Counted from the stretch's first letter, positions 1 through 64,000 are shown. The stretch is 64,000 bases of DNA from Longimicrobiales bacterium (GCA_965238005.1 OZ250165.1:3648001-3712000); one strand, 5' to 3'. A program made the numbers and translations. Notes: a model not told the origin generated them from the sequence alone.

Positions 1-321
1 TTGCTGTTCTCATACTTCTTTGGGGTCGACCGGGGGTGGAAGGAGATGCACGAGGGAGCCGAGCTCCGGGTGCCGAGCATCTACCGGCCCATCGTGAAGT
101 GGGTCATGCCTCTCTTCCTGGTCGTTCTCCTCGCCTGGTGGAGCGTGACCGAGGCCGTACCCACTCTGTTGATGAAGACCGTGACCGACCCGGAGACCAT
201 CCCCGTCCGCTGGGCGAGTCGCGCCGTGATGGTGGCCGTCCTGATCCTGGGCCTCTACCTGGTGAATCGCGCCTGGCGGAACCGGCCAGCCGTCAGTACG
301 CCCGAGCTGGCCCCGTCATGA
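1..321 (+). CDS. C-terminal part of a sodium-dependent (NSS/SNF family) transporter, truncated by window start
   Basis: Hydrophobic helices and the pattern FGVDRGWKEMHEGAELRVP..YRPIVKWVMP typical of bacterial SNF transporter C-termini. Confidence 0.7.
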   Translation: MLFSYFFGVDRGWKEMHEGAELRVPSIYRPIVKWVMPLFLVVLLAWWSVTEAVPTLLMKTVTDPETIPVRWASRAVMVAVLILGLYLVNRAWRNRPAVSTPELAPS

Positions 322-461
322 CGCCTCTCGCCCTCACCCTGATGATCTCGAGCATGGGCCTCGTCACGGCTCTCGAGATCTACTGCATCTGGCGCTTGCT
401 CTCTCCGAAGCAAGGAAAGATCTCCGGCGATGTCCCCGACGCGGACGAGGACGCCGGATAG
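318..461 (+). CDS. Small single-TM protein (47 aa), MetS-like small subunit of NSS transporter
   Basis: ATGA overlap with the upstream stop; MTPLALTLMISSMGLVTALEIYCIWRLL hydrophobic segment plus acidic tail. Confidence 0.6.
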   Translation: MTPLALTLMISSMGLVTALEIYCIWRLLSPKQGKISGDVPDADEDAG

Positions 462-467
462 GCCGCC

Positions 468-669
468 TCAGCACGCAACGCGCCTGAACCGCCGGCCCGG
501 CACCGCCAATCGGGGAACGTCGGTGGCCAGCGAGTGGTTCCACACCAGCACCAACTCCTCGGGACTCGAATAAGGCAGAGGGCGGAAGAGGACCGCATTG
601 GCGATGCTGAAGATCGCCACGTTGCTGCCGATCCCGAGCCCGAGAGTGAGCAGGATGGCCGCGGTGAAT
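468..669 (-). pseudogene. N-terminal fragment of ADOP/MacB-like ABC permease
   Basis: Minus-strand translation [43 protein letters not shown], preceded by an in-frame TGA, with no start, ending after about 65 codons. Confidence 0.8.
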
Positions 670-724
670 CAGAGGGCCGACAAAGTCGCCCCTCTTACTA
701 GTCTAGGCGACTGACGAACACATC

Positions 725-1222
725 ATGACACCGAATACATCCCGAAGATTGAACACTACATCTACTGATCGCAAATCACGATCCCTGAGTTCGGGGGGCC
801 CAGCCTACGTTGCCGCCGTGGCTCTTCTCCTCTCCTCCTGCTCAGCCGACACCGCCGGCGATACAGGGGGCGACTCGCCGGAGCCGGCGGCGGCAGAGGC
901 TCCCGAGACGCGCCGGAGCCGAGTCGACACGGTCCGGGTGACCCTCGACGAGTACTCAGTCGGCATGCCGCCGGTGCTCCCGGCGGGACCGACCGTGTTC
1001 AGGTTGGAGAGCAGGGGCTTCGAGGAGCACAACCTCCTGTTCGTGCTGAAGGACGCCGACTCGGTGGTGTGGGAGAGCGAGGGCAGGCTGAGCCCCTACG
1101 AGACTCGGGTGGTGACCGTTGATCTCGTGCCGGGAGCCTACACGGTAGTGTGCGACTTCTCGGGCCACGAGGGCCGGGGGATGTTCACCGACCTGTTGGT
1201 GGAGCCGGACTCGATATCCTAG
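725..1222 (+). CDS. Cupredoxin-domain lipoprotein (type 1 copper site)
   Basis: Lipobox LLLSSC; EEHNL His plus C-terminal CDFSGHEGRGM (C-x4-H-x4-M); start uncertain. Confidence 0.75.
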   Translation: MTPNTSRRLNTTSTDRKSRSLSSGGPAYVAAVALLLSSCSADTAGDTGGDSPEPAAAEAPETRRSRVDTVRVTLDEYSVGMPPVLPAGPTVFRLESRGFEEHNLLFVLKDADSVVWESEGRLSPYETRVVTVDLVPGAYTVVCDFSGHEGRGMFTDLLVEPDSIS

Positions 1223-1297
1223 CGGCTAGTGCGGTGATCCGGCGCCTCGGCACTCTCGGTGGCTCGCGCGGCCGCACGCCACTTCTTCATCAGGCCA

Positions 1298-2023
1298 CTA
1301 GTAGCGCGTTACCGTACAGCCTCCCGAAACCGAGGCTTGAACCACCGGGTCGCCCTTGTATCGGATCCGGGATGCACCGCTCGCGGTCGCATCGAGCTCC
1401 TCCGAGACCCATACGACGGCCGATGAGACTCCCGAGGCGGTGATCATGGTGAGTGACGTCTCGAGGTCGCCGGCCAAATACGTCGAGACGCCGGAGACCT
1501 GCGCGTCGTGACCGAAGGCCCAGCCCGCGGTTCGAAAACTGCTGACGCCAGAGACGCCCACGGAGAGGAAGTCGGTGTCGATGGCGAGCGCCTCACCCTG
1601 CATCACCCCGGAAATCGCGATCCGATTCAGCCGCCGGTAACCTACCGTGTACACGATCTCGGTGATCTCGCGGAAGGTGATGTCGGAGTCGGGTCCGAGG
1701 AAGAGCGTGCCGTCTCGAACCACGGTCCCCAGAAGGGGGAGCACGTTGTCATCGGCACGCACCTCGACGAACTCGGAGTCGGACGGCTGGAGAATGAGGC
1801 GCCCTAGGCCGGAGGCGCTCACGCGCGAGAAGGGTGAGACGGTCCTGGTTTCCGTGACCACGTGGCCCGAGCCATTGATTCGGACGCGATCGTCATCGAC
1901 ATCCAGATCCAGATCCAGGATGCACGCAGAGGGGACCGTCGACGCCAACCACACCACACAGTGGATCATCCACCGCTTGAACCCCGCCGGAGCAAATGCC
2001 CCCCCGATCACGCTCTGTCTCAT
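1298..2023 (-). CDS. DUF2807 / head GIN domain beta-helix lipoprotein
   Basis: GSGHVVTETRTVSPF and repeated SGVSS/ASGAS turns, ending IRYKGDP; true start may be later. Confidence 0.8.
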   Translation of the reverse strand: MRQSVIGGAFAPAGFKRWMIHCVVWLASTVPSACILDLDLDVDDDRVRINGSGHVVTETRTVSPFSRVSASGLGRLILQPSDSEFVEVRADDNVLPLLGTVVRDGTLFLGPDSDITFREITEIVYTVGYRRLNRIAISGVMQGEALAIDTDFLSVGVSGVSSFRTAGWAFGHDAQVSGVSTYLAGDLETSLTMITASGVSSAVVWVSEELDATASGASRIRYKGDPVVQASVSGGCTVTRY

Positions 2024-2133
2024 CGTCGTCCCCCTCCACGGCCACTCTCGAGTGCAGGCTCTCTCAGCCCATCTACTCTATTCAACGAGCGAGTTCGGCC
2101 CATCTACTTACTGATCCGCTGCCCTCGGCCGCC

Positions 2134-3177
2134 CTACCTTCGAACCAGCGTGACGTCCCGGATCAGCTCCCGCACCCGGCTGGTCTCGCCTGCAGCTTCG
2201 ATGGCCTGCCACAGATGCTCCACCATCTGTCCGTCGACGAGTCCCGCCGTGCGCGTCGCCAGGCCCTCCGCCTCTCGGAACGCATCGACCGCCTCCACGA
2301 GATCGGCCGTGTAGCTCTGCGACGGGCCGTCCCGTGGGATTTCGGCGGCTTCGGGACGGTAATATCCCGCCGCGTGGAGCATCACCCGGAGCTGCCAGAC
2401 GTCGTTACCTGCGAACCGTCGGAGCTCCCGATAGCCCAAGGTCTGCGAGATTGAGTTCCAGATCCTGCGGAGCTCGGCGACGGGTGTGAGGTGCTCGCAG
2501 ACGTTGATGTCTGTGGTGACCTGGTCGGGCCGCCGGGAGTTCCCGGGACGCGGGTCCGCCACTACCACAGCCGCCGACTGCAGACGACCGGCGCGGCTGT
2601 CGCCCCCCAGAGCCTGGCCGGCGGCCAACGCCTCGATGAGCCGATCCGACAGATGGCGGCCCGTGCCCTCAGTGGCCTCGAAGCTGGCGGCGACCGCGTC
2701 CACCACCTCTGGGCCCACCAGGATGTTTCCCTGGGTCACGTAGTTGGGACCATCACGGTGCCCCGCCCAATAACTGGGACCGGTCCCGGTGTGTTGGGCC
2801 CGTGACCCGTCCAGGGAGATCACGCCCACCTGCCGCCGAGCGGACCCGGTATCGGCCGCCACCGCCTGGGCCAGTGCCGCGTCGGCGCTCATCCCATCCG
2901 CGATGAGATCCAGGAGCTCGTTGCCGTAGGCGACACGGGTGCTGGCCTGGGTCGCAACGGCACCGACACCCGCGCGGACCCAGGGTACGCCGTTCCCCAC
3001 ACAAGGAACTCGTGTCGTGACCGCGACGCCCGACTCCCCGGTTTCCGGATCGATTGCGGCGATGGAGAAGGTGGAGAAGTAGAGGTCGGGCCCCCATTCC
3101 ACGGGCTCCTGGGCAGCGGCGGCGCTAGCCAAAACGAGAACGGTGATCAAAGCCGAGAAAGACGAGCGCTGGAGCAT
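2134..3177 (-). CDS. DUF1028 (Ntn-hydrolase-like) exported protein with C-terminal peptidoglycan-binding-like domain
   Basis: Signal peptide; TFSIAAIDPETGESGVAV, GVGAVATQA, QGNIL, GGDSR motifs. Confidence 0.85.
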   Translation of the reverse strand: MLQRSSFSALITVLVLASAAAAQEPVEWGPDLYFSTFSIAAIDPETGESGVAVTTRVPCVGNGVPWVRAGVGAVATQASTRVAYGNELLDLIADGMSADAALAQAVAADTGSARRQVGVISLDGSRAQHTGTGPSYWAGHRDGPNYVTQGNILVGPEVVDAVAASFEATEGTGRHLSDRLIEALAAGQALGGDSRAGRLQSAAVVVADPRPGNSRRPDQVTTDINVCEHLTPVAELRRIWNSISQTLGYRELRRFAGNDVWQLRVMLHAAGYYRPEAAEIPRDGPSQSYTADLVEAVDAFREAEGLATRTAGLVDGQMVEHLWQAIEAAGETSRVRELIRDVTLVRR

Positions 3178-3250
3178 GGCATCCCCCGTTGGTTTCCGGC
3201 CCGAGGCGTGGATACGCCGCGCTCGCCGGTCGTCTGCGATAACGGTCTTG

Positions 3251-3288
3251 AAACACGGGGAGGCCCCCTTCGCAGGAGACCTCCCCGT
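3251..3288 (-). terminator. Intrinsic terminator downstream of the SmbP-like gene
   Basis: ACGGGGAGG...CCTCCCCGT hairpin followed by GTTTC on the minus strand. Confidence 0.55.
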
Positions 3289-3365
3289 ATCAGCAGCGTT
3301 CCTATCACACTCACGCCTCCGTCCGAACCGTGTGTGACGCGTGCGTGTTCGCCCTCCGGCTGCCG

Positions 3366-3947
3366 CTACATCGTAAAGTGCCTCATGGCCCCCTCTGCCT
3401 GCTCCGTGGCGATGTCGGCGTGCCCCATCCCGGCGTGATTGATGGCGCCCTTGAAACCGTCGATGGCCATCTGGATATGCCGATCGTCCATCACCTTCAG
3501 GGCCGCCTCGGCGTGAGCCAACGCCTGCTCGGCGTGCTCGGCCAGCACTGAGGCGTGACCCATCCCACCGTGTCGGATCGCCTCCTTACCAGCCTGCATC
3601 GCCAAGGCCACGTGGCTGGCGACCTCGAGGTGCGTGAGCGCCTCGTTGGCCTTGCCGGTCGCGATTCCGGCGTGGTCCATGTTGCCGTGATCGATCGCCT
3701 CATTCAGGCTCGCCACGGCCGCCGACGCATGGGGCGTTGTCAACTCCTCCACCGCCAGCTGGGCGTGGGTGAGGGCCAGCTCGGCATGCTGGACGACCAC
3801 GGAGGCATGCCCCATATCGCCATGGCGGATGGCCTCCTTGGTATGCTGTGTGGCTTGTGCGAGGTGGCCGTCCTGCGCCCAGGCCGGCTGGCCCGCAAGA
3901 ACGACCGCCACTCCGGCGAAAAGGCCGGCCTTCAGGATGCGCATCAT
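3366..3947 (-). CDS. His-rich periplasmic small metal-binding protein, SmbP-like, with two tandem domains
   Basis: AAGGAG RBS, signal peptide, repeated EAIRHG.MGHA...H.E.AL.H helical motif occurring in two units. Confidence 0.75.
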   Translation of the reverse strand: MMRILKAGLFAGVAVVLAGQPAWAQDGHLAQATQHTKEAIRHGDMGHASVVVQHAELALTHAQLAVEELTTPHASAAVASLNEAIDHGNMDHAGIATGKANEALTHLEVASHVALAMQAGKEAIRHGGMGHASVLAEHAEQALAHAEAALKVMDDRHIQMAIDGFKGAINHAGMGHADIATEQAEGAMRHFTM

Positions 3948-4014
3948 GACTCGCTCCTTGAAACGGGTGGAGGATGAGAAGCTAGGGGACGCAGGCGCCG
4001 GGGTCCAGGGAATC

Positions 4015-5226
4015 CTAGGATTTTCCGCAGAGGGCTGCCCCACTCCGAACGAGATCCTCCACCTGCTCGTCGGTGTAGCCCAGCTCCCCTAGCACCTCCC
4101 GCGTGTGCTCGCCCAGGACCGGGGCACCCCTGCGAACGGATCCGGGCGTCTCCGAGAACTTCACGGGGAACCCCACGGTCCGGACGGATCCGAGCAGTGA
4201 ATGCTCGACCTCCAGAACCATCTCCCGGGCCAGAGTCTGGGGTAGCTCCAACATCTCGCCTACGCTCGCCACCGGTCCGGCCGGGACACCCGCGCCCTCG
4301 AGGAGAGTGAGCCACTCCGCCGTCGTCCGGGCCTTGAAGCGCTCGCCGAGGATGGTGGACAACTCGTCGACATGCTCCATACGGTCTGAGTTCCGCCGGA
4401 AGCGAGGATCCTCGGCGAGCTCGGATAGATCCACCACTTCGACCAGCCGAAGCCAGTTGGTCTGGTTCGAGCCCCCCACTGTGATCCACCCGTCCGACGT
4501 CTCGAAGGCCTGGTAGGGGGCACTCATGGGGTGGGCCGAGCCCAGCGGCCCAGGGGAGTCACCGGTGGCCAGGGCCACGGCTGTCTGCCAGTACGACTGG
4601 GTGATTCCGGCCTCGAAGAGCGAGGTATCCACGCGCTGGCCCCTGCCGGTCTTGAGGCGCTCGATGTAGGCGGCCAAAACGCCCATTGCGGCGAGGATCC
4701 CGGCCGTGATGTCGGTCAGGGGCGGGCCGCACTTCACGGGAGGCCTCCCCTCGCCCTCGCCGGTGACGCTCATGATGCCGCTGTAGCCCTGGGTGATCAG
4801 GTCGAAGCCGCCGAGGTGCGCCATGGGCCCGGTGCGTCCGAACCCCGAGATCTCGCAGTAGATGAGGCCCGGGTTCCTCTCTCTCAGGGCCTCGTACCCG
4901 AGCCCCAACCGCTCCATCGTGCCTCTGCGGTGGTTCTCGATGAGCACGTCCGCACCGTCCACGAGACGGCGAGCGACCTCGAGGCCCCCCTCCGACTTGA
5001 GGTCGAGGGACACGCCCCGCTTGTTGCGGTTCATCATCAGGAACGCCGCCGACTCTCCCTTCAGGTCGGGAGGCATGAACTGTCGCGTGGAATCCCCGCC
5101 CGTGACCGGCTCCACCTTTATGACGTCGGCCCCCATGTCGGCGAGCATGCGTCCACACGTCGGGCCGGCCATGATGTGCGCGAACTCGATGACGCGCAGG
5201 TCGGTAAGGGGTCCCGGGTGACTCAT
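4015..5226 (-). CDS. Class III CoA-transferase (CaiB/BaiF family)
   Basis: MAGPTCGRMLADMGADVIKVEP, NRNKRG, GFGRTGP, GFDLITQG. Confidence 0.92.
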   Translation of the reverse strand: MSHPGPLTDLRVIEFAHIMAGPTCGRMLADMGADVIKVEPVTGGDSTRQFMPPDLKGESAAFLMMNRNKRGVSLDLKSEGGLEVARRLVDGADVLIENHRRGTMERLGLGYEALRERNPGLIYCEISGFGRTGPMAHLGGFDLITQGYSGIMSVTGEGEGRPPVKCGPPLTDITAGILAAMGVLAAYIERLKTGRGQRVDTSLFEAGITQSYWQTAVALATGDSPGPLGSAHPMSAPYQAFETSDGWITVGGSNQTNWLRLVEVVDLSELAEDPRFRRNSDRMEHVDELSTILGERFKARTTAEWLTLLEGAGVPAGPVASVGEMLELPQTLAREMVLEVEHSLLGSVRTVGFPVKFSETPGSVRRGAPVLGEHTREVLGELGYTDEQVEDLVRSGAALCGKS

Positions 5227-6014
5227 TCCCCTCGGAACCTCGGTGTGCGTCGCTCCAGGAAAGCCTGGACGCCTTCCCGATAGTCATCGGTCTGGAACGC
5301 CTCGTATGCCTCCAGTCGTTCCTCCTCGGTCACGGGCTGCCCGACCGTGAGCCTGCGCACGAACCTCTTGTGCCATCGGTTCACCAGCGGAGCACCGGCC
5401 GCGATGCGCTGGGCCGTGGCCAGTGCCTCCTCCTCCACCGAGTCGTCGGAGACCACACGGTTCACGAGGCCCACCTGGTACGCCCGCTCGGCGTTGAGCA
5501 GGCCACCTTCGAAGAGGATCTCCAGGGTGCCCGAGGCGCCGACCAGCTCCACGAGGGGGCCCAGCTCTCCATAGGACATCGTGAGCCCCAGCCGGTTGAT
5601 GGGTGCGCCGAACCGGCTCGACTCACTGCAGATCCTCAGGTCGCAGGACGCGGCGATCTCGAGCCCGCCGCCGACGCACGCCCCATGGATGAGCGCCAGC
5701 GTCGGGTGGGGACAACTCCGAATGGCGGAGAGGGCGCCTTCCAGCGCCTGGGCGTACTCCTGAACCTGCTCGGGAGTGTTACGCTCGTCCGGAAAGCCGG
5801 TGACGTCAGAGCCCGCGGAGAAGGCTCTGCTGCCGGCGCCCTGGACGACAACACAGTGGACGTCCGGGTCCCGGCCCAGAGTCTCCATGGCAACGGCGAG
5901 AGCCTCCCATCCCTTCCGGTCCAGCACATTCAGCCGGTCCGGACGGCTCAGCGTGACGATGGCCAGGGCATCCACGCGGCGGACCGTCACCCGGTCGGAC
6001 ATTTGGTCGCTCAT
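5223..6014 (-). CDS. Enoyl-CoA hydratase/isomerase family protein
   Basis: AFSAGSD, GACVGGGLEIAASCDLR, PRFRGE; ATG at 6014 overlaps the dctM stop. Confidence 0.9.
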   Translation of the reverse strand: MSDQMSDRVTVRRVDALAIVTLSRPDRLNVLDRKGWEALAVAMETLGRDPDVHCVVVQGAGSRAFSAGSDVTGFPDERNTPEQVQEYAQALEGALSAIRSCPHPTLALIHGACVGGGLEIAASCDLRICSESSRFGAPINRLGLTMSYGELGPLVELVGASGTLEILFEGGLLNAERAYQVGLVNRVVSDDSVEEEALATAQRIAAGAPLVNRWHKRFVRRLTVGQPVTEEERLEAYEAFQTDDYREGVQAFLERRTPRFRGE

Positions 6015-7294
6015 CGGTAGAAGAGATCGACGGGCCACATGGGAACTGCCGGAACGTAGGTGACCAGCAGAAGCATGGCTACGAGAACGGCCACGAAGTA
6101 GACGTTCACCTTGCTCACCTCCCAGATGTCCGCCTTGGCCACGGAGCAGGCCGTGACCAGGACACTGGCCACCGGCGGCGTCTGCTGGCCGATCCCCAGG
6201 TTCAGCGTGACCACGAGCCCGAAGTGAACCGGATCGATGCCGGCGGCCAGGACCAGGGGCATCACGATGGGCACGACCAGGATGATGGCGGCCGCCGAGT
6301 GGAGAAAGAGACCCACGAGCAGGAAGAACACGTTGAGGAGCGCGAGGATCGCCAGGCGGTTGTCGGTGAAGTCCATGATGCCCTGGGCGACGCGCTGCGG
6401 CACCTGCACCTCGGTCAGATAGTCGCCAAGAAGCGCCGAGGTGGCCACGAGGAGCATGACCACCGCCGTCTGGATGCCTCCGTCGAGCATGGCCGTCCGC
6501 AAGGCCCCGAGGTCGAGCTCCCGGTAGATGCCACCGCCGATGACGATGGCGGCCACCACCGCCAGGCCCGCTCCCTCGGTTGCCGTGACCCACCCCGAGA
6601 AGATCCCGCCGAGGATGATCCCCGGAAGGAGCAGCGCCCAGCCCGCCTCCTTGAGGGTCACGAAGACTTGCCGAAGCCGGAAGGTCGACTCCACAGGAAA
6701 GCCGTTCCTCAGGGCCAGAACGTAGACCACGACCATCATGAGGAGGCCGCCCAGCACGCCCGGAACGATCCCGGCCACGAAGAGCTCAACGACGGAGCTT
6801 CCCGACATCACGCCGTACAGGATCATGGGGATCGACGGAGGGATGATGACGGCCAAGGTGGCCGACGACGACGTGACGGCGGCGGCGAAGGGCGTGGGGT
6901 AGCCCCGCTTCTTCATCGCCGGGATGAGGATGGACCCCAGGGCCGCGACGTCGGCCACTGCGGAGCCGGAGATCTCGGCGAAGAAGAGGGACGCGCTCAC
7001 CGTCACCATGGCGAGGCCGCCCCGGATGAAGCCCACCAGCGCCGACGCCAGGTTGATCAGGCGCCGCGAGATTCCCGACGCGTTCATGATCGCCCCGGCC
7101 AGGACGAAGAGCGGGATGGCGATGAGGGCGAACTTGGTGGATCCGGAGAAGAGAACGATGGCGGCGTTGGGTAGCCCCCCCACTCCGGCCGTGAGCCAGA
7201 TCGCCAAGACCGCCACCACGCCGAGGGAGACCGCAATGGGCACGTTGATGAGGACCAGCGCCACCAGCCCGAGGAACATGAATAGGAGGGTCAC
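6011..7294 (-). CDS. dctM: TRAP transporter large permease
   Basis: AIPLFVLAG, ISGSAVAD, IIPPSIPMI, TPPV motifs. Confidence 0.93.
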   Translation of the reverse strand: MTLLFMFLGLVALVLINVPIAVSLGVVAVLAIWLTAGVGGLPNAAIVLFSGSTKFALIAIPLFVLAGAIMNASGISRRLINLASALVGFIRGGLAMVTVSASLFFAEISGSAVADVAALGSILIPAMKKRGYPTPFAAAVTSSSATLAVIIPPSIPMILYGVMSGSSVVELFVAGIVPGVLGGLLMMVVVYVLALRNGFPVESTFRLRQVFVTLKEAGWALLLPGIILGGIFSGWVTATEGAGLAVVAAIVIGGGIYRELDLGALRTAMLDGGIQTAVVMLLVATSALLGDYLTEVQVPQRVAQGIMDFTDNRLAILALLNVFFLLVGLFLHSAAAIILVVPIVMPLVLAAGIDPVHFGLVVTLNLGIGQQTPPVASVLVTACSVAKADIWEVSKVNVYFVAVLVAMLLLVTYVPAVPMWPVDLFYR

Positions 7295-7821
7295 GGGCTC
7301 TCCTCCGGGGCCGGATCGTCGATGCGCCCGGCCGCTGCGTCATCCGCGCCTCCCCGTCTCTCGCCCGGCGGACCAGCGAGCACCTCGGGAAGGGTGAGGA
7401 GCTCGGCGACGATGTAGAGCACCGCACCGATGGGAATCACCGACTGGGTGAATCGCTGAGGCACCCAAGGGAGGCTCACCAGAGTCTCGCCCCCGAGAAT
7501 GCCGAAGACCCTCCACCCCCCCCAAGCCACCACCAGGAAGAAGGTCAGGACGAAGACTTCGCCCAGCAGGATCAGCGGGCGCCGGACGGCGGGGCCGAGC
7601 CCATCCAGGAGCTTGGGGAAGCCGATGTGGACCCGGTGGAGCGCCGCCAACGCCGCCCCGTAGAAGGTGAGCCAGGCCAGGAGGATGGAGGCCACTTCGT
7701 CGTACCAGACCAGGGCGGCACCGAGCTTCCTGAACGCGACGCCCAGGACGACCACCAGCGCCAAAGCGGCCATGAGCGCCAGGACCACGACCTCCAGTGT
7801 GACCCGGAGCCCCCGTCGCAT
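7291..7821 (-). CDS. dctQ: TRAP transporter small permease
   Basis: Four TM segments, WYDEVAS..LAWLTFYGAA; lies between dctP and dctM; start approximate. Confidence 0.88.
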   Translation of the reverse strand: MRRGLRVTLEVVVLALMAALALVVVLGVAFRKLGAALVWYDEVASILLAWLTFYGAALAALHRVHIGFPKLLDGLGPAVRRPLILLGEVFVLTFFLVVAWGGWRVFGILGGETLVSLPWVPQRFTQSVIPIGAVLYIVAELLTLPEVLAGPPGERRGGADDAAAGRIDDPAPEESP

Positions 7822-7861
7822 GCGCCCACGAACGGCGTAGGCCCTCTGAGCGGCGGCCGTA

Positions 7862-8875
7862 TCAGCCCCCTGCGAGCTCGAGGGCCCGAGCCACCATGGC
7901 GTCACCGCCCTCCACCGTGCTTCCGAATTCCTGGAAGATCGCGCGGCTCGCCGAGACGAAGGCCTCCCGGTCCACATCGTTCACCTGCACGCCCCCCGCC
8001 CGGAGCTCCTCCAGGACGTAGGCGTCCATGCGGGCAGCCGTCTCGTGGACGAACGCCTGGGTCTCCGCCGCGATCTCGGTCAGGGCGGCCCGTGCGTCTT
8101 CGGGCAGCCGGTCCCAGCTCGCGCCCACCGTGACGTACGCCGGCGTGTAGACATGTCCCGTGAGGGACAGGTACCTCTGGACTTCGTGGAACTTGGAGGC
8201 GTGGATCTGGGCCAGCGGGTTTTCCTGCCCGTCCATGACCCCGGTCTGGAGCGCCACGAACACCTCCGACAAGGCCATGGGCGAGGGATTGGCGCCGAAG
8301 GCCTTGAACAGCCTGACCCGCCAGATCCCGCGGGGGGTGCGGAGCTTGATGCCCGCCAGGTCGGTGGGCGTCACCACGGGCCGCAGGTTGTTCGTCACGT
8401 GGCGAAACCCGTTCTCCCACACCGCGATGATCCTATAGCCACGCTCCTCCGCCAGCGGGACGAGGGTGGGCCACACGATCTCCTCTTCGATGCGCTTCAT
8501 GTGATCTCGGTCCTGGACCAGGTACGGCATCTCGAAGAGGCCGAAGGCGTCGACCGTGGACGACATGATGGTCGAGGGCAGTGCGAAGTCGAGGGTGCCC
8601 AGCTTGAGCTTCTGGAGCATGACCTCGTCCCCTCCCAGCTGGCTGGAGCCGAAGACGCTCACCTCGACCCGGCCCGCCAGCCTTGCGTTGGCCCGCCGGG
8701 CAAACTCCTCCGCAGAGACCGCGAACAGGGAGCCGGGGGCGCCCACGTGGCCGAACTTGAGCTCGATGAGCGACTCCTCCCCGGATTCGCCTCCGCAGCC
8801 GGCGACGCCCGAACCCACGACGAGGGCGATGAGGGCGACGGTCCACCGCGGGCTGCCGCCGCTCCATGCCGTCAT
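7862..8875 (-). CDS. dctP: TRAP solute-binding lipoprotein
   Basis: Lipobox VAGC; WENGFRH, GIKLR, EVFVALQTGVMDGQENP. Confidence 0.93.
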   Translation of the reverse strand: MTAWSGGSPRWTVALIALVVGSGVAGCGGESGEESLIELKFGHVGAPGSLFAVSAEEFARRANARLAGRVEVSVFGSSQLGGDEVMLQKLKLGTLDFALPSTIMSSTVDAFGLFEMPYLVQDRDHMKRIEEEIVWPTLVPLAEERGYRIIAVWENGFRHVTNNLRPVVTPTDLAGIKLRTPRGIWRVRLFKAFGANPSPMALSEVFVALQTGVMDGQENPLAQIHASKFHEVQRYLSLTGHVYTPAYVTVGASWDRLPEDARAALTEIAAETQAFVHETAARMDAYVLEELRAGGVQVNDVDREAFVSASRAIFQEFGSTVEGGDAMVARALELAGG

Positions 8876-10050
8876 GCCGCTCCTCCCTCACCGGCCAGGA
8901 ACTCGAGGGCGACCTGGACACCACCCGCCTGGTGCGGAACACCGGCCATGCTCAGCCCCATCTCGACGCCGCACAGCGTCCCCGCCAAGGTCACGTCGTT
9001 GAGGTCACCGAGGTGGCCGATCCGGAAGACGCGGCCCTTCAGCTTCCCGAGCCCTCCCCCCAGCGACATGTCGAGACACTCCACAATGACCCGGCGGAGC
9101 TCGTTCGCGTCTGTCCCGTCGGGTACCTGAACGCACGTCAGAGCGGAGCTGAAGGCCGACTCTTCGAGGCAGAAGTTCTCGAGCTCCCACGCCGCGACGG
9201 CACGGCGGGTGGCTTGGGCGAATCGCGTGTGGCGTGCGAAGGTGCGATCCAAGCCCTCTTCGCGAAGCATCTTCAGGGCCTCATCGAGCCCGTACATCAG
9301 GTTCGTGGCCGGCGTGTAGGGGAAGTAACCGTCCTCGTTGGACGTCTTCATGGCGGTCCAGTCCCAATACGAGCGCGGAAGCTCCGCATCCGCGTGCGCC
9401 TCCAGAGCCTTCTTGCTCACCGCAGCGAAGCTGAGACCCGGAGGGAGCATGAGGCCCTTCTGGGAGCCGGCGATGGTCACGTCCACGCCCCATTCGTCGT
9501 GGCGGAGGTCCATGGCGCAAAGCGACGACACGGCATCGATCATGAGCAGCGCGGGGTGGTCCGCCCGGTCGAGGGCGGCCCGCGCTGCCGGGATGTCGTT
9601 GGTCACGCCGGTGGAGGTCTCGTTGTGGACCACGAGAACCGCCTTGATCTGATGACCCGTGTCGGCGGTGAGGCACTCCTCCAGAACCGCCGGATCGACC
9701 CCCCTACGCCAGTCCGAGGGCAAGACATCCACCGTGAGACCCATGTTTCGCGCAACCCCTGCCCAGTTCTCCGCGAAGTGCCCGCTGTCGAACGCCGCGA
9801 CCCGGTCGCCCGGGGACAGGGTGTTCACCAGGCCGGCTTCCCACGAGCCACTCCCCGAGGCCGGGTACATGAAGACGTGCTCAGAAGCCCGGAAGACCTC
9901 CTTCAGGCCGGCCAGAATCCTGCGGCCCATTTCGCCGAACTCGGGCGCCCGGTGGTCGATTGTCGGCCGGGCCATGGCGCGCAGGATCCGCTCCGGGACG
10001 TTGGTCGGTCCGGGGAGCTGCAGGAAGTGTCGTCCTGAACGAAACGCCAT
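8872..10050 (-). CDS. Class V PLP aminotransferase (serine/alanine-glyoxylate type)
   Basis: GRHFLQLPGPTNVP, VHNETSTG, DAVSS, GSQKGLMLPPG, FRIGHLG. Confidence 0.9.
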   Translation of the reverse strand: MAFRSGRHFLQLPGPTNVPERILRAMARPTIDHRAPEFGEMGRRILAGLKEVFRASEHVFMYPASGSGSWEAGLVNTLSPGDRVAAFDSGHFAENWAGVARNMGLTVDVLPSDWRRGVDPAVLEECLTADTGHQIKAVLVVHNETSTGVTNDIPAARAALDRADHPALLMIDAVSSLCAMDLRHDEWGVDVTIAGSQKGLMLPPGLSFAAVSKKALEAHADAELPRSYWDWTAMKTSNEDGYFPYTPATNLMYGLDEALKMLREEGLDRTFARHTRFAQATRRAVAAWELENFCLEESAFSSALTCVQVPDGTDANELRRVIVECLDMSLGGGLGKLKGRVFRIGHLGDLNDVTLAGTLCGVEMGLSMAGVPHQAGGVQVALEFLAGEGGAA

Positions 10051-10147
10051 GGGTAGACTCCTGGAGACTGGGACCGGTTCGCGAGCGCAATGTCCCGTCG
10101 ACGGAACACTAGGGCGGAAATAATGGTGCGGAGCTACCTTCCCCGCC

Positions 10148-13111
10148 ATGACGAGCACGACGCGTTCCCGCGGCGACCCTGCGCTCGCCGCCCGCCTCGG
10201 GCGGGAGCTGGAAGGCGATGTGCTCTTCGACCCATTCAGCCGCGGTCTCTATTCCACCGACGCCTCCATCTACCAGATCGAGCCGGTGGGCGTCGTGGTG
10301 CCCCGGACCGTGGACGACGTGTCACGGACGCTGGAGATCGCGGCCGAGAGCGGCTTTTCAGTGACTCCGCGCGGCGCCGGCACCTCCCAGTCCGGTCAGG
10401 CCATCGGGGATGGCCTGGTCATGGATACCAGCAAGTACCTGATCGGCGTCGGGAAGCTCGATACCGATCGGCAGACGATCAGGGTTCGCCCCGGCGTGGT
10501 TCTGGATGACCTCAACCGGATGCTTGCACCCCATGGACTGTTCTTCCCGGTGGACGTGGCCACCGCAGCACAGGCCACCCTGGGCGGCATGGCGGCCAAC
10601 AACAGTGCCGGCGCTCGTTCCATCCGGTACGGGATGATGGTGGACAACGTCCGTCGGGTGGACGGATTCCTGTCGGACGGAACGCCGGTGAGCTTCGGTC
10701 TCGGGACGCCCTCGGACGGGCCCGAAGCCGAGCTCGCCGGCACCCTGGCCGCCCTGAGGCAGCGCGAGGCGGAGGAGCTGGAGCTCCGCATCCCCAAGGT
10801 CATGCGGAGGGTCGCGGGTTACAACCTCGACCGCATATCCCCGCAAGGCGGAGAGATCGTGCGGCTCCTGATAGGCTCGGAGGGCACCCTGGCGTTCTTC
10901 ACCGACCTCGAGCTACAGCTCGCTCCCCTGCCTTCGGGCACGGTCCTGGGAGTGTGTGCCTTCCCCGATCTCGACCGAGCCCTGAAGGCCGTGCGCGCGA
11001 TCGTGGAGCTCGAGCCCTCCGCAGTAGAGCTCGTGGACGGAACGCTTCTGGATTTGGCCCGGGAGATCCCCGATCTGCGAGACGCCGTAACCGAATTCGT
11101 CCGGGGCGAGCCACGCGCCCTGCTCCTTGTTGAGTTCTCGGGCGCCGACCAGGGTCGCCTCTCCGCCGATCTGGACCGACTCCAAGAGCTCATGGGTGAT
11201 CTGGGCCACCCGGGCGCGGTTGTCCGAGCGGAGACCTCCGACTTCCAGCGCCGGATCTGGGCCGTGCGCAAGGCCGGCATGAGCGTCGTCATGTCCATGA
11301 AGGGCGACCGGAAGCCTGTGTCCTTCATCGAGGACTGCACGGTTCCCCTTGAACACCTCCCCGAGTACGGGGCGCGGCTCGAGGAGATCTTCCACCGCCA
11401 CGGAACCACCGGCACATGGTATGCCCACGCGTCGGTGGGCTGCCTTCACGTTCGCCCGATCCTGAACCTGAAGCAGGATTCCGATCTGAAGACGATGCGG
11501 GCCATCGCGGAGGAGGCTCACGAGCTGGTGAGGGAGTTCGGAGGATCGCACTCGGGCGAGCACGGGGACGGGCTGGTGCGCTCCGAGTTCCTGGAGCCCA
11601 TGTTGGGGAGCCGGCTGGTGCGGGCGTTCGAGGGGATCAAGGCGGCCTTCGATCCCTCGGGCACGCTCAACCCCGGGAAGATCGTGAACCCGACCCGCAT
11701 GGACGACCGCACCCTTCTGCGCTTCAAGGCGGGCTACGTGTCGCTTCCCGTCGAGACGTCCATGGACTGGTCCGCGTGGGGCGGGTGGGCCGGCGCCATC
11801 GAGATGTGCAACAACAACGGGGCCTGTCGCAAGCGGGACCCGGGGGTCATGTGCCCCTCCTTCCGGGCGACCCAAGACGAGCGCCACAGCACCCGAGGAC
11901 GGGCGAACACACTGCGGTTGGCCCTCACCGGGCAATTGGGCCCGGACGCCCTCACCTCCGCCGACATGTACGAGACGCTGGCCCTCTGTGTCGGGTGCAA
12001 GGCGTGCCGGAAGGAGTGTCCCACCGGGGTGGACGTGGCTCGTATGAAAACGGAGTTCCTCGGCCACTACCACCGCCGGCACGGGCTTCCCCTTCGCGAG
12101 CGCCTGGTGGCGTGGCTCCCCCGCTACGCCCCGTGGGCTGCACGGTTGCCGGAGCTGGCCAACCTGGGCCGTCCCGGAGGATGGCTGGCACGAGCCGGCG
12201 AGCGGCTGCTCGGCCTCTCGGCGCGCCGGGAACGTCCGCGTTGGTGCCGAGACATCTTTCGAGGCCCAGACGGGCGATCCCTCCGCCGGGGTCCGTCCCT
12301 CGGCCGGCCACCCCATGCGCGTCGTGGCCGAAGGTCGGGTTCCGACGGCGATCCGATGGCGGCGGGTGGTGGCCGAGAGGTCGTCCTCTGGGCCGACACG
12401 TTCAACACGTACTTCGAGCCTGAGAACGTACGTACGGCCGTACAGGTGCTCGAGGCCGCCGGGTATCGGGTCCGCGGGCCCATTCTTCCCCGACGCCCAC
12501 CCTGCTGCGGTCGCACGTTCCTGAACGCTGGCCTGGTTGAAGAGGCCCGCCACGAGGCCCGGCGCCTTCTGAACGCCCTCGGTCCTTGGGCGGAACGTGG
12601 CGTCCCCGTCGTCGGCTTAGAGCCTTCATGCCTCCTCACGCTCCGGGATGAGCTCCCGGACCTGCTCCCCGGGGAGGAAAGCACGAGACTGGCGGAGCAG
12701 GCATTTCTCCTTGACGAGTTCTTGGCCGCCGAAAGAGTCGAGGAACGCGCCCACCTCGACCTCGGTGCGGTGGACGCCCGGAGGGTCCTCGTGCACACCC
12801 ACTGTCACCAGAAGGCGCTGGGCCGTGAGGGGACTACGGAGACGGTCCTCGGATGGATCCCCGGGCTGGAGGTCGAGACGGTCAAGGCGGGGTGCTGCGG
12901 GATGGCCGGGGCGTTCGGCTACGAGGCCGAGCACTACCAGGTGTCCATGGCCATGGCCGAGCTCGATCTGCTCCCGGCCATCCGCAAAGCCGGGTCCGAC
13001 ACCTGGATTGTGGCGGCCGGTACGAGCTGCCGGCATCAGATCGCGCACGGGGCCCGGCGGCCGGCCCTCTCCCTGGGCCAGGTGCTCGTGGCGTCCCTCG
13101 AGCGTCGTTGA
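10148..13111 (+). CDS. FAD-linked 2-hydroxyacid oxidoreductase fused to Fe-S/CCG domains (GlcD+GlcF, YdiJ-like)
   Basis: YSTDASIY, RGAGTS, GSEGTL, SGEHGDG, CNNNGAC, CVGCKACRKECP, CCGMAG. Confidence 0.9.
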   Translation: MTSTTRSRGDPALAARLGRELEGDVLFDPFSRGLYSTDASIYQIEPVGVVVPRTVDDVSRTLEIAAESGFSVTPRGAGTSQSGQAIGDGLVMDTSKYLIGVGKLDTDRQTIRVRPGVVLDDLNRMLAPHGLFFPVDVATAAQATLGGMAANNSAGARSIRYGMMVDNVRRVDGFLSDGTPVSFGLGTPSDGPEAELAGTLAALRQREAEELELRIPKVMRRVAGYNLDRISPQGGEIVRLLIGSEGTLAFFTDLELQLAPLPSGTVLGVCAFPDLDRALKAVRAIVELEPSAVELVDGTLLDLAREIPDLRDAVTEFVRGEPRALLLVEFSGADQGRLSADLDRLQELMGDLGHPGAVVRAETSDFQRRIWAVRKAGMSVVMSMKGDRKPVSFIEDCTVPLEHLPEYGARLEEIFHRHGTTGTWYAHASVGCLHVRPILNLKQDSDLKTMRAIAEEAHELVREFGGSHSGEHGDGLVRSEFLEPMLGSRLVRAFEGIKAAFDPSGTLNPGKIVNPTRMDDRTLLRFKAGYVSLPVETSMDWSAWGGWAGAIEMCNNNGACRKRDPGVMCPSFRATQDERHSTRGRANTLRLALTGQLGPDALTSADMYETLALCVGCKACRKECPTGVDVARMKTEFLGHYHRRHGLPLRERLVAWLPRYAPWAARLPELANLGRPGGWLARAGERLLGLSARRERPRWCRDIFRGPDGRSLRRGPSLGRPPHARRGRRSGSDGDPMAAGGGREVVLWADTFNTYFEPENVRTAVQVLEAAGYRVRGPILPRRPPCCGRTFLNAGLVEEARHEARRLLNALGPWAERGVPVVGLEPSCLLTLRDELPDLLPGEESTRLAEQAFLLDEFLAAERVEERAHLDLGAVDARRVLVHTHCHQKALGREGTTETVLGWIPGLEVETVKAGCCGMAGAFGYEAEHYQVSMAMAELDLLPAIRKAGSDTWIVAAGTSCRHQIAHGARRPALSLGQVLVASLERR

Positions 13112-13353
13112 CACGACGCCGGCCCCGCGAACGCACCCGCTGCACCCAGCACGATCCCGGCCACGGCCAGGCGTAGTAGCTTCCTAGTCATGCCGGGAAC
13201 GTAGAGGGCATCGGACACATCTGGAAGAAGCGGCCGCCTCCTTGCTCGCCCGGCGGTCTTGACCTACGGTGGTCCTTCCGGCTCCGGCGGGTCTCAGGAC
13301 TCTCCGACCCCGCCTTACCCGGACGACCACCGCCCCGCCACCTGGAGGCATCT

Positions 13354-14364
13354 ATGACGCACGACCCGACCTCCGAGGTCCCCATCATCGACGTCGCTCC
13401 CCTTGTGGCCGAAGCCGGCGACCAGGAGGCGGTGGCAGCCAGCATGGGGCAGGCCTGCAGGGAGAAAGGCTTCTTCTACGTCGTTGGGCACGGCGTCAGC
13501 GAGGACCTCCACCAGCGGCTCGAGGAGCTCAGCCACGCCTTCTTCGCACAGGATCTGGAGACGAAGCTCGAGATCCGGATGGCCCTCGCTGGCAAGGCCT
13601 GGCGAGGCTACTTCCCGGTGGGCGACGAGCTCACCTCGGGCAAACCCGACGTCAAGGAGGGGCTCTACTTCGGGTCGGAGCTGAGTGAGGACGATCCTCG
13701 CGTACGTGCGTGCCTCCCCCTACATGGGCCGAACCTCTTTCCGGCGGGGATCCCGGGCTTCGGCTACACGATCCTGGAGTACATGGCGGCCCTGACGGAT
13801 CTGGGTCATGCGCTCATGAGGGGCATGGCGCTGAGCTTGGGCCTGGAGCCGAGCTATTTCCGGGAGCGGTACATGGCGGATCCCCTCACCCTGCTGCGCA
13901 TCTTCCACTACCCGCCCGTAACGGTGGACCCCGAGGTCGAGGAGCAGTGGGGCGTCGGTGAACACACCGATTACGGTGTCCTGACCATCCTAAAGCAGGA
14001 CGACGTGGGCGGGCTCCAGGTCAAGACACGGTCACGGTGGATCGACGCCCCTCCCGTGCCTGACTCGTTCGTGTGCAACATCGGCGACATGCTGGACCGC
14101 CTGACCCGCGGGCTCTACCGGTCCACGCCCCACCGGGTGCAGAACGTGTCCGGACGAAGCCGGCTCTCGTTCCCATTCTTCTTCGACCCCGGATTCGACG
14201 CGCACGTCGAGGCCATCGATCTGAGTAGCGTGCCCATTCTGGAGGACGACAAGGACGAGCGCTGGGACCATGCCAGCGTGCACGACTTCGAAGGCACCTA
14301 CGGCGACTATGTCCTGGGCAAGGTCTCGAAGGTGTTTCCCGAGCTCCGGCGGAGTGTGATGTAG
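13354..14364 (+). CDS. 2-oxoglutarate/Fe(II) dioxygenase, isopenicillin N synthase family
   Basis: GFFYVVGHG, HTDYG (HxD), STPHRV, RLSFPFF; GGAGG RBS. Confidence 0.9.
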   Translation: MTHDPTSEVPIIDVAPLVAEAGDQEAVAASMGQACREKGFFYVVGHGVSEDLHQRLEELSHAFFAQDLETKLEIRMALAGKAWRGYFPVGDELTSGKPDVKEGLYFGSELSEDDPRVRACLPLHGPNLFPAGIPGFGYTILEYMAALTDLGHALMRGMALSLGLEPSYFRERYMADPLTLLRIFHYPPVTVDPEVEEQWGVGEHTDYGVLTILKQDDVGGLQVKTRSRWIDAPPVPDSFVCNIGDMLDRLTRGLYRSTPHRVQNVSGRSRLSFPFFFDPGFDAHVEAIDLSSVPILEDDKDERWDHASVHDFEGTYGDYVLGKVSKVFPELRRSVM

Positions 14365-14410
14365 TGAGCCGGGTGGGTGGCGAACCCACGACCCACGAAT
14401 TAAAAGTCCG
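14365..14410 (-). repeat. Degenerate copy of tRNA-Lys 3' half (att site remnant, outer)
   Basis: 42/46 identical to 32702-32747. Confidence 0.9.
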
Positions 14411-14635
14411 ATAGCAGCATATTCGCAGAATGCCGGCGAGGCTGTCCAAGTTGCTACGAGTTGGGGGGGTTAGGGGGTCGATTGTTCTCTCGAGCCCTCC
14501 CTAGATTCGACCAGTTTCGGGGAGTTTGGGGTCCCGGTTGGGGCCCCAACGGCCGGGGGTCCGAGAGCCGGAGCACGACCTTCTCAAGCGCGGGATCCCG
14601 TCGACTCTTCGCGGAGCACGGCCCCATCAAGAAGG

Positions 14636-15634
14636 CTACTCGGCCTTCAACACCATCACGAGATCCACCGCCGTCGCGCTACGAGCGGGTGCCAGGCACG
14701 CCGCGGCGGACACCAGTACCAACACGGCGCCGACAATGAGCAGCGTCGCGGGGTCGTTGGGCTCCATGTCATAGAGGAAGCCGCCAAGCACTCGCGAGAG
14801 CCCGAGGGTAGCGATCATACCGAGGGCAACGCCCGCCATCGCCACACGCATCCCCTGGCTCAGAACCATCCGGAGCACTGCCGCGCGATCCGCGCCGAGC
14901 GCCATCCGGACACCCAGTTCGCGCTGACGTCGCCTCACGGAATGGGACAGAGAGCCATAGAGACCCGCTGCAGCGAGGAGCATCGCGACGATGGCGAACG
15001 CCCCGACGAGCATCGCCTGAAATCGTGGCGTCGTGCGGGTGGCCGACACGCGATCCCGCATGGTGTTTAGGTTCTGCGGAAGCAAATCGGTTTCAGCGAG
15101 AGCCCTGCGCAGCTCGGGCACGATCACGTCTGTCGGCAACTCCGTCCGGACCACGGACCAACGGGACAACAGCTGCGTCACATCCGCCTGGGTATATGGG
15201 ATGTAGATCGCGGGTCGGGATCCTTCTTCGGCACGCCCCTGCACTACGTCCTCGACCACACCCACGATTCGCATCGGGAGGAGGTCGTCACCCGCCCCCG
15301 GACCTTCCGTGGCTCTACGGACGAGCATGTCGATGGGGTCGCCGCCTTCGAGCTGCGTGCGAACGAAGCTCTCGTTGACCAAAACGACGTACTCCGCGTC
15401 GCGCCCATCCTGACGTTCGATCCCCCGCCCCTGGAGTAGTTCGATACCCAGGGTCTCGAGGTATCCCGGGGTGACCACGTACCCAGCGATCCCGTCCCGC
15501 ACTGCCTCGGACGCGTCGTCGGGCAAGAGCAGCCTGGGTGCCCAGCTCGGGGCCTGGAACGGCAAGTCGGATGCTGCTGCCACCGACTCGACACCGGGCA
15601 CGGCGCCGAGCTTGGCAAGCGCCGGGTCCCACAC
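14636..15634 (-). pseudogene. C-terminal fragment of ADOP/MacB-FtsX ABC permease
   Basis: VPGVESVAAAS, RELGVRMALGA, PARSATAVDLVMVLKAE; about 330 aa where full-length members are about 800 aa. Confidence 0.8.
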
Positions 15635-15868
15635 GGTCCAGACTGCCCCACACCAAAACGAACGTCGCCGGCGCTCGACATGGCCGTAGTCATCGTGATG
15701 AGCCCAACACCCAGTCCCCCCGTTCGAGATTCTCCGTCGAGGCCACGCATGTTCAGCGTGTCCGTTACCGGCATACGGAGGCCCGACGAGGTCGACTGGT
15801 CCTCCAGCCGGCCGCCCTGTAGAATGAAAGGGTTTGGACGGCGGAGGCCGTGAGATCGGAGGAGAACC

Positions 15869-17062
15869 ATGATTTCAACGCGTGGAGCGCTCGTTGGCGC
15901 AGCCTCGCTCGGGCTCATCGGAGCGCTTTGGGTGGGGTTGAGCGGTCGGGACACGAGGGCCTCGGTGGGTCAGCAGGCCGACGTCGAGGCCCCGCTGTTC
16001 GAGGTCGATCCGCTCTGGCCGAAACCCTTGCCGGACCACTGGATCCTTGGCTCCATCATCGGCGTTTCGGTCGATTCCCGGGACCACGTTTGGATCATCC
16101 ACCGGCAGACAACGTTCGACGCGAGAACGGAGATCGGTGCGATGGCCGATCCTCCCATCGCCGAGTGCTGTATCCCGGCACCGAACATCCTCGAGTTCGA
16201 CCCGGACGGGAATCTCGTCGGCCACTGGGGTGGCCCGGGCGAAGGCTACGACTGGCCCGAGTCCAACCACGGCATCACCGTCGACCACATGGACAACATC
16301 TGGATCGGCGGAAACGGCCAGGAGGACTCGCACATCCTGAAGTTCGCACGCGACGGGACCTTCCTGATGCAGCTCGGGCAGCCCGGGATGCGCACCGGGA
16401 GCAACGACCGGGTGAACTTCTGGAGAGTGGCGAAGATCTCCATCGATCCCGACGCGAACGAGGCCTATGTCGCCGATGGCTACGGCAACAAGCGCGTGGC
16501 CGTGCTCGATGCCTCGACGGGCGAATTCAAGCGATACTGGGGTGCCTACGGGAACCGACCCGACGACGCCACGATCCCGCCGTACAGTCCCGACGCGGCC
16601 CCCGCGCAGCAGTTCCGGAGCCCGGTCCACTGCGCGGAGATCTCGCGCGACAAGCTGATCTACGTCTGCGACCGCGCGAGCGACCGCATCCAGGTCTTTC
16701 AGAGGGACGGCACGTTCGTGACCGAGGCCTTCGTCGCGCCCGCGACGCTCGGCTCAGGCTCGACGTGGGACATCGCCTTCTCTCGCGATCCCGAGCAACG
16801 GTTCATCTACCTGGCCGACGGATCCAACCAGAAGGTCCACGTCATAGAGCGTGAGTCCTTGGAGGTTCTGACGACGTTCGGAACCGGTGGACGACAGCCG
16901 AGCCAGTTCTTTGGCGTGCACAGTATCGCCACGGATTCGCAAGGCAACATCTATACGACCGAGACCTACGAAGGAAAGCGTCTCCAGAAGTTCGTGTTCA
17001 AAGGCCTCGGGAAGGTCACGGGGAGGGACCAGGGGGCGGTTTGGCCCATCTCCCGCGACTGA
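15869..17062 (+). CDS. Exported NHL-repeat beta-propeller, peptidyl-alpha-hydroxyglycine lyase-like
   Basis: Signal anchor; EVDPLWPKPLP, HGITVD, YVADGYGNKRV, YVCDR..DRIQVF. Confidence 0.8.
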   Translation: MISTRGALVGAASLGLIGALWVGLSGRDTRASVGQQADVEAPLFEVDPLWPKPLPDHWILGSIIGVSVDSRDHVWIIHRQTTFDARTEIGAMADPPIAECCIPAPNILEFDPDGNLVGHWGGPGEGYDWPESNHGITVDHMDNIWIGGNGQEDSHILKFARDGTFLMQLGQPGMRTGSNDRVNFWRVAKISIDPDANEAYVADGYGNKRVAVLDASTGEFKRYWGAYGNRPDDATIPPYSPDAAPAQQFRSPVHCAEISRDKLIYVCDRASDRIQVFQRDGTFVTEAFVAPATLGSGSTWDIAFSRDPEQRFIYLADGSNQKVHVIERESLEVLTTFGTGGRQPSQFFGVHSIATDSQGNIYTTETYEGKRLQKFVFKGLGKVTGRDQGAVWPISRD

Positions 17063-17138
17063 GTGATCACCTCGCCATGTCGGATCCAGCTTCCCTCGAG
17101 GTCACCCCTGTCGACGCAGCTGCACAACGGAGGCACAA

Positions 17139-18305
17139 ATGCACATGACACAGACAATATCCCGCCGGGGCTTCGTGGGTGGAGCGGCTGCCGGTCTAGG
17201 TTACCTTGGGCTGGGGCCGGGCGCGGACTTGGCCGCGCAGGGGCCATCAGGGTCGCCGCTGATGCCGTTCGACCAGCAGGCCTATGACTATGACTCCTAC
17301 GCCAAATTGGGGAGCAATGAAAACCCCTATGGCCCTTCCAAGTCGGCACTGGAAGCGATGGATTGGGCCTTCAAGTACAGCAACCGGTATGGCTATCCGG
17401 ATGGCGGCATCCTCTCAGCGATCGCGGAGCACCACGGCGTGGAGGAGGACAACGTTCTGCTCGGTGCGGGCTCAGCAGAGATCCTGAAGATAGTAGGAGT
17501 GATGTTGTTGGATCCCGACAAGAAGGTTCTGGGTGCCGAGCCCTCGTACGACCGGGTGTACCGCATTGCGAGCGGCATCAAGGCGGACGCGATCAAGGTT
17601 CCTTTGCTCGACGACTACCGGCAGGACATCCCGGCGATGATCAGGGCTACGAAGGCGCACCACCGGGACATCGGCTTCGTCTACCTCTGCAATCCGAACA
17701 ATCCGACAGGCCGGGTGGTGTATAAGGACGAGGTCCGGCAGCTCCTCGACGAAATCCCAGAGGACGTGCCGGTTCTAATCGACGAAGCGTACCACCACTT
17801 CGTAGAGGATCCCTCCTACGCGACATCCGTACCTTACGTGCTCGAGGGGCGCCAGGTCATCGTGGCCCGCACGTTCTCGAAGATCTACGGGATGGCCGGG
17901 ATGCGCCTCGGCTACGGCATCGCGCCACCTGAATTGATCCAGCGGATGATCCCCTACAGCACACGCACCGTGAACGCCCTCGTTAAATGGGGCGGTGTCG
18001 CCGCACTCAAGGACGTGCGGTCCGAGGCGCGGGTCCGAAGGGTCACCGTTGAGCTCCGCGACCGAACGACGGCTGAACTTCAGGCCCTCGGGTACAGCGT
18101 TATCCCGTCGCAAACGAACTTTTTCATGGTCCACATTCGCCGGCCAGTGCCAGGCGTCATCGCCGAGTTCAGGAAGAGAGGCGTGCTCGTCGGTCGGCCC
18201 TTCCCACCGCTGAACGAGCACCTGCGCGTATCCGTCGGCACCGACGAGGAGATGGGTCGCTTCACAACAGCGTTCAAGGAGATTTTCTCGATCGCGGCGG
18301 GGTAG
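17139..18305 (+). CDS. Tat-exported class I/II (HisC-like) PLP aminotransferase
   Basis: SRRGFV twin-arginine signal; NENPYG, CNPNNPTG, DEAY, RTFSKIYGMAGMRLG. Confidence 0.88.
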   Translation: MHMTQTISRRGFVGGAAAGLGYLGLGPGADLAAQGPSGSPLMPFDQQAYDYDSYAKLGSNENPYGPSKSALEAMDWAFKYSNRYGYPDGGILSAIAEHHGVEEDNVLLGAGSAEILKIVGVMLLDPDKKVLGAEPSYDRVYRIASGIKADAIKVPLLDDYRQDIPAMIRATKAHHRDIGFVYLCNPNNPTGRVVYKDEVRQLLDEIPEDVPVLIDEAYHHFVEDPSYATSVPYVLEGRQVIVARTFSKIYGMAGMRLGYGIAPPELIQRMIPYSTRTVNALVKWGGVAALKDVRSEARVRRVTVELRDRTTAELQALGYSVIPSQTNFFMVHIRRPVPGVIAEFRKRGVLVGRPFPPLNEHLRVSVGTDEEMGRFTTAFKEIFSIAAG

Positions 18306-18391
18306 ACCGAAAGATAGCCGTTCAAACGCGCTTTCGGGCGGACGCGGGCGCGGAGGTGCACCCCCCAAGGCGGTGACACCGAGAGCCACGG

Positions 18392-19441
18392 CTATGGCCT
18401 GAACCGGACATACTTCACGAGGCGCTGGCGGCCGACCTCTCCGGCGTAGATGTTGCCGTCGAAATCTACACCGAGGAATTCCACACCGGTGCCCACCGGC
18501 GCTTCGGAATCGGGAATGAACGAGGTGACCCAGCCGGTCTCGACGTCGCCGATCCGGATCCCCCGCTCCCACCCGGGATTCCACTGCTCGCCCGACATCC
18601 CGTCGCCCGCATACACGATGCCATGCGCATCGACGAACACGGTGCTCGGCCGGCCGAACTGAGTCCACACCGCGAGAAGGCTGCCCTCCTGATCGAAGAT
18701 CTGGATCCGGTTATTCCCCCGATCGGCGACGATGATGCGCCCCTGGGCATCGATCGTGATGTCGTGCGGATCGTTGAACTTGCCTGGATCCCCGCTGCGC
18801 GCCTCCACTCCGCCACCCACCTCCAGGAGAAACTCCCCGTCCCTCGAGAACTTGACGATCCGGTTGTTCCCGCCGCGATGTCCGTCCGAGATCCAGATGT
18901 CGCCATTCGGCGCCACGACGACTCCGGCCGGCCCGTTGAAGTGGCGCGGGCCGTAGCCCGAGACCCCGGCCTCTCCCAGGGTCATCACGACCTCGCCGTC
19001 CTGATCGACCTTGAAGACCTGGTGTCCCAAGCCGCGCTTGAGACCCTCGACCTCACGCGCGTCTCCGGCCGGCGCCCCTTCGGTCACCCACAGGTACCCC
19101 TCGTGGTCCAGGAAGAAGCCGTGTGGGAACGAGAACATCCCCGCGCCGAAGCTCTGCAACACGTTGCCGTCCAGATCGAACTTGAAGATCGCGTCCTGGT
19201 CCGAGTTCGCGCAGTGGTTCGCACCGCACCGGGAAAGAATCCAGAGGTGCTCGCCGTCCGGATCGGGAAAGATGCCGCTCGGCACTCCGAGCTTCCAGCC
19301 GTTCGGCATCTTCTCCCAGCCGTGCACGGCGCGATACGGATTGTTGGCCACCGACTGCGCCTGGGACTCAACTGCCCACGTCGCCATCAACACAGCGACG
19401 CCCATCATCAGGACAGGTCCGACTCGACTGTACCGCGACAC
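18392..19441 (-). CDS. Exported NHL-repeat beta-propeller (PAL-like)
   Basis: Signal peptide; FPHG, FNGP, SDGH..NNRIVKF, FNDPHDI, ADRGNNRIQIF. Confidence 0.82.
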   Translation of the reverse strand: MSRYSRVGPVLMMGVAVLMATWAVESQAQSVANNPYRAVHGWEKMPNGWKLGVPSGIFPDPDGEHLWILSRCGANHCANSDQDAIFKFDLDGNVLQSFGAGMFSFPHGFFLDHEGYLWVTEGAPAGDAREVEGLKRGLGHQVFKVDQDGEVVMTLGEAGVSGYGPRHFNGPAGVVVAPNGDIWISDGHRGGNNRIVKFSRDGEFLLEVGGGVEARSGDPGKFNDPHDITIDAQGRIIVADRGNNRIQIFDQEGSLLAVWTQFGRPSTVFVDAHGIVYAGDGMSGEQWNPGWERGIRIGDVETGWVTSFIPDSEAPVGTGVEFLGVDFDGNIYAGEVGRQRLVKYVRFRP

Positions 19442-19539
19442 GTTGACCTCCCTGTCAAGCTAGAGCGATGAGCGCGGCAAGGACCTCGTTCATCGCGACC
19501 TCTTTCTCTCGGGGTCGAATTTATTCCGGGCGCGAGGCT

Positions 19540-20061
19540 TTACTTCAGGGTCAATCCTTGGCCGGGGTCGATCCGTACGACGGTGTAAGTAATCGACTCT
19601 GGGACCTCGGAAAAATAGTGCGGCGTGCCTGCCGGGATGATGATGATGTCACCCTCGGCGACCTGACGGGTCACCCCGCCTTCCATTCCGGTACCCGTCC
19701 ACCCGGGCCCAGACACCATGCGCCGGCGAGCCGTGTTTTCACGCGGCCGCGGATCGAGCAAGCGACCACCGGTGACCAACGTACCCGAGCCCTCGAGGAT
19801 GGTGTAGACCTCGGTGACTTCGCTGTGGATTGTGCCGGCGACGACGTTCGCCGAGGGACCGCGATGGACGAGCGCGACGCCGACATGATGCCCGCCCGCA
19901 TCGATGGTTCGTATCGGTGTGTCCGCCACATCGTTGGCGATCGCATTCTCCAAGGCGGCTCGAGTGTCCGCCGCCGTCACGTCAACCGCAGGGATCGAGG
20001 TCGAGCCCGCCTGAGTCAGCACGAGCAAGGCTGCAAGAATGTTCGGCATTGCCCTCTCCAT
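19540..20061 (-). CDS. Exported cupin-domain protein
   Basis: HSEVTEVYTILEGSG and GDIIIIPAGTPHYF cupin motifs. Confidence 0.8.
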   Translation of the reverse strand: MERAMPNILAALLVLTQAGSTSIPAVDVTAADTRAALENAIANDVADTPIRTIDAGGHHVGVALVHRGPSANVVAGTIHSEVTEVYTILEGSGTLVTGGRLLDPRPRENTARRRMVSGPGWTGTGMEGGVTRQVAEGDIIIIPAGTPHYFSEVPESITYTVVRIDPGQGLTLK

Positions 20062-20171
20062 TGTTGAGGCCGTCCCCGAGGATCGACTTGGGAATCACCG
20101 ATTAGGTCCACTAGTACAGATTCCACCGATGGTCTTCGCGCATGGTTCCGGCCAGACGATACGACAGACTG

Positions 20172-20595
20172 AGTTCTGTCTCAACACTGGCCGCCTTTGC
20201 TCCGCTGGGTCCGGGTGCCGAGCCCGTTCCCCACCATCATCGCTCGTATGCAGCCATCCGACTCCCCATGCCGCTTCAGCACGCCTCCGGTCTGCCCTCC
20301 GTCGTGCCTTACCAGATCGCGCAAGCGTTGGTTCTGTGCGCCACGACTTCCGTCGTGAGGCCGGCCGTCGGTCCGCTTGCCGCCGACGGCGCGTCGGAGA
20401 GGGTCACCGGTTCTCCGTCGCCCGGATCCTCCGACTGGACGGTCAGGGGTCTCCCAGGTTACCGGGCCGTCCTCTTCGGCCGTGCCGCAGTCGTCCACCC
20501 CGTCGGTCCCCCTTCGGCTCGCCCTTAGCGCTTCCGGGAGTGCTGCTTTCAGCGTTGGTGAGCCTTTGAGCATCCAGGAGCTTGGCCACGAGACC
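20172..20595 (-). mobile_element. Probable internal fragment of a group II intron ribozyme (part of DI to DIII), no RT ORF
   Basis: Minus strand reads GGATGCTCAAAGGCTCACC..GAAAGCAGCA..GGCGAG..ACGGGGT..GGCACG..GTAACCTGGGAGACCC..GGAGTCGGATGGCTGCATACGAGCGATGA..GGGGAACGGG..CACCCGGACCC..GAGCAAAGGCGGCC, resembling conserved bacterial group II intron 5' motifs (recognised from memory). Confidence 0.6.
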
Positions 20596-20670
20596 GTGGG
20601 GCGGGTAGTCTTCGTTGTCGAAGAGGATCGTGACCGGGGTGCCGGCGGTGACCGTGAATGCGGGGACGTC

Positions 20671-23178
20671 TTAGCGCATCTGTTCCACGACGGTCTTGAC
20701 GACGATCGCGTCGTCGCCGAGGTCGGGCCTCGCGCCGGCAGCCGGCTCGGCGTCGGCGGAGGACATGCGCACGGGGGCAGCGGCGTTGTGTTCCCACATG
20801 CGCTCGACGGTGCGCGCGGCGATGCGGGCGTGAGCCACCGGCGAGTTCAGTACCAGATCGAGCAGGTCCCGGTTCTCGACATTGTGCTGCTGGTGCGCCC
20901 ACAAGGCCTCGAGCAGGTGGTGGGCGTGGTCGGGTTTACTGGGGTCCCACTGGGCCATCCACCCTTCGGTTTCGCTGATGACTTCGGCGGTCGGCCGCTC
21001 CGACAGCTCGACCCGTGCGCGCTGGCGGACGCCGTTGACCGGATGCTGGAGTGCCGTGAGAAGGACCGGGATCGGCTGCCCGTCCAGCTCCACGTGCGCC
21101 TGGAGAGGCCGGTCCGGCGCCGAGATTCGATAGATGCGTCCGTGCGTGTGATCGCGGGCCGGGTCGCGAATGTTGTGCTGCATGTGCCCGATGATGGCGT
21201 TGGCCCAGTCTGCCACGTAGAGGGCGCCATCGTCCCCGATCTCGAAATCGGTGGGACGGAAGTTGGGGTCCGACGAGGCGAGGAGGTCCGCGGCTTCGGT
21301 GCCGGTAACGTCTCCGGTCACCTCATTGAAGTCCAGCGTGTACTGCTTGATTCCAAGGAACGCGATCACGTTCAGAATGATGAAGTTGCCTTCCATTCTC
21401 GGCGGTAGGTGGGCGCTGGAAATGATGCCGCTGGACGGCACCGGTCTGACGGTGTGTTCCAGGAGGCTTCGCATCTCGAACGTGCCATCCCGATTCGGCC
21501 TGACCTGGAAGGCCGCGCCGCCGGTGGCGTCTGTCGCGTAGTGATAGCCCCAGTAGTCGAAGCTGATGCCGTGGGGATTGGGGGGGTTGGGGGCATGGAA
21601 GCTGAATTCGCGCGTGCGCGGATTGAACCGGTACATGCCCGACACGCCGGACTCCTGGTTCGTCGTCCAGGGGGACTCGACGTTCGAGACGTTGAAGATC
21701 CCGCGCTGGTAGTAGAGGAAACCGTCCGGTCCGTAGACGAAATTGTTGGCCGAATGGTGTGTGTCCGCCGAGCCCAGGCCGCCCATGATCCGGATTCGGA
21801 CGTCCGCGACGTCGTCGCCGTCCGTGTCCTTGAGAAACAACAGGTCCGGGACGGAGGCCACGATCACGCCTCCGTTCCAGAATTCGAAGCCGGTTGGGTT
21901 TTGTACGTAGGCAAACGTGACGGCGCGGTCGGCGACGCCGTCCCGGTCGTCGTCCGGCAGGATGAGGAGCCGGTCGTTCATTTCACCGGTCGGCTCCCAC
22001 TTCGGGTAGGTGCCCCACGTCGCGGCCCACAGACGGCCACGGGTGTCCACGCCGAGCTGTACGGGATTCACGAGCTCCGGAAACATCTCTTCGGAGGCGA
22101 AGACGTTAGCACTGAGTCCGGGCTCCAGGCGCATCTGGGCGATCCCCTGCTCGGCGGTCAGAAAGTCGAGCGTGCCGAGCTTGCTGAAGCCGCCCTGTTC
22201 CTGCGGCTCGTCGAGGTTCGAGACAACCTCGACCGGTGCGGGGACGTTGGAGTCGTCCGGTTGAATCGATTCTCCGTTGGCCGCCGCCCAGATGACGCGG
22301 TCCCGGTTCGCCGTCAAGCGATCGAACTGGACTAGCTCCTGTTGCAGGACGTCGTAGTTCGTCTGGCCGTCAGTGAATGCGAGCGTAGACCGGGTGCCCC
22401 AGATGTCGTTGCCGTCCGTGGCCCGATAGCGGTTGAACCAGTGGCGGTTCTTGTCGAGCACGGCGGTTCGGATCGCGTCGATCGTACCCGGGTCGGTGGG
22501 GGGGGTGCGGCCCGTCACTTCGCGTACGATGACTTCGGCGATCTGCCTGTTGCCGACTTCGCCGAGATGTACGCCGTCGATGGTCAACGGCTCCTTGGCG
22601 GCCTCGAATAACCGCTGGGACGCGGTGTACAGGTCGACGTAACCGACGCCCAGTTCGCCGGCGACCGATTCGGTGGCGTCGGCGTAGCGAGCGAGGCGCG
22701 CGTTGTTCTCGCTTCCGTCCGGGAAGTTGGGGTCGTTCAGGTTCTCGTGCGCGATGGGTGAGAAGAGCACGACGTCGGGCGGCCCGTGGCCCGAGTAGTC
22801 CTGGGCCCGCGTGTGGGTGATCCACTTCGTCAGCGCGACACCGTAGGCGGCCGGGTCCTCATCGTAGGACTCGTTGTAGCCGAACATCGCGAAGATCACG
22901 GTGGCCTGTGAGAGCCCGAGGTAGTCGTCCGGAGAAGGGAAGCCCTCACTTCGTGGACGATGATCGACGCGGTCGCCCGTGAAGCCATGATTGCGAATCA
23001 CCAGCTCATGCTCCGGCAAGGCCGCGTGCATATACGCTTCCAGCCAGCCGTGGTGCTGCATGCGGTCGGCGAGCGCGTTGCCGACGAGGACGATGTGCGC
23101 TCCAGGCTCCAGCTCGACGGCCGGTGGCGTGCAAGCGTTTACGAGGAGTGGCAGGGTCAACAGAATCGGTCTCTTCAT
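20671..23178 (-). pseudogene. PVC-type membrane-bound dehydrogenase-like lipoprotein (SGNH domain + beta-propeller + HEAT), C-terminally truncated
   Basis: GNALADRM, FASEEMFPELVNPVQ, DTDGDDVAD, FRPTD, HGRIYRI; TAA interrupts VEQMR*DVPAFTVTAG at the start of a cupredoxin domain. Confidence 0.75.
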
Positions 23179-24254
23179 CGATCGAGTGCTCCATCCAGAC
23201 CCGCGGAGCCCGTTGAGGTCGGTCTGTCGGGTGACATGATGGGAGAGTCGAAACTCGCGAGGTCGGCCGGGCGGACGCCGCGTCGGTATCCGTCGAAGCT
23301 GAACCCAACTGGGTGGTACGGGCCGACCAGCGAGACGTCGTCGTCACGCCGGATTTCGTCCTCCAGGCCCATGGTCCACAGGACGGCGTTGATCAGCATC
23401 CGTCGGAAGCCGTCGTTCAGGAAATCCTCCGAGGCGCCGTGGGTGGACGTGAACACCCGCGCCGGGTTTCCGCTCGCGCCGGTATAGATGCGGGTCCAGG
23501 CCACCGGGAGCGTCTCTTTGTCCGGGTCTGGCGGTGCACCGAACTCCATTCCGTTCAGAACCAGACCAGCAGCGAGGACATCCGCGTCGTCCGGGGGATA
23601 CGCCTGGTAACCGCCGGACTGCACGTGCATGTCGTCGACGCCCCGCAGGATCGGATGGTCGAGCCGTGCCTCGACCGGTATCACGCGTGAGCTCTGCTCG
23701 TGGTTCGTCCCGTAGTGTCCGACCCAGGTCTCGCCCAGGACCTGTTCCCCGAATCCCTGCAAATACTCCTCTCCGTCGTAGTTCCATGAGTACTTCACGA
23801 AGGGGCCGTCGTCGATCTGGAACGCATGGGTCGCGGTGCGCAGACCCATGACAGGACCACCCCGATCGAGGTAGTCGACGATGTGCTGCATCTCCGCGGC
23901 GGGGAAGTCCTGGAACCGAAGCGCCACCACCATGAGATCCGCCGTTTCCAGCGCCTCCAGTCCGGCGATGTTCGAGCTGCCCGGTTCGATGAATCCTTCG
24001 TCGTCCAGGGTGAAGAACACACTGGCCTTGAAACCGTATCGTTGCGCGAGAATCCGACCCATGGCCGGCAGGAGCTCTTCCGATCGGTATTCGTGGTCGC
24101 CGGAGATCAGTACCACGTGCTTGCCCGCTCCCGGGCCGGACGTGCCGTCGAACGTCACGCGGTAGGGATTGTCATCTGGGGGTCCAGGGATGCCCCCGGG
24201 GGCGCAGGCCAAGGCGGCCACGGCGCAAGCCGCGACCCAGAGTCGGACGTCCAT
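23175..24254 (-). CDS. ThuA-like domain lipoprotein
   Basis: Lipobox ALAC; HVVLISGDHEYRSEE, GLRTATHAF, PVAWTR, FRRMLINA; 4-bp overlap with the downstream gene. Confidence 0.8.
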   Translation of the reverse strand: MDVRLWVAACAVAALACAPGGIPGPPDDNPYRVTFDGTSGPGAGKHVVLISGDHEYRSEELLPAMGRILAQRYGFKASVFFTLDDEGFIEPGSSNIAGLEALETADLMVVALRFQDFPAAEMQHIVDYLDRGGPVMGLRTATHAFQIDDGPFVKYSWNYDGEEYLQGFGEQVLGETWVGHYGTNHEQSSRVIPVEARLDHPILRGVDDMHVQSGGYQAYPPDDADVLAAGLVLNGMEFGAPPDPDKETLPVAWTRIYTGASGNPARVFTSTHGASEDFLNDGFRRMLINAVLWTMGLEDEIRRDDDVSLVGPYHPVGFSFDGYRRGVRPADLASFDSPIMSPDRPTSTGSAGLDGALDR

Positions 24255-24385
24255 GGAGCCTCCGTTCCCGTGGTGGTCGAGGGTGTCGCGCCAGGGCGCC
24301 CCACCATTATGCCCGCCGGGAGGGATTTGTACCAGTTGCGGGGGTGATACCTGTCGGAGCCGTGACGGAGCACGGTGCCGTCATC

Positions 24386-24421
24386 CCCGTGCGCTCGTTC
24401 TCGCCCGTGCGCTCGTTCTCG
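24386..24421. repeat. Perfect 18-bp tandem duplication CCCGTGCGCTCGTTCTCG x2
   Basis: Seen directly, just before the kinase remnant. Confidence 0.9.
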
Positions 24422-24426
24422 AAAAG

Positions 24427-24540
24427 GGCGTCTGACCGAGACCGGACTCGGCGTCGGTACACCACGCTACATGAGTCCCGAGCAGGCGACGGGTGATCAG
24501 CACGTCTTCTGGTTCACCGATGATCGGTTTTTGGACACCA
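24427..24540 (+). pseudogene. Ser/Thr protein kinase remnant (activation/P+1 loop)
   Basis: GRLTETGLGVGTPRYMSPEQATGD; the rest of the kinase is absent. Confidence 0.75.
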
Positions 24541-24739
24541 ACCTGAGGTCAGTGACTCGTGGTCCCCGAGGTGGCGTCCTCCACGTGTAGGGCGACGACG
24601 GCGAGCACGACGTCGTCCCTCCGCGTCATTCCGAACTGGTTTGTATCGAAGCGAAAAAACAACTCAAAAAACAACGACCCCGTAGCCCGCATAGGCCCCG
24701 TGGTCGTCCAAGTGCTTGCAGCACAGCGTACTACGACAG

Positions 24740-24784
24740 TGAGCCGGGTGGGTCTCGAACCCACGACCTACGAATTAAAGTCCG
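24740..24784 (-). repeat. Degenerate copy of tRNA-Lys 3' half (att site remnant, inner)
   Basis: Matches 32702-32747 with one substitution and a 1-nt deletion. Confidence 0.92.
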
Positions 24785-25063
24785 ATCGCCTCCATGTAGA
24801 GCGCATGGCCGAGCACGAAGTGGATCTGCTCGCGCGAGCACAGAGATCAGCGAGCCAGTACCGGCAGAAGATGCACTCGCTGCCCACGACGAGGGTCCGA
24901 GCGGTAAGGCTCGAGCGCGCGAAAGCAGTGCCTCGCCCTCACAGCGTAGCCTCTTGTGAAGCCGTATCTTGCCCTGCGAGTCCAGGACGCACAGGTAGAG
25001 CGTGCGAGCGTGAAGGTCGATGCCGCAGTAGTATCTGGCGCGGTCAGCATCGTAGTGGCACAC
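24785..25063 (-). pseudogene. IS110-family transposase N-terminal remnant, frameshifted
   Basis: YYCGIDLHARTLYLCVLD, then in other frames LEPYR and ECIFCRYWLADLCAREQIHFVLGHALYMEAI. Confidence 0.85.
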
Positions 25064-25133
25064 TGCGTGTGCTGCATGCATCGTGGCGCGCAGCATCAGA
25101 AATGCAGAATCGGTAGGTAGCGCAGGAGGACAC

Positions 25134-27152
25134 ATGACCCGGACGATCGCAACTCTTCTGACCGTGGTGTGCCTGGTAGCGTCGACCGCAGATGCGGAAG
25201 TCGTGCGGATCGAAGTGCGGTACAGGGTGGATCTGGCCGGCGGCAAGTGGTTCGGATTGGCCGGGCCGTACGAAAAACTGATCGGCACGATCTACTTCAC
25301 CGTCGACCCTGACAATTCGGCCAACCGGATCATCACCGACATCGCGCTCGCGCCCAGGAATGCCGACGGCCTGGTCGAGTTTCACTCCGACTTCTTTTTG
25401 ATCAAGCCCAAGTATGTGGAGCGCGGTAACGGCACGGTTCTGTACGAAGTGTCGAACCGCGGAGGGAAGGCGATGCTGCGCTACTTCAATCGCGGCGCCG
25501 GGAGCCTGGACCCGCAGACCGAAGAAGAGATGGGCGACGGCCTCCTCCTGCGCAACGGTTTCACGCTGCTCTGGCTGGGCTGGCAGTTCGACCCGCCGGA
25601 TCGGGACGGGCTCGTGCGGCTGTACACCCCCGTGGCAACCGACGGAGCGACCGCGATCGAGGGGCTGGTCCGAAGCGAAGTCGTCGTGCTGGAACGGGAG
25701 TTCGACCGATCCCTGGCAGACCGGAACCATGTCGCCTACGCGGTCGCCGACCCATCCAATCCGGCGAACATGATGACGGTGCGGGATGCGGTGGGCGGAC
25801 GGCGCAGCGTGGTTCCCCGGAGTCAGTGGAGGTTCGCTCGCCTGGAGAACGGGCAGGTCGTGCCGGACCGGACCCGCGTCTACCTGGAGGGCGGATTCGA
25901 ACCCCACAAGCTCTACGACATCGTCTACACGGCACAGGATCCGCCGGTAGTCGGCCTGGGTCCGGCAGCCATCCGCGACGTGGTGTCCCGGCTCAAGTAT
26001 GGCGCCGCGGAAGAGCTATCCATCCCGGCCGGCGCCATCGACCGCGCGCTGGCGTTCGGGATCTCGCAGAGCGGCCGGTTCCTGCGGACGTTCCTGTTCT
26101 ACGGATTCAACGAAACCGAGGAGCACCGCAAGGCGTTCGACGGCGTCATCTCGCACGTCGCCGGTGGCGGCCGCGGCAGCTTCAACCACCGGTTCGCCCA
26201 GCCGTCCCGCGACGGCCATCCGTACCTGAACAAGCTGTACCCGACCGACATCTTCCCGTTCACGGACGTCGAGCAGACCGACCAGGAGACCGGTATCCGG
26301 GATGGGCTGCTGGCCCGCGTGGATCCGGCATTCATGCCCAAGATCTTCTACACGAACTCGTCGTACGAGTACTGGGGACGCGCGGCGTCGCTGATCCATA
26401 CGACCATCGATGGCACGCAAGACAGTCCGCTGATGGAGAACGTGCGCATCTATTCCTTTGCCGGCGGGCAGCACGGCCCGGGCAGCTTCCCACCGGTGCA
26501 ACAGAGCGGGCAGCAGCTGAGCAACCCCAACGACTATTCTTGGTTCATGCGTAGCCTGTTGCTGGCCATGAACCGCTGGGCCGACGACGACTCACCGCCG
26601 CCTGCGAGCAACTACCCGCGGATCAGCGACGGCGATCTGGTGCTCCCCGAACGGCTGGACTTCCCGCAGCTGCCGGGCGTGGGCCCGCCCGGCGCACCGC
26701 ACAAGGCCTACCGGGTGGACTACGGTCCTGAGTTTGCCACGAAAGGCATCGTCACGATCGAGCCACCGGAGGTAGCATCGGCGTTTCCGATCATGGTTCC
26801 GCAGGTCGATGCCGACGGCAACGAAACGGGTGGCTTGAAGATGCCGAGCGTCGCGGTGCCGCTGGCCACCTACACCGGGTGGAATCTGTTCCGGTCCGAG
26901 TTTGGACCCGAGGACGTGCTATCCACCACGCAGGGGTCCTATATTCCGTTCCCGCGAACCACCGTCGACCGGCAGCAGAGCCGCGATCCGAGACGTGCCA
27001 TCGAGGAACGCTATCGCAGCCGCGAGCAGTACATGGGCCTCGTGTCGGAAGCGGCGCTCCGACTCATCGACGAAGGCTACCTACTCGCCGAAGACCTGGC
27101 GCCAATTCTGGGCCGGGCCAGCGAGCATTGGGATTACTTGATGGACTCGTGA
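25134..27152 (+). CDS. Exported alpha/beta hydrolase domain protein
   Basis: AGGAGG RBS; signal peptide; GISQSGR nucleophile elbow, EYWGRAASL, PQVDADGNE. Confidence 0.78.
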   Translation: MTRTIATLLTVVCLVASTADAEVVRIEVRYRVDLAGGKWFGLAGPYEKLIGTIYFTVDPDNSANRIITDIALAPRNADGLVEFHSDFFLIKPKYVERGNGTVLYEVSNRGGKAMLRYFNRGAGSLDPQTEEEMGDGLLLRNGFTLLWLGWQFDPPDRDGLVRLYTPVATDGATAIEGLVRSEVVVLEREFDRSLADRNHVAYAVADPSNPANMMTVRDAVGGRRSVVPRSQWRFARLENGQVVPDRTRVYLEGGFEPHKLYDIVYTAQDPPVVGLGPAAIRDVVSRLKYGAAEELSIPAGAIDRALAFGISQSGRFLRTFLFYGFNETEEHRKAFDGVISHVAGGGRGSFNHRFAQPSRDGHPYLNKLYPTDIFPFTDVEQTDQETGIRDGLLARVDPAFMPKIFYTNSSYEYWGRAASLIHTTIDGTQDSPLMENVRIYSFAGGQHGPGSFPPVQQSGQQLSNPNDYSWFMRSLLLAMNRWADDDSPPPASNYPRISDGDLVLPERLDFPQLPGVGPPGAPHKAYRVDYGPEFATKGIVTIEPPEVASAFPIMVPQVDADGNETGGLKMPSVAVPLATYTGWNLFRSEFGPEDVLSTTQGSYIPFPRTTVDRQQSRDPRRAIEERYRSREQYMGLVSEAALRLIDEGYLLAEDLAPILGRASEHWDYLMDS

Positions 27153-28174
27153 CGCCCGCCGCGGGCCATCAGGTCGCCTGAGTCCCTGCTCTGCCGCCCA
27201 GTGCCGACCAGTGCCCGCCCGGGGGATCCGGTCTCCGCGATCCTGGTGGTGGCGGCCACCAGTTCCCGGGTAATGCCCGGTTCGTGGGACGAGTGACCAG
27301 CATCCGGGACGATGACCGCATCCAGCTCGGGCCAGGCGTGGCACAGGTCGTCGAGGTTCTTCACCGGGCAGACCAGGTCGTAGCGGCCGTGCACCGCGAA
27401 GGCCGGGATCGAGCGCAGGCGATCGACCCGGTCGAGGAGCAGGGTGTCAGGCTGGAAACGGACGTTGCGGAAGTAGTGGGCTTCCAGGCGGGCCAGATTC
27501 CAGGCCATCTCCGGCTCACCGAAGACGTCGCTGAACTCCGGGTTGGGCAGGAGGGTGCAGCAGGACCCCTCGTAGATCGACCAGGCCTTGGCCGCCGCCA
27601 GGCCGGCCTCCCGGTCTTCACCGTCGAGTCGCTTCCAGAACGCCTCCAGCAGATCGTCCCGTTCGTTCTCCGGGATCGGCTCGACGAACTGCCGCCACAG
27701 CTCGGGCTGGATCTTGCCCATCTCGTACAGCCACCAGTGGATCTCCTCGTCCCGCAGCATCCAGATGCCACGGAGCACCAGGCTCCGGACCCGGTCCGGA
27801 TGCTGCTCGGCGTAGTCCATTGCCAGCGAGCTGCCCCAGGAGCCGCCGAACACGTGCCAGGTGTCGATCTCCAGCTCTTCCCGGAGCTGCTCCATGTCGG
27901 CCACCAGGTGGGCGGGAGAGTTGTCCTTCAGCTCGCCCGCCGGCGTGGACCGACCGCAACCGCGCTGGTCGAACAGCACCGTGCGGAACCGATCCGGGGC
28001 AAAGAAGCGCCGGTCAGTGGTGGTGCAACCGGCACCGGGGCCACCATGGACGAACAGCATCGGCAGACCGTCCGGCGTGCCGCACTCCTCGTAATAGAGA
28101 GTGTGCAGGTCATCGATCTGCAGCCGACCGGTCCGGTACGGCTCGATCTCCGGGTGGAAGTGTCCGTTGGGCAT
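27134..28174 (-). CDS. pip: Proline iminopeptidase
   Basis: HGGPGAG, DQRGCGRS, GGSWGS, GRYDLVCP, AGHSSHEP. Confidence 0.92.
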   Translation of the reverse strand: MPNGHFHPEIEPYRTGRLQIDDLHTLYYEECGTPDGLPMLFVHGGPGAGCTTTDRRFFAPDRFRTVLFDQRGCGRSTPAGELKDNSPAHLVADMEQLREELEIDTWHVFGGSWGSSLAMDYAEQHPDRVRSLVLRGIWMLRDEEIHWWLYEMGKIQPELWRQFVEPIPENERDDLLEAFWKRLDGEDREAGLAAAKAWSIYEGSCCTLLPNPEFSDVFGEPEMAWNLARLEAHYFRNVRFQPDTLLLDRVDRLRSIPAFAVHGRYDLVCPVKNLDDLCHAWPELDAVIVPDAGHSSHEPGITRELVAATTRIAETGSPGRALVGTGRQSRDSGDLMARGGRHESIK

Positions 28175-28443
28175 GTCTGCTCCCTCCTCTGCTCCCTCCT
28201 CTGCTGCCTCGTCTGTCCCTCTGTCCGCTCCGACGGTCCGGAGCCGCACGGTAGCCGGCGAATCGCCCGCTCGCCACTCTCCCCCCGGTCGGCCTGCGGA
28301 CCGAGGAGCACGCTGCGGTTGAGGCCTTATCAGGTGATGATCGATGAAACGGAAGGGTGGACAGAGATCGATATGGTCGAGGAATTCGAGGAGTGGGCCA
28401 AGAAAATCGCCCAAGACTTCGAGGCGGACCTGCGCGCCAGGAA

Positions 28444-30792
28444 CTAGCGTCGGCGTGCTTCACCCTCCAGCTCCGCGATGAGCCGTCGGGCCTCCTCGTC
28501 ACCCGGTCTGAGCTCTAGGAGGTCTCTCGCGTAGCCGAGCGCCCGCTCCAAGAGACCTGCGTCCCGGCTGATGGTTGCCAGGGCGAAGCGCGCGTCCCGG
28601 TAACTCGGATGGCGTTCGACAGTCTGATCGAGAACGGCCAGGGCGCCGCCGGTATCGCCGGTGGTGTGGAGCGCCACTGCATAGACGTAGGCGTAGCGGG
28701 GCCGGTCTCCGCCTAAGGTGGCCGCCTGCTCCAACCATGCCAGCCCCTCGGGGATGCGATCCAGACGGACCATCAGGAGGCCGAGCGCGTGCCTGAGATC
28801 AGCCGCCTCGGGAGCCAGAGCCATACCCTCTCTCAGCAGTTGCTCGCCCTCTGGGTCCCGCCCCGTGACGCGGTAGAGGTCGGAGAGGTTTACGTAGGCG
28901 GGGGTGAAGGACGGCTGGAGCCGGAGAGCGGTCCGGTACTCCCTCTCCGCTGTGACCGCATCTCCCCGCTGCGCGGCTAGCCAGCCGAGATTTGCGTGTG
29001 CTTCCGCCCTGTCTCTGTTTACGGCCTGGGCCGCGCGGTATTCCTCAAAGCCACGCTCCACGGCCATCCGACTGCCGGGCGGAATCATCTGAGTGCGGAC
29101 CGGCGCGAGATCGCGCGCGGCCTGGAGCCTTACCGCCAAAATCGGATCGTCCAACAGCGGAACCGCGAGTTCCGCCTTGACGGCCGGACCGAAGCCCTCC
29201 AAGCCCTGCAGTGCGCCGAGTCGGACGAGTGGATCCGCGTGGGAGAGCTGGCGACGCAACGCAGCCAGGACAGAGGGGTTTGCTGACGGTGGAAGCAGAG
29301 AGAGCGCCGTGGCGCGTGCGATCCCCGGCGCGCTGGGATCTTCAGCGAGAGAGGCGAGTGCGTCCTGGGCGGCAACAGGATCGCTTCGTGCGGCCGCAAT
29401 CACCCGACCGAAGTGCGTGGTGTCCGGCCGGCCGAAACGGGCGGCGAGGATCTCCGCCGCCGCCGTTGGGCTCATCGCCTGGTGGCATCCGGTGCACGGG
29501 TTCGGGACCCCTAGCTCCGCCGACAGATCCGGGCGGGGCACCCGAAAGCCGTGATCCCTGCGGGGATCGACGACCATGTAGGTGCGAGCCGGCATGTGAC
29601 ACGAGACACACTCCGCTCCGGCCGATTCCCGGTTGGCCGGTGCCTGGCCAGCCGAGCCCGGCTCGTGGAAGTGGTGGTCCGGCGTGTCGAACCGTACACC
29701 TTGGTGGCAACGGGTACAGAGTGCGTTACCGGACGCCGTGAGCTCGAGCGAGTGCGGCTCGTGGCAGTCCTCGCACCCGACTCCGGCGCGGTACATAGCG
29801 CTCTGCACGAACGAGCCCCAGACGTAAACCTCCCCATCGATCTGTCCGTCTGTGAAGTACAGGCCCTCCTCGAGCAGCGCCGGCTGATGCGTGTCGAGGA
29901 GCGAGCCGCCGTCGTAGGCAAAGCGCTCGGCCAGGGGAGTCCTGCGGCTGTGGCAATACTCGCAGCTACGGAGCTGCGCACGATCGACCGGCGTCGGCTG
30001 GGGGCGCACCGTACCCGTCTCCATATCCATAACCCAGCGTTTCTCTCCAGCCGCTCCGAGCCGGAGGGCGAACGCCCGGTCCTCCGCGGTCCGCTCTCCC
30101 CGCCGCGTCGCCTCCGCCCAGCGGAGGTGCTCGGATGCCGGTCCGTGGCACGCCTCACAGGAGACGTCGATCTCTGCCCAGGTCGTCCCGTAGCGGTCCT
30201 CCTCGAGAGAGTAACCTTTGCGCACGCCGGTCGAATGACACTCGGCGCACATGAAGTTCCAGCTCTGGTCCGAACCGGTCCAGTGAAGGGGGTCGCCGGG
30301 AGGGACCGGCGCCCCGGCATGAAGATCGAACCAGCGCTGGCCTCCCTCTTCCCGCAGGCGGGAATCCCACGCGATGGTCAGTGCCTGATAGCGGCCCGAC
30401 CCGTATTCAACCAGGTATTGCTGAAGGGGAGACACCCCGAAGGTATAGGCGACCCGATACTCCCCAGGAACGCCATTCGGACCTTCGGTCCGCACCCAGT
30501 ATTCCTCCTCCCTCCGGAAGAAGGTCGAGCTCACGCCGGAAAGAGTGCGGGCCGGACCGTCGAAGTCTCCCAACACCGTTCCAGCCTCCGCCACCTGCAT
30601 CGCCAAGTCGTGGTGTGACCCCTCCCAGAGCTCCATTTGAGGCTGATGGCAGCGGGCGCACCGCTCCCGGCCCACATAGGTCGCATCTGCAGTGGCGGCG
30701 CTACTCCCCGTCCCCGCATCCCCACCACATGCGGCGAGCCCGCACAGTAGGGTGAACGACAGTGCAGAGCAGCATCGCAGCTCAAGCCGCAT
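28444..30792 (-). CDS. Multiheme c-type cytochrome lipoprotein with HEAT and TPR repeats
   Basis: Eight CxxCH motifs (CARCH, CAECH, CEACH, CEYCH, CEDCH, CTRCH, CVSCH, CTGCH); lipobox LAAC; C-terminal TPRs. Confidence 0.88.
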   Translation of the reverse strand: MRLELRCCSALSFTLLCGLAACGGDAGTGSSAATADATYVGRERCARCHQPQMELWEGSHHDLAMQVAEAGTVLGDFDGPARTLSGVSSTFFRREEEYWVRTEGPNGVPGEYRVAYTFGVSPLQQYLVEYGSGRYQALTIAWDSRLREEGGQRWFDLHAGAPVPPGDPLHWTGSDQSWNFMCAECHSTGVRKGYSLEEDRYGTTWAEIDVSCEACHGPASEHLRWAEATRRGERTAEDRAFALRLGAAGEKRWVMDMETGTVRPQPTPVDRAQLRSCEYCHSRRTPLAERFAYDGGSLLDTHQPALLEEGLYFTDGQIDGEVYVWGSFVQSAMYRAGVGCEDCHEPHSLELTASGNALCTRCHQGVRFDTPDHHFHEPGSAGQAPANRESAGAECVSCHMPARTYMVVDPRRDHGFRVPRPDLSAELGVPNPCTGCHQAMSPTAAAEILAARFGRPDTTHFGRVIAAARSDPVAAQDALASLAEDPSAPGIARATALSLLPPSANPSVLAALRRQLSHADPLVRLGALQGLEGFGPAVKAELAVPLLDDPILAVRLQAARDLAPVRTQMIPPGSRMAVERGFEEYRAAQAVNRDRAEAHANLGWLAAQRGDAVTAEREYRTALRLQPSFTPAYVNLSDLYRVTGRDPEGEQLLREGMALAPEAADLRHALGLLMVRLDRIPEGLAWLEQAATLGGDRPRYAYVYAVALHTTGDTGGALAVLDQTVERHPSYRDARFALATISRDAGLLERALGYARDLLELRPGDEEARRLIAELEGEARRR

Positions 30793-30830
30793 GGTGAGTG
30801 TAGTGTTGCCGGAATTTCTGGGGCACGACG

Positions 30831-32417
30831 CTAGCGCCGTGCACCGGAGGCCCGCCTCTCCAGATAGTCCTCGAGACTCCGAAGTGGAGGAATGTGGTGA
30901 GGCTGGAGCGGATGGGAGGTGTCCACAAAGGGCGCAGGGTTCGCAGGGAGCGCACCGGCCAATCGCTCCTTCACACGCTGAAAAGCCGGGTCATCGGCGA
31001 GGTTCCTCCACTCCTCGGGGTCTATTTCATGATCGTAGAGTTCCTCACTGCCGTCGATGTACCGAATATAGCGCCAGCGCTCGTCCCGAACGGAGTATTC
31101 GGAGAACTGGTAGGTGGTCACCACCGGACGGTCCCACTCCGCATCAGGGTCGGTGAGGAGAGGCACAAGGCTGCGCCCGTCCAGCCCCGGCTTCTCCGGT
31201 AGGCCCGCCAGCTCAACCAGGGTGGGAAAGAGATCCAGGAGGGAGACCGTGCGGCGGGAGGTCGAGCCGGCCGCCGTGCCGGTGGGAAGCCGGGCGAGGC
31301 CCTCCGGGATGCGAAACATCAAGACGACCCGGGAGAGGTTCTCCCAGAGGGCGAACTTCCGCCAATGCTCCTTCTCGCCAAGCTGCCACCCATGATCGGA
31401 CCACAGGACGACGATGGTGTTGTCCGCATAGGAGCTCTCATCCAAGGCATCTAGGAGCCGGCCCACCATAGCATCGGCATAGGTGATCGAGGCCAGGTAA
31501 CCCTGGACGGCCTGTGGCCACTGGTCCGCCTCGAGCACATGGGCGTTGTAGCCGCCCCCCCGGTGCGCCACCTCCACGGCACGCTCGGGCAGATCGTCCA
31601 GATCGGTCTCCAATACCGAGGGTAGCACGACCATGTCCAGCGGATAGAGGTCGAAGTACTCCCGGGGGACGTACCAAGGAAGATGGGGACGGTAAATCCC
31701 AGCGGCCAGGAAGAAGGGGCGGTCGTGCTCCCGCTCGAGCTGCTCGATCACCCAACTGACCGACTGGTAATCGCCCATCTCCGACTCTTCGATGTCGAGG
31801 GGCGCCCAGTCGAAGGCGGTGTACATGTCGGTGAACATCGGCATGTTGGCCGTGCTACCACCCGGCACCGGCCTAGGGGATCCGGGCATGTGCCGTTCCA
31901 GGGATGGGAAGTAATCGTCCCAGGAAATGGGATCCGGCTGGTTATTGTGAAAGATCTTGCCAGCCCCCGCCGACCAGTAGCCATTGTCGGCGAAGTAGCG
32001 CGGCAGAGTAACCACGTCGGGCATGACTTCCCGCCAATACTGGTAGTTGGAGTACATCCCGCTCGTGTAAGTGTGGAGGCCGGTCAGAAGAGCTGTCCGG
32101 GCCGGGTTACATGACGGTGACGGCGTGTAGGCCCGGGTGAAAACCATCCCCTCGCCGGCCAGCCTGGACAGGTTGGGGGTGATCGCTTGAGGATGCCCGC
32201 CGAGCGGCTCGATCCAGTCATTCAGGTCGTCGACAGAGATGAAGAGGATGTTGGGCTGGGAGACCAGCCCATCGGGAGTGTCCCCGATTCCGCCCGAACA
32301 GCTCGTGAGCATGGCGGCCGCAAGGAGGAGCCCGGATGCATACCGGCGGATCATGCAGTCGGAAGAAGAGGGCTTATTGAACATGGTCAAGGGAAAATGT
32401 ATCCGTCGCAACGTCAC
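30831..32417 (-). CDS. Cys-type sulfatase (choline/iduronate sulfatase-like)
   Basis: NILFISVDDL, CNPAR (CxPxR), GKIFH, PHLPW, SDHG; start may be 32354. Confidence 0.9.
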   Translation of the reverse strand: MTLRRIHFPLTMFNKPSSSDCMIRRYASGLLLAAAMLTSCSGGIGDTPDGLVSQPNILFISVDDLNDWIEPLGGHPQAITPNLSRLAGEGMVFTRAYTPSPSCNPARTALLTGLHTYTSGMYSNYQYWREVMPDVVTLPRYFADNGYWSAGAGKIFHNNQPDPISWDDYFPSLERHMPGSPRPVPGGSTANMPMFTDMYTAFDWAPLDIEESEMGDYQSVSWVIEQLEREHDRPFFLAAGIYRPHLPWYVPREYFDLYPLDMVVLPSVLETDLDDLPERAVEVAHRGGGYNAHVLEADQWPQAVQGYLASITYADAMVGRLLDALDESSYADNTIVVLWSDHGWQLGEKEHWRKFALWENLSRVVLMFRIPEGLARLPTGTAAGSTSRRTVSLLDLFPTLVELAGLPEKPGLDGRSLVPLLTDPDAEWDRPVVTTYQFSEYSVRDERWRYIRYIDGSEELYDHEIDPEEWRNLADDPAFQRVKERLAGALPANPAPFVDTSHPLQPHHIPPLRSLEDYLERRASGARR

Positions 32418-32426
32418 GATGCGACA

Positions 32427-32630
32427 TCACAACGCGACAAAGAGGCCCGTGGCGTACATGATCATGAGGCCCGCCATGAGACCACCGGCGATCAACGGCG
32501 TCCAGACGGTGTCGGGGCTTTGCCTCGCGACCATCCTGTGTAAGGCGACTACGACCTGCACGATCGCTCCGATGCCGATGCTCAAGAATAGTGTCGCCCA
32601 GAGCGGGGAGTAGGCTAGGCCAGGCCCCCC
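32427..32630 (-). pseudogene. C-terminal remnant of ZIP-like metal transporter
   Basis: LAYSPLWATLFLSIGIGAIVQVV..GLMIMYATGLFV; the upstream part is replaced by island-end sequence. Confidence 0.6.
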
Positions 32631-32701
32631 AACCAAGCTCCCGCAACCGTCGGGAGGCCCGCAACAGGATCGCATAACCCTTATTTTATGCACAATCTCG
32701 A

Positions 32702-32774
<73 letters not shown>

Positions 32775-33030
32775 CGGCGGTAAAAATAGCCGGTAGCCGA
32801 GCGAACCTCCACGGCCGCGACACGTTCCTCAGAACATGAGGAGCACCGAGAGTGGGGTGAACCCCCAGTCGTTCTCGCGTATTCGGCCTGCAGCCGAAGC
32901 TCCCGGGCTCACTGCCGAACCCAGAGGCCTGTTGCGGAGCCACTCCAATCCCTCCATTACCAATGCGTATCCCATATCCTCCCGAGGGACCCAGCACCCG
33001 GCGGGCGTCATCGCCTGCGAGGAGAGAACA

Positions 33031-34218
33031 GTGATCGAGACTGACAGCCAGAGGCAGAAGACCAGCGCCGGTGCCTAGGAGACCGCGGTCCAGGATCGCT
33101 ACGCCGACGCCGCACAGGCCCAGGCCGCGGCCCTCTGTTGTCCCGTGGACTACGATTCGAAGTACCTGGAGGTCATCCCGGACGAGGTCATCGAACGGGA
33201 CTACGGCTGCGGCGATCCCAGCCGCTACCTCAGGGAGGGTGAGACCGTCCTCGACCTGGGCAGCGGCACGGGCAAGATCTGTTTCATCGCGTCGCAAGTG
33301 GTGGGAGAAACGGGCAAGGTCATCGGCGTCGACATGACCCCCGAGATGCTGGAGGTCGCCCGTCGAAACGCGCCTGTCGTCGCTGAGCGGATCGGCTACG
33401 CCAACGTGGAGTTCCGGCGGGGCCGCATCCAGGATCTCGCCCTCGATCTGGAGCGGCTGGAGGAGCGCCTGGGCGAGCATCCGGTGTCGACCACCGAGGG
33501 CTACCTCGAGCTCGAGCGGATGACGTCGGACCTTCGGCTTCTGGAGCCCCTGGTCCCCGACGAGTCGGTCGATGTCGTCGTCTCGAACTGCGTCCTGAAC
33601 CTCGTGGCGACGGATCAGAAGCAGAACCTCTTCAGGGAGATCCACCGCATTCTGAGGACGGGCGGACGGGCGGTCATCTCGGACATCGTCTCCGACGAGC
33701 CGGTCCCCGAGGAGCTCCAGATGGACGCCGAGCTCTGGAGCGGGTGTGTCTCGGGGGCCCTCATCGAGGAGGGATTCCTCGAGGCGTTCGAAGAGGTCGG
33801 CTTCTACGGGATCCGTGTCCGGGAGCGCCAGGCCGAGCCCTGGCAGACGGTGAACGGAATCGAGTTCCGCTCGGTGACCGTGGAGGCTTTCAAGGGCAAG
33901 GAGGGCCCCTGCTGGGAGAGGATGCAGGCGGTGGTCTACCGGGGCCCCTTCAAGGAAGTGCTCGACGATGACGATCATCGCATGGAGCGAGGGAAGCGAT
34001 ACGCGGTGTGCGACAAGACCTTCCGCATCTACGGCCGGGAGCCGTACCGGGAGCACTTCGACTTCATCGAGCCGTTGGTCGAGATCCCGTTGGAAGAGGC
34101 GGAGCCCTTCGACTGCACCCGCACGACGGCGCGGCATCCCCGGGAGTCCAAGGGGATGGACTACGACGTGACCACCGACCCTCAGGGGGCTTGCTGTGAG
34201 CCAGGCGACTGCTGCTGA
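33031..34218 (+). CDS. ArsM-like SAM-dependent methyltransferase, in-frame TAG at 33076-33078
   Basis: GGAG RBS + GTG; AVQDRY..LCCP, YGCGDP, LDLGSGTG, SNCVLNL, WSGCVSGA, C-terminal CC..CC. Confidence 0.8.
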
Positions 34219-35179
34219 CGCTAAATCCGGTGGCGCCGTGAGCTCGAATGCCGCGCAGGCCTCGGGCGCCACGGCGGCGCCGAGCTTGCAGACGAACGCA
34301 TCCCGGTCGGAGACCGAGAGCGCGGCTCCCGCGGTCGACCTCCGGTCTTTGGACACGCTGTGGTTCCAGGTGGGAGGCACCCTCTGCAACCTCACGTGCA
34401 GCCACTGTTTCATCTCCTGCTCCCCCACGAACCACACCCACGAGCTCTTGAGCCTGGAGACGGTTCGCTCGTACCTCGACGAGGCCGTGGAGTTGGGCGT
34501 GAAGGAGTACTACTTCACGGGGGGAGAGCCCTTTATCAACCGTGACATGGAGGCCATCCTCGCCGCGACGCTCGAGGTCGGTCCCGCTACGGTCCTGACC
34601 AACGGCCTGCTCCTCGACGGGGAACGGTGCGGTCGGCTGGCCGCGTTGGCCGACGCTTCCGAGTACTCCCTCGATCTGCGCATCTCCCTCGATGGCTACA
34701 CAGCCGAGTCGAACGATCCCATTCGGGGCGAGGGGACGTTCGAGCGGATCCTCGTGGGCGCCCTCAACGCGGCGGAGGCCGGGCTCAACCCGGTCGTCAC
34801 CGTCACCGACGTCCACGAGGGCAACTCCAGCGACCAGGGGCGCACCCGCTTCCTGGAGCTCCTGGCCGGGCGAGGCATCAGACGGCCCAGGCTCAAGGTC
34901 CTGCCGGTCTTCCGCCTCGGAGCGGAGGCCGAGCGGTCCGGCCCGTACGAGAGCTGGCAGAAGCTCTCGGCGACGGACACTCCAGAGGACGGGTGGAGCC
35001 ACCTTCAGTGCTCCTCGTGTCGCATGGTCACCGACCAGGGCGTCTGGGTATGCCCCATCCTGGTAAACGAGCCCTCGGGTCGGATGGGGGAGCGCCTGGC
35101 CGACACCCTCACCGACTTTCCCCTGGACCACCAGGCGTGCTGGACCTGCCACGTCTACGGGGTGAGCTGCCGGACATGA
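34196..35179 (+). CDS. Radical SAM enzyme with Cys-rich C-terminus
   Basis: CNLTCSHC (CxxxCxxC), TGGEPF, TNG, SLDG; C-terminal CSSCR..CP..CWTC..C; start may be 34238. Confidence 0.9.
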   Translation: MSQATAADAKSGGAVSSNAAQASGATAAPSLQTNASRSETESAAPAVDLRSLDTLWFQVGGTLCNLTCSHCFISCSPTNHTHELLSLETVRSYLDEAVELGVKEYYFTGGEPFINRDMEAILAATLEVGPATVLTNGLLLDGERCGRLAALADASEYSLDLRISLDGYTAESNDPIRGEGTFERILVGALNAAEAGLNPVVTVTDVHEGNSSDQGRTRFLELLAGRGIRRPRLKVLPVFRLGAEAERSGPYESWQKLSATDTPEDGWSHLQCSSCRMVTDQGVWVCPILVNEPSGRMGERLADTLTDFPLDHQACWTCHVYGVSCRT

Positions 35180-36129
35180 CCAACGCCCACAAGGGAATGG
35201 CCACGTGGGGTGAGCGTCTGGTTCCCCTGGAGGACTTCCGAGTCGCGACCACGCGCTTCGGTCGGACCCTCTCCGAGGAGGGCCGTCGGTCTGCCGTGGA
35301 GGAGTACCTGACCTCGGCCGACGATGCGACCCCCGTAGAGGGCTCATACGGGCGGATCGCCGTCTTCGGAGGGGTCTACAACAACCACTTCGGCCTCCAA
35401 GCCCTCCTGGAGGACGCCCGCCGACGTGGGGCCGAGGCCGTGTATTGTCTCGGGGATCTGGGAGGCTTCGGGCCGAACCCGGAAGCCATCTGGCCCCTCC
35501 TGGCATCAGGCGATGTGCGGTCCATCCAGGGGAACTACGAGCAGTCCCTGGCCGCCGACCGGGGGGACTGCAACTGCGGATACACCGACCCGCGGGACAA
35601 CCACTTCGCCGCCCTTTCGTACGGCTACACCGAGCGTCGCTGCTCTCCCGAGTTCAAAGCGTACATGGGGGAGCTCCCCAACAGGCGCCGGGTCGCCGTC
35701 GGGGAGGCAGAGCTGCTCCTCGTCCACGGGTCTCCAAGGCAGGTCAACGAGTTCCTCTTCGCGTCGACCTCGTCCACGCCCTACCTGGAGATATTGTGTG
35801 ACGAGAACAGGTGCGACGGGATTCTCTGCACCCACACAGGTCTCCAGTGGCACCGGCGTCTCCCTTCGGGTCGGGACGTGGTGAACGTGGGCGTCATCGG
35901 ACGACCGGCCAACGACGGCCGAACCAACGTCCGGTACGCCGTCCTCTCGGCGGAGAACGGCAGACTCCACGTCGAGCTCGTCCCGCTCGAGTACGATCAC
36001 GAGTCCCTGGCGGCCGAGATGCGCCGAGAGGAGCTTCCGGAGGAGTTCGTCGAGACGATCCTCAGCGGATGGTGGACCACCTGCCTCGAGATTCTGCCGG
36101 CCAAGGAGCGGGCGGCCTCGAGGTTTTAG
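35176..36129 (+). CDS. Atypical calcineurin-like metallophosphoesterase
   Basis: LGDLGGFGP, QGNYE, CNCGY, VHGSP, NVGVIGRP; ATGA-coupled to the radical SAM gene. Confidence 0.82.
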   Translation: MTNAHKGMATWGERLVPLEDFRVATTRFGRTLSEEGRRSAVEEYLTSADDATPVEGSYGRIAVFGGVYNNHFGLQALLEDARRRGAEAVYCLGDLGGFGPNPEAIWPLLASGDVRSIQGNYEQSLAADRGDCNCGYTDPRDNHFAALSYGYTERRCSPEFKAYMGELPNRRRVAVGEAELLLVHGSPRQVNEFLFASTSSTPYLEILCDENRCDGILCTHTGLQWHRRLPSGRDVVNVGVIGRPANDGRTNVRYAVLSAENGRLHVELVPLEYDHESLAAEMRREELPEEFVETILSGWWTTCLEILPAKERAASRF

Positions 36130-36140
36130 GACGTACGTAT

Positions 36141-37391
36141 ATGACGGCATCGAAGCTACGTATCGCCATCCTGGGGAGCGGTCCCACCGGCCTGGAGGCC
36201 GCCCTGGCCGCGGCCGTCGCCGGATACCCATTCACGGTTTACGAGGCGGCGGCGCAGGCGGCGGCCCACGTGCGCGACTGGGGCCACGTCCGGCTCTTCA
36301 CCTCCTGGGACCTCAACGTCTCGGCCCGGATGCGCCAGGCGCTGGACGAGGCCGGCGAGTCTGTCCCCGAAGGGACCGAGTACCCTACGGGAGCGGAGCT
36401 GGTAGAGAAGGCACTCGATCCCGTCAGCGCTCTCTCGGCCCCCTCGGGGCACATCCAGTACAGGGTTCGCGTAGAGCGCCTGGGCCGCACCGGCCTGCTC
36501 AAGCATGAGGAGATCGGCACCGGCGAGCGCGGCCGACACGCCTTCCGACTCCTCCTCCGGGACGACTCCGGCCGGGAGTGGACCGAGGAGGCCGACGTGG
36601 TGATCGACTGCACCGGCAACACCGAGCCCAACGCCCTGGGCGACGGAGGCATCCCCGCCCCAGGTGAAGGGCGCGCATCGGAGGCCATCAGCCATGAGAT
36701 TCCGGACGTATCGGGCAACCCGGAGACCTGGGCGGGACGCACGGTGCTCGTGGTGGGCGCTGGGCACTCGGCCACGACTGCCGTCGTGGACCTCGTCAAG
36801 CTGGCCGAAAAGTACCCCGGGACCGAAGTCGCCTGGGCCATGCGACACGAAGTCCCGGAGCCCGATGTGGACGATCCGCTGGAGGAGCGGGCCGCTCTTC
36901 TCGAGAAGGGAGCCGCGCTGGCCGCCCATCCCCCATCGTGCCTCCGGGTTCGCACCGGGGTCGTGGTCGACGCCTTGACGGTGGGGGAGGGCCGGACCGT
37001 GAGAGAGGCCACCGCACCTGCCACGCCCGGCGGGTCTCCCCGAGTCGGGGCCAAACTGCGGACCCTCGACGGCCAGGTGGAGTGCCTCGACATCGACCGT
37101 ATCCTGGCGCTCACGGGGAAGGTCGGAGATCACCTCCTGTACCGGCAGCTCCAGGTGCACGAGTGCTGGGCGACGCAGGGTCCCATGAAGCTCGCGGCCG
37201 CCCTTCTGGCCCAAAGCGGCGGTAGCGGGGACTGCCTGGATCAGACAAGCCTGGGAGCCGAGACCCTCGTGCACCCCGAGCCCGGGATCTTCATCCTCGG
37301 AATCAAATCCTACGGACGTCGGAGCGACTTCCTGATGAGGGTGGGCTGGGAGCAGGTGGACGAGGTCTTCGGGCTACTGGCCGGACGCTGA
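36141..37391 (+). CDS. FAD/NAD(P)-dependent oxidoreductase (flavin monooxygenase-like, ars-associated type)
   Basis: GSGPTG, WGHVRLF, GAGHSA, GIKSYGR..FLMRVGWEQV. Confidence 0.8.
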   Translation: MTASKLRIAILGSGPTGLEAALAAAVAGYPFTVYEAAAQAAAHVRDWGHVRLFTSWDLNVSARMRQALDEAGESVPEGTEYPTGAELVEKALDPVSALSAPSGHIQYRVRVERLGRTGLLKHEEIGTGERGRHAFRLLLRDDSGREWTEEADVVIDCTGNTEPNALGDGGIPAPGEGRASEAISHEIPDVSGNPETWAGRTVLVVGAGHSATTAVVDLVKLAEKYPGTEVAWAMRHEVPEPDVDDPLEERAALLEKGAALAAHPPSCLRVRTGVVVDALTVGEGRTVREATAPATPGGSPRVGAKLRTLDGQVECLDIDRILALTGKVGDHLLYRQLQVHECWATQGPMKLAAALLAQSGGSGDCLDQTSLGAETLVHPEPGIFILGIKSYGRRSDFLMRVGWEQVDEVFGLLAGR

Positions 37392-37606
37392 CCGGCACAG
37401 CGTATCCGCCACGCCGGCATTCCGGGTCGCAGGCTCCCCGTAGAACGCATCAATGCCCCGGAATGTCGAGCAAACTTTTCCGATCCTAGGCAAAAACCTC
37501 CGGAAAGGCCGACCCCGGGGCCTAGAGAGCCGCAGGCCCGTCCCGATCCCACAAGCCACGGCCCTGCAACGGCTTAACACACGTGGAATCGTACTGCGCG
37601 CCGAGG

Positions 37607-37622
37607 CGGCGTGATCCTTGCA
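37607..37622 (+). promoter_or_regulatory. Candidate sigma54 (-24/-12) promoter for the LamG lipoprotein gene
   Basis: CGGCGTGATCCTTGCA: GG-N10-GC with TTGC; IHF-like CAA-N4-TTA upstream. Confidence 0.45.
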
Positions 37623-37756
37623 TACCAATTGACACGCGAACGGCCCATCACGCCGCTCACACGACGCGGAGTCTGCCTCTGCTCCCAGCCTCAGGCCGGA
37701 CTTAAGCGCAGAAGCGCTGGACCGACCCGACCGAACTCGTCCAAAGAGGCACTGAA

Positions 37757-39076
37757 ATGATGCGAAGACACGCTGTTCCCCCCGCAGCCGTCGCATTCGC
37801 ACTGGCATTCCTGGGTTGCGAGCAGACGGCCACAGGTCCCGATCTCCTGCGAGATCTCGGACCGTCATTGGCCATCGAGGGAGTGTCCGAGTTCCCCACG
37901 ACCTCGGTTCTCGGGGGCACGTGCATCGACTCCGGATCGCCCGTGTCGTGGTGGCCCGGAGAGGACGACTTCAACGACGTGGTCGGCGAGAATCATATCG
38001 TCCGGGATAACGGAGTTGAGTTCACGGCGGGGGTCGTCGGTCAGGGATTCAGGATCAGCCCGTTCACCTCGGTGGGTCAGTCGTTCATGGAGATCGACGA
38101 CTCACCCGATCTCCAGCCCACGAACTTCACGATCGACCTGTGGGCTCAACGCTTCGGCCAGGGTCAGAACTTTGACGAATTCGGCAACATACTCGTCCAG
38201 AAGGCGATCGACGACGATGATCTGAGCGCCGGAGTGTCGTACCTCATCTCTTGGAATGACGTTAACAAAATCGTGGCGTTGCTCTCCTTTTCTGTTGGCG
38301 CTCCGGTCATACTCGAGGGGACCTCGGCGCATGGGTTTGCCGACCCAGATGCCGACCCTGCCGACCCGTTCGTTCACGTGGCCCTCACGTACGACGGCAC
38401 CACGGCCAGGCTCTACGTCAACGGCACCGTCGAAGACTACGACGCACCCGGGCGTTCCGTCGCCTACGGTGAAGGGTCGATGGTCGTCGGAGCGACCTTT
38501 GAGGCCGCTCGGACCAGATTTCCAAGATCCCCGGACGGCATCATCGACGAATTGGAGATCTTCGACTACGCTCTCACCGACGATCAGATCCGGGAGATCT
38601 ACGAGACGGAGGGCGCCTGCAAGCTACGATACGAGCCGTCCCCCGAGGTTGACATCGACATCAAGCCGGGCAGCGAAGACAACCCGATCAACCTCGGCGC
38701 CGGTGGCGGAAAGAGCGGCAAGGGCAAGGGCAAGGGCAAGGGCAAGGGGAAGGGCAACGCCAACATCCCGGTCGCCATTCTGACCACCAACGACTTTGAC
38801 GCGTCCACGGTCGACGTGTCCACCGTGACGCTGGGCGACGACGACGACGACACGGTCGGCGTGATCGTCAAGAAGAACGACACGCTCCAGGCGGCGCTCG
38901 AGGACGTGGACGACGACGGCGACCTTGATCTGCTGATGCACTTCAGCATCGCCGATCTGGTGGCCAGCGAAGATCTCGACGAGTCCACCACCCAGCTCTG
39001 TGTGAACGGGTCGAGCCTCGACCCCGATGCCATCCATGGATGCGACATGGTGGCCATCGTCGGGGGCGGCGCGTAG
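37757..39076 (+). CDS. LamG/concanavalin-like surface lipoprotein with C-terminal IDIKPG domain and Ca-binding motif
   Basis: Lipobox FLGC; HVALTYDG..LYVNG, GIIDELEIF; IDIKPGS..IPVAIL; DVDDDGDLD. Confidence 0.75.
   Translation: MMRRHAVPPAAVAFALAFLGCEQTATGPDLLRDLGPSLAIEGVSEFPTTSVLGGTCIDSGSPVSWWPGEDDFNDVVGENHIVRDNGVEFTAGVVGQGFRISPFTSVGQSFMEIDDSPDLQPTNFTIDLWAQRFGQGQNFDEFGNILVQKAIDDDDLSAGVSYLISWNDVNKIVALLSFSVGAPVILEGTSAHGFADPDADPADPFVHVALTYDGTTARLYVNGTVEDYDAPGRSVAYGEGSMVVGATFEAARTRFPRSPDGIIDELEIFDYALTDDQIREIYETEGACKLRYEPSPEVDIDIKPGSEDNPINLGAGGGKSGKGKGKGKGKGKGNANIPVAILTTNDFDASTVDVSTVTLGDDDDDTVGVIVKKNDTLQAALEDVDDDGDLDLLMHFSIADLVASEDLDESTTQLCVNGSSLDPDAIHGCDMVAIVGGGA
38717..38758 (+). repeat. (GGCAAG)n hexamer repeat encoding a GK run
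   Basis: Five perfect GGCAAG units plus two variants. Confidence 0.9.
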
Positions 39077-39115
39077 TAGCTCCAGATACAACGAAGCCCC
39101 CCCCCCCACCGTATC

Positions 39116-39151
39116 GGGGCGGTCTCCCAGCGGAGGCCGCCCCATCGTTTT
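39116..39151 (+). terminator. Intrinsic terminator
   Basis: GGGGCGGTCTCC-CAGC-GGAGGCCGCCCC followed by ATCGTTTT. Confidence 0.65.
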
Positions 39152-39589
39152 CTCGGATCCGCCGAACCGCTAGCTACCGGTCGTTCTCCAAGACTGGATC
39201 CACCACGAGACAATCTTTTCCAATCTCAAGAGGACGTCATTCCGTCCAACTCCCAAACGTACTGCGGGGTAATCCGCGGACACCGCTCAGGAGTCCCAGA
39301 GGGTAAAAAGGCGACTCATTGACGTTGGCAACACCATCGGATAAGAAGAAATGAAGAAATCGCGCGGAGATTCCAGTGTTTCCGCGGGGTGTCGGTCCGT
39401 GAGGCAGATGCCGCTCACGCGGCTCCTACAAAGGGAGTAGGTCGGAGAGAAATACCCGCAAGAAAGTTGTTGCGGGGCCCGAAGACCGTTGGTAACGTTT
39501 AGATAGGGAGTATGCCTCCGCTCCCCGGGTCGGCGGGGTACGTCGGCCAAGAAAAACACTTTTCGACCTCAGACTCTCCAGGAGGCGAC

Positions 39590-41281
39590 ATGCCCCGGAA
39601 GTACCGTCTTCAAGCCGTTTCCATCGTACTCGCGCTGGCGGTATTGGGGTGTGAGCAGAGTGTTACAGATGTCGTTGATTGGACGGCTGAGGCGAACCAT
39701 CCCTCTATCACGGCACTGTTGTCGCCGCTCGCGACAGGTACCGGGTTCATAGATGCGACCTTCGCAACAGACTTTAACCCTGTCGATGGAGACTATCTCT
39801 CGGGCCTTATCACAGTCGGTGGAACTTTCACTGTAGCGGCAGGTGACGTCGTCTACGTGGACGGATCAGTGGAAATCGTGGCTGCAGATGTGCTCATCGC
39901 CGGTACGCTTGACGCGAGCGGTGCGGGACCGGCCGGCGGCGCGGTGCCTTCGCTCCTCGCGGCGGGGAAGCCGGGATTCGGGACGGGCGGCGGTGCCGGC
40001 TCTGCGAGCAACTTCTTCGAAGGCCCGGGAGGCGGCGGGGGGGGATACGGCGGGGCAGGCGGTGGAGGAGGGACGACCCCTAGCACCGGGGCCCAAGCGG
40101 CCGGCGGCGCATCATACGGAGCCACGAATCCCCCCGGCATCCTCATGGGCTCGGGCGGCGGCAGCGCCAGCAGCAACTTCTTCAACCCCGGTGGAGCGGG
40201 TGGAGATGGCGGTGGCGCGATCACGATCGTCGCGACGGACATATCGGTGACCGGGATCGGAGTCATCTCGGTATCGGGCGCCGACGGCCTGGGGAGCACC
40301 GGCGGCGGACTGCCGGTGGGCGGCGGTGGTGGTGGATCGGGCGGCGGAATCTGGTTGGACGGTGCCCTGGACATCTCCGGGTCGCTCCTCGCGGTTGGAG
40401 GCGTGGGAGGGCCCGTAACGAGCAACCAACCTGGCGTCGCGACGGCAGGCGGAGGGGGCGGGGGCGGCCGGATCAAGCTCTCGGGCTGCGGCGTCATCGA
40501 CGCTGGTGCGATCGTCCTGTCCACCGGCGGCAGCCCGGGCGGGAACTCCGTCGGAAATGGCGTGAGTCTTCCCCAGCCCGGCGCGGACGGCACCACGCCC
40601 ACCGACCAAGACGATCCGCTCGAGGCCTGCGGTACGACTTCGACTTCCGCATCTTTCCTGATCATCGACGAGGAGAGCATCGGCAAAGGCAGCCCGCCGC
40701 ACTCCTTCGACGAGATGGACGTGAGCGAACACATCGCCGACATCGGGGTGCGGACCCAGCTCCCCTTCTTTGAGAGCAACGTTGGTAGTACGATCACCCT
40801 GCATACGGGCGAAGTCGGCGATGAGGGATGGTTCGCGTTAAAGACGATCCCGGACTCCTGGAATGCGGCCGGCCCGACCCCTGACGGGCTGCGGAATTAT
40901 GTGGGCAATCCGGTCGGTCCAGGCTTGGGCTCTGGGGGTGATCCAGAGGCCCTGCTGGACAAGATTCCGAACGTCACTCCCTTGCGGGCGATGGGGCTCA
41001 AGCAGTTGGTGGGGCAGCGGGTCTGCGCCGTGGTCTACAAGAGCGACGTCTCCATCAACTATGACCCACTGGACGGGAGTCTCAAGGGAGACAACCTGGG
41101 AACGGTGGCGTTTGAGGTCCTATCCGTGACAAGGTTGGACGGGTTCTCCTCGTCGTCCCTGCCGCAGGCAGAAATCGAGATCTTGGACGCCAACGACGTC
41201 TGCGAGGGGTCGCTGACTCTCTTCACGGATGCTCCTGAGCCGATCTCCTCCTCGGAACCCTTTGACGTGGACCCGTCCTAG
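39590..41281 (+). CDS. Glycine-rich surface lipoprotein with unassigned C-terminal domain
   Basis: AGGAGG RBS; lipobox VLGC; repeated GGGGGSGG/GGAI/GGRI motifs. Confidence 0.7.
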   Translation: MPRKYRLQAVSIVLALAVLGCEQSVTDVVDWTAEANHPSITALLSPLATGTGFIDATFATDFNPVDGDYLSGLITVGGTFTVAAGDVVYVDGSVEIVAADVLIAGTLDASGAGPAGGAVPSLLAAGKPGFGTGGGAGSASNFFEGPGGGGGGYGGAGGGGGTTPSTGAQAAGGASYGATNPPGILMGSGGGSASSNFFNPGGAGGDGGGAITIVATDISVTGIGVISVSGADGLGSTGGGLPVGGGGGGSGGGIWLDGALDISGSLLAVGGVGGPVTSNQPGVATAGGGGGGGRIKLSGCGVIDAGAIVLSTGGSPGGNSVGNGVSLPQPGADGTTPTDQDDPLEACGTTSTSASFLIIDEESIGKGSPPHSFDEMDVSEHIADIGVRTQLPFFESNVGSTITLHTGEVGDEGWFALKTIPDSWNAAGPTPDGLRNYVGNPVGPGLGSGGDPEALLDKIPNVTPLRAMGLKQLVGQRVCAVVYKSDVSINYDPLDGSLKGDNLGTVAFEVLSVTRLDGFSSSSLPQAEIEILDANDVCEGSLTLFTDAPEPISSSEPFDVDPS

Positions 41282-41492
41282 AAGGAGGCCATAGCGGGCG
41301 AAGAATTGGCGGCGAAGTAGCCTGTCGTCGTTAGAGGACGAATTGACAGGGCCTGGTCAAGGTCACCACAGGGATCAACGGGAAGGGATAGCCAGGACGA
41401 CATCTTCCCCTCCGGCGCCGCCCCGGTCCAGCTCCTGGGAGCCTCGGTCCATCCAACGAAGACGGTGTCGGCCTCCACAGGAGGCCACCCCG

Positions 41493-42149
41493 TCACAGCT
41501 CCAGCCCGTACTGCAGTCCCAGAAAGCTCTGGCGATGGTGCGGCGTGGAGCCCAGCCGATCCAGGGCGTCGCGGTGCTCCTGGGTGGCGTAGCCCACGTT
41601 GTGGTCCCACCCATAGCCGGGATAACGCTTCGCCAGCTTGGTCATGAGGCGATCCCGGCACACCTTCGCCACGATGGACGCGCACGAGACCGAGTGCACC
41701 AACCCGTCGCCACCCACCACCGCTTCGTGCTTCCAGCGAAGCGACTTCATCGGGAGGCCGTCCACGACGACATGATCGGGTTTGACGGGTAGTCTGCGCA
41801 GAGCCCGGTTCATGGCCCACGCCGTGGCCACCAGGATGTTGGCTCGATCGATCTCCCGGACGGAGGCCGCGCCCAAAGCCACCGCGTGAGCACGGTCACG
41901 GATCACGCCCGCCAGCTCCTCCCGGGCCTCGGCGTCGAGCTCCTTGGAGTCCGTGGCCCCGTCGATGACGGTCCCTTCGGGAAGGATCACCGCGGCCGCC
42001 ACGACGGGTCCCGCAAGGGGGCCGCGCCCAACCTCATCCACCCCGGCCACCCCGGAAAGACCGCGGCTCCAGAACCGCCTCTCGTAGTCGAGGGGGTCCT
42101 GGAGCCGATCGCTTCCAGAATCGTCCGGCGACTTCGCCGGCGAGCTCAT
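41493..42149 (-). CDS. rnhB: Ribonuclease HII
   Basis: GVDEVGRGPLAGPV, DSK, VVDG, ASIVAKV. Confidence 0.95.
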   Translation of the reverse strand: MSSPAKSPDDSGSDRLQDPLDYERRFWSRGLSGVAGVDEVGRGPLAGPVVAAAVILPEGTVIDGATDSKELDAEAREELAGVIRDRAHAVALGAASVREIDRANILVATAWAMNRALRRLPVKPDHVVVDGLPMKSLRWKHEAVVGGDGLVHSVSCASIVAKVCRDRLMTKLAKRYPGYGWDHNVGYATQEHRDALDRLGSTPHHRQSFLGLQYGLEL

Positions 42150-42167
42150 GCTAGTGTGGACACCACA

Positions 42168-42518
42168 CTAGTTGGTCCGCTTCTCCCGGATCCGGGCTGC
42201 CTTGCCGCGCAGGCCTCTCAGGTAGTAGAGCTTGGCCCGGCGTACGCGTCCGCGCCGGACGACCTCTATACCCGTGACGGTGGGAGCGTGGAGGGGAAAC
42301 ACCCGCTCGACACCCACACCGCTGGAGATCTTCCGAACCGTGAAGGTCGCTCCGGTACCGGCGCCACGGCGCCCGATACAAACGCCCTCGAAGACCTGGA
42401 TCCGCTCCTTGGCCCCTTCACGGACGTTGTAGAGCACCCGAACCGTGTCACCGGGGGCGAAGTCCGGATCGTCGTCCCGCAGCTCCTCTCTCTCGAGCTC
42501 TTGTATCAGATCAGACAT
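42168..42518 (-). CDS. rplS: 50S ribosomal protein L19
   Basis: [35 protein letters not shown]. Confidence 0.97.
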
Positions 42519-42640
42519 GACGATCCTCTTGGTCCGGGCGAACTTGTCGTTCGTCAGAGACAAAATAATGCAGCGCTGGGCAGGGGTGAAGAGGTCGGGG
42601 GAACAAGCTCCCAAGGCCGTTTCGGAGCCGCGCTGCCGCG

Positions 42641-43327
42641 CTATCCCTCCTCGCGCTCCCGGGAGAGGCGAGCCGCCTCCGCCTCGCGCCAGGCCTCGAT
42701 CCTGGCGTGATCCCCGGTCCGCAGCACCTCAGGGACACGGTGCCCGCGGTACTCGGGTGGCCGTGTGTAGGACGGGGCGCTCAGCCGTCCTTCATCATAG
42801 AACGAGTCCGTCGACGCCGAGTCGTGATCTCCCATGGCGCCTGGGAGGAGCCTCACCACGGCATCCGTGACGGCCAGAGCCCCGATCTCGCCACCCGAGA
42901 GCACGAAGCGGCCGAGGGAGATCTCCTCGGTGGCCAGATGGTCGGCCACCCGCTGATCCACGTCCTTGTAATGGCCGCACAGGAGCGTCAGCTCGGGCTG
43001 CACGGAGTAGCGGACCGCGTCCGAGTGCTCGAACACTCTGCCGCGAGCCGAAAGAAGCACAACGGGTCCGGCCGGCTGGAGATTGTCCACCGCCTCGAAG
43101 AAAGGCTCGGGCTTCATCACCATGCCGGCCCCACCGCCGTAGGGAGTGTCGTCCACGGTCCGGTGCCGGTCGTGGGCGAAATCCCTCAGGTCGATGATGC
43201 GATAGCGCACCAGTCCGACCTGCTCAGCCCGTCCGGGAATGCTCGTCGCCAGAGGCTCCCGGAAGAAGTCGGGAAAGATCGTGACGATGTTGATGGTCAG
43301 GGGTTCTCGATCGGTCACGTCAGACAT
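42641..43327 (-). CDS. trmD: tRNA (guanine37-N1)-methyltransferase
   Basis: [25 protein letters not shown]. Confidence 0.95.
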
Positions 43328-43862
43328 CCAACAGGCCGTCGGGAGGATCGAGGACGATGCGATTCTCATCCACGCTCACCGAATGAACCACCTTGGAGAT
43401 ATACGGGATCAGTATGCTCTTCTCGGGGCCCCTGACCTCGAGGAGATCGGCGGGCCGGAGCTCATAGACCTCCGAGACCTCGCCGATGCTGTCGCCATCC
43501 ACCGTCACCACCTCCATGCCCAGCAGGTCGTGGTAGAAGACCTCACCCTCTTCGAGCTCGCCGACGTCGTCCAGGGTGCGCAATACGTAGCAGTCACAGA
43601 GAGCCTCCGCGCCGGTCCGATCGTACACTCCCTCGAAACGGACCAGGAAGCCCCGGCGGTACGCGCGGCTCGTCTCGATCCGGCAGGTGGGCAGGTCGGG
43701 TGACAGCACGCCTTCGGCATCTCCCAGGTACAGAGCCACCCCGGGAGCGAACGTGCTCTCGGGGTGGTCGGTGAGAGGCCAGATGAAGACCTCTCCCTTG
43801 GTACCGTGTGCCTTGTTGAGGTGCCCCACCACGAGGTGCCGAGGGGCGTCCGTCCTACCCAT
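43320..43862 (-). CDS. rimM: 16S rRNA processing protein RimM
   Basis: AHGTKGEV, FYHDLLG, LIPY; conserved position. Confidence 0.93.
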   Translation of the reverse strand: MGRTDAPRHLVVGHLNKAHGTKGEVFIWPLTDHPESTFAPGVALYLGDAEGVLSPDLPTCRIETSRAYRRGFLVRFEGVYDRTGAEALCDCYVLRTLDDVGELEEGEVFYHDLLGMEVVTVDGDSIGEVSEVYELRPADLLEVRGPEKSILIPYISKVVHSVSVDENRIVLDPPDGLLDV

Positions 43863-43880
43863 GGTCGTGGGCTCGGAGGG

Positions 43881-44891
43881 TTACTCCGACTTCTCCTCCC
43901 CGTCCTCTTCGGCCTCGGCATCTGCCTCGGCGGCGGGCTCCTCCTCGGCTTCCGCCTCGGGGGCTTCCTCTTCGGTAGCCTCGGGCTCCGACTCCTCTTC
44001 GGCGGCGGGCTCTTCCTCGGCTTCCGCCTTGGGGGCCTCCTCTTCGGCAGCTTCGGCCTCGGGCTCCGACTCCTCTTCGGCGGCGGGCTCTTCCTCGGCT
44101 TCCGCCTCGGGGGCTTCCTCTTCGGCAGCCTCGGCCTCGGGCTCCGACTCCTCCTCGGCGGCCGGCTCCTCCTCGGACTCGGCTGCGGGGGCTTCCTCTT
44201 CGGCAGCCTCGGCCTCGGGCTCCGACTCCTCCTCGGCGGCCGGCTCCTCCTCGGACTCGGCTGCGGGGGCTTCCTCTTCGGCAGCTTCGGCCTCGGGCTC
44301 CGACTCCTCTTCGGCGGCGGGCTCTTCCTCGGCTTCCGCCGCGGGGGCCTCCTCTTCGGTAGCCTCGGGCTCCGACTCCTCTTCGGCGGCGGGCTCCTCC
44401 TCGGCTTCCGCCTCGGGAGCCTCCTCTTCGGCAGCTTCGGCCTCGGGTGCGTCGTCTTCAGCAGCCTCGACGTCGGCCTCGGCGGCGTCGAGCTCGGCAG
44501 CCGCCGCAGTCGCGGCCTCCTGGGCCACCTCGGCTGCCGCCGCCGCCTCGCGGGCCTTCGCCTCTGCTTTCCGGCGCTCCGCAAGGGCAGCGGTCTTCAG
44601 AGCCTTCACCTCCTCCGGATCGAGCTCGCCGAGAGCCACGGAAGTATCACCACCCTTGCGGGCCTTGTTCAGCAGCGTTCGGACGGTGTCGGTGGGCTCG
44701 GCACCCTTGGCGATCCACGCGTCGGCCTTCTCGACGTCCACCACGAGGCGGGCCGGGCTCGTCAGAGGCTTGTAGTACCCAAGCGTCTCGACGAAACGGC
44801 CATCTCGCGGAGCTGCGGAGTCGGCCACCACGATGCGGAAGTGGGCCTGCTTCTTACGGCCCATGCGACGAAGTCGGATTTTTACGGCCAT
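43881..44891 (-). CDS. rpsP: 30S ribosomal protein S16 with long acidic C-terminal tail
   Basis: [30 protein letters not shown]. Confidence 0.95.
43925..44430 (-). repeat. 72/78-bp tandem repeat (about 6.5 units) in the rpsP tail
   Basis: Units EEEAP(EAEA/AAES)[12 protein letters not shown](EAEAA/EAT). Confidence 0.9.
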
Positions 44892-44948
44892 ATGCGCTTT
44901 CCAGTCGGTCCCTTACGTAGCCGGCTTACCCGGCGTCTCCCTCGATGA

Positions 44949-46247
44949 TCAGAAGGGCATCATGCCCTTCATCTGCTTCATGAACTTCTGCGTCTCCTTG
45001 AACTGCTTCAGCAGCCGGTTCACTTCCGCGACCGGCCGCCCACTTCCCTTGGCGATCCTCGCCCTCCGGGATCCGTCCAGGAGCCCCGGCTTACGCCGCT
45101 CATCCGGCGTCATCGAGAGGATGATGGCCTCTACGTGCTTCATCCTCTTCGGATCGACTCCCCCTGCGGGCATCGCCCGTGCGGCCCCGGGAATCATCTT
45201 CAACAACTGCTCTAGGGGCCCCATCTTCTGGACCTGCCGCATGGCAGTCAAGAAGTCCTCGAGCGTGAAGCGGCCACGGAGCATTTGCTCCTGGAGCTTC
45301 TCCTGGGTCTCGGTGTCCATGGCCTGCTCGGCCTTTTCAACCAGACCCACCACGTCGCCCATCTGAAGGATCCGCCCGGCCAACCGCTCCGGATCGGCCA
45401 ACTCCAGATCGTCCACCGTCTCGCCCACGCCCACAAATTTGATGGGCTTCCCGACGACGCCACGGATGGAGAGCGCTGCTCCCCCCCGGGCATCACCGTC
45501 CATCTTGGTGAGGATCACCCCCGTCAGGCCCAACGCTTCGTCGAACCCTTCGGCGATCCTCACCGCCTCCTGCCCGGTCATGGCGTCGGCCACGAGGAGG
45601 ATCTCTTGCGGCTCGAGGTCCGCCTTCAACCGGCGCAGCTCGTCCATCATCGGCTCATCGATCTGCAGCCTTCCGGCCGTATCGACGATAAGGACCGACC
45701 TGAGGTCCCGCCTGGCGACTTCGACGGCCGCCTTCGCCACCAGAACCGGGTCGCCTCCCGGCTCGCCCTTGTGGACCGGCAGGCCGATCTGCTCGCCCAG
45801 GGTGGCCAGCTGGTCCACCGCGGCGGGCCGATACAGGTCGCAGGCCGCCAACAACGGCGCTCGGCCCTCCTTGGCCAGACGCTTCGCCAGCTTTGCGACG
45901 GTGGTCGTCTTCCCCGACCCCTGCAGGCCCACCACCATGAAGACGGTAGGCACCGACGAAGCCCAGTGAAGCGTGGGCCTGCCCTCGCCCAGCAGATTCG
46001 CCAGCTCGTCATGGACGATCTTGACGATTTGCTGCCCCGGCGACACGGACTTCACGACCTGGTCCCCGAGCGCGCGCTCCTGCACGTGCTGGAGGAACTC
46101 CCGCGTCACCTTGTAATTGACGTCGGCCTCGAGGAGGACCCGCCGTACCTCGCGGAGCCCGTCCCGGATCATGGGCTCCGTCAGGATGCCCCGCTGCCGG
46201 AACTTGCCGAGAGCGCTGTCTAGCTTCTTGCCGAGTTCATCGAACAT
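44949..46247 (-). CDS. ffh: Signal recognition particle protein
   Basis: GLQGSGKTT, DTAGR, TKMDGDARGG, M-domain SRRARIAKGSG. Confidence 0.97.
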   Translation of the reverse strand: MFDELGKKLDSALGKFRQRGILTEPMIRDGLREVRRVLLEADVNYKVTREFLQHVQERALGDQVVKSVSPGQQIVKIVHDELANLLGEGRPTLHWASSVPTVFMVVGLQGSGKTTTVAKLAKRLAKEGRAPLLAACDLYRPAAVDQLATLGEQIGLPVHKGEPGGDPVLVAKAAVEVARRDLRSVLIVDTAGRLQIDEPMMDELRRLKADLEPQEILLVADAMTGQEAVRIAEGFDEALGLTGVILTKMDGDARGGAALSIRGVVGKPIKFVGVGETVDDLELADPERLAGRILQMGDVVGLVEKAEQAMDTETQEKLQEQMLRGRFTLEDFLTAMRQVQKMGPLEQLLKMIPGAARAMPAGGVDPKRMKHVEAIILSMTPDERRKPGLLDGSRRARIAKGSGRPVAEVNRLLKQFKETQKFMKQMKGMMPF

Positions 46248-46375
46248 CGGCGACCGATCCTCCTCGTTGGCGACCCCACCCGCTCACCTCACGACCTACG
46301 CGCGGACGAGGTGGATGCGACAAAGCTTTGTAAGATATGAATTTCGCAGGACGCCCTCAACGGCTGTCCGGGAGT

Positions 46376-47677
<1,302 letters not shown>

Positions 47678-47754
47678 GGTGCGCTTCTTTGTTTGGAGGG
47701 GTCTAGAGGTCTGTGTACTCCATCAACAGACCTCCTATGGACCCTATTGGACAC

Positions 47755-47785
47755 GAAAAAAGCCCATTCGTCGGGGAATGGGCTC
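47755..47785 (-). terminator. Intrinsic terminator in the purA upstream region
   Basis: AGCCCATTC-N6-GAATGGGCT followed by TTTTT on the minus strand. Confidence 0.75.
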
Positions 47786-47807
47786 TGGGCGGTGGATCCT
47801 TTGGTGG

Positions 47808-47836
47808 AAGCTAGATCGCCAGGAGGAGCGAGTCAA
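47808..47836 (-). promoter_or_regulatory. Candidate sigma70 promoter upstream of purA
   Basis: TTGACT-N17-TAGCTT on the minus strand. Confidence 0.5.
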
Positions 47837-47903
47837 CGAGTGGCCCCCTCTCTCGGCGATCCGGAGGTCCCCTCCGATGCATCGGGAGATCCCCTCCGAC
47901 GAA

Positions 47904-50174
47904 TCAGAAGGTGCGCCCTACGAACAGGTAGAGGGTGTCACCTCCGGAAGTGGCCCGCCCGTACACCAGGTACAGGGGCCCCAACAGCGTCTCCATGCCC
48001 ACGAAGACGCTCGCTCCACCCTTGAGCTCGTCGAGCCGCACACCGCCCGCTTCCGGCCACGCGCTGCCCGCCTCCACGGAAAACCCCACGTGTAGATCCC
48101 CGCCCTGGGGCGTGGTATTCAGCGTGGCCACGTTCCTTCGGAACGTGGCGCGGGCGAAACCGTATTTCCTGCCGACGACCTGCCGTGGCCGGAGTCCGGA
48201 GAGCTGCTGGAAGCCACCCAGAGCGAAGTCGTGGTGCAAGGGCAGCTTCGACGTCAACCCGGTCCCGAACCGTAACTCCACGAGCATCGTGTTGCTTCCC
48301 CTCGAGAGAGCCGTCAGAAAGGCGCTTTGCAGGCGGGTGTACGTAGGATCGGCCCCCAGTGACCGCGCGGAGCGGTACGCCTCGATGCGAGCCCAGGTCC
48401 CACTCCTGGGGAACGACGCGTCGTCCAGGAGATCCACCGAGAGGCGAGCCAGGATCGCCCCCACATCGGCGCTGAGCTCCTCCCCGGTCGCCTCGGCCCC
48501 CGAGCCCCTCCGCTCCACCTTTCCCCGGATGAGCTCGACGCGGAATTCGCCCCAGTCCTGCCACTGAGCTCCGAAGGCGATCGCCGCGTTGAGCTCACGA
48601 ATACCGCGGTTCACCTCGCCGGCCCCGAGGACGGCAACCTCCAGGGACTCCTCCCGGTAGTCGAGGCGCGGCGCGATGAAGAAACGGCCGTCGACGTCGA
48701 GGGGCTGGTAGAGCTCAACCTCGGCCCCCTGGGCGTCTCCGAGACGAATCTCCGTGAGAAGCTCTCCTCCGCGACGGTTGAGCTGGGTCTGGGTGTGGGT
48801 AGCGAGAATCGTGAAGCTGCTCCGGCCCCGTTCCAGGTCGTTTCCGAACGCCACCCCGAAGCGCATGAGACCCGGACCCCACGGCTTCTCGGTCACCTGG
48901 ACCAGCAGTCCGTTGGCATCGCCCTCTTGCACGAGGCTGTAGTCCACTCCCTGGTAGAGCCCCATGGCGAAGACCCGGTTGAGGGCACGCTCGAGCGTCT
49001 CGGCTGTCAGCGGCTGCCCCACGGAGAGCCCCAGCCGGGCGCGCAGCACGGCGGAGCTCATGCGCTGGGTCCCCGCGATGTGGACGAAGTCGATGGTCTG
49101 GGGCCGTGCCTCCTCACGGCGGCGGCTCTCACTGAATGCCCGGTAGGCTTCGGGGCTCAAGCTCCACTGTGCGAGATCCTCGCCCGCGGCCCGGGCGCTC
49201 TCGGCTCCCGCATCGAAGGTACCGGTGAGCGAGCGGAATTCCGTGATCGGCACATCGGCGACGTCGGGGCGGAGGAGAACGTCCCGTCCCGGTACCAGAG
49301 CCTCTCTTTGTGGCACGGTGTTCCGGAGCGTGGAGATGCGGAGCGTCTGGGCCGTGACCTCGATGGCGCTCTTCAACTCGTCGGCCTGGTAGAGGGGAGG
49401 CGTCAGGTCCACAGCGATCACCACGTCGGCACCCATGGCCCGGACCACGTCCACCGGCAGATTGCGCACCGGCCCGCCATCGACGAGGACGCGCCCCTGG
49501 AGCTCCACCGGAGAGAACGCCCCGGGGAGCGACATGCTGGCATGGATCGCCGTGGAGAGATCCCCCCTGTCCAGGACCACCATCTCGCCGGTCACGAGAT
49601 CCATGGCTACGGCGACGAAGGGCGTGGGCAGCTCCTCGAACGATCGAATGTGTGCCACCGGAAGTGTTGCCGAACGGAGCGTGAGCTCCACGTTCTGGCC
49701 GGTGACGATCCCCGTAGGAAGTCGGAATTCCCCCCCGTTGAAGCCGACCTCGAGTCGGGAGGGGACCCGCCGGTCGGTGTTTTTGAGACGGAACGGCTGG
49801 TGGCGCCTGGGCGGTCGGTCGGAGAGCAAGTCCTGCCAGTCCAGCGACTCCAGGAGAGCCTTCAGCTCCTGGACGCTCATGCCCGACGCATAGAGCCCCC
49901 CGATGGCGGACCCGATGCTCGTTCCCGCGATGTAGTCCACGGGAATCCGGAGCTCCTCAAGAACCTCGAGGACGCCGACGTGGGCCCCTCCCTTCGCCCC
50001 GCCACCGCCGAGCACGAGACCGACCTTGGGGCGGGAGGTATCCGCTCCAGGACTGTCGTACAGGCCCGGCCGCTGGGCGAAGGCGGTGGCGGGAACCCCC
50101 GCTGCGACGATCACAGTCAGGAGGGCCGAGGCTCGTGATCTGAGGACCGAGGCCCGAGATGAGGGAAACGCCAA
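47904..50174 (-). CDS. Patatin-like phospholipase with POTRA and Omp85-like barrel (PlpD-type)
   Basis: GGGGAKG, GTSIG, DGG; C-terminal LYLFVGRTF. Confidence 0.88.
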   Translation of the reverse strand: MAFPSSRASVLRSRASALLTVIVAAGVPATAFAQRPGLYDSPGADTSRPKVGLVLGGGGAKGGAHVGVLEVLEELRIPVDYIAGTSIGSAIGGLYASGMSVQELKALLESLDWQDLLSDRPPRRHQPFRLKNTDRRVPSRLEVGFNGGEFRLPTGIVTGQNVELTLRSATLPVAHIRSFEELPTPFVAVAMDLVTGEMVVLDRGDLSTAIHASMSLPGAFSPVELQGRVLVDGGPVRNLPVDVVRAMGADVVIAVDLTPPLYQADELKSAIEVTAQTLRISTLRNTVPQREALVPGRDVLLRPDVADVPITEFRSLTGTFDAGAESARAAGEDLAQWSLSPEAYRAFSESRRREEARPQTIDFVHIAGTQRMSSAVLRARLGLSVGQPLTAETLERALNRVFAMGLYQGVDYSLVQEGDANGLLVQVTEKPWGPGLMRFGVAFGNDLERGRSSFTILATHTQTQLNRRGGELLTEIRLGDAQGAEVELYQPLDVDGRFFIAPRLDYREESLEVAVLGAGEVNRGIRELNAAIAFGAQWQDWGEFRVELIRGKVERRGSGAEATGEELSADVGAILARLSVDLLDDASFPRSGTWARIEAYRSARSLGADPTYTRLQSAFLTALSRGSNTMLVELRFGTGLTSKLPLHHDFALGGFQQLSGLRPRQVVGRKYGFARATFRRNVATLNTTPQGGDLHVGFSVEAGSAWPEAGGVRLDELKGGASVFVGMETLLGPLYLVYGRATSGGDTLYLFVGRTF

Positions 50175-50186
50175 AACGGGGGTAAC

Positions 50187-51104
50187 CTACGTGGAGGAGC
50201 CCGCCGTTACGGTGAGCCCCGCACGATCCAGCACCTTGGCCACATCGTCCCTGCGATGGTCCGGCAGCGGCTGGAGAGGCGGGCGCGGATCGCCGCCCCG
50301 GAGCCCGAGGAAATCCATGGCCACCTTCACCCCGGGAACACCCATGCCGCCCACGATCTCCTGGTGGGCCGGTGCGATCACCTCCTGGATGCGCCCGGCC
50401 TCGGCAGAGTCTCCGTCCACAAAGGCCTGGTGAATGGCCGCCGAGTGCCCCGGCGCCAAGCAGGCCACCGCCAAGATGCCACCCACCGCACCCAGCTCGA
50501 GCCCGCCATAGAAGATCGCTCCACTCCCCACCACGACCTGGAAGTCGTCACGGGTACGCGACACCACCTCACCCACCAGCTCGAGGCTGCCCCGCGAGTC
50601 CTTCATTCCGATGATGTTGTCCAGCTTGGACAGATCGGCCAGGAGGCTAATGGAGAACTCGAGGGTGCTCATCCGGAGCGGCACCTGGTAGACGATGACC
50701 GGGATCGGAGAGGCCTTGGCCACCGCTCGGTAGTGATCCAGGAGGGCAGAGTCGGTCATGGCCCCGCGGTAGAACGCCGGGGGCTGGACCAATACCGCGT
50801 CTGCGCCCGCCTCGGCGGCTAGGTCGCAGCGCCGGATCGTTGCGCGGGTGGACTCGGCTCCGGTGCCCGCCACCAACAGCCGGTCGTCTGAGATCAGATC
50901 CCGGGCGCCCTCCAGGACGGCGGCACGCTCGTCCTCGTCGAGCAGGAGCGCCTCTCCCGTGGAGCCGCCGACCACGATCCCCCGGATCGGGTGGGCCAGC
51001 CAACTCCTGAAGTTCGCACGGATGCCGACGAGATCGACCTCGCCGGTGACGGGGTCGAAGGGGGTCGTGCAGGGGATGAGTACTCCGGACAGATCCACGC
51101 TCAT
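50187..51104 (-). CDS. DHDPS/NAL-family aldolase (4-hydroxy-2-oxoglutarate aldolase-like)
   Basis: GSTGE, YQVP, MKDS; distinct from the operonic dapA. Confidence 0.8.
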   Translation of the reverse strand: MSVDLSGVLIPCTTPFDPVTGEVDLVGIRANFRSWLAHPIRGIVVGGSTGEALLLDEDERAAVLEGARDLISDDRLLVAGTGAESTRATIRRCDLAAEAGADAVLVQPPAFYRGAMTDSALLDHYRAVAKASPIPVIVYQVPLRMSTLEFSISLLADLSKLDNIIGMKDSRGSLELVGEVVSRTRDDFQVVVGSGAIFYGGLELGAVGGILAVACLAPGHSAAIHQAFVDGDSAEAGRIQEVIAPAHQEIVGGMGVPGVKVAMDFLGLRGGDPRPPLQPLPDHRRDDVAKVLDRAGLTVTAGSST

Positions 51105-52234
51105 GAGCCGAGCACCCCCGCGCCGCTCGGATCACCACCCGGCACCCCACCCGCATGGCCGCTTCCCGGTCCGCCGAGGATGTTCATCTTCAGATCGAAG
51201 TCGCTGGGGCTGTTGGACGCCGCCTTTCCGACCTGGAAGGTGATCAGCCCCTCGGTCACGAGCTCCATGAGGTGCTGATCGAAGGTCTGGGACCCGTAGT
51301 GCTCCCTCCCCTCGGCGATCAGGTCGTGAATCTCATCGATCCGCTCGGTATCGAGGATGCAGTCCCGGATGGTCCCCGTGACGCGCATGATCTCGGTCGC
51401 CACGACCCGTCCCAGGCCGTCGACGGTGGGAACCAGCCGCTGGCTGATCACGGACTGAATCGAGTCCGCCAGACGGACGCGGATCATGTCCTGCTCATCG
51501 TGCGTGAACACGGCGATCAGGCGGGACAGGGTCTGGACCGCGTTCTTGGTGTGGACCGTCGAGATGACCAGGTGACCGGTCTCGGCGGCCAGGAGCCCCG
51601 TATCGATGGTCTCCTTGTCGCGCATCTCACCGATGAGCAGAACGTCGGGGTCCTGGCGAAGGGAGGCCCGCAGCCCGGTCGCGAAGGACTCCGTATCGGA
51701 GCCCACGTCCCGCTGTGTGACGGAGGAGTTGAGGTCCCGGTGGAGGAACTCGATGGGGTTCTCCAGCGTGACGATGTGCTTCTTCATATGGCGGTTGATG
51801 TAGCCGATCATGGCCGCCATGGTGGAGCTCTTCCCGCTCCCCGTGACGCCCGTCACCAGGACCAGCCCGCGCTCCGTCTGTGAGATTTCCTCGAGGACCT
51901 TGGGCATCCTGAGATCCGCGAAGGTCGGGATCTCGATGGGGATGATCCGCATCACGATGGAGAAGACGCCCCGCTGCCTACTGATGTTCACACGGAAGCG
52001 GCCCAGCCCGGGAAGGCCCCAGGAGCAGTCGTAGTCCATGAGCTCGTCGATGCGGTCCCGGTCTTTCTCGTGGGGGATCAGCTTTACGGCGAGCTCCCGG
52101 ACCTGGGAGTGGGAGATCTTCTGCTCGGTGAGGGGGGCCAGCTCTCCGTGAAGACGGGCTCGGACATAGTCACCGGCCTTGATGTGGATGTCGCTGGCTC
52201 CATCCTGGATCGCCTTCTTGAACATCTCATTCAT
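51101..52234 (-). CDS. pilT: Type IV pilus retraction ATPase PilT/PilU family
   Basis: SDIHI, GVTGSGKSST, LRQDPD..GEMRD, AAETGHLV. Confidence 0.9.
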   Translation of the reverse strand: MNEMFKKAIQDGASDIHIKAGDYVRARLHGELAPLTEQKISHSQVRELAVKLIPHEKDRDRIDELMDYDCSWGLPGLGRFRVNISRQRGVFSIVMRIIPIEIPTFADLRMPKVLEEISQTERGLVLVTGVTGSGKSSTMAAMIGYINRHMKKHIVTLENPIEFLHRDLNSSVTQRDVGSDTESFATGLRASLRQDPDVLLIGEMRDKETIDTGLLAAETGHLVISTVHTKNAVQTLSRLIAVFTHDEQDMIRVRLADSIQSVISQRLVPTVDGLGRVVATEIMRVTGTIRDCILDTERIDEIHDLIAEGREHYGSQTFDQHLMELVTEGLITFQVGKAASNSPSDFDLKMNILGGPGSGHAGGVPGGDPSGAGVLGS

Positions 52235-52313
52235 TGGGCATCACCTTCGGTGATTCCTTAGATAGGGTCCTATCGCAAAGTACCGACGTTCCACCACGGG
52301 CGAAATCCGTCTC

Positions 52314-52499
52314 CTGGTGTTCCGTTGCCGAAGTTCGCGAGCCACCAAGAGGGTCGGGGCGCCGTGGGATCAAGGCGGGACGACGCGGCGTAGCGCAAGC
52401 GGGCACCGCGCGAAGCGTGGTCGTAAGGAGTTCCAACGCCGAGCCCACGGATGCACCGTGCCCTCGACTGGCCGAGACACTTTGGTAACGGGACACTAG
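52314..52499. mobile_element. MITE-like non-autonomous element with imperfect terminal inverted repeats
   Basis: Left TGGTGTTCCGTTGCCGAAGT vs reverse complement of right end TAGTGTCCCGTTACCAAAGT (16/20); no credible ORF. Confidence 0.55.
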
Positions 52500-52504
52500 T
52501 GCCC

Positions 52505-53518
52505 TCACAGGGCCGATGGCCAGTCGAGGCCCATTCGGTGGCGGGCTTCGGACAAGGTCTCGCTGGCGATGGATCGGGCGTGGGCGGCTCCGGCCTCCAG
52601 AACGTCACGCACCTCGTCCGTGTGCTCACGGTAGTAGAGGGCCTTCTCCCGGATGGGTGCAAACGCCTTCACGATGCTGTCGGCCAGGATACGCTTGCAG
52701 TCCACACAGCCCCGCTGGGCGGTCCGGCACTGCTCGTCGATGTCGGCAATCATGTCCGCGTCCGTGAGCAGCTTGTGGAGCGAGAAGACGTTGCAGACCT
52801 CGGGCCGGCCCGGATCCTCGCGCCGGACGCGCTGGGGGTCCGTCACGGCGCGCTTGACCCGATCCCAGATCTCGTCCTCATCGGCCAGGATCCCCACCGT
52901 GTTCCCCAGCGATTTGCTCATCTTGGTCCCGCCGTCGAGACCGATGATCCGCCCCACCTCGGGGATGATGGCCTCGGGCTCGGGAAAGTACTCGCCGTAG
53001 CGGGCATTCCACTTCCGGGCGATGTCGCGGGTCAACTCCAGATGCTGTCGCTGATCCTCTCCCACGGGCACGGCGTCCGCCCGGTAGATGAGGATGTCGG
53101 CCGCCTGTAGGACGGGATAGTTGAGCAACCCTACCGGGATGGACTCGTGTCTGGCCGATTTGTCCTTGTACTGCGTCATCCGCTCCAGGTCGCCCACGGG
53201 AGCCACCGTGTTGAAGAGCCACTGGAGCTCCAGGTGCTCCGAGACGTCGGACTGGACGAAGATCGTGCACTTCTCGGGGTCGAGGCCCACGGCCAGCAGG
53301 CTGATGGCCGCGTCGATCGTTCGGGCGGGCAGATCCGCTGGGTCCCCGTCGCCGAGGATGGCGTGCTGGTCCACGATGGCGTAGAAGCACTCGTACTCCT
53401 CCTGCATGTGGACCCACTGCCGCAGAGCCCCCAGGTAGTTGCCCAGGTGTACCTCGCCCGTGGGCTGAATGCCGCTGAGTACGCGCTTACGCCGTGTGGC
53501 CGTGTCGAGATCGCTCAT
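52505..53518 (-). CDS. trpS: Tryptophanyl-tRNA synthetase
   Basis: SGIQPTG..HLGN, YPVLQAADI, VPVGEDQ, KMSKS. Confidence 0.97.
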   Translation of the reverse strand: MSDLDTATRRKRVLSGIQPTGEVHLGNYLGALRQWVHMQEEYECFYAIVDQHAILGDGDPADLPARTIDAAISLLAVGLDPEKCTIFVQSDVSEHLELQWLFNTVAPVGDLERMTQYKDKSARHESIPVGLLNYPVLQAADILIYRADAVPVGEDQRQHLELTRDIARKWNARYGEYFPEPEAIIPEVGRIIGLDGGTKMSKSLGNTVGILADEDEIWDRVKRAVTDPQRVRREDPGRPEVCNVFSLHKLLTDADMIADIDEQCRTAQRGCVDCKRILADSIVKAFAPIREKALYYREHTDEVRDVLEAGAAHARSIASETLSEARHRMGLDWPSAL

Positions 53519-53590
53519 CGCGTAACTTACGTACGGTTCGAGAATATGTGAATCTTACGCCACCCGCGCTCCAACATCGACCGGAAGCCG

Positions 53591-54391
53591 ATGATCGATC
53601 TTCTCGAGACAGCACTGGACACCGCCCGTCTGGCCGCAGACGTCGCCGCGGCGGTCCACCGAGCCCATGGTACCTCCGTCTCGGTGGGCGACGCGACCAA
53701 GAAGGGCCGCGCGGACTACGTGTCCGCTACCGACCTGGAGGCGCAGGAAGCGTGTGTTGCCGTCATCCGGGAGCGGCATCCCGAGCACGCGATCCTGGCC
53801 GAAGAGGGCGCCGGGGAAGGCCTGGAAGTCACGCTTCCCGACGGCCCAGTGTGGGTGGTGGACCCCCTGGACGGCACCGCGAACTTCCTCCACGACCATC
53901 CCATGCACGCGGCCTCGGTGGCGCTCGCCATCGACGGGACTCCCGCCGTTGGAGCGGTGTCGTGCGCGCCCACCGGCGAGCGCTGGTGGGCCGCCCGTGG
54001 GCACGGGGCCTGGAAGAATGGACAATCCATAGCGGTGTCGTCCATCGCTGAGCGCGACCATGCTCTCATCGGAACCGGCTTCCCCTTCAAGAGCGAGCAC
54101 CTGCTCCAAGAGTACGCGGCCCAGCTCGTCCGGGTGCTGGAAGCCAGCGGAGGCGTGCGCCGGGGTGGCTCCGCCGCACTGGACCTCTGCTATCTGGCTG
54201 AGGGGAGGTTCGAGGCCTTCTGGGAGCTCTTCCTGAATCCGTGGGATTTCGCGGCGGGGTGGGTGATCATCGAGGAGGCGGGAGGGGTCACGAGCCGGGT
54301 AGGGGGTGGGTCCCTCGCCCTTTCCCAGGGAAGCGTCATGGGCGCCAACTCGCCGGCCATGCTCGAGGCGATCTCGGAGCTGTTGGAGTAG
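53591..54391 (+). CDS. suhB: Inositol monophosphatase family protein
   Basis: WVVDPLDGTANF, GSAALDL, PWDFAAG. Confidence 0.9.
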   Translation: MIDLLETALDTARLAADVAAAVHRAHGTSVSVGDATKKGRADYVSATDLEAQEACVAVIRERHPEHAILAEEGAGEGLEVTLPDGPVWVVDPLDGTANFLHDHPMHAASVALAIDGTPAVGAVSCAPTGERWWAARGHGAWKNGQSIAVSSIAERDHALIGTGFPFKSEHLLQEYAAQLVRVLEASGGVRRGGSAALDLCYLAEGRFEAFWELFLNPWDFAAGWVIIEEAGGVTSRVGGGSLALSQGSVMGANSPAMLEAISELLE

Positions 54392-54425
54392 GAGCGGGGG
54401 GGGCGCCCCCCTCCTCGGCCGCCCC

Positions 54426-55028
54426 CTAATCGGCCACCCACCAACCGGCCGCTCCCGATCGGCCCACCCCGATGGGCCGACCCGAGTAGGTCGACCCAAG
54501 AACGAAAGCGGGCCCGGATGTCTCCGGACCCGCCACGTATGCTTCAGACTTCCGCGTCGAACGGGAGCCTGACTCGCTGCCCTTGATCTCGATGGTGCGG
54601 CTCTTGGCCTCCGCGGCCTTGGGCATGCGCACGGTCAGGATCCCGTTGTCGAAGTCGGCCTTGACCCCATCGACCGCGACCGACTTGGGGAGTGTGAAGG
54701 CCCTCTGGAAGCTCCCATAGCGACGCTCCCAAACGTGGTAGCTGCTCTTGTCGTCCCCCTCCTCGCGCTCCTCCCGCTTCTCACCGCGGATCGTTAGAAT
54801 GTTGTTCTCGATCTCGAGGTGGACGTCCTCCTCGGCCATGCCCGGGAGCTCGGCTGTGAGGAGAAGCTCATCCGGTCCCTTTTCGACGTTGACCGCCGGG
54901 AGCCATGAGCCTGTGGGCTCCGCCGTGTCCCGGGCCTCGTCGAAGAGCCGCGGAAGGCGATTCGCGAAGCCCGTGAGCTCGGGCCAGGGCGAGAAGATTC
55001 GCCGGGGGGTGTATCTCATGATTGCCAT
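54426..55028 (-). CDS. Hsp20/alpha-crystallin small heat-shock protein with apparent read-through tail
   Basis: AAGGAG RBS; AELPG, ERRYGSFQRAFTLP, NGILTV. Confidence 0.9.
   Translation of the reverse strand: MAIMRYTPRRIFSPWPELTGFANRLPRLFDEARDTAEPTGSWLPAVNVEKGPDELLLTAELPGMAEEDVHLEIENNILTIRGEKREEREEGDDKSSYHVWERRYGSFQRAFTLPKSVAVDGVKADFDNGILTVRMPKAAEAKSRTIEIKGSESGSRSTRKSEAYVAGPETSGPAFVLGSTYSGRPIGVGRSGAAGWWVAD
54498..54533 (-). terminator. Intrinsic terminator lying inside the hsp20 ORF tail
   Basis: GCGGGTCCGGA-GACA-TCCGGGCCCGC followed by TTTCGTTCTT. Confidence 0.65.
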
Positions 55029-55130
55029 CGGAGTAACTCCTTGATCGGATTGGTGCGACATGAGGCGGGCGGCGGTCCTGAACCTCTCGAACCGAGTAGG
55101 TGGGACCTCCGACCGCCAAGCACCGACGGT

Positions 55131-55146
55131 TGCATGAGCCGTGCCA
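55131..55146 (-). promoter_or_regulatory. Candidate sigma54 promoter of hsp20
   Basis: TGGCACGGCTCATGCA: TGGCACG-N4-(A)TGCA with exact GG-N10-GC spacing. Confidence 0.65.
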
Positions 55147-55388
55147 CGGTCACGAGGGGAAAGTCTGCCAAATGTACATGTGTCAACGACTTACAACGAC
55201 GATTGGGTGCCGTAATGACCCGTTCCCGGGCTCGTGGGCTGCTGTTTTGGCAGTCCACAGAACGCCGGGCTCCGATACCGGCCCGCTCCTTGCCACGAGG
55301 CTTGATGGGGGCGGATTGAGAGGGCAGCACCGCCGCTCGAGGGGGCCGCGTGGCGGCCCCGCCGAACGGGCAACATGGAGACCAGAAG

Positions 55389-56429
55389 GTGCATGATCGC
55401 ATGGCGGTAGGAGTCCTTGGCGCAACGGGAACGGTGGGTCAGAAGCTCGTCCAGCTCCTGGACGGCCACCCCTGGTTCCGTCTGGCCGAGGTGAGCGCCT
55501 CGGCCTCGTCGGCCGGGCAGACCCTCGGCGAGCGGGTGCCCGGAGGCGGCCTTCCCGCCGAGGCGGCCGCCCTTCCCCTGGGCGCTCCGGACTCGGAGTG
55601 GGAGTCCCCCATCCTCCTTTCCGCCCTTCCGTCGGGGGCGGCCCGCGACATGGAGATCCGCCTGGCCGAAGCCGGGCATCTGGTCGTGAGCAACGCCTCG
55701 GCCCACCGGATGCGCCACGACGTGCCACTCCTGATTCCCGAGGTCAACGCCGATCATCTCGAGATGGTGGAGAGCCAGCCGTGGGACGGCGCCTTGGTCA
55801 CCAACCCCAACTGTGCCGTGGCCGGCCTAGTGCTGGCGCTGGCGCCCCTGAACGACGCCTTCGGCATCGAGCGTGTGGTCACCACGTCCCTCCAGGCCAT
55901 ATCCGGGGCCGGCACGCCGGGACCCCCGGCCGGAAGCCTTCTAGACAACGTCCTGCCCCTCATCGAGGGAGAAGAGGAGAAGCTGGCCGAGGAGCCCCAG
56001 AAGATTCTGGGGAGCGTAAGCGGAGGGGTGCTGGCCGAGGCCGACTTCGCCGTGAGCGCGTCATGCACCCGGGTATCGGTGTCCGACGGTCATCTCCTCT
56101 CGGTCTCGGTCGCTCTCGCCGGCGGACCCTCGCCCGGGCGGGTCACGGAGGCCATTCAGAACTTTCGGACTCCGGAGGCCACCAGGGGGCTGCCCACCTC
56201 GCCGGAGCATGCCGTCCGGGTCATGGCCGAGGAGGATCGACCACAACCGCGACTCGACCGTGATCTGGGTCACGGGATGACCGTCACCGTGGGTCGCGTC
56301 CGGCCGTGCGAGGTCCTGGATGTGAAGTTCTTCGTCCTGGCCCACAACCTGGTACGCGGCGCGGCCGGCGCGGCGCTCCTGAACGCCGAGCTGTGCCGGG
56401 CGGAGGGGATCGCCGAGGGAGTACGATGA
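55389..56429 (+). CDS. asd: Aspartate-semialdehyde dehydrogenase
   Basis: GATGTVG, SNASAHR, TNPNC, QAISGAG, HNLVRGAAG. Confidence 0.93.
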   Translation: MHDRMAVGVLGATGTVGQKLVQLLDGHPWFRLAEVSASASSAGQTLGERVPGGGLPAEAAALPLGAPDSEWESPILLSALPSGAARDMEIRLAEAGHLVVSNASAHRMRHDVPLLIPEVNADHLEMVESQPWDGALVTNPNCAVAGLVLALAPLNDAFGIERVVTTSLQAISGAGTPGPPAGSLLDNVLPLIEGEEEKLAEEPQKILGSVSGGVLAEADFAVSASCTRVSVSDGHLLSVSVALAGGPSPGRVTEAIQNFRTPEATRGLPTSPEHAVRVMAEEDRPQPRLDRDLGHGMTVTVGRVRPCEVLDVKFFVLAHNLVRGAAGAALLNAELCRAEGIAEGVR

Positions 56430-57880
56430 CGGACCGACCGACCCTCACGGACACCGACCTCTGCGGCGAGACCTCGGAGCGGGTAGGTTCGGCCCACGAG
56501 CTCGCGGGCGGCCCGACTACCGCGGTCCCCCGCATCCACAAGTTCGGAGGGACTTCGGTGGACGGGGCCGAACGGCTGAGAGCCCTTGCCCGTATCATCC
56601 GGGATCAGGACGATCCCGCCGTGGTCGTGGTCTCCGCCATGGCCGGTGTCAGCGACGAGCTGGGCGGGCTGGTGGGGGGGCCGGACGACGCCTCGCGGGC
56701 GTCCGATCCCTCACAGGTCGTCGAGGGTCTACGCAGGCGGCACCACGACGCGCTGCTGGAGCTGATCGACGAAGGCCCGGAGCGCGCCGCCGTGGCCACC
56801 CGAATCGACCAGATACTGGACGGCGTGTCGGCGCTTCTGCCCCCTGCGCCCGGCGCGGATCCGCTACGCTTGAGGGACCAACTGATGGCGGCCGGCGAGG
56901 ACCTTACGGTCGAGCTGACCCTGGCGGCGCTGAAGGCCGAGGGCGTGTCGGCCACCGGCAAGGACGCCCGGAGTATCGTTTGGACGGATGCCGGATTCGG
57001 CGCCGCCATCCCGGACGTGGACGCCATTGCGCGGCTGGCTCCCGAGCGCATCCGGCCCCTTCTCGACGCCGGCACGGTGCCCGTGGTCCAGGGCTTCATC
57101 GGGAGCGAGGCGGGCGGGAGCACCACCACGCTGGGCCGGGGGGGATCCGACTTCACCGCGGCACTTCTCGGAGCCGCGCTGGACGCATCGGAAGTGGTGA
57201 TCTGGACCGACGTGGACGGCATGTACTCGGGAGACCCCAACCTGGTTCGGGCCGCCGAGGTCCTGCCCGAGGTGGGCTTCGGCGAGGCGGTGGAGCTCGC
57301 CTACTTCGGGGCGCGGGTCGTCCACCCGTCGGCCGTCAAGCACACCATCGCCCGGGATGTGCTCATGCGGATCAAGAACGCGTTCGCACCCGAGCGGGAG
57401 GGAACGCTCATCCACTTCGACCGGCGGGACACGGCGGCCTTCGCCGCCGTGGCAAACAAGACCAACGTCGCCCTCATCGAGGTACGGGCGTTTCCCACAG
57501 CCATGGCGTACGGCTTTCTCGCCCGGGTCTTCGCGGTGCTGGCAAGCCATCGAGTACCCGTGGACCTGGTGGCGACATCCCACAGCAGCACGGCCTTCAC
57601 CGTGGACCGGGACCAGGAGCTGACGGAGGTGCGGCGGGCCCTCTCGGTATTCTCCGAAGTGGACGTGATAGAGGACGTCGCCACCGTCACGGTCGTCGGC
57701 CGCGGACTCCTGCGGGAGCCGGGACTCGACGCCCTGGTGTTCTGGGCCGTGGAGAAGACGCCGGTCTACCTGATCTCCCAGGCTTCCGACGTCAGCATCA
57801 GCTTCGTGGTAGACGGGGTCGAGGCGCCCGAGTTGGTCCGCAAGCTCCACCTGTCGCTCATCGAGCTCAGGAGGACCTAG
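56426..57880 (+). CDS. lysC: Aspartokinase
   Basis: KFGGTSV, VVSAM, TLGRGGSDFTA, WTDVDG, ACT domains. Confidence 0.93.
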   Translation: MTDRPTLTDTDLCGETSERVGSAHELAGGPTTAVPRIHKFGGTSVDGAERLRALARIIRDQDDPAVVVVSAMAGVSDELGGLVGGPDDASRASDPSQVVEGLRRRHHDALLELIDEGPERAAVATRIDQILDGVSALLPPAPGADPLRLRDQLMAAGEDLTVELTLAALKAEGVSATGKDARSIVWTDAGFGAAIPDVDAIARLAPERIRPLLDAGTVPVVQGFIGSEAGGSTTTLGRGGSDFTAALLGAALDASEVVIWTDVDGMYSGDPNLVRAAEVLPEVGFGEAVELAYFGARVVHPSAVKHTIARDVLMRIKNAFAPEREGTLIHFDRRDTAAFAAVANKTNVALIEVRAFPTAMAYGFLARVFAVLASHRVPVDLVATSHSSTAFTVDRDQELTEVRRALSVFSEVDVIEDVATVTVVGRGLLREPGLDALVFWAVEKTPVYLISQASDVSISFVVDGVEAPELVRKLHLSLIELRRT

Positions 57881-57905
57881 TGTTCCGTTACCAGGACAGC
57901 GCGCC

Positions 57906-58643
57906 ATGAAGATCGCCCTGGTGGGGTACGGCCGGATGGGCCACGCCGTGGAGGAGGTGGCCCTGGCGAAGGGTCACGAGATCGTGGCCCGCATCGATCC
58001 CGTCCTGGACTCGCGCGAAGTCACGCCCGAATCCCTGGACGATGCCGAGGTGGCCATCGAATTCAGCGTGCCCGGTGCCGTGACCCGCAACGTCGGCGCC
58101 ATCGCCGAAGCCGGCGTGGACGCCGTCGTGGGGACCACGGGCTGGCACTCGGGGATGGACAAAGTGGTGGCCGCGGTCGAGGCGGCCGGCATCGGTCTGA
58201 TCTACGCGCCCAACTTCTCCCTCGGTGTGCAACTCTTCCTGCGGCTCGCCCGAAGCGCGGCAAGACTGGCGAACGCCCTCGAGGAGTACGACGTGCACGT
58301 GTGGGAAGCGCACCACCGGCACAAGATCGATCACCCCAGCGGGACGGCCATCGATCTGGCGGACTTGTTGATAGAGGAGCTCGACCGCAAAGGACGCTGG
58401 TCCGAAGCACCCCCGGGCGGCGCCCCCGACGCACAAGTTCTGTACGTGGCCAGCCAGCGGGCCGGCGAGACGCCCGGGACCCACGTCGTCGGGCTCGAGG
58501 GACCCGACGACCGCATCGAGCTGCGCCACGAGGCCCGAAGCCGGGCCGGCTTCGCCCGGGGCGCGGTGGAGGCGGCCGAGTGGGTTCCAGGCCGCTCCGG
58601 TGTGTTCACCCTCGACGACATGCTCGCCGAGCGATTCGGCTAG
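57906..58643 (+). CDS. dapB: 4-hydroxy-tetrahydrodipicolinate reductase
   Basis: GYGRMG, GTTGW, NFSLG, EAHHRHKIDHPSGTA. Confidence 0.95.
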   Translation: MKIALVGYGRMGHAVEEVALAKGHEIVARIDPVLDSREVTPESLDDAEVAIEFSVPGAVTRNVGAIAEAGVDAVVGTTGWHSGMDKVVAAVEAAGIGLIYAPNFSLGVQLFLRLARSAARLANALEEYDVHVWEAHHRHKIDHPSGTAIDLADLLIEELDRKGRWSEAPPGGAPDAQVLYVASQRAGETPGTHVVGLEGPDDRIELRHEARSRAGFARGAVEAAEWVPGRSGVFTLDDMLAERFG

Positions 58644-58676
58644 ATTGGATGCTTTGAGCGAGAGCAGGAGAGGAAC

Positions 58677-59582
58677 ATGGACGCCGACCGTTTCAGAGGC
58701 GTGGGTGTAGCCCTGGTCACACCCTTCCGCGAGGACGGATCCGTAGACACGGACGCCCTCCGTCGCCACGTGCACTTCCAGATCGACGGCGGTGTCGGGG
58801 TCATGGTGCCGTGCGGCACCACCGGCGAGAGCGCCACCCTGTCGGCCGACGAACAGGCCCTCGTTGTGCACGAGATCGTCAGCGCTGCTCAGGGACGGGT
58901 GCCGGTCCTGGCGGGGGCGGGCGGCAGCGACACGGCCGACGTGGTCCGTCGGGCGCGGGCGGCACGGGAGGCCGGTGCCGATGGCATCCTCTGCGTGAGT
59001 CCGGCGTACAACAAGCCCAGCCAGCGGGGGCTTGTCGAGCACTACCGTGCAGTGGCCGGAGCAGTCGACTGCCCCGTCGTGGTGTACAACGTTCCTGGGC
59101 GAACCTCTTCCAACGTCCTCCCCGAAACCCTGTTGGCGCTCGCCGAGTTGGACAACATCGTGGGTGTCAAAGAGGCCTCGGGAGACATGAACCAGATCAT
59201 GACGATCGTGAGAGAGCGGCCCGAGGGGTTTCTGGTGCTCTCGGGAGACGACAGCCTTACCCTGCCCATCATCGCCGCCGGGGCCGACGGAGTGATCTCG
59301 GTGGTGGCCAACGAAGCGCCCAGCCTCATGTCCCGCTTGGTGGGCGCCGCCCTCCGAGGGGACTACGACGAGGCGCGCACGCTCCACTACCGGCTGCTGC
59401 CCCTCATGCAGGCCAACTTCGTCGAGACGAATCCCGTACCGGTGAAGGCGGCCCTGGCGATCATGGGGCGTCTGGAGGCGAGGTACCGCCTGCCCCTGGT
59501 GCCCCTGGATGCCGCGAACGAGCCCCGCCTCCGTCACGCCCTGGCCGAGGCCGGGCTGCTGGAAGCCGAGATGGTCGGGTGA
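58677..59582 (+). CDS. dapA: 4-hydroxy-tetrahydrodipicolinate synthase
   Basis: GTTGES, YNKP, YNVPGRT, VKEASG, ETNPVPVK. Confidence 0.96.
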   Translation: MDADRFRGVGVALVTPFREDGSVDTDALRRHVHFQIDGGVGVMVPCGTTGESATLSADEQALVVHEIVSAAQGRVPVLAGAGGSDTADVVRRARAAREAGADGILCVSPAYNKPSQRGLVEHYRAVAGAVDCPVVVYNVPGRTSSNVLPETLLALAELDNIVGVKEASGDMNQIMTIVRERPEGFLVLSGDDSLTLPIIAAGADGVISVVANEAPSLMSRLVGAALRGDYDEARTLHYRLLPLMQANFVETNPVPVKAALAIMGRLEARYRLPLVPLDAANEPRLRHALAEAGLLEAEMVG

Positions 59583-59583
59583 C

Positions 59584-60423
59584 GTGGATACGGAGGCGCT
59601 GAAAGCCACCATCGTCCGTTTGGCCGCGTCGGATCTCGGCGAGAGCACCGAAGAGGCCCGGATCGCCGTCACCCGACTCCTGGACGCCCTCACGCGAGGT
59701 GAGGTGCGCTCGGCCCGGAAGGAGGAAGGTGAGTGGCGGGCCGTGGAGTGGGTGAAGACCGGGATCCTCCTGGCGTTCCGCGTCGGGCGAACCCGGGAGT
59801 TCCCCGCCAGCCCGGCGTCTTACTACGACAAGGACACGCTCCCGCTCCGGGACACGCGCGGCGTCGAGGAGAACATCCGGATCGTTCCGGGGGGCAGCTC
59901 AGTGCGCTCCGGCGCGTTCCTCGGCGAGAACGTGATCATCATGCCGCCGGCCTTCGTGAACATCGGAGCGTACGTGGGCCGGGACACGATGATCGACTCC
60001 CATGCACTGGTGGGCTCGTGTGCCCAGGTCGGTGAGCGGGTGCACCTGAGCGCCGGAGCCCAGCTGGGCGGCGTGCTCGAGCCCGTGGGGTTGCGGCCGG
60101 TGATCGTAGAGGACGACGCGATGATCGGCGGCAACGTGGGCGTCTTCGAGGGGACCCTGGTGGGAGAGAGAGCGGTGCTGGCGCCCGGCGTTCAGCTCAC
60201 TTCTTCCACCACCGTGTGCGACCTGGTTCGGGAGCAGGCGTACCGCGGCGCCCCCGACCGCCCCCTGACCATCCCTCCCGGCGCCGTGGTCGTCCCCGGT
60301 TCACGGGCGGTGAACAGCGACTTCGCACGGGAGCAGGGAGTCCAGCTGTACGCATCCGTCATAGTGAAGTACCGCGATGCGTCTACGGATGCCGCCACGG
60401 CCCTGGAGGACGCTCTCCGCTGA
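59584..60423 (+). CDS. dapD: Tetrahydrodipicolinate N-succinyltransferase
   Basis: RIVPGG, VNIGAYV, VGSCAQVG, GGVLEP. Confidence 0.93.
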   Translation: MDTEALKATIVRLAASDLGESTEEARIAVTRLLDALTRGEVRSARKEEGEWRAVEWVKTGILLAFRVGRTREFPASPASYYDKDTLPLRDTRGVEENIRIVPGGSSVRSGAFLGENVIIMPPAFVNIGAYVGRDTMIDSHALVGSCAQVGERVHLSAGAQLGGVLEPVGLRPVIVEDDAMIGGNVGVFEGTLVGERAVLAPGVQLTSSTTVCDLVREQAYRGAPDRPLTIPPGAVVVPGSRAVNSDFAREQGVQLYASVIVKYRDASTDAATALEDALR

Positions 60424-61339
60424 AGGGGGCGCCGCCCTCCACGGACTCGATGGCCAGGTGGGCCGCCCCCCGGGCGACGTCCACTACGCGGTCACGTGTC
60501 TGGCAGAGCAGACCCCCTATGGCCGTCGACACGCGCTGCCGTAGCGGCCCGTCCTCATCGATGAGCCCACCGGCTAGCGCCACCGCAGGACGCCCGGGCC
60601 AGGGGCCCAGGCGCTTCACCACGGCAAGGACATGAGCCACCAGATCCTCCACGACGTTCTCCACCATGATCCCCGCCACGTCGTCGCCGGCCTCGGCCTG
60701 GTCGCACACGATGGGGACCAGAGCAGCGACGTCCGCCTTGCTGGCCATGGCGATCCAGGCGATCAGGTCTTCTGGACGGTCCGCACCGAGCTTCGCGAGG
60801 ATCGGATCGCGGAGTCCCGTCTTCATGCTGCGGCCGTCCTCTCCCCGCACCACCGCCCGAAGAGCCGCCATGCCCATGGCGTAGCCGCTTCCCTCGTCAC
60901 CGAGTAGAACTCCCCAGCCCCCGATACGGACCGTGGACCCATCGACTCCTCGGCCCAGGGCGATGGAGCCCGTCCCGGAGATGAGGAGGATCCCCGGCTC
61001 CGATCCGAATGCGTCGTGGAACGCGGCCCTGGCGTCTCTGCCGACGTGGACGGTCTCGGCGATGCCCGCCTCCTGAAGCGCCTCCTGGACCACGCTCCGG
61101 GCCGGATCGTTCCCCGCCCCGGCGATGCCGGCCCAAAGGACTTTTGCCGGAAACGTTGCACCCGCATCACCCACGGCTTGGCGACATACGTGGGTGATCA
61201 CGCCGATGGTGGCTCGCGGGTTCGCCTGATCGATCAGGGCTGGCGGTCCCTCGGCCCGAGCCAGCTCCTGGCCCTCTGCGTCCATGACCACGGCCCGGGT
61301 CCGGGTGCCTCCTCCGTCCACACCGACGAAGAAGCTCAT
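60383..61339 (-). CDS. BadF/BadG-family N-acetylglucosamine/MurNAc kinase
   Basis: GVDGGGTRT, ISGTGS, GGWG..GDEGSG. Confidence 0.87.
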   Translation of the reverse strand: MSFFVGVDGGGTRTRAVVMDAEGQELARAEGPPALIDQANPRATIGVITHVCRQAVGDAGATFPAKVLWAGIAGAGNDPARSVVQEALQEAGIAETVHVGRDARAAFHDAFGSEPGILLISGTGSIALGRGVDGSTVRIGGWGVLLGDEGSGYAMGMAALRAVVRGEDGRSMKTGLRDPILAKLGADRPEDLIAWIAMASKADVAALVPIVCDQAEAGDDVAGIMVENVVEDLVAHVLAVVKRLGPWPGRPAVALAGGLIDEDGPLRQRVSTAIGGLLCQTRDRVVDVARGAAHLAIESVEGGAPFSGERPPGPWRHP

Positions 61340-62796
61340 ACGGCTTCGGGGGTAGGAGAATCGGCGGGACGCCCGCCACCCAGCGTCCAGCCCACCACCA
61401 CCGTCACCGCCGTGCCGATGGGGACGAACCAGGGCCAGGCCACGACAGTGCGAGCGAAAAGCCAGATAGACGTGACCACGGCGATCCCGGCGATCATCCC
61501 GAGGATGACGCTCCGCTGGTCGGCGCGGCTCGACCGAACCGACAGAACGAACGCTCCGAGGAGACCGCCGTATACCATGGACGCGACGGCCAGCGCCACC
61601 TCCACCGCAGTGGTTCCCTCGCTGAGGGGGATGAAGAGCACGGCTCCACCGATGAGCAGTGCGGCCCAAACGAGCGTGAAGAGCTTCCCTGCCCGGAGGA
61701 TGCGGGCCTCGTCATCCACGGCGCCGACCAGGGGCGCCCAGAAGTCGTATGCCGTGGCCGACGCCAACGAGTTGATGGATGAGGACAGCGACGACATGGC
61801 CGCGGCGAACACTCCGGCGATGAGCAGTCCCGTTATCCCGGCGGGGAGCACGTTCACCACGAAGCTGGCGAAGATCTCGTCTCCCCGACTGAACTCCTGA
61901 CCGCCGTAATACGCCCACAGGCCGAGTCCCACCAGAAGGAAGATGGCGAACTGGATCATGACGACCACGCCACTCCCCACGAGCGCCCTCTGGCTGGAGT
62001 CCAGGTCCCGGCAGGTGAGAAGGCGCTGGACGATGAGCTGATCGGTGCCGTGGGACGCCATTGTGAGGAAGCCTCCGCCCAGGACGCCGGCCCAGAGCGT
62101 GTACGGGATGGCGAAGTCGAGGGACAGGTCGAAGACGGCCATCTTGCCAGCTTCACGCGCGCTGGCGAAGATGCCGGCCCATCCGCCCGGGACGAGCTCC
62201 TGGAGGGCCACCATGGCCACCAGCGCTCCCAGCAAATAGAGGCCCATCTGGAATGCGTCCACCCAGATCACCGCCTTGATCCCCCCGAAGTACGTGTAGA
62301 CCACCGTCATCACACCGATGACGGCTATGGACACGGGATAATCCCAGCCGGTGACCAGGGCCAGAGGGATGGCCGTGGCGAAGAGCCTCACCGAGTCGGC
62401 CAGGAGACGGGTGATCATGAAGACTGCCGAGGCGAAGCGGCGGGCCCGCTGGCCGAAACGGGCCTCGAGGAGCTCGTACGCCGTGCTCAGCTCCCCCCGG
62501 TAGTAGGACGGTAGCAGGAACGCCGATACCACCACCCTCCCCGCGAGATATCCGAAGGTGAGCTGCAGGAAGCCCAGGGTTCCCAGGTAGGACACGCCGG
62601 GAATGCTGAGGAAGGTGAGGGTGCTGGTCTCCGTGGCGACGACCGAAAGCATGACGGCCACCCACGGTAGCTCCCTGTTCCCCAGGAAGTAATCGCGGCC
62701 GCCGGTCTGCCCCCGCCCCAGCCACGCGCCCCAGGCGGTGATCCCGACGAGGTAGACCAGGAGTACGGAGAGATCGAGAGACGTGAAGTCGCTCAC
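61336..62796 (-). CDS. Sodium:solute symporter (SSS)
   Basis: YFLGNR, ATETSTLTF, GGIKAVIW, DQLIVQR, AAAMSS. Confidence 0.92.
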   Translation of the reverse strand: MSDFTSLDLSVLLVYLVGITAWGAWLGRGQTGGRDYFLGNRELPWVAVMLSVVATETSTLTFLSIPGVSYLGTLGFLQLTFGYLAGRVVVSAFLLPSYYRGELSTAYELLEARFGQRARRFASAVFMITRLLADSVRLFATAIPLALVTGWDYPVSIAVIGVMTVVYTYFGGIKAVIWVDAFQMGLYLLGALVAMVALQELVPGGWAGIFASAREAGKMAVFDLSLDFAIPYTLWAGVLGGGFLTMASHGTDQLIVQRLLTCRDLDSSQRALVGSGVVVMIQFAIFLLVGLGLWAYYGGQEFSRGDEIFASFVVNVLPAGITGLLIAGVFAAAMSSLSSSINSLASATAYDFWAPLVGAVDDEARILRAGKLFTLVWAALLIGGAVLFIPLSEGTTAVEVALAVASMVYGGLLGAFVLSVRSSRADQRSVILGMIAGIAVVTSIWLFARTVVAWPWFVPIGTAVTVVVGWTLGGGRPADSPTPEAV

Positions 62797-62826
62797 CGAC
62801 CGGCGCTCCCGCGGAGTCCAGTCGAC

Positions 62827-64000
62827 CTATGGCTCACGTCGCCTGACGTCCCGGTCTGTGATCGCCAGGGCCGCGGCGTCGTGCACCGCTCGTCGGAGCG
62901 GAACGTGCTTCGAGTTGTCCCGCGTCGGGTTCACCCGGTTGGTCAGCAGCACGACGAACAGGTCGAGCTCGGTGTCGATCCAGATGGATGTCCCCGTGAA
63001 CCCGGTGTGCCCGAAGGCGCTGGAGGTGAAGTAGTCCCCGGCCGAGGATCGCCCGCTGGGGGTGTCCCAGCCCAGCGCGCGACTGGCCGAGGCGTCATGG
63101 CGCTCAGTGAAGAGTCGCAAGGTGGCCTCGGAGACGAAACGCACGTCCCCGGAGGCGTCGGGGGCGCAGATCATGCCGTCTCCAGCGGCGGGCGCGTCTC
63201 CCCGCTCGCAGCCCTCGATACGGCCCCCGTTCAGGAGGGCCTGCGCCAGGACCGACAGGTCGGACGCCGTGGAGAAGAGGCCTGCGTGGCCGGCCACCCC
63301 CCCGATGGCGTACGCGTTCTCGTCGTGGACCACGCCGTGCACGTGGACGTCCCTGAAGATCGTGTCCACCTCGGTGGGCGCGATCCGTCCTCGCAGCTCG
63401 GATCCGGGACGGAACCCCGTGTCTGCCATTCCCAAGGGGTCCCACACCTGCTCCTCGAGGAAAGCGTCGAGGCTCAGGCCGGTCACCTCCTCGATAATGA
63501 ACGCCACCGTCATGGACCCGATGTCGGAGTAGACGGTGCGTTCTCCCGGCGTGTACTCGAGCGGGAGATCGCCGATGGCGTCCTCGTAGGCGCTCCGCCC
63601 CTCCATCTCCAGATAGAAGCGACGGAAGGGGGGCAGGCCTGCACGGTGGAGCAGGAGGTGTCGGACAGTGACGCCGGCCTTGGACGGGTCTCCTCTGCCC
63701 CACCACGGAAGATAGTCCACTACGGCCGCATCCAGATCGAGCCGGCCTTCGTCCACCAGGATCATGGCCGCGGTGGTCGTGCCTACCACCTTGGTGAGAG
63801 AGGCCAGATCGTAGATCGAGCTCGCGTTGGCGGGTCCGGCCGACGCGTCCCAATCCAGCCGGCCGTAGCCCCGGAGCCGGATCAGCTTTCCGCCGCGCCC
63901 TACGGCCACCACCACGCCGGGCGTCGCTCCGTCGCGGATGGCCTCGGTCACCAGGTAATCCAGGGCCCGGAGACGCCGGGAGCTCATCCCGGCGGAACCG
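62827..64000 (-). CDS. Beta-lactamase-family serine hydrolase (AmiE/NamZ-cluster type), probably begins outside the window
   Basis: ASLTK (SxxK), YSD, GVVHDENA, GHAGLFS, GHTGFTG. Confidence 0.85.
   Translation of the reverse strand, partial: GSAGMSSRRLRALDYLVTEAIRDGATPGVVVAVGRGGKLIRLRGYGRLDWDASAGPANASSIYDLASLTKVVGTTTAAMILVDEGRLDLDAAVVDYLPWWGRGDPSKAGVTVRHLLLHRAGLPPFRRFYLEMEGRSAYEDAIGDLPLEYTPGERTVYSDIGSMTVAFIIEEVTGLSLDAFLEEQVWDPLGMADTGFRPGSELRGRIAPTEVDTIFRDVHVHGVVHDENAYAIGGVAGHAGLFSTASDLSVLAQALLNGGRIEGCERGDAPAAGDGMICAPDASGDVRFVSEATLRLFTERHDASASRALGWDTPSGRSSAGDYFTSSAFGHTGFTGTSIWIDTELDLFVVLLTNRVNPTRDNSKHVPLRRAVHDAAALAITDRDVRRREP

Follow-up and report, generated by a model that had tools for sequence, protein, structure and literature searches.

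The four co-oriented genes at 33031-37391 of the window (the whole 64,000-nucleotide stretch of DNA analyzed, from a Longimicrobiales bacterium) raise the question of whether they form a pathway for organic arsenic and, if so, which reaction each enzyme could catalyze. Two radical SAM families, ArsS and ArsL, are named in the literature as making carbon-arsenic bonds. A preliminary description, made from the sequence, had proposed an operon that could build or remodel a different methylated metabolite of arsenic or another metalloid. Judging by their sequences, the four genes, encoding a methyltransferase, a radical SAM enzyme, a protein with a phosphoesterase fold and a flavoprotein, appear to be a so far undescribed variant of the machinery by which bacteria bond arsenic to carbon; a literature search covering sources outside most subscription journals found no published description of the module.

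Layout and conservation of the operon

The compact arrangement described earlier was present, with the overlaps, ATGA coupling and short gap listed in Table 1, and all the quoted cysteine motifs were found in the ORFs. A promoter scan of the operon gave no signal above shuffled controls.

Table 1. Positions of the operon genes and of the neighboring tRNA gene in the window
Feature	Position	Strand	Remarks
tRNA-Lys(TTT)	32702..32774	-	divergent, upstream of operon
Methyltransferase (gene 1)	33031..34218	+	GTG start, 6 nt after AGGAG at 33020-33024
Radical SAM enzyme (gene 2)	34196..35179	+	GTG start 23 nt inside methyltransferase end; start uncertain
Metallophosphoesterase-fold protein (gene 3)	35176..36129	+	ATGA-coupled to radical SAM gene
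Flavin-dependent oxidoreductase (gene 4)	36141..37391	+	11 nt gap after gene 3

Conservation of the four-gene operon exceeds chance. Among the best 80 gene-3 loci, the radical SAM gene was found in 76, the flavoprotein gene in 68 and the methyltransferase gene in 35, a wide co-occurrence accompanied by gene fusions in other lineages. Counted among 50%-cluster representatives, fusions involving the module were to ArsM (three), the flavoprotein (two) and TIGR04282 (one). An apparent ArsM-radical SAM fusion (L099) is devoid of the usual CC tail and looks frameshifted; it was not counted. The lack of ArsR, ArsC and efflux genes noted for this locus held more generally, as queries with ArsR, ArsC, Acr3 and ArsK had no match in any of 56 full-length loci, and the biosynthetic context previously preferred over plain resistance was supported. 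A phosphate-type ABC importer lies within the cluster in 10 of the 56 loci; ArsM is present in 9 of these 10, versus 19 of the 46 loci without the importer.

The radical SAM enzyme and its Car1-like partner

The radical SAM enzyme (327 aa) displays a CX3CX2C motif at residues 64, 68 and 71, after a variable Ala/Ser-rich leader of about 45 codons, and ends in a truncated SPASM-like region with five near-invariant cysteines (272, 286, 315, 318 and 325). Its best NCBIfam match was NF049973, the Rv1681 family, at 111 bits for a cut-off of 380, while TIGR04167 (ArsS) gave 50 bits for a cut-off of 300. No ArsL model was among the best 25 NCBIfam matches listed and the RCCLKC tail is missing. On these sequence comparisons, the enzyme is a member of an unnamed family, neither ArsS nor ArsL.

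Alignment of the family with ArsS by HHalign returned a probability of 98.9%, which we attribute to the shared barrel because the C-terminal profile of the family gave ArsS no edge over SPASM (at most 0.6 bits, under the generic SPASM domain at 5.9). The paralogy with ArsS suggested by HHalign was weakened by this control. Five invariant C-terminal cysteines occur in both enzymes in a similar order, with no score advantage over SPASM, and a quick tree placed ArsS on a long branch without resolving its sisterhood with the radical SAM family. Of the earlier wording "related to but distinct from ArsS", the distinction stands, given the bit score and the tree, and the relatedness is reduced to genomic context and the five-cysteine count; kinship of the two sequences is not established. 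The AlphaFold model of the enzyme (mean pLDDT 64, C-terminus unresolved) retrieved only generic radical SAM matches in a fold search. Members of the family were found in Gemmatimonadota, Acidobacteriota and Planctomycetota, and Alphaproteobacteria and Deferribacter harbor a clade sister to it. Cultured carriers include Deferribacter thermophilus, with a fusion to ArsM, and Roseomonas haemaphysalidis 546, whose cluster has no ArsM. The alphaproteobacterial sister gene mostly stands alone, with ArsM in 0 of 80 loci and a gene-3 homologue in 7.

Gene 3 was initially described as an atypical metallophosphoesterase; its sequence is better read as that of a Car1-family arsenate-reductase relative than as a phosphoesterase remodeling a product. 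The C132-x-C134 motif is retained; three canonical metal ligands are gone, the D-x-H of motif I being replaced by GGVYNN and the last histidine being lost (THTG). C132 and C134 align with C74 and C76 of an Adhaeribacter ars-operon protein, the relative through which the comparison was made, Car1 itself being known through PMC12124457; that paper, a secondary source, gives Cys74 and Cys76 as essential in Car1, an arsenate reductase of Rufibacter tibetensis. All 97 members of the gene-3 family have lost D-x-H and kept D94, GNY, CxC and H184, and all 97 carry GG-x-Y and THTG-type motifs, in contrast to the D-x-H...GHTH of ars-operon members. A fold search with the gene-3 model matched SapH, 3RQZ, 2GJU and 1NNW.

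Gene 3 also has a family-specific C-terminal tail (WWTTC303LE...KER), through which it is predicted to bind the radical SAM enzyme. Modeling of the complex scored 0.89 in three runs versus 0.00 for the best of three controls, with contacts agreeing at 98% or more and a partner pLDDT of 94. The score mark is reached by 116 of 157 solved pairs and by 2 of 215 mismatched pairs, counts that hold only roughly here because our own alignments were used.

The methyltransferase and the flavoprotein

Gene 1 encodes an arsinothricin-type (long) ArsM with a C-terminal CC..CC tail, whose best model is NF040538 (357 bits, under the cut-off of 500). Its cysteines match the arsenic-binding ones of ArsM. The four, at full-length positions 36/37, 60, 187 and 239, are conserved without exception in 40 full-length homologues; C60, C187 and C239 can be aligned to 4FR0, an arsenic methyltransferase of solved structure, and the 24/127/52 spacing is that of BgArsM (30/54/181/233).

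The preliminary description had missed an in-frame TAG at 33076-33078, codon 16 of the methyltransferase. Position 33076 is a C in both congeners, G001 and G002, giving CAG (Gln), and in G002 the whole four-gene operon is intact. Translation from the GTG at 33145, the nearest in-frame start after the TAG, would omit the first cysteine pair. In public contigs, compared as contigs and not as reads, run X1, possibly the source, mostly showed T at this site (C at depth 9 of 28.2), X3, from a different study, showed no C (depth 10.4), X4 showed only C, and the X2 contigs do not span it. The TAG, carried also by contigs of the second study, is probably a real allele, and an assembly error is unlikely. 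Amber read-through or pyrrolysine insertion was rejected: none of 68 tRNAs has a CTA anticodon, PylS gave no match above its cut-off, and a second TAG lesion, in L102, hits a Tyr codon instead of the Gln codon affected here.

The methyltransferase is broken or deleted in four of five close relatives at the same site. One of them, L029, shares the stretch upstream of the operon, and the radical SAM gene comes about 440 nt after it, the methyltransferase gene having been deleted. Relaxed selection was not seen (dN/dS 0.07-0.18), so the lesions appear recent. The operon ArsM of this strain is most likely a fresh pseudogene, the other three genes being intact; ArsM is the dispensable member of the operon. 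The same long ArsM adjoins a true ArsS in Cupriavidus and in another genome (G100). Of the 28 ArsM-less full-length loci, 26 were tested, leaving out L048 and L058, which have no radical SAM gene in the locus. An ordinary ArsM was present elsewhere in 22 of these 26 genomes; most losses may therefore be plain redundancy, and the general rule that ArsM loss always means absence of methylation was rejected.

Gene 4 encodes a flavin-dependent oxidoreductase with two Rossmann motifs. Along its entire length it shares 31-35% identity with flavoproteins encoded in ars operons, and its C365 aligns with their HSCG cysteine. The ArsO model NF040505 was absent from the 16 families matched at E up to 0.01. 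We take the plasmid flavoproteins of this comparison to be arsV products, as in an arsRVK operon, so that the resemblance to ArsV runs through presumed relatives only.

Candidate reactions and known systems

Among 151 Gemmatimonadota genomes, the radical SAM enzyme occurs in 19 and ArsS in 15, with no overlap; in this sample the former is thus as common as the latter. TIGR04282 was detected in 55 genomes, including all 19 and all 15 of these carriers, and TIGR04283 in the five radical SAM genomes tested (5/5). Both share genomes with the radical SAM enzyme even when unlinked to it, and "arsenosugar" is the database label of these two families. The significance of this co-occurrence is overstated because the genomes are related, and the transferase cassette is not specific since at the thresholds used neither enzyme was detected in 21 of the 55 genomes with TIGR04282; at least four of these 21 carry a third enzyme, a SPASM-ArsM fusion. 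Close orthologues of gene 3 were in radical SAM genomes in 13 of 13 cases, and those of gene 4 in 11 of 12; within one genus, gene 3 is missing from six genomes that do have the radical SAM enzyme. No ArsM was detectable in 11 of the 19 carriers. In its sequence and distribution, the module consists of a fixed pair, the radical SAM enzyme and the Car1-like protein, usually joined by the flavoprotein, with ArsM as an optional member. The genome studied here harbors an intact MerA-like/VTT-DUF547/TIGR04283-04282 cassette, with no ArsS and no Acr3. The family takes the place of ArsS beside the same transferases, and gene surveys counting arsS alone would therefore miss it.

We give an even chance to the reading in which the radical SAM enzyme is a reductase-coupled substitute for ArsS, joining carbon to trivalent (methyl)arsenic, for which methylarsenates may be a salvaged source. 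The CxC protein would reduce a pentavalent arsenical (arsenate, methyl- or dimethylarsenate), its loss of one metal site perhaps suiting a substrate with fewer oxygens, and would pass the trivalent form to the radical SAM enzyme. The latter would add a SAM-derived carbon radical, by analogy with ArsS most likely 5'-deoxyadenosyl, giving a DDMAA-like adenosyl-arsenical that TIGR04282/04283 could elaborate. Methyl groups could come from the operon ArsM, a separate ArsM or the environment, and the flavoprotein may determine the oxidation state of arsenic, As(III) or As(V), or recycle cysteines. ArsS adenosylates DMAs(III), forming DDMAA, and ArsL requires trivalent arsenic (PMC13598754).

More tentatively, the complex of the two core proteins could be a salvage machine, combining a one-metal cysteine reductase for MAs(V)/DMAs(V) with a third family of radical SAM enzymes forming carbon-arsenic bonds; bacteria without an arsenic methyltransferase could therefore build arsenosugar-type compounds from the methylarsenic of others. 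If true, this would provide a gene for bacterial methylarsenate reduction, for which we know of none, and a hidden route to complex organoarsenicals. With a predicted complex, single-contig genomes free of ArsM and a modified metal site, a guilt-by-association claim becomes sharply testable.

An ArsL-like order of reactions is rather doubtful. The radical SAM enzyme would alkylate inorganic As(III) from the reductase with a 5'-deoxyadenosyl, aminocarboxypropyl or other group and the long ArsM would methylate the product, ArsM-less strains making an unmethylated compound. This order would explain the optional ArsM and the 11 genomes devoid of any, and it suits a methyltransferase with the best model and cysteine spacing of BgArsM, which has been proposed to methylate AST-OH after ArsL; Car1 itself is an arsenate reductase. 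However, the long ArsM is likewise a partner of ArsS, the operon has no ArsQ-like exporter, and the radical SAM enzyme, besides missing the RCCLKC tail and any ArsL model among its best 25 listed matches, has its cluster motif at 64-71 of 327 aa versus 194-201 of 428 in ArsL. That the core pair has a substrate other than arsenic (a phosphonate, a sugar-nucleotide, or a species of antimony or selenium), with ArsM as a frequent secondary neighbor, is unlikely in view of the three separate ArsM fusions, of the ars operons in which the best annotated plasmid relatives examined of genes 3 and 4 sit, and of the three genes out of four that independently indicate arsenic. It would nevertheless fit the ArsM-free alpha-type loci (80/80), a Roseomonas cluster that lacks ArsM and encodes a SelD-N-like flavoprotein and a phosphonate-type ABC importer, and the Rv1681-like relative in Miltoncostaea, which adjoins selA/selD and a DUF2064 gene and is the protein scored highest by the N-terminal profile of the family.

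Still less probable is a catabolic or detoxifying role, in which imported organoarsenates (arsenosugars, methylarsenates) would be reduced, radical chemistry would cleave their C-As or C-H bonds, and the flavoprotein would re-oxidize the toxic trivalent products in the manner of ArsV. Fusion and coupling to ArsM favor synthesis, TIGR04282/04283 are annotated as transferases, and breakdown would free toxic arsenite in a genome without Acr3, no efflux gene being found in the 56 loci. [quoted passage not shown] Finally, decay of the locus into a non-working state, a proposal about this copy and not the family, is very improbable: despite the methyltransferase lesions of four out of five same-site relatives, a 1-nt frameshift in the G001 flavoprotein gene and an X1 contig skipping 267 nt of the methyltransferase, the radical SAM gene and gene 3 are intact in five of five, with dN/dS of 0.07-0.30 against all four relatives, and the transferase cassette is intact.

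Compared with known systems, the module resembles the ArsM + ArsS arsenosugar pathway in its ArsM-type partner, in the TIGR04282/TIGR04283 transferases of the same genomes and in the five conserved cysteines ending the radical SAM enzyme, the two enzymes being mutually exclusive in the sample. It differs in a radical SAM family of its own (24% identity to ArsS, 50 of 300 bits), in the optional ArsM, and in the coupled Car1-like protein and flavoprotein, found in none of eight ArsS loci. The ArsQML arsinothricin cluster shares the 24/127/52 spacing of its long ArsM and a radical SAM gene directly downstream; here the ArsM score falls below the NF040538 cut-off, no ArsQ or ArsL is in the operon, and the radical SAM enzyme has neither the size of ArsL nor its motif position (near residue 194 of about 430) and RCCLKC tail. 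The Rv1681 family provides the best match to this enzyme and has a relative also beside DUF2064 and an AhpD-like gene, but at 111 bits the score is far under 380 and the Miltoncostaea member has no C-terminal cysteines; no functional study of this family was among the papers listed by a literature search. Gene 4 shares 31-35% full-length identity, a common cysteine and a KSYGR motif with FAD proteins encoded between arsR/arsK or beside arsN and, unlike ArsV-type proteins, has no Cys-rich tail and carries an extra cysteine (HEC345). As for Car1 (Rufibacter tibetensis, as described in PMC12124457), gene 3 has the same metallophosphoesterase fold, a CxC at the equivalent position and a GNY motif, with 28-33% identity to Car1-type members of ars operons; it departs from Car1 by the lost motif I D-x-H and last histidine, an extra N-terminal segment, the WWTTCLE tail, and its coupling to a radical SAM gene rather than to arsR/acr3.

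The operon and the lesions of its methyltransferase gene

The window genome, G000, a single contig of 4.84 Mb with a completeness of 96%, carries the operon beside a divergent tRNA-Lys gene. The four genes are co-oriented and tightly packed, as the preliminary description had claimed, and the cysteine motifs it quoted were all found. It had overlooked that the gene 1 frame, opened by a Shine-Dalgarno-preceded GTG, meets a stop at codon 16.

Coordinates of the operon genes and of further features
Feature	Location	Strand	Remark
tRNA-Lys	upstream of operon	divergent	
Whole operon	window 33031-37391	+	
Gene 1, methyltransferase	window 33031-34218	+	
Next GTG of gene 1	window 33145		
Gene 2, radical SAM	window 34196-35179	+	
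Longer gene 2 leader	window 34246-34334		~87 nt longer than in both congeners and some contigs
Gene 3, metallophosphoesterase fold	window 35176-36129	+	
Gene 4, flavoprotein	window 36141-37391	+	
Two secreted-looking proteins	window 37757-41281		LamG-domain with GKGKGK run; Gly-rich without family match
Ribosomal protein S16-like gene	window 43881-44891		long Ala/Glu-rich tandem-repeat tail
Ordinary ArsM	G000:C1:391251-392693		325 bits, over cut-off
Two more ArsM-fold genes	G000:C1:3644252-3644968; 1137398-1138663		each with in-frame TGA
Dense tRNA arrays	G000:C1:1035994-1037821; 4451264-4455247		17 and 18 genes; resemble those of integrated elements
Transferase cassette	G000:C1, 2.20 Mb		
Second radical SAM copy	L017 (genome G007) 5866-6837		near-identical, without gene 3, among transposase-like genes
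SPASM-ArsM fusion, ~830 aa	L242 3929-6415; L243; L244 8496-10994; L245		third radical SAM type

Gene 1 was best matched by the arsinothricin ArsM model NF040538 (357 bits, cut-off 500), followed by PRK11873 (212 bits, cut-off 263). Its cysteines agree with ArsM: three align with those of the solved arsenic methyltransferase 4FR0, and the four at full-length positions 36, 60, 187 and 239, conserved in 40/40 full-length homologues, show the same 24/127/52 spacings as Cys 30/54/181/233 of BgArsM (PMC8552651). This long ArsM also adjoins a true ArsS on a Cupriavidus plasmid and in genome G100, and is therefore a partner common to several radical SAM families. A 55% identical gene of this type was observed on two Staphylococcus plasmids (H1, H2).

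Codon 16 is CAG in both congeners, G001 and G002. Among the contigs of public sequencing runs, the T allele of the stop is present in X1 and in X3, which belongs to a different study, and the C allele in X4; those of X2 do not reach the site. A suppressor search of the window genome found neither a CTA tRNA nor PylS, and restarting at the next GTG would lose the first Cys pair. We read gene 1 of this genome as a recent pseudogene. Comparison of five Longimicrobiales genomes sharing the operon's flanks revealed an intact gene 1 in G002, a 4-nt deletion in G001 (present in run X4 too), a TAG at another codon at locus L102, and, at L029, no gene 1 at all from the tRNA-side stretch to the radical SAM gene, with the radical SAM and gene 3 undamaged in all five. 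Since the methyltransferase dN/dS is still 0.07-0.18, selection must have acted on gene 1 into the recent past. The G001 flavoprotein gene carries a 1-nt frameshift, which the run-contig comparison did not confirm.

Elsewhere in the window genome, an ordinary ArsM lies with a MarR/ArsR-like regulator. Its second conserved Cys is a serine (GLGSGNP), so that, by analogy with ArsM mutants, it may methylate only MAs(III). Acr3 was not found in this genome; tRNA-Sec is present.

Distribution of the radical SAM-gene 3 pair

The conservation of the neighbourhood, proposed earlier as a check, was apparent among the best 80 of at least 598 candidate gene 3 loci (mostly Acidobacteriota), where the radical SAM occurred in 76, the flavoprotein in 68 and the methyltransferase in 35. 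None of the 56 full-length loci matched ArsR, ArsC, Acr3, ArsK or ArsS, in line with the earlier remark that no ArsR, ArsC or efflux gene lies nearby, and 21 of them matched TIGR04282, a transferase labeled 'arsenosugar' in databases. A phosphate-type importer was found in 10/56, with ArsM in 9 of these 10 versus 19 of the 46 without importer. A type III PKS-like gene lies upstream of the operon and divergent from it in many Thermoanaerobaculia loci (L030-L104; 41/80 loci), apparently accompanied, as read from the sequence, by acyl-AMP ligase, ACP and methyltransferase-like genes; this neighbourhood is probably synteny, a link to arsenolipids being less likely.

Across 151 Gemmatimonadota genomes (completeness at least 90%), whose relatedness makes the counts non-independent, the radical SAM was found in 19 and ArsS in 15, never together, while TIGR04282 was present in 55, covering all 19 and all 15. 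The radical SAM accompanied gene 3 orthologues in 13/13 genomes, the flavoprotein in 11/12 and the long ArsM in 2/5. ArsM of either kind was absent from 11 of the 19 radical SAM genomes (three genera), whereas PRK11873 was matched in 113 of the 132 genomes without the radical SAM; rechecking five single-contig genomes at E 1e-15 gave a top ArsM score of at most 71 bits and TIGR04283 in 5/5. Of 26 genomes without the long ArsM at the locus, 22 have an ordinary ArsM, which opposes a general ArsM-free reading; the long ArsM was absent genome-wide from 24.

Cluster representatives included three radical SAM-ArsM fusions (among them Brocadiales and Deferribacter thermophilus), two fusions to the flavoprotein and one to TIGR04282. 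In the alphaproteobacterial sister clade (80 loci, many short), the radical SAM is mostly a lone gene, with no ArsM, seven gene 3 homologues, five TIGR04282 and five symporters; in Roseomonas, where the cluster has no ArsM, its neighbors are TIGR04282, a gene 3 homologue and an importer of the phosphonate type. The SPASM-ArsM fusion was observed in four Gemmatimonadota genomes, in at least three of them within the TIGR04282/04283, MerA-like, VTT and DUF547 cassette that the window genome also carries; this cassette thus accepts several unrelated radical SAM enzymes.

Gene 3, gene 4 and a predicted complex

Gene 3 has a metallophosphoesterase fold; 97/97 family members lack both the Asp and the His of motif I as well as the last His, with D94, N120, H184 and H220 retained. 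By textbook assignment, the lost residues bind one metal of the binuclear site. A further feature of the family is a C-terminal tail, WWTTCLE...KER (WWTTCLE in 93/97). In contrast, its ordinary-type relatives keep the motif I and last His residues, and all five examined on annotated plasmids (Pontibacter, Adhaeribacter, Paraclostridium, Hymenobacter) lie in, or were taken from, ars operons. In an alignment with the Adhaeribacter protein, C132-x-C134 of gene 3 falls on C74-x-C76, and cysteines numbered 74/76 are reported to be essential in Car1, an arsenate reductase of Rufibacter (PMC12124457).

Gene 4 shares 31-35% full-length identity, and a cysteine, with FAD proteins located between arsR and arsK or adjoining arsN on three plasmids; these proteins are presumably ArsV. 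The ArsO model did not match gene 4. ArsV is a flavin monooxygenase conferring MAs(III) resistance.

ESMFold2 predicted that genes 2 and 3 bind each other: all three runs scored 0.89, and the best of three controls 0.00. Its mark was reached by 116/157 solved and 2/215 mismatched pairs, counts that apply roughly here because our own alignments were used. Contact agreement was at least 98% and partner pLDDT 94. On gene 3, the modeled interface takes in residues 195-206 and the tail particular to the family (304-317, adjoining C303); on the radical SAM, it would include the GVKE and GP segments, which are invariant, and the residue preceding the last Cys. PDB sequence searches with each protein returned only distant relatives, making a score from memorized structures less likely.

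Proposed chemistry and comparison with known systems

According to published work, ArsS adenosylates DMAs(III) and ArsL is active on trivalent arsenic only, so pentavalent substrates need prior reduction. Gene 3, read as a bound cysteine reductase, would supply it, which favors the radical SAM as a reductase-coupled ArsS substitute that would feed the TIGR04282/04283 steps, the methyl groups being provided by an ArsM of any kind or taken from the environment; we give this reading an even chance. Gene content, motifs and co-occurrence are what the data show, whereas the binding is a prediction and the chemistry as a whole is inferred. By analogy with arsinothricin, As(III) might instead be alkylated first, methylation being optional and later; the Cys spacing shared with BgArsM speaks for this order, which would also explain an optional ArsM, but we consider it unlikely. 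A substrate other than arsenic, against which the ars-operon relatives of genes 3 and 4 and the three ArsM fusions speak, is decidedly unlikely. A catabolic module, favored by the phosphonate-type importer and symporters beside the radical SAM and opposed by the ArsM fusions and the TIGR04282 transferases, appears very improbable, and local decay of the locus, with the damaged gene 1 copies for it and the intact radical SAM and gene 3 genes against it, hardly probable at all.

Our literature search, which covered few subscription journals, found no description of the module. What this analysis contributes is the reading of ArsM as a pseudogene, genomes free of ArsM, the loss of a metal site and the prediction of a complex.

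No NCBI family model matched gene 2 over its cut-off (Rv1681 family, 111 bits against 380; ArsS, 50 against 300). Gene 2 has neither the size nor the motif position of ArsL, nor its arsenic-binding RCCLKC tail. The gene 2 family (n=95) has five C-terminal cysteines, each conserved at 99-100%, and ArsS likewise has five invariant cysteines in similar order. As a control, the family's C-terminal profile gave ArsS at most 0.6 bits and a generic SPASM domain 5.9, which undercuts kinship with ArsS. In a quick tree, the family groups with its alphaproteobacterial sister group (support 91) and ArsS stands on its own long branch. The enzyme first described as related to ArsS but distinct is thus distinct, a separate family, and any likeness to ArsS rests on context.
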